In this document: positions 1-31,383 of the stretch, in pieces | Position numbering within the stretch: the stretch's first letter is position 1 | How the letters are laid out: the number at the start of each line of letters is the position of its first letter | Assembly: GCA_048885925.1 (NCBI GenBank) | Contig: JBHLLG010000031.1 | Location: 1 to 31,383 of the forward strand | Direction: 5' to 3' | Length of the DNA: 31,383 bases | Source: Candidatus Hermodarchaeota archaeon | Lineage (GTDB): Archaea; Asgardarchaeota; Lokiarchaeia; Sigyniarchaeales; SOKP01 | Position numbers and translations under genes: made by a program | The notes under the pieces: generated by a model | Seen by the model: the letters and a program-made list of their open reading frames with translations, nothing else | Databases searched by the model: none | What the model was told of the DNA's origin: nothing

Positions 1-644
1 AATTCATAATAAATTTTAGCAAGTTCAGAAATTCGGAATTGATCATTTTGTTGTAGAACTTGAGTTATATATCCTGCTAATCCTTGAGGATTATTAATCC
101 ACTGTAAAAAGCCTTCAACTTCTGCTTTAATATAGGGATCAATAGTAGGATGAGTTGGAGCAACTTGATAGGCTGTTGTTAGACCTGTTGAATTTTCAGA
201 TACTCCTTCAACTTTTCTTTGACTAGATAATTCAACATCAGTTTCAATAAATTTTGAATCTATACCTTTCTTTAACATTGCCGCAGCTCTTGCTACAGCG
301 GGATAAGCCATATGGAACCACCCTTTCGCTTTCGGTCTAACATGAGCTAACATATATTTATCTCCATCCGGAGTTGCAGCACCAATGAGATGTCCTTTTT
401 TCTGGCGATTAGTTCCTATAAAGCGTTCAGGTTCCATTTGAAGTATAGAATATCTTATATCATTCAATACAACAAATTGTGCAGATCCACTAGCCCAACC
501 TGCCAAAACACCATTTATATCTTTTTTAACATCCCATTTACTAGTTGAATAAAGGATCTTACCTTTTTTATCAACAATTACTACATCCGTAGCATCTGGA
601 TAATGCTTTTGTAACTTATTCACAACTGATTTGAAGCTTGTCAT
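1..644 (-). CDS. Asgard-type profilin domain protein with C-terminal extension (3' end outside window)
   Basis: Not in ORF track because it runs off the left edge. Manual translation from ATG 644 is open to position 1: MTSFKSVVNKLQKHYPDATDVVIVDKKGKILYSTSKWDVKKDINGVLAGW...IRYSILQMEPERFIGTNRQKKGHLIGAATPDG...LAHVRPKA. The pattern G-I---T--W / I-Y-I-----ER-IGTN---KGH resembles Loki profilins as I recall them. Confidence 0.75.
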   Translation of the reverse strand, partial: MTSFKSVVNKLQKHYPDATDVVIVDKKGKILYSTSKWDVKKDINGVLAGWASGSAQFVVLNDIRYSILQMEPERFIGTNRQKKGHLIGAATPDGDKYMLAHVRPKAKGWFHMAYPAVARAAAMLKKGIDSKFIETDVELSSQRKVEGVSENSTGLTTAYQVAPTHPTIDPYIKAEVEGFLQWINNPQGLAGYITQVLQQNDQFRISELAKIYYE

Positions 645-665
645 ATCACACTTTCCTTTTTTTAA

Positions 666-2042
666 TTATCTTATTAATTTACTTTGAGATATTCTAATCC
701 AATTATCTATTTCTCTGAGCAAATCCTTCTTTTCATTAAAACTTAATCCAACATTTGGTTCTGCTTTTTTATAAACATTAGAATATTTACTCATATCCCA
801 TAGGAAATTTGCATGCAAAATGCTTTTTTTAATATTGTCTCTAGCTATCTCAAAAGTTTTCCCAATTGATTGAATTTCATAATCTTCTTCAACAATTCTT
901 CTCAACATTTTAAGAATCTCTAAGATATTAGCCGTGGGTATCACTGGAAGTGGTTTAAATGCTATAAATGGACGTTTCATAGTTCTCAATTCAAAATCTT
1001 CTTCTTTTTTCTTAAATTTTCCTACTATAGGTTTTTTTAATCCCTCAATTTCTTCAGGCTGGTATTTCACAGTTTCATTTGGAATAAAAGATTTCTCTAA
1101 TTGTTCTTTGGATTGTCTTTGAAAATTAGTAGGCCATTCTATAAAAGAATCCATAAATAGTTCAGCAGAGATTAAGATTGATTCTTTTGGTTTTCTTTTT
1201 GAAACACTATTTTCTTGAAAACTACATGGCATTCCTCCCATTAAAGATTTAGCGGAGTTATCTATTATTGAAAAAAGATACATTGGATCATAATCTATTG
1301 AGGAATAAACATCTTTGAAATGTTCAATAGTTTTCTCAATATCCTGTAATTGGTTTGGATTAAATTGCTGATTTAAGATATTGTCTACTCCTAAAGAAAT
1401 ATTATTCAGACCTGCTGTAGCTTGCAAATAATTAGATTTTAAATTATAATCCATTAGACTTGAGATTAATATTTGATTATAGAAATCCCAATGAGTACTC
1501 AACAGCATATGTCCAGTTTTCTTAAATTGAAATGATTGAGGATTATGAATGGTTTCCATGAATTCAAGGAAGATATCTTTATAAGGTATGAATAAATTCC
1601 TCATTAGTGTTCCTTGAATGAATGTTTTTTTATTTTCTGTTTTATGGGAAAGATCTATAGGTAATTTAAATAAACTTTCATTCACAATTACATCTCTATC
1701 ATTCTCTAATGTAATATTTTTTGCTGTAGCTAAATGATCATATACAAAATCAGATAAAATTAAACCAGTTAATTGACGATTATCAGTAATATATCTACCC
1801 GATTGTAGTTCAAATTTAACATAATAGTATCCTAATCCAAACAAATAATACAAGATTCCTTTTTCTGTTGATACTGCACATTCATTACCCACCAAAAAAA
1901 TAACTAAATCTTGAGAGATCTTAAAAACGTGATGATTTACATATTTCCCTAATGTAGGGTAGCCAAGTAAATTTCCCCAACTAGGAATTACACAGAAGAT
2001 ATTATTATTTACTAGTTTTGTTTCTCTAATATTTACTGACAT
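666..2042 (-). CDS. Hypothetical protein (458 aa), probably co-transcribed with the profilin gene
   Basis: Long ORF with ATG start. It ends 21 nt upstream of the profilin ATG on the same strand. No motif recognised. Confidence 0.8.
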   Translation of the reverse strand: MSVNIRETKLVNNNIFCVIPSWGNLLGYPTLGKYVNHHVFKISQDLVIFLVGNECAVSTEKGILYYLFGLGYYYVKFELQSGRYITDNRQLTGLILSDFVYDHLATAKNITLENDRDVIVNESLFKLPIDLSHKTENKKTFIQGTLMRNLFIPYKDIFLEFMETIHNPQSFQFKKTGHMLLSTHWDFYNQILISSLMDYNLKSNYLQATAGLNNISLGVDNILNQQFNPNQLQDIEKTIEHFKDVYSSIDYDPMYLFSIIDNSAKSLMGGMPCSFQENSVSKRKPKESILISAELFMDSFIEWPTNFQRQSKEQLEKSFIPNETVKYQPEEIEGLKKPIVGKFKKKEEDFELRTMKRPFIAFKPLPVIPTANILEILKMLRRIVEEDYEIQSIGKTFEIARDNIKKSILHANFLWDMSKYSNVYKKAEPNVGLSFNEKKDLLREIDNWIRISQSKLIR

Positions 2043-2440
2043 GATAAACGAAACATTATTGATCTGAGTTTTTGAAGAAAGTTAATTTAAGTTATAATAA
2101 TTATGAACCTACTAATTTTTGAAATTTTATTATATTATAAAATTTATTTGTTCAATATTTTTTCTTTATCAAAATGTTTAAGATTCTTAATCCAATTCGT
2201 ATAAATTCATTAATAAAATTTACTTATATAAGACTTTTTCTTTGTTTAAGTAGACCAAATAGGAACGATTTATAATTAGAATTTCTTCATTGAATCTAAT
2301 TTTTTATGAAAAGCTTAAATATAAAAAAAAGTAAGTCTTTACTACATTGGAGATGTACCTTTTTCTCTTTACATTATATCAATAAATGAATTATATTTTA
2401 CTAATTGATTTAATTACTCCAAAAGAGAGAAAAAAACTTA

Positions 2441-4300
2441 ATGGAATCAGAAGAGATTTATAAACTTATAACTGAAAATGCAAATGATTTAATTAGAGTA
2501 TTGAATGAGCAATTTCAAATTGAATTTATTAATGAAACAGCTCATCTAAAAACATTAGGATATTCAAAAGAAGATCTAATTGGACAAACTGCTATTTCTC
2601 TTAATAATCCCAAAGATTATAGTTCTGTTAGACGATTTATGAGGAAAATGATTAAAAGTGGAGAAGCTATTCATGAAATAAGAATTCGACATAAAAATGG
2701 TCATTATATATGGTTTGAAATAAAAGCCAAAATATTCAAAGATCAAAAAAATCAAACGAAATATCTCTTTGTATCAAGAGACATTACAGAACGTAATGAA
2801 ACAGAAAAATTTTTAAAAGAATCTGAAGAAAAATTTAGAAAACTATTTGAAAAAGCAAATGATGGTATACTGCTTACAGAAGCCGAAACAGAGAAAATTC
2901 TTAACGGAAATAAAAAAATATGTCAGATGTTAGGATACTCTTTAGAAGAATTACAAAATATGCGTTATGCAGATCTACATCCAGAAGATAGTTTATCTTA
3001 TATTGATTATCAGTTTAAGCATAATCTACAAGATAAAAGTTCTATCGCACGAGATATCCCAATGAAAAGAAAAGATGGTAGTATATTTTATTGCAATGTT
3101 AACAACTCTGAAATTGAATTAGGAGGAAAAAAATTTTTTATAGGTCTATTTAGAGATATAACTGAACGTAAAAAAGCTGAAGAAAAGTTAAGGGAATCTG
3201 AGACAAAATTTAGAAATATTGCAGAACAATCATTTATGGGGATTGTTATTGTCCAAGACGGGGAACTTAAGTATATGAATCAAGCAATGTCAAAAATTTC
3301 TGGATATCCAATTAATGAAATTTTAAATTGGTCTCAAAAAGACATGTTTAAGATGATCTATCATGAAGATTTACGTCAAGTATCAAATCGGCTCCAAAGT
3401 AATATAGAAAAGACTATGGGTCCTTTTTCATCTAATACTTTTAGAATAATTAATAAAAATGGTGAATTAAGGTGGCTTGAGGACTATACAACTCGAATAA
3501 TTTATCAAGGAGCCCCAGCAAATTTAATTTCCATCATTGATATTACTGACAAAAAGGAAGCGGAAAGGCTTATACTTGAAGAAAATAAAAGATTATTAGA
3601 ACTCCATGAACTAAGAAAAGATCTTATTACTAGAGTTTCTCATGAATTAAAAACACCTTTAACCTCTATTTATGGAACAATACAAATCCTTCTAAGGAAT
3701 TTTGCTAATGAATTAAGTGAAGGGGTACAAAATCATCTACAGATTGGATATAGAGGTTGTCTTCGATTAAAACAATTAGTAGATAATTTATTAGATGTCT
3801 CAAGATTGGATGCAAAAAAGATCAAACTTGAATTAAAAAATGAAGATCTTATAGAATTTATAGAGGATTGTGTAAATGAAATGAACTATTTAGCTCGTAC
3901 TCGTGGAATAGCAATTAAATCAGAATTACCACATAATATCTACTCTGAGATTGATAAACTTAGATTTAGGCAAGTGTTAACTAATATTATTTCAAATGCC
4001 ATAAAAAATACTCCAAGAGGAGGTAATATTTGCATAAATTTAATAACTAATAATGATTATATCGATATTCAAGTAAAAGATACGGGAGTAGGCTTAACTC
4101 CAAAAGAGAAAACTCAATTATTTGAAAAATTTGGAAAAATCGAACGGTATGGAATGGATTTAGATGTAGATATTGAAGGATCGGGCATTGGTTTATACAT
4201 TTCAAAAGAAATTACAGAATTACATGGTGGGAAAATCCTTGTTGAATCCGAGGGAAGGAATAAAGGATCTACATTCACTATTAGGTTATATAAAATTTAA
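2441..4300 (+). CDS. Cytoplasmic multi-PAS sensor histidine kinase (3 PAS/PAC + HisKA + HATPase)
   Basis: PAS/PAC repeats ending RDITER/DITDK; H-box SHELKTPLT; N-box NIISNAIK; DTGVG; GSGIGL. Confidence 0.93.
   Translation: MESEEIYKLITENANDLIRVLNEQFQIEFINETAHLKTLGYSKEDLIGQTAISLNNPKDYSSVRRFMRKMIKSGEAIHEIRIRHKNGHYIWFEIKAKIFKDQKNQTKYLFVSRDITERNETEKFLKESEEKFRKLFEKANDGILLTEAETEKILNGNKKICQMLGYSLEELQNMRYADLHPEDSLSYIDYQFKHNLQDKSSIARDIPMKRKDGSIFYCNVNNSEIELGGKKFFIGLFRDITERKKAEEKLRESETKFRNIAEQSFMGIVIVQDGELKYMNQAMSKISGYPINEILNWSQKDMFKMIYHEDLRQVSNRLQSNIEKTMGPFSSNTFRIINKNGELRWLEDYTTRIIYQGAPANLISIIDITDKKEAERLILEENKRLLELHELRKDLITRVSHELKTPLTSIYGTIQILLRNFANELSEGVQNHLQIGYRGCLRLKQLVDNLLDVSRLDAKKIKLELKNEDLIEFIEDCVNEMNYLARTRGIAIKSELPHNIYSEIDKLRFRQVLTNIISNAIKNTPRGGNICINLITNNDYIDIQVKDTGVGLTPKEKTQLFEKFGKIERYGMDLDVDIEGSGIGLYISKEITELHGGKILVESEGRNKGSTFTIRLYKI
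4073..4156 (+). repeat. Inverted repeat copy 1 (68 bp exact plus 15 bp) shared with 7809-7892
   Basis: gtaaaagatacgggagtagg...tttggaaaaat (4073-4140) equals the reverse complement of 7825-7892. After one mismatch, 15 more bases match. Confidence 0.9.
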
Positions 4301-4429
4301 AAAAATTAGTATGATATTTTTTCTAATTCTATTTAAGAAATTTATTATTTAAATCGAAATGGAATATATAACATGGCATTCCTATTCCTTTAAGAATAAA
4401 ATTTGATTTCTGAGCAATTATTGAAAATA

Positions 4430-5800
4430 CTATAAAATTAACTCCATGGATAGTGTAAAACAAGTTAATAAAATTATAATAGGTGTTATTAAAAATCCAT
4501 ATTTAGCAAATTCTTTATAGCTAATTTTTACTTCATTATCATAAAGAATTTTATGCCACATGATTCCGGCAAGGGCGCCAATTAGAGTGAGGTTAGCCCC
4601 TAAATTACTTCCTATAATTAATGCGAACATTGAACCCATTTTAGTTAACCCAACAACGTTAAAGGAATTGCTAAGAAGAATTTGTGTAAAAAGAATAGTC
4701 ATAGGTTGGTTATTCATTATATTACAAGAAAGAGATGACAAGAAACCCATAATTAAGATTAAGGGAATTAAAGAAAGAGAAAATAAAGACATCGATCTAG
4801 CAAATAAATCAATCCATCCAGTTGATACTAATGCCTCTACTAAAATAAACATTCCAATTATAAAAGGAATTATTTTCCATGGTATTCTTTTTGCTGATTT
4901 TTCAAGAATAAAAAAATTGTTTAAATTTTTCTTTTTCATTAAAATATAATCGTGAATTAGATTATAACACAACATTATTATCGCAAAAAAGAAAGTTATT
5001 GCCCACAAAGATAAATTTAATAATTGAGCTATTGAAATCATAAAAAGACAAGAAATAAATAAGATTAAGCCAAAAGTAGCACCAAATCTGTCTTTAAGCG
5101 CTGTTCTTGGCTTAATATCAGGAGATTCAAATGATTTAGGAATTCTTTTTTTAAAAACGAGCAAAAGTAAAATCAAACAAGTAAATCCCCCTAATAAAGT
5201 TGGTAATAACATCCAAGCCGAATATTCTAAGAATGTTAACCCAAATGCTTCAGCTACTATAATATTAGTAGGATTTCCTATATAAAGGGTAAGACTCCAG
5301 ATATTGGCTGCAAAAAATTGAGATATTAGATAAGGAATTGGATCTATTTTTGTATGTTTTGCAAAATAAATAATAATCGGTGTAATTGTTAAAATAACGA
5401 TATCATTTGATGTGAATGTTGTAAGTATGCTACTAAATAAAAAGAAGAAAATAAAAAGTTTTATTCCAGAATTCCCTGCCCCTTTCGCCACCTTTAATGC
5501 CATATATTCAAAAAGACCAGTAAGATCTAACGATATACATATATATGCTAATGAAAAAAATAAAAGTATTATCGAAAATGGTTTAATTCTTTCTGTACCT
5601 AAAATTCCTCTACTTATAACCTCCAAATCAATCGAAAAAGTTAAAATTAATAAAAGGAGACCCAATAAAGGAGCTGTTGAATAGTCTATTCTTAAAAAAA
5701 ATCGCTTTTTTTTCTTATCTGAAGATGTTATAAAGCTTATTAAAATTAAAACGATAACTAATAAAAAAATTGCAAGAGTAATAAGCGATCTGATAGACAT
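4430..5800 (-). CDS. ArsB/NhaD (ion transporter superfamily) permease
   Basis: Multi-TM protein with FTSNDIVILTITP, IGNPTNIIVA, MNNQPM and GSNLGANLTLIGALAGIMW motifs typical of ArsB-like permeases. Confidence 0.88.
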   Translation of the reverse strand: MSIRSLITLAIFLLVIVLILISFITSSDKKKKRFFLRIDYSTAPLLGLLLLILTFSIDLEVISRGILGTERIKPFSIILLFFSLAYICISLDLTGLFEYMALKVAKGAGNSGIKLFIFFFLFSSILTTFTSNDIVILTITPIIIYFAKHTKIDPIPYLISQFFAANIWSLTLYIGNPTNIIVAEAFGLTFLEYSAWMLLPTLLGGFTCLILLLLVFKKRIPKSFESPDIKPRTALKDRFGATFGLILFISCLFMISIAQLLNLSLWAITFFFAIIMLCYNLIHDYILMKKKNLNNFFILEKSAKRIPWKIIPFIIGMFILVEALVSTGWIDLFARSMSLFSLSLIPLILIMGFLSSLSCNIMNNQPMTILFTQILLSNSFNVVGLTKMGSMFALIIGSNLGANLTLIGALAGIMWHKILYDNEVKISYKEFAKYGFLITPIIILLTCFTLSMELIL

Positions 5801-5983
5801 TATTATAAAATGATAAGTTAATAATTATTATTTCTTAAAATGAGAATAAATCTTTTTGAATTTTTCTAGATTTTTTATTCTTATAAAACAATAAGTTAGA
5901 ATTTAAAGCTCTAGAAATATATGGATTTTTTATGTTAAATAAACCAATAATTTTTACATTAAAGTAAAATAAAACTGATTTAA

Positions 5984-7246
5984 ATGGAAGATAATATATC
6001 TAAAAAATCATATAGACATTTTTTTTACTTTTTGCTTGGACAAGAATTCTCAGTACTGGGTTCTTCAATTGTTTATTTCGTTATTAGCTGGTGGATCACT
6101 GTTGAGACCAATAATCCTATTTATCTCTCTTTTTCATCAGTTTTATACATTTTACCTCAGATTATCATTGCTCCTATTGCTGGGGTATTATCAGATAGAT
6201 TGAATAGAAAATATATCATTATCTCCATAGATGCCGCTCAGGCAATTGTAACCTTTGGTCTTTTTCTTGTATTTTTTCTAAAGATCGCGAATATATGGTT
6301 AGTACTTTCAGTTAACACACTTCGCAGCATGCTTCAAGCATTTCATGTACCAACTTTTTATTCTATAGTACCATCAATGGTTCCAAAAGAGAGATTAAAT
6401 AGAGTAAATGGAATAAATACACTATTTACTAGTCTAATTTACATGGTTGGACCAATTTTAGGTGGATCACTTTATGAAATTCTTCCAATTGAGCTAATTT
6501 TTATGATAGATATCATCACTTTTGTAATTGCTCTTATTCCTTTACTTTTTATTACAATCCCTTCAGTTAAAACAACCAAGACAGCTGAACATAAAACCTC
6601 TTTCTATGAAGATTTTATAACAGGATTAAGAACTGTAAAAGCTGTTCCTGGTCTTTTAAGCTTAATACTTTTAGCCATGCTAATTAACTTTATTATGAGA
6701 CCATTTTCTGATTTAATGCCATATTATATTAAAAATGTACATAATGGTACTCCTCTCAATTTAGCATTTGTTACTGTTTCTATACCGGTAGCGAATATTA
6801 CGGGAAGTATAATTAATACAATTAAAAAAAATTGGAAACATAAGGTATTTTTGATTATGTTCGGAACAATAATGATTTTTATAGGCTATTCGTTTTTAAT
6901 TTTTACGCCCACAGGATTCTTTATTCTTCTGGGAATTGGGCTATTTATTCAAGGGATAGCTATGAATTTCATTCTAAATAATTATATGACAATCTTACAA
7001 AGTTGTGTTCCATCTGATAAAGTTGGGAGAATTATTTCTCTTGATCACTCATTAAGTTTTGTTATAATGCCAATTGGCTCATTAATAGGAGGACCACTAG
7101 CATTATTAATTGGAATTACTAATCTGTATCTTTTATGTGTTATTAGTGGGATCTCAATATCCAGCTTAATCTGGATCTTCAGTGACATTCATAAGCTTCA
7201 CTATGTAGAAAAAGATGAAATTCAAATCAATGATCAATTAAAATGA
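5984..7246 (+). CDS. MFS transporter (DHA3/MefA-like family)
   Basis: About 12 TM segments; N-terminal GQEFSVLGS; motif A AGVLSDRLNRK. Confidence 0.88.
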   Translation: MEDNISKKSYRHFFYFLLGQEFSVLGSSIVYFVISWWITVETNNPIYLSFSSVLYILPQIIIAPIAGVLSDRLNRKYIIISIDAAQAIVTFGLFLVFFLKIANIWLVLSVNTLRSMLQAFHVPTFYSIVPSMVPKERLNRVNGINTLFTSLIYMVGPILGGSLYEILPIELIFMIDIITFVIALIPLLFITIPSVKTTKTAEHKTSFYEDFITGLRTVKAVPGLLSLILLAMLINFIMRPFSDLMPYYIKNVHNGTPLNLAFVTVSIPVANITGSIINTIKKNWKHKVFLIMFGTIMIFIGYSFLIFTPTGFFILLGIGLFIQGIAMNFILNNYMTILQSCVPSDKVGRIISLDHSLSFVIMPIGSLIGGPLALLIGITNLYLLCVISGISISSLIWIFSDIHKLHYVEKDEIQINDQLK

Positions 7247-7273
7247 TTTAAAAGTTAATTTCATGATTTTAAT

Positions 7274-7657
7274 CTATTTCTTTTTTATCATTTCAGTTAA
7301 AATTTCAAGTTCCTGCAAATTAAACGGTTTTTCAATAACTCCCTCGATATCATACTCTTCTACTTTTTTCATAGCGTCAGATCTAGGCACTGCGGTTAAG
7401 AAATAAATTAAAGCGTTATTAAATAATGGATTGGACTTAATTGAGATGATTAAATCGTAGCCTTTTTTATCTGGTAACAAAATATCTAATAAAATTATAG
7501 AGGGGATATTATTTTTTAAGATTTCTAGTCCCTCTTTGACATTTCGAGCATATTTATTTCTACAACCTTGAATTGTAAAAAATTCACTCAAAAAGGCAAC
7601 TGTATCAAGGTCATCTTCAATTATTAAAAAATCTATTTCTTCATATTGCTCTCTCAT
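7274..7657 (-). CDS. Stand-alone response regulator receiver (CheY-like)
   Basis: IIEDD, LLDILLP (phosphoacceptor Asp), FLTA and EKPF motifs. GGTGA RBS overlaps the upstream kinase stop. Confidence 0.92.
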   Translation of the reverse strand: MREQYEEIDFLIIEDDLDTVAFLSEFFTIQGCRNKYARNVKEGLEILKNNIPSIILLDILLPDKKGYDLIISIKSNPLFNNALIYFLTAVPRSDAMKKVEEYDIEGVIEKPFNLQELEILTEMIKKK

Positions 7658-7661
7658 AGAA

Positions 7662-9761
7662 TCACCCTTTTTTATTCAATCGTATTGTAAAAATACTTCC
7701 TTGATTTCTCCCTTCCGATTCAACAAGAATCTCTCCTCCATGTAATTTCACTATTTCTTTTGAAATGTACAAACCCAATCCTGCACCTTCAATATCCACA
7801 TCCAAATTCATTCCATACCGTTCAATTTTTCCAAATTTTTCAAATAATTGAGTTTTCTCTTTTGGAGTTAAGCCTACTCCCGTATCTTTTACCTGAATAT
7901 CTAGATAATCTATTGTATCATTTAAATTTACAAAAACTTTCCCGCCAGGTGGAGTATTTTTTATCGCGTTTGAAATAATGTTCACAATAACTTGTGCAAA
8001 CCTGTGCTTATCTATAATAAAAAAATATTCGGGAGGAAGGTCATCTATTATTGTTATTTCTCTGTTATTTGCTTGATACATTAATTCTTTTATACAATCT
8101 TGAATAATTAAGGCTAAATTTATATTGGAAGTTGTTATGTCAAGTTTTTTATTGTCCAATCTTGAAATATCAAGTAAATTATCGACAAGTTCTTTTAAGC
8201 GTTTTGCTCCTCTATGACTGATTTCTAAATAATTCCATATTTTTTCAATATTTTCATCTCTATTCGTACGTAATAGCATTTGAGAAGCACCATATATTGT
8301 TGTTAAAGGAGTTCTTAATTCATGTGATACTCGTGTTATTAGTTCTTTTCTTAATTTATTAAGTTCCTTTAATCTTCTATTCTCTTCTCTAACAATTTCC
8401 TCTACCTTTTTTAATTCTGTAATATCCATAACAAATGCTAAGTTAGCGGGTTTATCGTGATACATAATCGCCTTTGAAAAAAGATCGATCCATAAAATTT
8501 CTCCAGTTTTTTTTATTATCCTAAACTTAAAATCCTCTATATCTTGAATTAAGTTTTTTGTCTTTTCATCAATAATCTCTTGGAATCTATTCAAATCATC
8601 AGGATGAATAATCTTAAAAAAATCGGGAATCTTCCAATTTAATAACTCTTGAGTATTATAACCAAAAATTTTTGCTAATTGGGGATTCAGGTATTTTATA
8701 TCAAAATCTTGCTCTATTACAGCGCCGATAAAAGATTGTTCCGAAATTACTCTGAACTTCTCTTCAGATTCTCTTAATTCTATATCAGCTTTTTTACGTT
8801 TTGTTATATCTCTTGAAATAACAATGACTTTTAGGTTTCCTTGATCATCAGAAAAGACTTTACTGGTATACTCTAACCATATATAATGCCCTTTTTTATG
8901 TCTCGCTCTTAATTCTTCTTTATCTATACCTTTTAATTCTTGAAAATTTGAAGTTGATATATCTCTCGAATTCACTATGTACTTTATATCTTCAGGGTGA
9001 ATAATCTCAAATACATGCTTTCCAAGTAAATCTTTTTTAGAATACCCCAAAATAGTAAGGTAGGCAGGTTCATTTATATATTCATACTCATACTTATTAT
9101 TTACCATTGCTATTAAATCGTTTGCGTTCTCTGAAATAAGCCTATATCTCTCTTCAGACTCTATTAGCCTTGTTCCTACTGTTACTAATTTTTCTTCTAA
9201 ATAAATGAGTATAGGAAAAACAAAATAACAAGTACAAAAGAAAAACATACCCACAAAACTAAACTCCCACATACCTGGAAGATCAAAATTTGATAAGACT
9301 GTTGCGATAGCTGTTATAAAACCAGACGATAAAAATATAATTAAGGATGCATGTTTAGAAGATTTTTGTATAGAATAAAGATTAACAAGCATAATAATGG
9401 CTAGAAGAAGTAAGAATGAAAAGAATATTTGAATACTGAAAATTAAAATCGATGCGTAACTAATGTTTAATATGAGTCTATTGCTATCATTATTCTTTTT
9501 TTTATTAACTACTTTAAAGTATTCAAAAAAAATTGCAATTAAAAGGGTGAGATTACCGATAAGAAAAATTGCATTACCTAATAATCTATATGAGTAATTA
9601 TATATCTGTAAATAAATAAACAAATAACCAATCGGTATCAGAATATAAGTTGGTAAATATATTATTAAATCTCTTCTCTTAAAATTTACAAACATAAAAA
9701 TAATCGTACCAACAACCAAAAATATTGTAATTTGAAAATTTAAAATTGATTCATCAAGCAT
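7662..9761 (-). CDS. Membrane-anchored PAS sensor histidine kinase
   Basis: Hydrophobic N-terminal ~190 aa, two PAS/PAC domains, SHELRTPLT, NIISNAIK, DTGVG, GAGLGL. Confidence 0.93.
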   Translation of the reverse strand: MLDESILNFQITIFLVVGTIIFMFVNFKRRDLIIYLPTYILIPIGYLFIYLQIYNYSYRLLGNAIFLIGNLTLLIAIFFEYFKVVNKKKNNDSNRLILNISYASILIFSIQIFFSFLLLLAIIMLVNLYSIQKSSKHASLIIFLSSGFITAIATVLSNFDLPGMWEFSFVGMFFFCTCYFVFPILIYLEEKLVTVGTRLIESEERYRLISENANDLIAMVNNKYEYEYINEPAYLTILGYSKKDLLGKHVFEIIHPEDIKYIVNSRDISTSNFQELKGIDKEELRARHKKGHYIWLEYTSKVFSDDQGNLKVIVISRDITKRKKADIELRESEEKFRVISEQSFIGAVIEQDFDIKYLNPQLAKIFGYNTQELLNWKIPDFFKIIHPDDLNRFQEIIDEKTKNLIQDIEDFKFRIIKKTGEILWIDLFSKAIMYHDKPANLAFVMDITELKKVEEIVREENRRLKELNKLRKELITRVSHELRTPLTTIYGASQMLLRTNRDENIEKIWNYLEISHRGAKRLKELVDNLLDISRLDNKKLDITTSNINLALIIQDCIKELMYQANNREITIIDDLPPEYFFIIDKHRFAQVIVNIISNAIKNTPPGGKVFVNLNDTIDYLDIQVKDTGVGLTPKEKTQLFEKFGKIERYGMNLDVDIEGAGLGLYISKEIVKLHGGEILVESEGRNQGSIFTIRLNKKG
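7809..7892 (-). repeat. Inverted repeat copy 2 (matches 4073-4156)
   Basis: Direct base comparison of the two HATPase-coding segments. Confidence 0.9.
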
Positions 9762-9897
9762 TTTATCAACCTTTTATCCTAATTATTAGTTATTATAAAT
9801 AAATTATAGATCTTATATTTCCCTTTTTAATCTTCTCAGAATTGTATTTAATAAAAAAACAATTAAATAGTTGAAATAATAAAATAATTATTAATTT

Positions 9898-9966
9898 TTG
9901 CATAAAGTTAGATTTAAATATGCAAGAATTTTCTTTCTTTATAAGAATCTTAGATTCTTGCATAAA
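9898..9966. promoter_or_regulatory. Candidate operator: three TTGCATA boxes, including an 11-bp inverted repeat
   Basis: ttgcataaa at 9898-9906 and 9958-9966; tatgcaagaat (9919-9929) pairs with attcttgcata (9954-9964). Lies in a divergent intergenic region. Confidence 0.35.
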
Positions 9967-9996
9967 ATTATTTAAAATATAAATTATATCTCGATA

Positions 9997-10269
9997 GTGT
10001 CAGAGAAAGAGATCAAATTAAAAATAGCAAAATGTAAGATTTGTGGAAAGGAGTTTAGCAAACACACGAGACCATGGGGTATGAGAACTACTTGTTCTAA
10101 TGAGTGCAACCTTATTCGAATATCCAACATACAGAAAAAAGGAGAAGAAATAGGAAGAGCTACAAATAAATTAAAATTTTGTACTATTTGTCTGGTATTA
10201 ACATTATTTCTTGTGATTTTTATTACAATTTTAGTTGTACCTCAAGTTATTTTTAAGAATCACTATTAA
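9997..10269 (+). CDS. Small zinc-finger protein with C-terminal TM helix
   Basis: CKICGKEF...TCSNEC (C4 zinc finger) followed by a hydrophobic helix; GTG start. Confidence 0.65.
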   Translation: MSEKEIKLKIAKCKICGKEFSKHTRPWGMRTTCSNECNLIRISNIQKKGEEIGRATNKLKFCTICLVLTLFLVIFITILVVPQVIFKNHY

Positions 10270-10502
10270 AAATTTTTTATAAGACACATGTAACTTTTAT
10301 TACTAGAATCTGCTAATTTGCTTTAGATTAAAATACATATGTTCCAAATCACACTGATGACGTTTAATATGGAGGAATTAAGAATCGAAAAGCTGAAACA
10401 GAAAATTAAGAAGTTTAATGGATTGAGCAATTTCAAAAATGAATAGAAGTATAACTAATAATTAATTAAAATAATAAAATAAAGAGTTTAAAAAAATAGA
10501 TT

Positions 10503-11642
10503 TTAAGTTTTTTCTAATTCCATCTGGGAAATTGCTTTTCCAGATCGAAATGGAATATCATCGAGAGACATTCCTGATTCATAATCGAATTTCTTTTTAA
10601 AAGCTTCGTTTAATGACTGAAAATAAAGAGAAAGTGGTAAATTCTGAGGACAATTATTATCACATGATCCACATTCAACGCACCTATCAGCATCATGGGC
10701 TATTCGGGTTAAATTATAAGTTACGTTATCAATGGTCTTATCTTTCTTTTTCTTTTTCAGAATACAATCTACACAATAACAAACAGGGCAAGCATTCACG
10801 CAAATTCCACAACCAGTACATTTAATCAATTCTGCAATCTTTTCTTCTTGTGAAAGATTTTCCCATTCTGCTAAATCTTTAGCTCTTTTTTCTTTTGCTT
10901 TTTCAATTATTTCATTATACTTGGCAATGTGTTCTTTTTTGACTTTATCAGGAAGTGATTTTTTACTAATTCCTGATTTTTCGAGGATATCACTTCCTTT
11001 TTCAGAATATATCTTTAAAATAATCTCATCTGAATCGATTGGAATTCCAAGATCACTAACTGTTAAATCAGCAATAACTGGAATTTTACGATAACATCTT
11101 AAACAGTTTTCTGCAACAGTGAGTTCAAGTTCTTTTATTTTTCCATCTTTCAATTTCACAATAAGACCCTTATCTCCAACTTTTTCTTTAACAATATTAC
11201 TTGGATCGACATCTTTGATTGACCTCATTTCTCTTCCTGCTTTAGGAAGCATTCCTCTGTCTTCAATACCAATTATAAAAAGGTTATCAAGATTTACTTG
11301 TTTAATCTTTGCTAATTCTATCAATGCTCTTGTATCGCAGGGACGTGCGAGAAGTCCAACCTTTTCTTTCATTGCACCAGCTACAGATTTATGTAAGAAT
11401 TTTGATGCTGAGTCTGTCCTAGCGTATCCAAATGCAATTAAGGGAGTTAATGGAAAATCCTTGATATCTTCTTCTTTTTCTGCTAATGATGGTTGAACAG
11501 TAAATCTATCTATATTCCCAGATTTTTTATCAACTCTTAATTCAGCACCTATTAATTTGTCAACAACTTTTTCTTTTAATAAGGTTCCCAAGATTTTTGA
11601 AAAATCTTCAATTTTTATCAGATATTCTGCCGTTGCTTCCAT
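10503..11642 (-). CDS. FdhB/FrhB-like subunit with C-terminal 2x[4Fe-4S] ferredoxin domain
   Basis: RPCDTRALIELAK..QVNLDNLFIIG, NCLRC, ADLTV, CTGCGICVNACPVCYC, CVECGSCDNNCP. ATG 11642 preferred over TTG 11657. Confidence 0.82.
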   Translation of the reverse strand: MEATAEYLIKIEDFSKILGTLLKEKVVDKLIGAELRVDKKSGNIDRFTVQPSLAEKEEDIKDFPLTPLIAFGYARTDSASKFLHKSVAGAMKEKVGLLARPCDTRALIELAKIKQVNLDNLFIIGIEDRGMLPKAGREMRSIKDVDPSNIVKEKVGDKGLIVKLKDGKIKELELTVAENCLRCYRKIPVIADLTVSDLGIPIDSDEIILKIYSEKGSDILEKSGISKKSLPDKVKKEHIAKYNEIIEKAKEKRAKDLAEWENLSQEEKIAELIKCTGCGICVNACPVCYCVDCILKKKKKDKTIDNVTYNLTRIAHDADRCVECGSCDNNCPQNLPLSLYFQSLNEAFKKKFDYESGMSLDDIPFRSGKAISQMELEKT

Positions 11643-11754
11643 GTAATTCCAACTCAAAATATATATTTAATTTATTAATTTTTATTTAAATTTCCCAAAT
11701 TTTTTAACCTAAACTTTTTAACAATTTTTATTAAATTAATTTATTAAAACCTCA

Positions 11755-11833
11755 TTTATGTGTCATATGGTGCTCCCATTTCTTCAACTGAGCTCTCACT
11801 TTTTCAACTCAGTCTCATAAGTAAACACATTAA
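11755..11833 (-). promoter_or_regulatory. Eukaryote-like SECIS element downstream of mvhD
   Basis: Minus strand reads atgtgt-ttactt-ATGA-GACTGAGTT-gaaaaagtgag-AGCTCAGTT-GA-...-acacat. It has an AUGA/GA core (11815-11818 / 11784-11785), a 9-bp upper stem, an A-rich apical loop and a lower helix atgtgt/acacat. Confidence 0.85.
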
Positions 11834-11838
11834 ATTTT

Positions 11839-12297
11839 TTAAGCCTCAGCTTTTGCTTTAGCTTTTTCTTTAGGCGTGCTTTTTTTTGGACGTAAAGGGC
11901 TTGGACCCAATTTGCGAATAGTTTTATCTATTTCTATAGCCTCGTTTTGAAATTTCTGGCCTTCAGCAGCCGTGCAATAGATTATTTTAATTCTATCTGG
12001 ATTGAGTCCAATAATTTTCAAAATTTCTTTAATGTATTCGACATTTCGATAAGCATGATAATTTCCAGTTTCATAATCACACTCTCCAGGATATCAAGCA
12101 TTAATGACAACACCATCCGCACCTCTTCCAAATGCTCGCATGACTAAATCAGGTCCTACACGTCCAGAGCATGGTACCAAGACATTTCTAATACTATCAG
12201 GATATTGTGCTCGAATAGTCCCTGCCATATCGGCTGATCCATACCCTCATTTCCAGCATGCATATACAATAATTTTAATATCATTATTTTCTGCCAT
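11839..12297 (-). CDS. mvhD: Hydrogenase delta subunit MvhD/VhuD, selenoprotein with 2 Sec (152 aa)
   Basis: From ATG 12297: MAENNDIKIIVYACWK-U-GYGSADMAG...VPCSGRV...GADGVVINA-U-YPGECDYETGN...IIYCTAAEG. In-frame TGA at 12247-12249 and 12094-12096 fall at conserved Cys positions of MvhD (CxxC and GCxxGxCHY). Confidence 0.92.
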
Positions 12298-12310
12298 TTT
12301 ACTAACCTCT

Positions 12311-14287
12311 CTACTCCTCCATAGGTAATAATTCATCTACTAATGCCATATATTGATCATCTCTAAAGTAGGTTAACTCAATTGCTTGTGAAGGACATAT
12401 TGACGCACAAGTTCCACATCCCCGACATCTTATTAAGTCAACTACGATATTTCCTTTTTCATTTACTGAAATGGCTGTATATGGACAAGCATCTATACAT
12501 TTATAACATTTAGCACAACGTTCATCTGATGGTGTTGCGCGGATTAATTCCATAGTATATTCACCTTTTCCCATTGGAATGCCAGCTACTGACGCTGCAC
12601 CTCTAGCTTGGCTTACTGCTTTATCAATCTCCTTTTGTCCTTGAGCAGATCCACAGATATATATGCCAGGTACTTTTGTACTAATTGGATCAAGACGAGC
12701 ATGATATTCTTTTAGAAAACCATCGGGACTTTTCTCCATGTTAAGTACTTTAGCAATTTGAATTGTACCTTGTGATGGTAAGGATGCTGGTGACAATACC
12801 ACCATATGAAATTCCATAGTAACTATTGTATCAGTTCCAACTGGTTCAAATTGAACTTTTAAGTTTTTTGTTAATGGATCCTCTTCAATTTTACCCACTA
12901 AACCCTTAACAAAAATTATGCCAGCATCTCGAGACCTTCTATAATACTCTTCATAATCCTTCCCAGCACATCGCATATCTATGTATGTACAAAGAATTTG
13001 TGAATCAGGGTATTCAGATTTAATTAACTTGGAATTTTTGAGTGATAAATTGCAACAAATAACACTGCAATGAGCATTTTTATTAATATCTCGTGAACCA
13101 ACACAGTTGATGAATAATACTTTTGTTGGGCGTTTACCATCCGAAGGTCGCTTTAAATGACCATATGTAGGACCATTAGGAGCAAGTATTCTTTCTAACT
13201 CTATTTGGTTAATAACATTGTCATAGATACCGTATCCATAGTCATCACCTTTATAGAGATCCCAACCTGTCGCAACTATTATTGTACCAACTTTCAGTTC
13301 TTCAATCTTATCTTTCTGACTAAAATCTATTGCTTCTTGTTCACATGCATCAACACATGCAAAACACTCTATGCATACTTTTCTCTCAAGTTGTGATACT
13401 GCAGGTACTGCTTGAGCAAAAGCAATATCAATGACTTTTCTTGCAGATAAGTGCTCATCAAAATAGTTACTTGTATAAACTGGACATACATCTCGACAGG
13501 TTCCACATCCTGTGCATTTTGTTTCATCGACAAATCTTGCTTTTCTTCTTACTTTGACATTGAAATTCCCAATATATCCATTTATTGCGTCAACTTCACT
13601 ATAGGATAAGATTTCAATATTAGGATGTCGATTAGCTTCAAGCATTTTTGGTCCCAAAATTCATATTGAACAATCATCTGTTGGAAACGTTCTGTCAAGT
13701 TGAGACATGCGACCTCCAATAGTGGTATTCTTTTCTACTAAATATACTTTATAACCTGCATCTCCTAAATCAATCGCAGCTGATAATCCAGCAATACCTC
13801 CTCCAACTACTAGAGCCGTTGGTTCTACTGGAACAGTTTTTGTTGGTACATCTTCCAATAATCTTGATCTAGCAATCCCAGCTTTAATTAATTCGATAGC
13901 TTTTAGAGTAGCTTTTTCACGTACTTCTGGGGCTTGATGTACAAATGAACAATGTTCTCGAATGTTTACAAATTCTAAATATCTTGGTGGTAACCCCATT
14001 TCTTTTAATATTGCATGAAAAACGGGTTGATGAGTTTTTGGTGTACATGCTGCAACCAAAATTCTATCAAATTTCCTTTCTTCGTGTTTCTCTTTAATTT
14101 CAGTCGATCCACCCTCAGTACATAAAGACATGTATGGATAAGCCCAAACATTTTCCAATTTATTTATTTCTTCAACAATCTTTGGAATATCTAAGATACC
14201 TGCAATGTTAATACCTCAGTGACACACGAACACGCCTATTCTTTGTTGTTTTTCGCTATTATTTCCTTGGTCTGTTTTTCCAGACAA
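12311..14287 (-). CDS. hdrA: Heterodisulfide reductase subunit A, selenoprotein with 2 Sec (658 aa)
   Basis: TTG 14287 lies 5 nt after GGTGA. Translation: MSGKTDQ...RIGVFVCH-U-GINIAG (TGA 14216-14218) ... GGGIAG ... TFPTDDCSI-U-ILGPKM (TGA 13661-13663). This joins ORFs 13661-14158 and 12311-13657 in one frame, with Fe-S motifs and CVGSRD. Confidence 0.94.
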
Positions 14288-14345
14288 ATAAATCACCTTT
14301 GTAAAGCCTAACCTCCTAAATTTTCTAGAGTATGTTTTCTCTTAG

Positions 14346-14368
14346 TTTCTTAGAGTATATCTAAGAAA
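14346..14368. promoter_or_regulatory. Palindrome upstream of hdrA (candidate operator or 5' UTR hairpin)
   Basis: tttcttaga-gtata-tctaagaaa has perfect 9-bp arms. A related half-site tttctagagtat lies at about 14322-14333. Confidence 0.35.
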
Positions 14369-14612
14369 GATATTATGATATTGTAAATAGTCTATATTAT
14401 TAAAATTAAATTATTATAACAATTCAATTCTTTTTTAATAATATTGGATGACCTAACACTTGATATTTTATCCCAATATCTCAATTAATCGTCATCGGCG
14501 AATTTCATAAAAAAATTATTAAAAAATTATCATTTCCCATCATTTCTCATTGAAAATATATCATTTTCGATCAATATCTTATGAAAAGTAATAGTAACTA
14601 CCCGTTTCTTAA

Positions 14613-14987
14613 AAAATCTACAAAATTAACCTTAAATCTCCTTTGACTCTCGGGTGGCTGTCCATTAATATCAGTCTCCATAATTTAGGGCATTATATCA
14701 CAGGAAAATTAGTAGGAATTTACTTTCATGCTTGGGTTATCCGCGAAGCAATATTTCAATGGGCTTTAATTATTGAAAATAAATCTTTTTTGATGGCTAC
14801 CTTCAGAAAAAGACAAATCCTTCACATTTTGGGTCCGATTTGTACTCTTGGTGTGCCTTGAGTAATATATTTAATAACTTTAAATCCGATTATGATTGGT
14901 ATTGGGATTTATATGTTTGATGCATCTATACCAGTAATGATAAAAAAAAATGGGATTATGGTAGAATATTTAAAGAAAGACGATTGA
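14613..14987 (+). pseudogene. Degraded membrane-protein gene (HExxH-like, site-2 protease/M50-like remnant)
   Basis: LHNLGHYITGKLVGI resembles HELGH motifs. Hydrophobic coding continues past TGA 14859-14861 (VP*VIYLITLNPIMIGIG). No good start codon. Confidence 0.45.
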
Positions 14988-15021
14988 AAAGGATGCAAAA
15001 AAATTAAAACTCTGACTTTTT

Positions 15022-15363
15022 TTATTTTTTAGATTTAATCTTATATCGATCCTTTTGGTTGAAATATGTAATATCAGCATATCCCTTGTAGATTTTTGCT
15101 GAATGCTTTACTTCCTTTGGAATAAAATACCTATCCCCTTTTTTAAATTGAAATTTTTTACCATCTATAGTTAAGTCGATTTTTCCCTCAAGAACAACGC
15201 CCCATTGACTTTCATGAGAATGTTCCTCAAGGATAATATCTTTTTCAAACATCATATATAAAATCTGGAAGCGTCCCCCCTGTGCTAAATATGCTTTAAC
15301 ACCCTCTAGTGAAATATCCGCTTCAGGTAACCCCAATATAGGTTCGGGAAATATTTCTGACAT
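15022..15363 (-). CDS. Cupin domain protein
   Basis: EHSHESQWGVVLEG...GDRYFIPKEVKHSA cupin motifs. Confidence 0.9.
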   Translation of the reverse strand: MSEIFPEPILGLPEADISLEGVKAYLAQGGRFQILYMMFEKDIILEEHSHESQWGVVLEGKIDLTIDGKKFQFKKGDRYFIPKEVKHSAKIYKGYADITYFNQKDRYKIKSKK

Positions 15364-15427
15364 ATTCCTTCAATTTTACTTACAATTTTATTAATTTTAT
15401 AATTTAATTCTTATTTTTTTTCTTTTT

Positions 15428-15895
15428 TTATAATTTTAAGATCATTTCTTTATCGCCATCATTTTCTCTAAAACCATATTTTTCATATAACGGTCTTCCA
15501 TATGGAGTTGCGTGGATAACTACGTCTTGTATTCCTTTTTTCTTTATTTCTTCTAATAATTTCTCAAGTAAAGCTGATCCAATACCCATTTTACGCCATT
15601 CAATTTTAGTATACATATTCATTATATAAGCAAACTTTCCAGTCATATTGATAAAATGTGGTGGCTTTTCTAGAAAAGATAAACCGCTTGTAGCGATAAT
15701 TTCATTATCAGATTCTGCTAACCATGATACAAAATCATTGGATTTCATTTTTTCTAAGAAGAAATCTTTCAATAATTTTCGAAATATCTCCATTTCCATA
15801 TTAGGTGGAGGATTTTGAATTTCTTTTAAAAATTTAATACGAAAATCTATTAATTTTTCTATATCATTAAGATTAGCTTTTCTTAATGTGTACAT
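15428..15895 (-). CDS. GNAT family N-acetyltransferase
   Basis: YIMNMYT..WRKMGIGSALL; HATPYGRPLYEKYGF. Confidence 0.92.
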   Translation of the reverse strand: MYTLRKANLNDIEKLIDFRIKFLKEIQNPPPNMEMEIFRKLLKDFFLEKMKSNDFVSWLAESDNEIIATSGLSFLEKPPHFINMTGKFAYIMNMYTKIEWRKMGIGSALLEKLLEEIKKKGIQDVVIHATPYGRPLYEKYGFRENDGDKEMILKL

Positions 15896-15936
15896 ATAAA
15901 ATCAAATCAAATTTTATTTAACTTCTTTATGGATTC

Positions 15937-16923
15937 TTATTCACGATAAGTTATATTTCTAATTTTTAATTCAATTTCTTTAATTCCTTCTGAGTCATTT
16001 ATATTTACTGCTGCTGCAAGTATTATGTTATAATATTTTAAAACCGTATCTGAGTTAAAATCTCTTTCAAATACTTGACCATTTCTAAAAATAAGCAGTC
16101 TTAATGGCTCTATTCGATTCATATCTTTAGCTGCGGAGTAAGCTTTTATAAAATACTCTAATGACTTTTCATAATCTTTTTTCATGTAATAGACTACTCC
16201 AATGGCATAATAAGAAAATTGAAGAGAAAACTTAAAACCAATATCTTCCCTCAATTCTGCTGATTTCTTATGATATTTTAACGCTGTATCAAAATCATCT
16301 TGAATAGATTGATAAATGAAGGCTAAATGACGATAAAAATATGATTGTTCAAGTTTATAGTTTCCTTCTATTGCTAATTTTAATCCTTTTTGATAATATT
16401 GGAACGCCTTTTGCTTATCATTTTCATCAGAGTCTTTCTTATTTTCATAATAAAGCCCCAAATGAAAATAAGATTGTGTTAATCCTAACTTATCATCTAT
16501 TTTACACCTTATAATCAATGCCTTTCGATAGTAGTTCAATGCTTCCTCAAAATTTCCCTCCAGAATTCCCTTCCGATAGATACAATAACCAATTTGATCA
16601 AAAGAATCTGCTAAAATATTTTTTGCATGGGTACACTCAACTAATCTTACAGCTTCCATTAGCATATGGATTTCATTATCGTAATTAAATTCTTTTAGAA
16701 ACTTTTGATCTGCCATAATTTTGGCAAATTGGATTAAAAATCGTGCTTTATCAGATTTACTTAGTTCATCCAAATGAAAGAGATTTTTGATTGAATCGAA
16801 TAAATTTATTGCTTCATCAAACTTTCCCTCAAAAAGGTATTTTTCAGAAATGCAAATTACATTTTCTATAAAATTTTTATAGAGTTCTTCAAGCATAAGC
16901 ATATCTTTCACATATTTCTTCAA
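15937..16923 (-). CDS. Tetratricopeptide repeat protein
   Basis: Repeated TPR units (EEALNYYRKAL, KAFQYYQKGL, TALKYHKKSA, KSLEYFIKA). Start may be a downstream ATG. Confidence 0.85.
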   Translation of the reverse strand: MKKYVKDMLMLEELYKNFIENVICISEKYLFEGKFDEAINLFDSIKNLFHLDELSKSDKARFLIQFAKIMADQKFLKEFNYDNEIHMLMEAVRLVECTHAKNILADSFDQIGYCIYRKGILEGNFEEALNYYRKALIIRCKIDDKLGLTQSYFHLGLYYENKKDSDENDKQKAFQYYQKGLKLAIEGNYKLEQSYFYRHLAFIYQSIQDDFDTALKYHKKSAELREDIGFKFSLQFSYYAIGVVYYMKKDYEKSLEYFIKAYSAAKDMNRIEPLRLLIFRNGQVFERDFNSDTVLKYYNIILAAAVNINDSEGIKEIELKIRNITYRE

Positions 16924-17097
16924 TAGATTATGCTGAATTTAATATCAGTAGAAAGCTACCTTAAAATTAAATTACCTAATCTAAATTAAGTTGATCTAAA
17001 TAAAAACAAGTCTAAATTTTATATATAGATTAATTCTATGAAGTTCGTTGAGAGTTTATAGTAAAATTGAACTATATAACTCTTTCATAATTATTAA

Positions 17098-18513
17098 TCA
17101 TTTTAATTTTTCATTTTGAATTCTTTTTGCTTCTAAATAATTTAAATAATCTAATTCCTTCTTTTCATGGATCTTAATTAATTCTTCTTTTTGAGATAAC
17201 CATTCTGGGCCGTCTAAACGGTATAAAAGCATTGTAATTGCACCGATAATTAAAAATACTGCGGGTATTAGTGTAAATCCAATTAAAATTCCTAACTGAG
17301 CATAGTAATTTTGTACTTGAAGCTCCTCATCAAAACCAAAATTTGATATAGTTAATAAAAAAAGCCAATTAGCAATTGAAATTGCAGGTTTTGTAAGTAA
17401 AGCATTGATTCCTGAATAGGTTGTTTCTCTTCTTTTTCCTGTTCTTATTTCATCATAATCCACTATATCGGCTATAATTACTTGGTTTGTTAGCATATAA
17501 CCAGAGAAACCGATCCCAATAAGAATAAATCCGATTAAAGCGGTTATTAGAGTCCACCCTATAAAAAATAATATCACAAAACTTAATCCCGCGAAAAAAA
17601 TTGAAAAGATAAACATTTTTTTTGGCCCATATAATCCAATAAATTTATTATAAACTGTAAAAAAAACAAAAATTATAAGAAAAACTAACATCAAGGGAAG
17701 TGTAGCAAGAAATCCACTAATTAATAGAATATAATCAATATAATAGAATATTGCGGTAGTTAAAATTGTCTGTGCTAAGGTGAATGAAAAATTGGATACT
17801 TCAAAAATTAAAAAAGGTTTATTTTTGAAGGTTTCAACTATTCCCTCGCTTATAGGAAGTGTATCCTCCATTTGGGTATACTTATTTTCTTTCAAGTAAA
17901 AACTACTAACAAATAAAATTATAGCAGAAATAATCCCAACAAAGATCATCGCTATAAGAAAAATAAAATCAACTAAGGGAGATTCATTTTCAGTCAATAA
18001 AATGAGTGGTAATACAAAAGCAATCAATAAAGCAGTTGAATTTAATATATTACCATAAACCAATAGATTTGCTCTCTCTTTTGCGGTTATTGCCATTTCT
18101 GCTGGCAACGTAAAATTAATAAGACCTAATATTGTAAATATCGTGTCAAATGCAAAAAGAATAAATAATAAATTAAAAAAAAGAGCCACTTGATTAGTTA
18201 TATCAACAAGAGGAAACCAACATAGTATAAATATTATACCATAAAGTGGAGCACCAAACCGTATATAGGGAATTCTCCTTCCATATTTTTCCGATTTAGT
18301 TCGATCTTCAATAAAGCCAAACAAAGGGTCATTGATTGCATTCCATACTGAAAATATCATCCAAGCAATTCCAATCAGTCCTGCACTCAACCCCAACTTT
18401 ACATTATAGAAAAAAGTTATTGCTGAAAAAGCAATTTGAGAAGGTAAGCTGATACCTGCTCCAAGTCCGCCATAAGCTAGTTTAGATTTTAATGGCAATT
18501 TCTTGTTAGACAT
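17098..18513 (-). CDS. MFS transporter, GPH (Na+/melibiose symporter-like) family
   Basis: WNAINDPLFGFIEDRTKS..GRRIPY; IADIVDYDEIRTGKRRE. Confidence 0.92.
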   Translation of the reverse strand: MSNKKLPLKSKLAYGGLGAGISLPSQIAFSAITFFYNVKLGLSAGLIGIAWMIFSVWNAINDPLFGFIEDRTKSEKYGRRIPYIRFGAPLYGIIFILCWFPLVDITNQVALFFNLLFILFAFDTIFTILGLINFTLPAEMAITAKERANLLVYGNILNSTALLIAFVLPLILLTENESPLVDFIFLIAMIFVGIISAIILFVSSFYLKENKYTQMEDTLPISEGIVETFKNKPFLIFEVSNFSFTLAQTILTTAIFYYIDYILLISGFLATLPLMLVFLIIFVFFTVYNKFIGLYGPKKMFIFSIFFAGLSFVILFFIGWTLITALIGFILIGIGFSGYMLTNQVIIADIVDYDEIRTGKRRETTYSGINALLTKPAISIANWLFLLTISNFGFDEELQVQNYYAQLGILIGFTLIPAVFLIIGAITMLLYRLDGPEWLSQKEELIKIHEKKELDYLNYLEAKRIQNEKLK

Positions 18514-18709
18514 TATCTTATCAAATTGAATTTAGATTAATAGATATACTTAAAGTTATAGTTTTTACAATTGCTTAATAAAATCGATATTGAATATATT
18601 ACAATTTGCTTATTATTTTCTAATCTATAATGAAAATAAAGAACTTAGGAAAAATTCAATTTACAAAGAAAATAATATTAAAAATAAAAATAAGTTTAAA
18701 AAGATAAGT

Positions 18710-19299
18710 TTAAGCTTCAGTTTCCTTCAATATTTCGCCAAAAAGCCTTTTCACAGCATCAATACGCTTCTCTTCACCAATCTGTTCTACATCCTTTAAG
18801 GATATGGCTTCTTTTGGACAAACATCGATACATGCAGGATATGGTTCACCCCTCTCAGGATTGATAAATTCTTCCTTCATAGTTTCGCAAAGATCGCAAA
18901 TAAGGGCTTTTTGAGATTGTATATGTAGACTAAGCACACCGAAGTCGCACGCCCTTTACTGCAATTAAGAAAATAAGTCTCTTAATTTATACAGAAGGCG
19001 CATCCGTTGCACTTATCATCATCTACGATAATAGAGCCTGTTTTTTTATCTTGTTCTAAAGCTTTTTCAGGACAACTGCGAACACAAGGCGCATCCTCAC
19101 ACTTCTGGCATGCTAATGCGACATTTAAGATTGGTTCTATTCTTACTCTATGAATTCTTGTATTTATAGGATTGAATTCACCATCATGGACAAATGAACA
19201 CACAGATTCACATGTTTCACATCCTGTACATAAATTTGGGTCGACAATGATAAATTGGTGGACTACGCCACCCCTCTTTTTAGTTCCAACTTTAGACAT
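18710..19299 (-). CDS. 4x[4Fe-4S] ferredoxin-like subunit (DmsB/CooF/HydN type), split by an intron; join(18989-19299, 18710-18956), 185 aa
   Basis: Removing 18957-18988 gives 558 nt in one frame with 16 Cys in four motifs: CTGCETCESVC, CQKCEDAPCVRSC, CNGCAFCIRAC, CDLC...ACIDVC. The ATG abuts the AOR stop (TAAATG) after a GGAGG RBS. Confidence 0.88.
18957..18988 (-). other. Candidate 32-nt bulge-helix-bulge (BHB) intron in a protein-coding gene
   Basis: Minus strand: ugcgccuu-CUGU-AU^A-aauuaaga-gacuuauuu-ucuuaauu-GCAG-UA^A-agggcgug. It has a 4-bp central helix, two 3-nt bulges, an 8-bp intron stem and an 8-bp exon stem. Canonical cuts restore the frame. Confidence 0.85.
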
Positions 19300-21225
19300 T
19301 TATTTTTTACCTCCAGTAGATTTTAATTTACCAATTACAAAATTCAAACCAAGATTCTTGAGAGTTTCATCAGTGGGAATTCCAGTCTTAAGATCCCATC
19401 CACGAGCTTCATAATATCCACTGAGTAGTTTCTGATATCCATCCTCTTTTAATGTAACTCCCTTAGTAGGTCCTTTTGTATGTGCTTCTTTGAAAAACCT
19501 TTCAGGGGGTTTATCATCATCTCTAGTCCATCCTTCTCTTATATTGAAGCATTTTGAGAGTGTAACAATAGCATCTCCTCGGTGTGCTATAAATTTATCA
19601 GTTACAGGGATTCCTGTTACTAATTCAAAAACTTTTGCCATTTCAGCATCGTTTTCATAAATACCACGTGTAAATTTACATACAATATAAGAATCAATAA
19701 TAGCATAGATGTCTTCTAATTCTTTGATTGCCTTACCTCTCTCAACTGCTTTATCATAACCGAATCTATCAAAATTCCCTTTCGCATCAAGTCCATAAGA
19801 ACCATTCCTTAAATGACACGCTCCGCGGATCGCCACACTCATTCCAACTGCGAATGAATTCATACCGTGTACATCAAAGGCAGGTAATTCTAATCCTTTA
19901 ATATGCATACCATAATAACTGGCATTTTTTCTACCCATTTCTTCTAAACGTTTTCCCGCTTCTCTTGTACCATCTCCAAAAATCTTTCCTGCAAATCCTT
20001 TACCAAGGATCATCTCTTCTGTGAATTTTACTAGATTAACAGTCGATCCAAAAGGTAATTCATAACCAAGATCTTCTTTAGTAATGATCCCTTCTTCATA
20101 AAGCTCACAAGCCATGGCTGCTGTTACACCAGCACTTATAGCGTCAACGCCTAAATCATCCGTTAATGAGACACATTTAAACACGGTTGGCCAATCATAA
20201 TTTCCACAAGCAGAACCAAAACTATAGCATAATTCTTGATCGATACTTGAATAAAGATTTGGCCAATCAGGATGATCTTTAGGTATTTTTGTAATGTGAT
20301 CACAAGCTATCGAGCATTGAGAACATGCAACTTTCTTCACAACCCAATCTTGGTTTAGAGTGTCACCAGTAAAAGTTCCATCATCAACCTTATCCCATGT
20401 ACCTTCACGATGATTAAAAGTAGGCATCATTCCAAGTTTATTATAACTGGTTATACCAGCAGGCGTACCTAAATCTCGGTATTTAGCAGTGGCAGGGCCA
20501 TTTGCTACTTTTATCAGCTTTTTTGCTAATTCAAAAAATTCGACTGGTTTAGCTACACTTATGCCTTTAGTTCCTCTAAAGCATATCGCTTTAAGGTTCT
20601 TTGACCCCATAACAGCACCCATTCCAGTCCTTCCAGCTTGTCTATTACGATCATTGGTAATACATCCCATATGACCACCACGTTCTCCTCCCGGCCCAAT
20701 AGCCATTATTCCAAGGCGGTGATCTTGAAATTCATCTCTAAGAATTTCTTCTGTTTCCCAACATCCTTTTCCCCATAATGTATCTTTACATGGAGTTAAA
20801 TAATAGTCATCATCATCAACAACCATATAAACAGGCTCTAGAGCTTTACCTTTAACCACAATCATATTAATTCCAGCACGTCGTGCTTGAGCTGCAACTG
20901 ATCCTGAAGAAATTGCCATCCCAAACATACCTGTTAAGGGAGACTTAGCGAAAACTCCATATTTACTGGAAGTAGGTAAGATTGTTCCAGGAAAAGGACC
21001 TTGTGCATAAACAAAAACATTATCAGGGCTTAAGGGATCTACACCAGCGGGACACTCGTCCCAAAGAACTTTAGCTGCGAAGCCATAACCTCCAATCCAA
21101 TCTCGGCAGAACTCATTGGATAATGTACTTTTACTAATTTTACCATCTGTCAAATTAACGTCAAGTCGGACTTGTGTAAAACCTTTAACTTTATCAGGAA
21201 CCGGTATTTCCTTAGTTTTACTCAT
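19300..21225 (-). CDS. aor: Aldehyde:ferredoxin oxidoreductase family protein (W/Mo-pterin)
   Basis: KSPLTG, GRTGMGAVMGSKNLKAI, CSQCSIAC, DDLGVDAIS, RGACH, VCKF, YYEARGWD. ATG 21225 preferred over GTG 21234. Confidence 0.93.
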   Translation of the reverse strand: MSKTKEIPVPDKVKGFTQVRLDVNLTDGKISKSTLSNEFCRDWIGGYGFAAKVLWDECPAGVDPLSPDNVFVYAQGPFPGTILPTSSKYGVFAKSPLTGMFGMAISSGSVAAQARRAGINMIVVKGKALEPVYMVVDDDDYYLTPCKDTLWGKGCWETEEILRDEFQDHRLGIMAIGPGGERGGHMGCITNDRNRQAGRTGMGAVMGSKNLKAICFRGTKGISVAKPVEFFELAKKLIKVANGPATAKYRDLGTPAGITSYNKLGMMPTFNHREGTWDKVDDGTFTGDTLNQDWVVKKVACSQCSIACDHITKIPKDHPDWPNLYSSIDQELCYSFGSACGNYDWPTVFKCVSLTDDLGVDAISAGVTAAMACELYEEGIITKEDLGYELPFGSTVNLVKFTEEMILGKGFAGKIFGDGTREAGKRLEEMGRKNASYYGMHIKGLELPAFDVHGMNSFAVGMSVAIRGACHLRNGSYGLDAKGNFDRFGYDKAVERGKAIKELEDIYAIIDSYIVCKFTRGIYENDAEMAKVFELVTGIPVTDKFIAHRGDAIVTLSKCFNIREGWTRDDDKPPERFFKEAHTKGPTKGVTLKEDGYQKLLSGYYEARGWDLKTGIPTDETLKNLGLNFVIGKLKSTGGKK

Positions 21226-21548
21226 AGTTTTCACAATTTTATTAAGTTTTTATATAATGATTTGATTGTAGATATAAAAAATAAATCATCAAAATTTTAA
21301 AGGTTACTTGTTAATTATGGAAATACTTTTCTTTAAAATGAGTAATCTCTTAGATTAGAAAAGTAATAATAAATGATTAGAATAGAATTTACAAAATTGT
21401 AAATGGATTATTTTAAGTCTTATTAATTAAAAAGATTAGTTGGAAAATCATTGTTTGACACTCAATCTAATTTTTTTTAAAGTTAAAACCATTTTAAATA
21501 TCAACTATAGCAAATTTAATTTTAAATTTTTTATGCAAATAAAAGTTT

Positions 21549-21848
21549 TTGGTGATTTTTATTCCAGTAAGTATTATAGCAACTGTTCGTGTTAAAGAAG
21601 GTAAGATGGAAGAGGCAAAAAAAGTATTAAAACAGATAGTTCCTAAGATAAAAGATTCTGAGCCAGGTACATTGGAATATATTCCACATATAGTAAAACA
21701 AGATCCAAATGTTATTATTTTTTATGAAAAATATTCTGATAGCGATGCTCTGAAAGGGCATACAAAAAGTTTAGAGAAAAATATGGCAGCGTTTATGCCA
21801 TTATTGGAACCTGGAATGGATATAAAATATCTCGAAGAAATCATATAA
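21549..21848 (+). CDS. ABM (antibiotic biosynthesis monooxygenase / YgiN-like) domain protein
   Basis: IIATVRVKEGK...EPGTLEY...FYEKY.D.DALKGH. Start uncertain (TTG 21549, GTG 21552 or ATT 21561). Confidence 0.85.
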   Translation: MVIFIPVSIIATVRVKEGKMEEAKKVLKQIVPKIKDSEPGTLEYIPHIVKQDPNVIIFYEKYSDSDALKGHTKSLEKNMAAFMPLLEPGMDIKYLEEII

Positions 21849-21853
21849 ATTAA

Positions 21854-21869
21854 ATTTCTTTTTTTTTTG
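21854..21869 (+). terminator. Oligo-T archaeal-type terminator candidate
   Basis: Long T tract immediately after the ABM stop codon. Confidence 0.4.
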
Positions 21870-22015
21870 TAGTTTATAAAAGTTCTAGATTATAAACTTT
21901 AAATTTCTGATGAGATAAAAATCTTAAAAAAAAAGAGTATCAAGTAAAATATTTAAATATCAAGAACGAAATTATTTCATTAAATTGTTTTCTACAGAAG
22001 AGGTAACGAAATATA

Positions 22016-22519
22016 ATGGGAAAAAGAAGTATTGCTGTTGTTTTTCTAGGAATTTTTGCTATTGCAGCTCTGGGACTGAGTAGTTACATGTTTATAAAAA
22101 ATGAACTATTGACTGTTAGTACTGATGTTGAAAGTGGTGTTCAAAATGTATGGTATACAGAAAGACTGACCGATATTTATTATGTAGAGACATCATTTAC
22201 CGAAATTCCTAATCTAAATATTACCGCAACAAAAAGTGCTCAAGAAAAATTATATATATTATTTAGCGCAGATTGTGGAGTATATCTCAGTGGAACAGAA
22301 AATGTAAAAATTCAATTTAAGATAAATGGGGTAGTTTATCCCAATCCTTTCGTTGAAGTAGGAGGATCTTTTTCAGGGAATCTTTATTCTCCTATAACTT
22401 TACAATACTCAATAGTAACTGGCGCAGCAGGGACTTATACGATAGCTGTGGTTGCAATCTCCACAGACACAGGAAATTGGATAAAGGAAATGACCTTAAC
22501 AGTATATTCTTATTTATAA
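22016..22519 (+). CDS. Hypothetical protein with N-terminal signal/anchor and beta-rich domain
   Basis: Basic N-terminus, hydrophobic helix, then a Thr/Tyr-rich beta-type sequence. GAGGT RBS upstream. Confidence 0.75.
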   Translation: MGKRSIAVVFLGIFAIAALGLSSYMFIKNELLTVSTDVESGVQNVWYTERLTDIYYVETSFTEIPNLNITATKSAQEKLYILFSADCGVYLSGTENVKIQFKINGVVYPNPFVEVGGSFSGNLYSPITLQYSIVTGAAGTYTIAVVAISTDTGNWIKEMTLTVYSYL

Positions 22520-22672
22520 TTTTTATTTTTATTTTATTAAATTCTATATTTGGATTTGATATTTTAAATCATTTTCAAAAAATTATTTTAGAGACCTATA
22601 ACATTTTTCCTTTATTTTTATTGTTTTTTAAGTTAAAAATTTTTTTAAAAATGATAAATAATAAATAAAAGT

Positions 22673-22884
22673 AAGACAGGAGAATATGCTGAATATGTGT
22701 TATATCATTTAGATTACAGTAAAAAGCGTAAGGACCTCTAAAACGCACTATGAGGTTAACCAATAGTGAAGATCAAATGTGGGAAATGTTTGATGAGGTT
22801 GTGAAAAGTAAGATGATTGGTACAAAAGGAGATTTAAAAAGGGGATGGAATGAGCAATCGATTATGGAATTACGAGAATTATAA
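22673..22884 (+). pseudogene. Frameshifted 3' gene remnant resembling the WGR-like tail of some ATP-dependent DNA ligases
   Basis: KTGEYAEYVLYHLDYSKKRKD, then a one-base frameshift at about 22735, then PLKRTMRLTNSEDQMWEMFDEVVK...LKRGWNE*. The GC content is coding-like within an AT-rich gap. The family call is from memory only. Confidence 0.45.
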
Positions 22885-23051
22885 TATTGAATAGTTAATT
22901 TTTTTGGGGATATTAAATCATATTTATGAATTTTATGTGTCAATATATTTAGTTTCTATAATATTAAATTGAAGAATATATATTATTTCTAGATAATTTT
23001 CTTTTTAAATTGGAAATAGAAAATTAGAAAAAAAAATATCAGGTCTTAGTA

Positions 23052-23726
23052 ATGAACAATAATTTTGTTTTTAATGAGGAAAAGATTTCAGATGATCCTA
23101 CTTGCTATAAATGTAATTGCGGAAATTACTGCTCAATAGGAAAACCAAGTAAAGAATTAGAAAATTGCCCCATAAAAACAAGTCCTAAAATTCAGAAAAA
23201 AGCAATTGAACTATATGAGAAAGATGATTTCATTAAAAGATCAAATTTTGCCGCTACTGTTGCAAAAACTCAGGGAAGTGTACCTCGTCTAAGAAATATA
23301 ATAGCATATGCAGAAGCAATGGGCTTTAAAAAACTTGGGATTGCTTTTTGTGGTGGTTTACAAACGGACACTAGAAAAGCAGTAGAAATTCTTCTTCATT
23401 ATGGTTTTGAACTTAGTTCTGTATGCTGTCCTACTGGAATTAACAAAAAAATCAATGTAGAAATACCGGAAGAATTTTCAAGTTATTCTAAAAGGGGATG
23501 CAATTTTAATTATATCTCTTGTAATCCTGTAGCTCAAGCTTTATTATTGAATAAAGCCAAAACAGATATGAATATAATAATAGGGTTATGTGTAGGTCAT
23601 GATGTCACATTCACACACTTGTCAAAAGCTCCAGTTATCACTTTAATAGCTAAAGATTGGTTTATTCCACATAATCCTTCAGAAACATTGAATTCTTTTT
23701 GTAAAGAAATTGGATTAAAATTTTAA
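23052..23726 (+). CDS. DUF1847 family Cys-rich metal-binding protein
   Basis: GFKKLGIAFCGGL, CNPVAQALLLN, GLCVGHD, TLIAKD..HNP. Confidence 0.85.
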   Translation: MNNNFVFNEEKISDDPTCYKCNCGNYCSIGKPSKELENCPIKTSPKIQKKAIELYEKDDFIKRSNFAATVAKTQGSVPRLRNIIAYAEAMGFKKLGIAFCGGLQTDTRKAVEILLHYGFELSSVCCPTGINKKINVEIPEEFSSYSKRGCNFNYISCNPVAQALLLNKAKTDMNIIIGLCVGHDVTFTHLSKAPVITLIAKDWFIPHNPSETLNSFCKEIGLKF

Positions 23727-23731
23727 TAAAA

Positions 23732-26494
23732 TTAAACTAAGAAGAGGAGTTTTCCAAGAAAGCTTACTAGATCTATGATTTGTATTTTGTTTTTCAATTC
23801 TTTATGTTCATTTACATAACAATTGAGATGAGCTATACATTTAGGGCACGCCGTAATTAAATATTCTGCACCTGTGTCGATGGCTTGTTTAATTTTCTTT
23901 TCTTGTAATAACTTTGAATCTTCGCTACATGAAATGTATGCTGAAACACCACAGCAATCGGCATCTTGGCTGTTATCTTCCATTTCGATTAATTCGACGG
24001 AGGGGATTAATTTTAACACTTCACGTGGAGCATCGAAAACATTACTCATTCTGCCAAGTCTACAGGGATCATGATAAGTTACTTTAATTTTATCAAAACC
24101 TGGAAAAGTTAAATTTTCCAATAATTTTTCTTTTAGAATATATTCTGTAATGTGATAAACCTCAAAAACGAACTCATCATTTCCCTCAAATACATTTTTA
24201 TATTCATGTTTCCATGTATAATATCCTTCAGCACAGCTAAACACTAAAGTTTTGACTCCTGCTTCTTTAAAAAGTCTAACATTATATTTTGCTAATTTTT
24301 TGAAATTTTCGTAATCACCCTGCCAAAGGAGGTCATGTCCACAACACTTTTCATCTGCTAATACAACTGGGTTTATGTCGTTTTGATTTAAAAGACCAAT
24401 CACACTTTTTGGGATTTCTAAGTAATTGAAAGCATTTTTTGATGCTTCAAATGGTTGTTCTCCATAATAACAAGTCATGACTCCTGAAGAATCGATTGAA
24501 TCATTAAAATCATCAACCATTTGGTCGTAACTATTACAACAGTTACAGTTCATACATCTATTTGCTTCCTCAATTGCTTGTTCTTCTGTAAACCCAATCT
24601 CCATTTCTTCAAAGTTATTTAATCTTTCTTCACCAGGTACTAAATTGACTTTTTGTCGTATTTCTTCATTAATTTGTTTCTTAGGTATTGGAGATCGTTT
24701 TAAGTGATCTACATTTATACGTCCTTTTTTTAAATCGCGACCTCTAAGATATCGATCAATTGATTCTGCTGCTTCTCTTCCATGACCTATAGCAATTACT
24801 GCAACCATTTTTGGATTTGGAATAATGTCTCCTCCTGCAAATACTCCAGGAATGCTTGTTTCATAAGTAACATTATCAACTAAAATTTTACCTCGATCAT
24901 GTTTTAGTTGATCTCCCATTGCCGCAATAATAGGCTCTAAATCTAAACCTTGACCAATGGCGATAACAATTTGATCAATAATAATTTTATATTCCGAACC
25001 TTCTACTTTATTCAAAGCTCTTCTCCCAGTTTTTGGATCTGGTTTTCCCCATTCAATTTTATAACAATTCAAAGCTAATTTTTTGTTGGGTTCTTTTGTT
25101 ATATTTGCTGTAGACGTTTTAAAATGATATTGTATTAAGTTCCATTCGGCATCATGGATATCTTTTAGTACAAGTTGAAGATCATCTTCAGATAAAATGT
25201 CTACGAGATCAACCTTTGTTGCTCCTAATCTTATAGCCGTTTCTGCTACATCTATCGCAACAGCTCCTCCTCCAATGATACCAAATGTTTTTCCTTTAAA
25301 CTCATCTTTGTTTTTGGGGAACTTATATTTACGTTCTAATAGGAAATCAAGGGCATTATTAACATTAGGTAAATCTTCTCCTTCAAGTCGCAATGTTCTT
25401 GGTACATATAATCCTGTTGCAAGAAAAATTGCTTTATAACCTTCTTTTTTGATGTCATCTAAAGTAAAATCAGGGCCAAGTGGTTTATTTAATACAATTT
25501 CTACACCCATTTTTTTTATAAATTCAATATCTCGTTCAAGTGCTTCATCTGACAATCTATATTGCGGTACACCATATCGTACCATTCCTCCTACCTTATT
25601 TCCTTTCTCAAAAATTGTTGGTTTATATCCTTTTAGAGCAAGAAAGTACGCTGCAGATAAACCAGCTGGTCCAGCTCCAATAATTGCTATTTTTTCTTTA
25701 TTTTGCATAACTGGTTTTATTTTGCTTAAATTTGGATTATTAGCCTCCCAATCTGAGACGAATTTTTTTAAGACTCGGATTGCAAGTGGATCATCAATGA
25801 ACTGTCGATTGCAATTTAGAGCACAATATTCTGTACAAATTCTCCCACAAAGAAAAGGTAACGGATTTTTTTCACGTATCAAATCAATTGCTTCTTGGAA
25901 TTTTCCTTCGGCTATTAGAGAGACATACGCTTGGACATCAACTTCCGCTGGGCAAGCATGAGAACAGGGAGCTCTTCCTGTCATATAAGGAATACACCCC
26001 ATAAAATATGCAACTTCTCCCTTCTCAGCTATTTTTAAATTAGTGCTATCTAAAAAACCAAGTTTATTTACAATTTTTATTTTATCATTAGCCATTAAAT
26101 ATGGTAAACTTGAATATTCTCTGTAATGATGACATTCAACCATGTCTTCTCTTAATGGTTCATATTCTAAAGAAAGAGAACGAAGATCTTTGATAATTTG
26201 AGTGAAGTTAACCCCAGTTTCTTCTTTAGTCATTGGGCAATAAACTGAACATAGTCCACATGTTAAACATTTCCAAATATTATTATTTTTTAAAGCTTCT
26301 TCAGGTGTTAAGAAAGTTAAATCATTAATTAAAAGTCTCGGGTCAAAAATACCAAGAAGGGCTGTTGGACACACGTTATCACAGCGATTACAATTGAAAC
26401 AGTAATTTGCAGAAGCATTTACCTTTTTAAGCGTTTCTATTGAAGCTGGTGTCTTGATTTTATCTTCACTTACTTTATTCTCAATTTCCGTCAT
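23732..26494 (-). CDS. HdrD-like (2x[4Fe-4S] + two CCG domains) protein with inserted GltD/NfnB-like FAD/NAD(P) oxidoreductase module
   Basis: CFNCNRCDNVCP, CLTCGLCSVYCP, YFMGC; APCSHACP, CGRIC...C, GAGPAG, GGGAVA, FAGGD, EANRCMNC; CCG, FSCAEG, TYHDPCRLGR, CCG, TACPKC. Confidence 0.88.
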   Translation of the reverse strand: MTEIENKVSEDKIKTPASIETLKKVNASANYCFNCNRCDNVCPTALLGIFDPRLLINDLTFLTPEEALKNNNIWKCLTCGLCSVYCPMTKEETGVNFTQIIKDLRSLSLEYEPLREDMVECHHYREYSSLPYLMANDKIKIVNKLGFLDSTNLKIAEKGEVAYFMGCIPYMTGRAPCSHACPAEVDVQAYVSLIAEGKFQEAIDLIREKNPLPFLCGRICTEYCALNCNRQFIDDPLAIRVLKKFVSDWEANNPNLSKIKPVMQNKEKIAIIGAGPAGLSAAYFLALKGYKPTIFEKGNKVGGMVRYGVPQYRLSDEALERDIEFIKKMGVEIVLNKPLGPDFTLDDIKKEGYKAIFLATGLYVPRTLRLEGEDLPNVNNALDFLLERKYKFPKNKDEFKGKTFGIIGGGAVAIDVAETAIRLGATKVDLVDILSEDDLQLVLKDIHDAEWNLIQYHFKTSTANITKEPNKKLALNCYKIEWGKPDPKTGRRALNKVEGSEYKIIIDQIVIAIGQGLDLEPIIAAMGDQLKHDRGKILVDNVTYETSIPGVFAGGDIIPNPKMVAVIAIGHGREAAESIDRYLRGRDLKKGRINVDHLKRSPIPKKQINEEIRQKVNLVPGEERLNNFEEMEIGFTEEQAIEEANRCMNCNCCNSYDQMVDDFNDSIDSSGVMTCYYGEQPFEASKNAFNYLEIPKSVIGLLNQNDINPVVLADEKCCGHDLLWQGDYENFKKLAKYNVRLFKEAGVKTLVFSCAEGYYTWKHEYKNVFEGNDEFVFEVYHITEYILKEKLLENLTFPGFDKIKVTYHDPCRLGRMSNVFDAPREVLKLIPSVELIEMEDNSQDADCCGVSAYISCSEDSKLLQEKKIKQAIDTGAEYLITACPKCIAHLNCYVNEHKELKNKIQIIDLVSFLGKLLFLV

Positions 26495-26648
26495 GCTATA
26501 TCAATAATAGATCGGTTTTTTACAAATGATTAAAAAGATTGTTATAATTTGAATATATTTATTATATTTTTTTAATAAAAAATTACATTTAATTATTTTT
26601 TAGGATAGTATTAATTTGTAAGAGTAGAATTCTTCATTCTCCAAAACG

Positions 26649-27557
26649 CTATGATTTTGAAGGAGGGTAACATATTATTAGACAATAACTACAGTAATTA
26701 TTTTCTAATATGCTATGAATACATTTTGAGCGATCAATATGTGTGATAACCCCATTCTCTTTTTCAATAGGATTCTCATAAACAGCACCTCCTTTGCAGC
26801 TTATTACGCAAGCACCACATTTTTCGCAGAATTCTATAAGTTTCCTAAAATCTTGCTCTTCAGTTTCTGGTATTTCAGCATCGGTAGTAATGATACTCCA
26901 TCTTTGTCGGGGACCAAATTCAGGTGTAAGAATTAATCCATTTCTACCCATTATTCCTAAATTTGCTGCTACAACATGAGGTCCATAGAGAAGTTTTCCT
27001 CCAAAAGGATGATGTGCTTCACTTTTATATCCTTGTTCTTTTAGATATTCTGCTAAATCAATCGTAACATCACCTAATTCTTTATAGACTCTAAATGCTT
27101 CGATTTCACAAATAACTCCAGGTGCATTTTTGATTTTTTCCCATTTCATCTCCATTCCAAGAATAATCGCATTCTTTCCATACACTTCAAGACCTTTAAA
27201 AACAAAATTTTCATTAACAGGAGTATATCCTATAAGATTTACATCAAGCTCTTTAGCTTTTTTTTCAAAATCTTTCCAAAATGCTGGTGTTGTTGTTGTA
27301 TTTTTATTATTTTCATTTCCATATTTTGTCTTCCTCGCTTGTTCAAAACCTTTAAATGTTCCTCTAAGATACTTGCTAAATAACTTGGCAGATTCACGAT
27401 CGAACACATCTGTAGGTCCTAAACTCATATTGAATAATTCTTTAGGCACAATAAAGACAAGGTTTTCATTTTTTCCTATATATGTTGGTTTAATTCCTAC
27501 TTTTGACATTTTTCCACTGCTTCTATTTAATACATTAAAATTTTTACTTAACTTCAT
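26649..27557 (-). CDS. QueG / reductive-dehalogenase-like 4Fe-4S protein
   Basis: ANLGIMGRNGLILTPEFGPRQR..IITTD; FCEKCGACVISC; C...CSYCLIIC. Start may be MSKVG near 27509. Confidence 0.8.
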   Translation of the reverse strand: MKLSKNFNVLNRSSGKMSKVGIKPTYIGKNENLVFIVPKELFNMSLGPTDVFDRESAKLFSKYLRGTFKGFEQARKTKYGNENNKNTTTTPAFWKDFEKKAKELDVNLIGYTPVNENFVFKGLEVYGKNAIILGMEMKWEKIKNAPGVICEIEAFRVYKELGDVTIDLAEYLKEQGYKSEAHHPFGGKLLYGPHVVAANLGIMGRNGLILTPEFGPRQRWSIITTDAEIPETEEQDFRKLIEFCEKCGACVISCKGGAVYENPIEKENGVITHIDRSKCIHSILENNYCSYCLIICYPPSKS

Positions 27558-27667
27558 ATTGAAAACAATATAAACATGATGATTTTAAAGAGAATTTCAT
27601 GCTATAATTATTACTTTTGTGTAAAAGAATTAGTGTTGTGATTATTTAAAATGGTTAACATTTAATC

Positions 27668-28435
27668 TTACTTTTTCTTCTTTGTAACACCAAAAATCCG
27701 TCGCCAATCTTTTAATAAAGGAAGACGTTCTGTTGCTTCTTCAATCCATGGAAGAGCTCCTTCCTTTCCCATCTCTCTAATCAAAAAGTCTTTTGATTCA
27801 ATTACTTTCTTGTAGACTTCACGTTGTCTTTGTTCCCAATTTAATATTTCCTTATATATAATAATTTCAAAACCAGCTCCTTGAAGAATAGGTCGATAAT
27901 CGGTCAAAGTGGTTGGTGTTTCCCAAGCAGTAAATACAAATAACGCATTTGGACGAAGAATTCTGGCAATTTCACTAAAACCTTTTGCCTTATCGTGTAT
28001 ATATGTTAGAGCATCAATACTGATCGCTGCATCATAATAGTTATTTGGAAAGGTAGTTGAAGAAATATTCATTACATAGAATTCACTTTTACTTTTTAAA
28101 CCAAACTCTTTCATCCGTTTTGTCGCTAATTCAATAGCAACTTCTGAAATATCAATACCAACATAATTTGCATTTATTTCACGTGCTATCCACAATCCAG
28201 GTCCTGCTTTTCCACATCCTATGTCAAGAAAAGTTTCTCCAGGTTTGATCTTAAGATATTTAATAACATTTCGCAAATCAGTCATTGTAACAAAACTATC
28301 AATCTCTAATTCCTCTGGATAATCATTTCCATAAATCTTTTGGAAAATCTCTTGTATGACTTGACTTTTTTTTTGTTTATACCAAAAATTAGCTTTCTCT
28401 TTTTGTTTTAAGAGTTCAATATTTTTTTCACTCAT
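27668..28435 (-). CDS. Class I SAM-dependent methyltransferase
   Basis: FLDIGCGKAG, GIDIS, YDAAISID, RILRPNA. Confidence 0.92.
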   Translation of the reverse strand: MSEKNIELLKQKEKANFWYKQKKSQVIQEIFQKIYGNDYPEELEIDSFVTMTDLRNVIKYLKIKPGETFLDIGCGKAGPGLWIAREINANYVGIDISEVAIELATKRMKEFGLKSKSEFYVMNISSTTFPNNYYDAAISIDALTYIHDKAKGFSEIARILRPNALFVFTAWETPTTLTDYRPILQGAGFEIIIYKEILNWEQRQREVYKKVIESKDFLIREMGKEGALPWIEEATERLPLLKDWRRIFGVTKKKK

Positions 28436-28516
28436 TCTATTTTAACTTTAAAAATTCATTTGATATAAAATACGAAAATTTTTACTTTTATTTATATTAG
28501 ATACAATGTAAAGATA

Positions 28517-31383
28517 ATGGTTTTAAAGATAGATCCTCTTAATTATAATTGTCCTTTCTGTGGTAAAGAATTAGAATCACGATTTTCTAAATGTTTTAAT
28601 ATATATTGTCAAGGACAAAAGTTCAATGAAGGAAATATAGTAGTATTTAGGCTAAATCCCGATTTAGGGATAGGTAGAGTGATAAAAAAATTAGAAATAC
28701 CAACATCAAAATCTTTGGATGAAGAAGATACTCTAATTCTTACTAAATATAAAGTCCTTTTCAAAAATAATGTCATTAAAATAATCCATCCACTTGATCT
28801 AGTTCATTATGTTTATGAACTTAATGAGAAAGTTATAACTAAACATGGAATAGGGTATATAAACACAAAAGATTTTCTTATCAAAGATGGATTGATATCC
28901 TATGAATTTTTAATGGAGAATGGCAAAATATCTCAAATTTATGAGCATGAAATTTATTCTAAATATGAAACGCCAATAAAAACTTTAATTTCAGAACAAA
29001 ATTTTGACCCTCCAAAGAATTTTTTAATTAAATATTGGTCCAATTTATTTCATTCTTATTATAAATCATACCAAATCAAATGTATTGTCAATTCACGTTT
29101 AACATTAATGCCACATCAAATAAATGTGACTCATAGGTTAGCTGAAGAATATTTTCCAAGAATTATTTTAGCCGATGAAGTTGGGCTTGGTAAAACGATT
29201 GAAGCGGGAATTTATATTAAGGAGATGATTGCTAGGGATTTAGCAGAACGCATTTTAATTATTGTTCCTGCTTCTTTAGTAAAACAATGGCAGTTTGAAA
29301 TGGAAAATAAGTTTAATATAAATTTCACCATATATGATGGAAAGAAAGTAAAAGAATTAAAAAATAAAGGTAATTATAAGTATCCAGACGTACTTCATAA
29401 TCCGTTTTATTATGATAATTTAATTATTTGTTCACTTCAGTTTGCTCGAAATAAGAATTATACTAAATTATTATCAAGTATTTCATGGGATATTGTAGTG
29501 TTTGATGAGGCACACCATTTAAGACGATATCTGATTAATGCTATGACAGGAAACTACCGTGAGACACTTAATTTTGAATTAGCAAGAAATTTGAGTTTAA
29601 ATTCAGAAAGTATGTTATTATTAACCGCTACTCCATTACAACTTCACTCATTTGAATTGTTTTCTTTAATTGAACTTATCCATCCAGAAATTTTTGAAAA
29701 TTTTAGTGATTTTGAACATTTTAGAAAAAATATGCCATTTATCAATTTGCTAGTTACTAACTTGAATAATATTGATAAATTAAATAACTTTGAAGTCAAA
29801 AATACAATAAGGCTGCTTAAGGATTTAAATTATATAGACAGAAGTAAAAACGTAAACTTAATTCTTTCAGAACTAAAGAATAATTCTTTTAAATTGGAAT
29901 TGTTAAAAAAAATTGAAGAAGACCACACACTATCTAAATTTTTAATTAGAAATCGTAAAAAAAATGTATTTTCTGAAGAATTATTGAACAAAAGAATCGT
30001 AAATACGATAATGGTAAATCCTACTAAGGAAGAATTGAATATATATAATGAGATCCGAATTTACTTAGCAAAAATTTATAATTCTTCTTTAAACAAAGAA
30101 AATACGGGGATTGGATTTATAATTACCACTTTGCAAAAATTATTGACTAGCTCAAAACAAGCCTTTTTAAAGAGCCTTGAGAGGAGATTAGATCAACTAG
30201 GTAGATATAAAGATATTTTTCTAGATACTAATATTATAAAAGTAGGAGACCCTGAATTTTATGAAATAGAATTAGAAGACCAGATCCTTGATAATGAAAT
30301 TTTTGAGGCGGTAAATAACAATAAAATTGATGAAAAAAAAGAAGAAGCAAGTGATATCCTTAATCAAGAAAAGATTTTAAAAGAATATTATGATAAATTA
30401 AAAGCAATTCCTTACGATTCTAAATCAGCTAAATTAATTGAGTTGTTAGATGAAATTCATATACAAAACTCTAAAGAGAAATTAATAATTTTCACTCAAT
30501 TTGTTGATACTTTAAAATACTTAAAATCTCTTATAGAGAACCATAATCCTAATTATAATGTTGAATTATTTTATGGGGGTTTAGATAAGCAACAAAAGGA
30601 TGAATCAGTTGAAAGATTTAGATCTAGCAAGGAATTCTCAATCTTAATTTCGACTGAAATTGGTGGTGAAGGTAGAAATTTTCAATTCTGTCGTGTTCTA
30701 ATCAACTATGATTTACCATGGAATCCAATGAAACTCGAGCAAAGAATAGGTCGATTGGATAGAATTGGTCAAGAATCAAAAGAAATTTATATCTATAATA
30801 TTTTTATGGAGGGAACAGTTGAAACAGATATCATTCACGCTATAATAAAAAGAATAAATCTGTTCGAAGAGTCTATAGGGATTTTAGAACCCATTATTGG
30901 AAGAATTGAAAAAGATTTCAAAGGAGTGATTTTTGCTGAAGAAGATGGAAAAAAGAGAAAGGGATTAAATGAATTTTATCGCACACTTGATGAAGAAATA
31001 AAAAAAGCAAAAGAACTTGAGATGCAATTGGATGATCTCATGATTGATAAAAAGTCATTTCAGATGGAGGGATTAATCACATCTTTAGCATCATGCGTCG
31101 ATGTAAAACTGACACATAATGAATTATATTTGCTTTTGAAGTTATTCTTTGATAATTATAATCATTTATATGGGACATTAGAAGTTCTTCAAGACCCTAA
31201 AGAAAAAATCTCTGCAGATTTTCACTTTCCTTCTAAAATTATTTTAAAAGATATTCTATTAAAAAATTCAAAATATCAATTTCAAAAGGAGTATTTAGGG
31301 ACTTTTAACTTAGATCTTGCAAGAAAAAGAGAAGATATAGATTTCTTTGCATTAGGTCACCCATTAATTAACAATATTTTAGA
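28517..31383 (+). CDS. RapA/HepA-like SNF2 family helicase with N-terminal zinc ribbon (3' end outside window)
   Basis: Not in ORF track because it runs off the right edge. From ATG 28517: CPFC..C....C, LGIGRV, LMPHQ, LADEVGLGKTIEAG (29171), FDEAHH (29501), NYDLPWNPMKLEQRIGRLDRIGQ (~30704). All checked motifs are in the same frame. Confidence 0.9.
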   Translation, partial: MVLKIDPLNYNCPFCGKELESRFSKCFNIYCQGQKFNEGNIVVFRLNPDLGIGRVIKKLEIPTSKSLDEEDTLILTKYKVLFKNNVIKIIHPLDLVHYVYELNEKVITKHGIGYINTKDFLIKDGLISYEFLMENGKISQIYEHEIYSKYETPIKTLISEQNFDPPKNFLIKYWSNLFHSYYKSYQIKCIVNSRLTLMPHQINVTHRLAEEYFPRIILADEVGLGKTIEAGIYIKEMIARDLAERILIIVPASLVKQWQFEMENKFNINFTIYDGKKVKELKNKGNYKYPDVLHNPFYYDNLIICSLQFARNKNYTKLLSSISWDIVVFDEAHHLRRYLINAMTGNYRETLNFELARNLSLNSESMLLLTATPLQLHSFELFSLIELIHPEIFENFSDFEHFRKNMPFINLLVTNLNNIDKLNNFEVKNTIRLLKDLNYIDRSKNVNLILSELKNNSFKLELLKKIEEDHTLSKFLIRNRKKNVFSEELLNKRIVNTIMVNPTKEELNIYNEIRIYLAKIYNSSLNKENTGIGFIITTLQKLLTSSKQAFLKSLERRLDQLGRYKDIFLDTNIIKVGDPEFYEIELEDQILDNEIFEAVNNNKIDEKKEEASDILNQEKILKEYYDKLKAIPYDSKSAKLIELLDEIHIQNSKEKLIIFTQFVDTLKYLKSLIENHNPNYNVELFYGGLDKQQKDESVERFRSSKEFSILISTEIGGEGRNFQFCRVLINYDLPWNPMKLEQRIGRLDRIGQESKEIYIYNIFMEGTVETDIIHAIIKRINLFEESIGILEPIIGRIEKDFKGVIFAEEDGKKRKGLNEFYRTLDEEIKKAKELEMQLDDLMIDKKSFQMEGLITSLASCVDVKLTHNELYLLLKLFFDNYNHLYGTLEVLQDPKEKISADFHFPSKIILKDILLKNSKYQFQKEYLGTFNLDLARKREDIDFFALGHPLINNIL

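What the first reader, a model, noticed from the sequence alone, without database searches (positions are those of the whole stretch)
18940..19015. Candidate tRNA-type (bulge-helix-bulge) intron inside an mRNA, interrupting an Fe-S cluster motif of the AOR-partner ferredoxin
Seen in sequence: the ORF track splits this gene in two, with a premature TAA at 18982-18984 and a frame change. The intervening 32 nt fold into a strict BHB: exon helix UGCGCCUU/AGGGCGUG, central helix CUGU/GCAG, bulges AUA and UAA, and intron hairpin AAUUAAGA/UCUUAAUU. Established: archaeal splicing endonuclease (EndA) cuts after the second base of each 3-nt bulge and RtcB ligates. Applying that rule removes exactly 18957-18988 and yields TGT ATA AGG GCG TGC = C-I-R-A-C, which completes CNGCAFCIRAC and gives a 185-aa, 16-Cys protein. 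BHB introns are well known in tRNA and rRNA; the mRNA case I know is crenarchaeal cbf5. Inference: this Asgard-like archaeon splices a metabolic mRNA with tRNA-splicing machinery, mechanistically reminiscent of non-spliceosomal HAC1/XBP1 splicing. More such introns may hide as apparent frameshifts elsewhere in the genome.
Basis: partly seen in the sequence, partly recalled or inferred. Interest (0 to 1): 0.95.

Follow-up and report, generated by a model that had tools for sequence, protein, structure and literature searches.

The report
tRNA-type intron inside ferredoxin mRNA
A 32-base insert that splits an iron-sulfur protein gene of a Loki-type Asgard archaeon has the exact shape of the introns that archaea cut out of tRNAs, and related inserts sit in other genes of its relatives, so these archaea very probably splice some messenger RNAs with their tRNA-splicing enzymes.

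Summary
On the minus strand, 18957-18988 is a 32-nt insert that breaks a polyferredoxin gene directly downstream of an AOR gene. Removing it gives a 185-aa, 16-Cys protein colinear with intact orthologues.

The insert and its exon flanks form a strict bulge-helix-bulge (BHB) motif. The published cut rule removes exactly these 32 nt.

Comparative evidence supports an RNA intron, not a dead gene:
- 4 of 88 distinct orthologous CDS carry a 32-nt insert at this site. Two sequence types occur, and the exon helices change in a compensatory way.
- Exon 2 evolves at dN/dS 0.058 between two intron-bearing sister genes.
- A second site in the same gene carries 30- or 34-nt BHB-like inserts in three genomes.
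- In the window's own genome, a second 32-nt insert of identical architecture splits a CO dehydrogenase gene at Pfam profile positions 457/458.
- A relative has a 30-nt BHB-like insert with an in-frame stop in a Ras-family GTPase gene.

The genome encodes EndA and RtcB. Relatives are Promethearchaeota MAGs.

No RNA data could be obtained, so splicing itself is inferred. This is a new member of a known kind (the crenarchaeal cbf5 mRNA intron) in a new lineage and new genes. I found no report of it in eight literature searches.

The parts
19300..21234 (-). AOR-family (aldehyde:ferredoxin oxidoreductase) gene, 644 aa. Its stop codon abuts the start codon of the interrupted gene.
   Evidence: ORF; Pfam AFOR_N 215 bits, AFOR_C 328 bits
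18989..19299 (-). Exon 1 of the Fe-S (polyferredoxin) subunit gene: 103 codons plus 2 nt
   Evidence: Pfam Fer4 families; nearest solved structures are Fe-S subunits of AOR-family oxidoreductases
18957..18988 (-). 32-nt intron as delimited by the BHB cut rule (cut after the second base of each bulge)
   Evidence: It is absent from 26 of 29 aligned loci at exactly this place.
18710..18956 (-). Exon 2: 1 nt plus 81 codons plus a stop
   Evidence: dN/dS of exon 2 is 0.058 between two intron-bearing orthologues.
18982..18984 (-). Premature in-frame TAA, reached if the transcript is read unspliced
18995..19002 (-). 5' strand of the outer (exon-exon) helix h. It pairs with 18948-18955.
   Evidence: 8 of 8 pairs form here, against 8 of 8 in only 5 of 81 intron-less orthologues.
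18948..18955 (-). 3' strand of the outer helix h
18991..18994 (-). 5' (exonic) strand of the 4-bp central helix H. It pairs with 18959-18962.
18959..18962 (-). 3' (intronic) strand of the central helix H
18988..18990 (-). 5' three-base bulge. The predicted cut lies between 18989 and 18988.
   Evidence: cut rule read in PMC2738675
18956..18958 (-). 3' three-base bulge. The predicted cut lies between 18957 and 18956. It reads TAA in the exon-2 frame and so closes that frame upstream.
18963..18987 (-). Intron hairpin h': 8-bp stem (18980-18987 with 18963-18970) and 9-nt loop (18971-18979)
   Evidence: The CO dehydrogenase intron has the same 8+9+8 layout.

Best explanation
Window 18957-18988 (minus strand) is a 32-nt archaeal bulge-helix-bulge intron inside the mRNA of the Fe-S (four-cluster polyferredoxin) subunit gene. 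That gene is co-transcribed with an AOR-family oxidoreductase gene in a Promethearchaeota (Loki-type Asgard) genome.

Proposed mechanism:
1. In the transcript, exon bases on either side pair with each other and with the 3' end of the intron.
2. This presents two 3-nt bulges on opposite strands of a 4-bp helix.
3. The splicing endonuclease EndA cuts after the second base of each bulge.
4. RtcB joins the exons and probably circularises the intron.
5. The third CxxCxxCxxxC motif is restored and a 185-aa protein can be made.
6. Unspliced RNA would give a 105-aa truncated product.

Shown here: the motif, its exact fit to the frame, its recurrence with compensatory changes, purifying selection on the downstream exon, and the presence of the two enzyme genes.

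Inferred: the cleavage, the ligation, the fate of the intron, and any regulatory role.
For: 1. Strict hBHBh' geometry with 20 of 20 pairs. The cut rule 'between the second and third residues of the bulges' (passage of PMC2738675) removes exactly 32 nt. The result is a 185-aa, 16-Cys protein colinear with intact 184-188-aa orthologues.

2. The same site is occupied in 4 of 88 distinct orthologous CDS: G000, G094, G016 and G023. All four inserts are 32 nt.
- The G094 intron is homologous to the window's. An A-to-G change keeps a central pair as U.G.
- G016 and G023 carry another sequence type. Its exon helix has GG..CC where the window has CC..GG.
- In one structural register, 128 of 140 cells are paired over the seven 32-nt introns.

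3. G016 and G023 are sisters that share the intron. Their exon 2 has dS 0.91, dN 0.053 and dN/dS 0.058. The intron differs at 3 of 32 positions (intron sequences).

4. The exon helix forms 8 of 8 pairs in 4 of 4 intron-bearing genes. Among intron-less genes it does so in 5 of 81 (register A) and 1 of 81 (register B).

5. A second site lies in the first Cys motif.
- In G080, a 34-nt frame-breaking insert is restored exactly by cuts in its two bulges.
- G094 and G023 have 30-nt inserts at the same place.

6. In the same genome, C4:38336-38367 is a 32-nt insert of identical layout in a CO dehydrogenase gene.
- Pfam PF03063 ends at profile position 457 in exon 1 and resumes at 458 in exon 2.
- The same intron occurs in G085 and G094. 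98.1% of cells are paired, and 4 pairs have changes on both sides.

7. G141 has a 30-nt BHB-like insert with an in-frame stop in a Ras-family GTPase gene. Pfam PF00071 covers positions 1-50 before it and resumes at 53 after it.

8. EndA is present (PF01974 101.7 bits; TIGR00324 112 bits) and so is RtcB (569.6 bits).

9. Four G.U pairs in the exon and central helices make the motif specific to the coding strand.
Against: - There is no RNA-level evidence of any kind. The only RNA run offered (X20) laid nothing on the stretch.
- Several instances are relaxed rather than strict BHBs. The G016/G023 type has a mismatch in the central helix. The site-2 and GTPase inserts have a 1x3 or 2x3 internal loop in place of a clean 3' bulge.
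- Only one EndA-like gene was found in this 95%-complete MAG. [quoted passage not shown]
- The intended positive control on tRNA introns failed. Only 1 of 18 aragorn intron calls matched a strict BHB of the same length.
- Whole-genome BHB plus ORF-merge scans show no excess over shifted controls. Such introns are therefore rare here; two were found.
- The groups tested on the tree were named after the tree had been seen.
Confidence: 0.86

Rival explanations
1. The gene is a pseudogene. A small insertion inactivated it, and the BHB-like fold is a coincidence of a palindromic insert in a pseudo-palindromic Cys-motif coding sequence.
For: - 26 of 29 aligned loci lack the insert, including the closest ones at 98% protein identity.
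- The exon flanks of intron-less genes already pair partly, at 5-6 of 8 positions in most of the 81.
Against: - Exon 2 stays open for 81 codons in all four intron-bearing genes.
- Exon 2 evolves at dN/dS 0.058 across about one synonymous change per site.
- The inserts keep their length (32 nt) and their pairing through compensatory changes.
- Independent inserts in three other places obey the same cut rule.
Confidence: 0.04
2. The insert is skipped during translation, by ribosome hopping as in phage T4 gene 60, or by some other recoding event. It is not removed from the RNA.
For: - A stop codon lies two codons after the putative take-off point, with a hairpin just downstream. This resembles the gene 60 arrangement, which I recall and did not look up.
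- It would also explain the selection on exon 2.
Against: - There are no matching take-off and landing codons at the fdx or CO dehydrogenase junctions (read).
- The fdx junction falls inside a codon.
- Simple frameshifting is excluded. Frame 0 stops at 18982-18984, and the exon-2 frame is closed by the TAA at 18956-18958.
- Hopping does not predict exon-exon pairing, 3-nt bulges, or a 4-bp helix with cut sites that fit to the base.
Confidence: 0.04
3. The two halves are made as separate polypeptides (105 aa, and 75 aa from the GTG at 18937) that assemble into a split ferredoxin.
For: An ORF with a GTG start exists downstream.
Against: - The codons between the 3' cut and that GTG, which include the fourth Cys of the motif, would be untranslated. 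Yet they are conserved in frame.
- In G016 and G023 the geometry differs.
- The CO dehydrogenase exon 2 continues the Pfam profile from exactly the next position.
Confidence: 0.02
4. The insert is an assembly or binning artefact.
For: The window comes from a fragmented MAG of 181 contigs with 4.4% contamination.
Against: - An independently built Logan contig carries it with 0 differences at depth 22. The run may, however, be the source sample.
- Same-site inserts occur in other genomes held under separate handles; two of these genes match MAG records under different accession prefixes (L033=L082, L027=L094).
Confidence: 0.01

Closest known systems
BHB intron in cbf5 (pseudouridine synthase) pre-mRNA of Crenarchaeota (Watanabe 2002; Yokobori 2009, PMC2738675, passages read)
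   Same: [quoted passage not shown]
- A BHB or relaxed BHB built partly from exon sequence.
- Predicted cuts between bases 2 and 3 of the bulges.
- A patchy distribution read as gain and loss.
- Dependence on EndA of broad specificity.
   Different: - The lineage is Promethearchaeota, not Crenarchaeota.
- The genes are a polyferredoxin, a CO dehydrogenase and a Ras-family GTPase, not cbf5.
- Several genes and sites are affected within one family of genomes.
- Sizes are uniform at 30-34 nt.
- cbf5 splicing was shown by cDNA and in vitro cleavage; here nothing was shown at the RNA level.
BHB intron in the 5' UTR of Haloferax volcanii HVO_1309 mRNA (PMC7714728, passages read)
   Same: It is an EndA substrate within an mRNA, outside tRNA and rRNA.
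   Different: It lies in the untranslated leader and does not interrupt the reading frame. It is euryarchaeal and was verified in vivo and in vitro.
Archaeal tRNA and rRNA BHB introns, including the heavily interrupted tRNA genes of Asgard archaea (bioRxiv 10.64898/2026.10.13.758758, passages read; PMC5829648)
   Same: - The same motif and the same presumed enzymes.
- Repeated, patchy gains at places where the exons can form the motif.
- Relaxed motif variants.
   Different: - The host RNA is a messenger.
- Removal must be exact to the base to keep the frame.
- Splicing competes with translation.
HAC1/XBP1 unconventional mRNA splicing in eukaryotes (recalled; XBP-1 with RtcB is mentioned in the abstract of PMC8718801 in the listing)
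   Same: It is non-spliceosomal. A protein endonuclease cuts at two RNA structures, a tRNA ligase (RtcB in animals) joins the ends, and the reading frame changes.
   Different: The nuclease is IRE1, not the tRNA splicing endonuclease. The sites are stem-loops, not a BHB. Splicing there is a regulated stress switch, and no regulation is shown here.

Membership tests
Archaeal BHB (EndA/RtcB-dependent) intron | [quoted passage not shown] | tested here: met
   Bulges at 18988-18990 and 18956-18958. The central helix pairs 18991-18994 with 18959-18962, 4 of 4 pairs including one G.U.
Archaeal BHB (EndA/RtcB-dependent) intron | Flanking helices h (exon side) and h' (intron side) | tested here: met
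   The outer helix has 8 of 8 pairs and the inner helix 8 of 8. Only 3 of 7,794,724 positions in the genome reach 18 of 18 in this layout.
Archaeal BHB (EndA/RtcB-dependent) intron | Cuts after the second bulge base give a functional joined RNA | tested here: met
   Removal gives 185 aa with the CxxCxxCxxxC motif restored, colinear with intron-less orthologues. The same holds for CO dehydrogenase at Pfam positions 457/458.
Archaeal BHB (EndA/RtcB-dependent) intron | The motif is kept by compensatory change among homologues | tested here: met
   - fdx types A and B: the exon helix has CC..GG against GG..CC.
- CO dehydrogenase: 4 pairs with changes on both sides and 98.1% of cells paired, but only 3 sequences.
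Archaeal BHB (EndA/RtcB-dependent) intron | The host encodes the splicing endonuclease and an RtcB ligase | tested here: met
   EndA at C22:7621-8214 (TIGR00324, 112 bits against a cut-off of 59.6). RtcB at C12 (569.6 bits). A second EndA subunit was not found.
Archaeal BHB (EndA/RtcB-dependent) intron | Cleavage and ligation observed (spliced RNA, excised or circular intron, in vitro cut) | not testable with these tools
   The one RNA run offered laid nothing.
cbf5 mRNA intron family of Crenarchaeota | Located in cbf5 at the codon of the catalytic Asp | tested here: not met
   The host genes are a Fer4 polyferredoxin, CO dehydrogenase (TIGR01702) and a Ras-family GTPase. The class of intron is the same, but the family is not.
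Self-splicing group I/II introns or another described RNA family | Match to a curated covariance model; ribozyme-sized | tested here: not met
   Rfam on 17500-21500 at E up to 1 gave only one chance hit elsewhere. The insert is 32 nt.
Miniature transposable element (MITE/IS remnant) | Multiple copies in the genome | tested here: not met
   blastn-short of the intron with flanks against the whole genome gave no second copy. The best other match was 16 nt at E 0.04.
Programmed frameshift or translational bypass | Overlapping frames with a slippery site, or matched take-off and landing codons | tested here: not met
   The frames do not overlap: stops lie at 18982-18984 and 18956-18958. No matching codons flank the gap.

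The most novel reading that the evidence does not exclude
Promethearchaeia may harbour a family of uniform 30-34-nt BHB mini-introns that repeatedly colonise, or move between, protein-coding genes at places where the exons can pair ('proto-splice sites').

What points that way:
- The genes include metabolic enzymes and a Ras-family GTPase.
- The gene tree rejects a single origin without loss, even for the two clearly homologous fdx introns.
- The fdx and CO dehydrogenase introns share the layout 1+8+9+8+4+2 without sharing sequence.

If so, the closest archaeal relatives of eukaryotes gain mRNA introns today through tRNA-splicing machinery. Splicing might gate the production of these anaerobic redox enzymes.
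Probability: 0.35. Interest if true: 0.92.

Novelty: new member of a known kind. Interest (0 to 1): 0.8.

Why it matters
Only one archaeal protein-coding gene, crenarchaeal cbf5, is on record with a BHB intron inside its reading frame, together with one haloarchaeal 5' UTR (passages).

Here the same mechanism appears to serve at least three unrelated genes, at four sites, in one family of Asgard archaea. This is the lineage closest to eukaryotes, and its tRNA genes are already known to be unusually intron-rich.

Consequences:
- Gene callers will report such genes as frameshifted or as pseudogenes. Metabolic reconstructions from MAGs may therefore miss functional CO dehydrogenase and AOR electron-transfer subunits.
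- The patchy, tree-incongruent distribution gives a tractable case of intron gain and loss in messenger RNA without a spliceosome.
- It raises the question of how splicing is coordinated with translation in a cell without a nucleus.

Tried and rejected
Steps that led nowhere:
Nothing came from it.
- RNA evidence: the single run search gave one RNA run (X20, share 0.05). It laid 0 records. This says nothing either way.
- The first whole-genome BHB plus ORF-merge scan was unspecific: 844 hits against 770-802 in shifted controls.
- Stricter or relaxed versions also showed no excess: 16 vs 13-14, 12 vs 8-11, 43 vs 38-50, 5 vs 4-7. Most hits are neighbouring genes fused by removing the spacer.
- Candidates C45:9924-9975, C18:15411-15470 and C136:3394-3410 were dropped after Pfam. 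The downstream halves of C45 and C136 each start their own domain at the first profile positions; both halves of C18 and the upstream halves of C45 and C136 gave no Pfam hit at all.
- C19:7038-7064 was fetched but not tested.
- 'Stops inside' in paralogue matches lie upstream of the start codons. They are not introns.
- A general covariance model could not be built. MAFFT did not keep the structural register (A1, A4).
- The alignment made by cmsearch (A3) mixed in antisense and chance hits.
- R1 is specific to CO dehydrogenase. Its weak hits L178 (subtilase) and L180 are continuous ORFs. L181-L189 are hairpins, gene ends or continuous ORFs.
- The positive control on tRNA introns failed. Of 18 aragorn intron calls of up to 200 nt, 1 had a strict BHB of the same length. 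I take the aragorn calls to be unreliable here.
- A second EndA subunit was not found with PF01974 at E up to 10, nor with the EndA protein itself.
- The sigma-70 promoter scan does not apply to an archaeon.

Readings considered and rejected: pseudogene, frameshift, hopping, split protein, MITE and artefact. See the rival explanations.

Limits of what was examined:
- CO dehydrogenase places with short open frames in G063, G097, G105 and G072 lie at contig ends and were not examined.
- Supplements of the papers were not opened. They may list predicted mRNA introns that I could not see.
Full report
THE OBSERVATION

The gene lies on the minus strand. An AOR-family gene occupies 19300..21234 (644 aa; Pfam AFOR_N and AFOR_C). 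Its stop codon abuts an ATG at 19299.

From that ATG, a frame rich in Fer4 motifs runs 105 codons to a TAA at 18982-18984. The rest of the protein is in another frame, which is open only from 18955. A TAA at 18956-18958 closes that frame upstream. The two frames therefore do not overlap, and no simple frameshift can join them.

- Outer helix of 8 pairs: 18995-19002 with 18948-18955.
- Central helix of 4 pairs: 18991-18994 with 18959-18962.
- Two 3-nt bulges: 18988-18990 and 18956-18958.
- Intron hairpin of 8 pairs with a 9-nt loop.

RNAfold finds essentially this structure. MFE is -23.2 kcal/mol, z = -2.70, and 2 of 200 shuffles fold as well. All 20 pairs form in the stated register.

Cutting after the second base of each bulge is the rule stated for archaeal mRNA and tRNA BHB motifs in a passage of PMC2738675. 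It removes 18957-18988. What remains is 558 nt coding for 185 aa with 16 Cys and a restored CxxCxxCxxxC motif.

IS THE INSERT REAL DNA?

A Logan contig of DNA run X1 (658 nt, depth 22.1) covers 18412-19069 with no difference. X1 may be the source sample, so this is a second assembler and not a second sample.

A second X1 contig replaces 66 nt with 34 and has 8 other differences in 81 nt. It is a co-occurring relative without the insert, not an excised form. The RNA run X20 laid nothing.

ORTHOLOGUES

Searches covered 60 relatives and then 153 genomes of the order, of which 116 had an orthologue. A scan of named MAG records followed. Together they gave 118 loci and 88 distinct CDS.

In the first alignment, 26 of 29 loci have an uninterrupted gene lacking exactly these 32 nt. 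Four distinct genes carry a 32-nt insert at the site: G000, G094, G016 and G023.
- The G094 insert is plainly homologous to the window's. An A-to-G change in the central helix keeps the pair as U.G.
- G016 and G023 carry a different sequence, one base further 3' in the coding frame. Their exon helix reads GG..CC where the window has CC..GG.
- That type has one mismatch in the central helix, so it is a relaxed BHB.

The exon helix forms 8 of 8 pairs in all four intron-bearing genes. It does so in only 5 of 81 (register A) or 1 of 81 (register B) intron-less genes. Most of the intron-less genes still pair at 5-6 positions, because the Cys-motif coding sequence is pseudo-palindromic. The site is thus predisposed, and the carriers are tuned.

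NOT A DEAD GENE

G016 and G023 are sisters on the gene tree (SH-aLRT 99) and share the intron. Between them, exon 2 has dS 0.91, dN 0.053 and dN/dS 0.058, which is similar to exon 1 (0.035).

Their introns differ at 3 of 32 positions, while about half of the synonymous sites differ. Exon 2 is open over all 81 codons in all four carriers. The downstream frame must therefore be translated, so the insert must be removed or skipped.

A SECOND SITE IN THE SAME GENE

In G080, which belongs to another genus, a 34-nt insert breaks the first Cys motif. It has a 4-bp central helix, 3-nt bulges and an inner hairpin. One extra unpaired base lies opposite the 3' bulge. The cut rule restores the frame and the motif exactly.

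G094 and G023 have in-frame 30-nt inserts at the same place, with different hairpins. If translated, these would put ten unconserved residues inside the motif.

A SECOND GENE IN THE SAME GENOME

A strict BHB scan combined with an ORF-merge test gave 12 hits against 8-11 in shifted controls, so there is no general excess. One hit stood out: C4:38336-38367. It is again 32 nt, with the same layout:
- 1 nt, then an 8-bp stem, a 9-nt loop, the 8-nt return strand, the 4 nt of the central helix, and 2 nt.
- A G+C-rich exon helix.

It splits an anaerobic CO dehydrogenase catalytic subunit (TIGR01702, 616 bits). Pfam PF03063 matches exon 1 up to profile position 457 at its last residue. It matches exon 2 from position 458 at its first residue.

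Among 134 genomes of the family, 73 have the gene. The same-site 32-nt intron is also present in G085 (another genus) and G094. On the three sequences, 98.1% of cells pair and four inner-helix pairs change on both sides. With three sequences this is suggestive, not a statistic.

The three carriers have GAG at the second codon of exon 2, which completes the exon helix. The two intron-less genes shown have GAA there.

With intron length 32, only 3 of 7,794,724 strand positions in the genome reach 18 of 18 pairs in this layout. They are:
- the window's site, by construction;
- the CO dehydrogenase site;
- a hairpin at a gene end on C43.

A model built from the CO dehydrogenase introns alone aligns the window's intron end to end with no non-canonical pair. 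The score is low: 11.3 bits, E 0.53 in 25.6 kb.

A THIRD GENE, IN A RELATIVE

A weak hit of that model in G141 turned out to be a 30-nt insert with an in-frame stop in a Ras-family GTPase gene (26.6 bits). Pfam PF00071 covers profile positions 1-50 before it and resumes at 53 after it. The two residues between are supplied by the last codon of exon 1 and the junction codon. Its 3' site is a 2x3 loop, so it is relaxed.

ENZYMES AND ORGANISM

The genome has one EndA gene (PF01974 101.7 bits; TIGR00324 112 bits) and one RtcB gene (569.6 bits). A second EndA subunit was not found.

A passage of PMC5829648 says that Asgard archaea have the (alpha-beta)2 type with the loop that confers broad specificity. 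The absence here may reflect divergence or the missing 5% of the genome.

Record titles of the closest relatives name Promethearchaeota or Promethearchaeia MAGs. The N-terminal half is most similar to the Fe-S subunits of solved AOR-family enzymes: 6x6u_B, 6x1o_B and 8c0z_C. This fits the 'AOR partner' label.

HISTORY

On a tree of 88 CDS, with the inserts removed, the site-1 carriers sit in three places. At least three changes are needed.

After dropping three long rows, 85 rows remained. The AU test rejects holding the four carriers together (p 0.0006). It also rejects holding together the two with clearly homologous introns (p 0.001). The groups were named after seeing the tree.

Either the intron is old and was lost precisely many times, or it was gained or transferred repeatedly. 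I cannot tell which.

RIVALS

- Pseudogene: rejected by selection, by conserved length and pairing, and by recurrence elsewhere.
- Frameshifting: excluded by the stops.
- Ribosome hopping: cannot be excluded without RNA. It lacks matched take-off and landing codons and does not predict the BHB.
- Split protein: would leave the fourth Cys untranslated.
- MITE: no other copy in the genome.
- Known RNA family: none.
- Artefact: unlikely, given two assemblers and several genomes held under separate handles, at least two of them deposited as separate MAG records.

KNOWN OR NEW

The kind is known: the cbf5 intron of Crenarchaeota. PMC2738675 (2009) says that no other gene had been confirmed. PMC7714728 (2020) says that cbf5 was the only earlier example and adds a 5' UTR intron in Haloferax (passages).

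Eight full-text searches found no report of BHB introns in protein-coding genes of Asgard archaea. A 2026 preprint on Asgard tRNA introns does not contain the word mRNA, as shown by a term search. The library lacks most subscription journals, and I did not see supplements.

I file this as a new member of a known kind, in a new lineage and new genes. The open possibility is that it belongs to a spreading family of uniform mini-introns.

VERDICT

Splicing itself remains to be shown.

Noticed in passing
G000:C4:38336-38367 (+), locus L134:1937-1968: A second 32-nt strict BHB insert in the window's own genome. It splits an anaerobic CO dehydrogenase catalytic subunit gene. The Pfam profile continues from position 457 to 458 across the predicted junction. 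The same intron occurs in G085 and G094.
   Followed up: yes
L038:979-1012 (G080); L033:1124-1153 (G094); L028:1734-1763, minus strand (G023): A second intron site in the same ferredoxin gene, inside the first Cys motif. G080 has a 34-nt frame-breaking insert. G094 and G023 have 30-nt in-frame inserts. All are BHB-like, with one extra unpaired base opposite the 3' bulge.
   Followed up: yes
L179:1508-1537, minus strand (G141:C72): A 30-nt BHB-like insert with an in-frame stop, just before the WDxAGxE motif of a Ras-family small GTPase gene. The Pfam profile is continuous across the predicted junction.
   Followed up: yes
G000:C43:12635-12666 (-): The third position in the genome with all 18 pairs of the 32-nt BHB layout. 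It lies at the end of a long ORF (316 codons upstream, 3 downstream after removal). It may be a terminator-like hairpin or an intron that alters a C-terminus.
   Followed up: no
Whole genome G000: aragorn finds only 31 tRNA genes and calls introns in 19 of them. Its intron lengths agree with a strict BHB in 1 of 18 cases. The tRNA set looks heavily and unconventionally interrupted and poorly predicted.
   Followed up: partly
All 32-nt introns (L003, L033, L139, L163, L169): The fdx type-A and CO dehydrogenase introns share no evident sequence. They share an identical layout: 1 nt, 8-bp stem, 9-nt loop, 8 nt, 4 nt, 2 nt. The G016/G023 type is also 32 nt. I have no explanation for the constant length.
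   Followed up: partly
Junction codons of the intron-bearing fdx genes: Splicing creates ATA or GTA at the junction and AGG or AGA for the following Arg. Intron-less orthologues mostly use ATT or ATC, with ATA in 5 of 81. AGG for the Arg occurs in 4 of 81; AGA is their commonest Arg codon (36 of 81). Synonymous choices thus track intron presence.
   Followed up: partly
L080, L058, L059, L070-L072, L083, L104 (titles; tree): Several records whose gene nests among the Promethearchaeota orthologues are titled otherwise: Thorarchaeota, Odinarchaeota, Hodarchaeota, or in one case Nanopelagicaceae bacterium. These are probably labelling or binning problems in the public records.
   Followed up: no
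L170 (G079:C121): The CO dehydrogenase gene of G079 ends a few codons after the position of the intron site. An unrelated ORF follows. This looks like a truncated C-terminus.
   Followed up: no
Run X1, window 18931-18998: An intron-less relative of the ferredoxin gene occurs in the same sediment run at a depth similar to the intron-bearing form (25.6 against 22.1).
   Followed up: no
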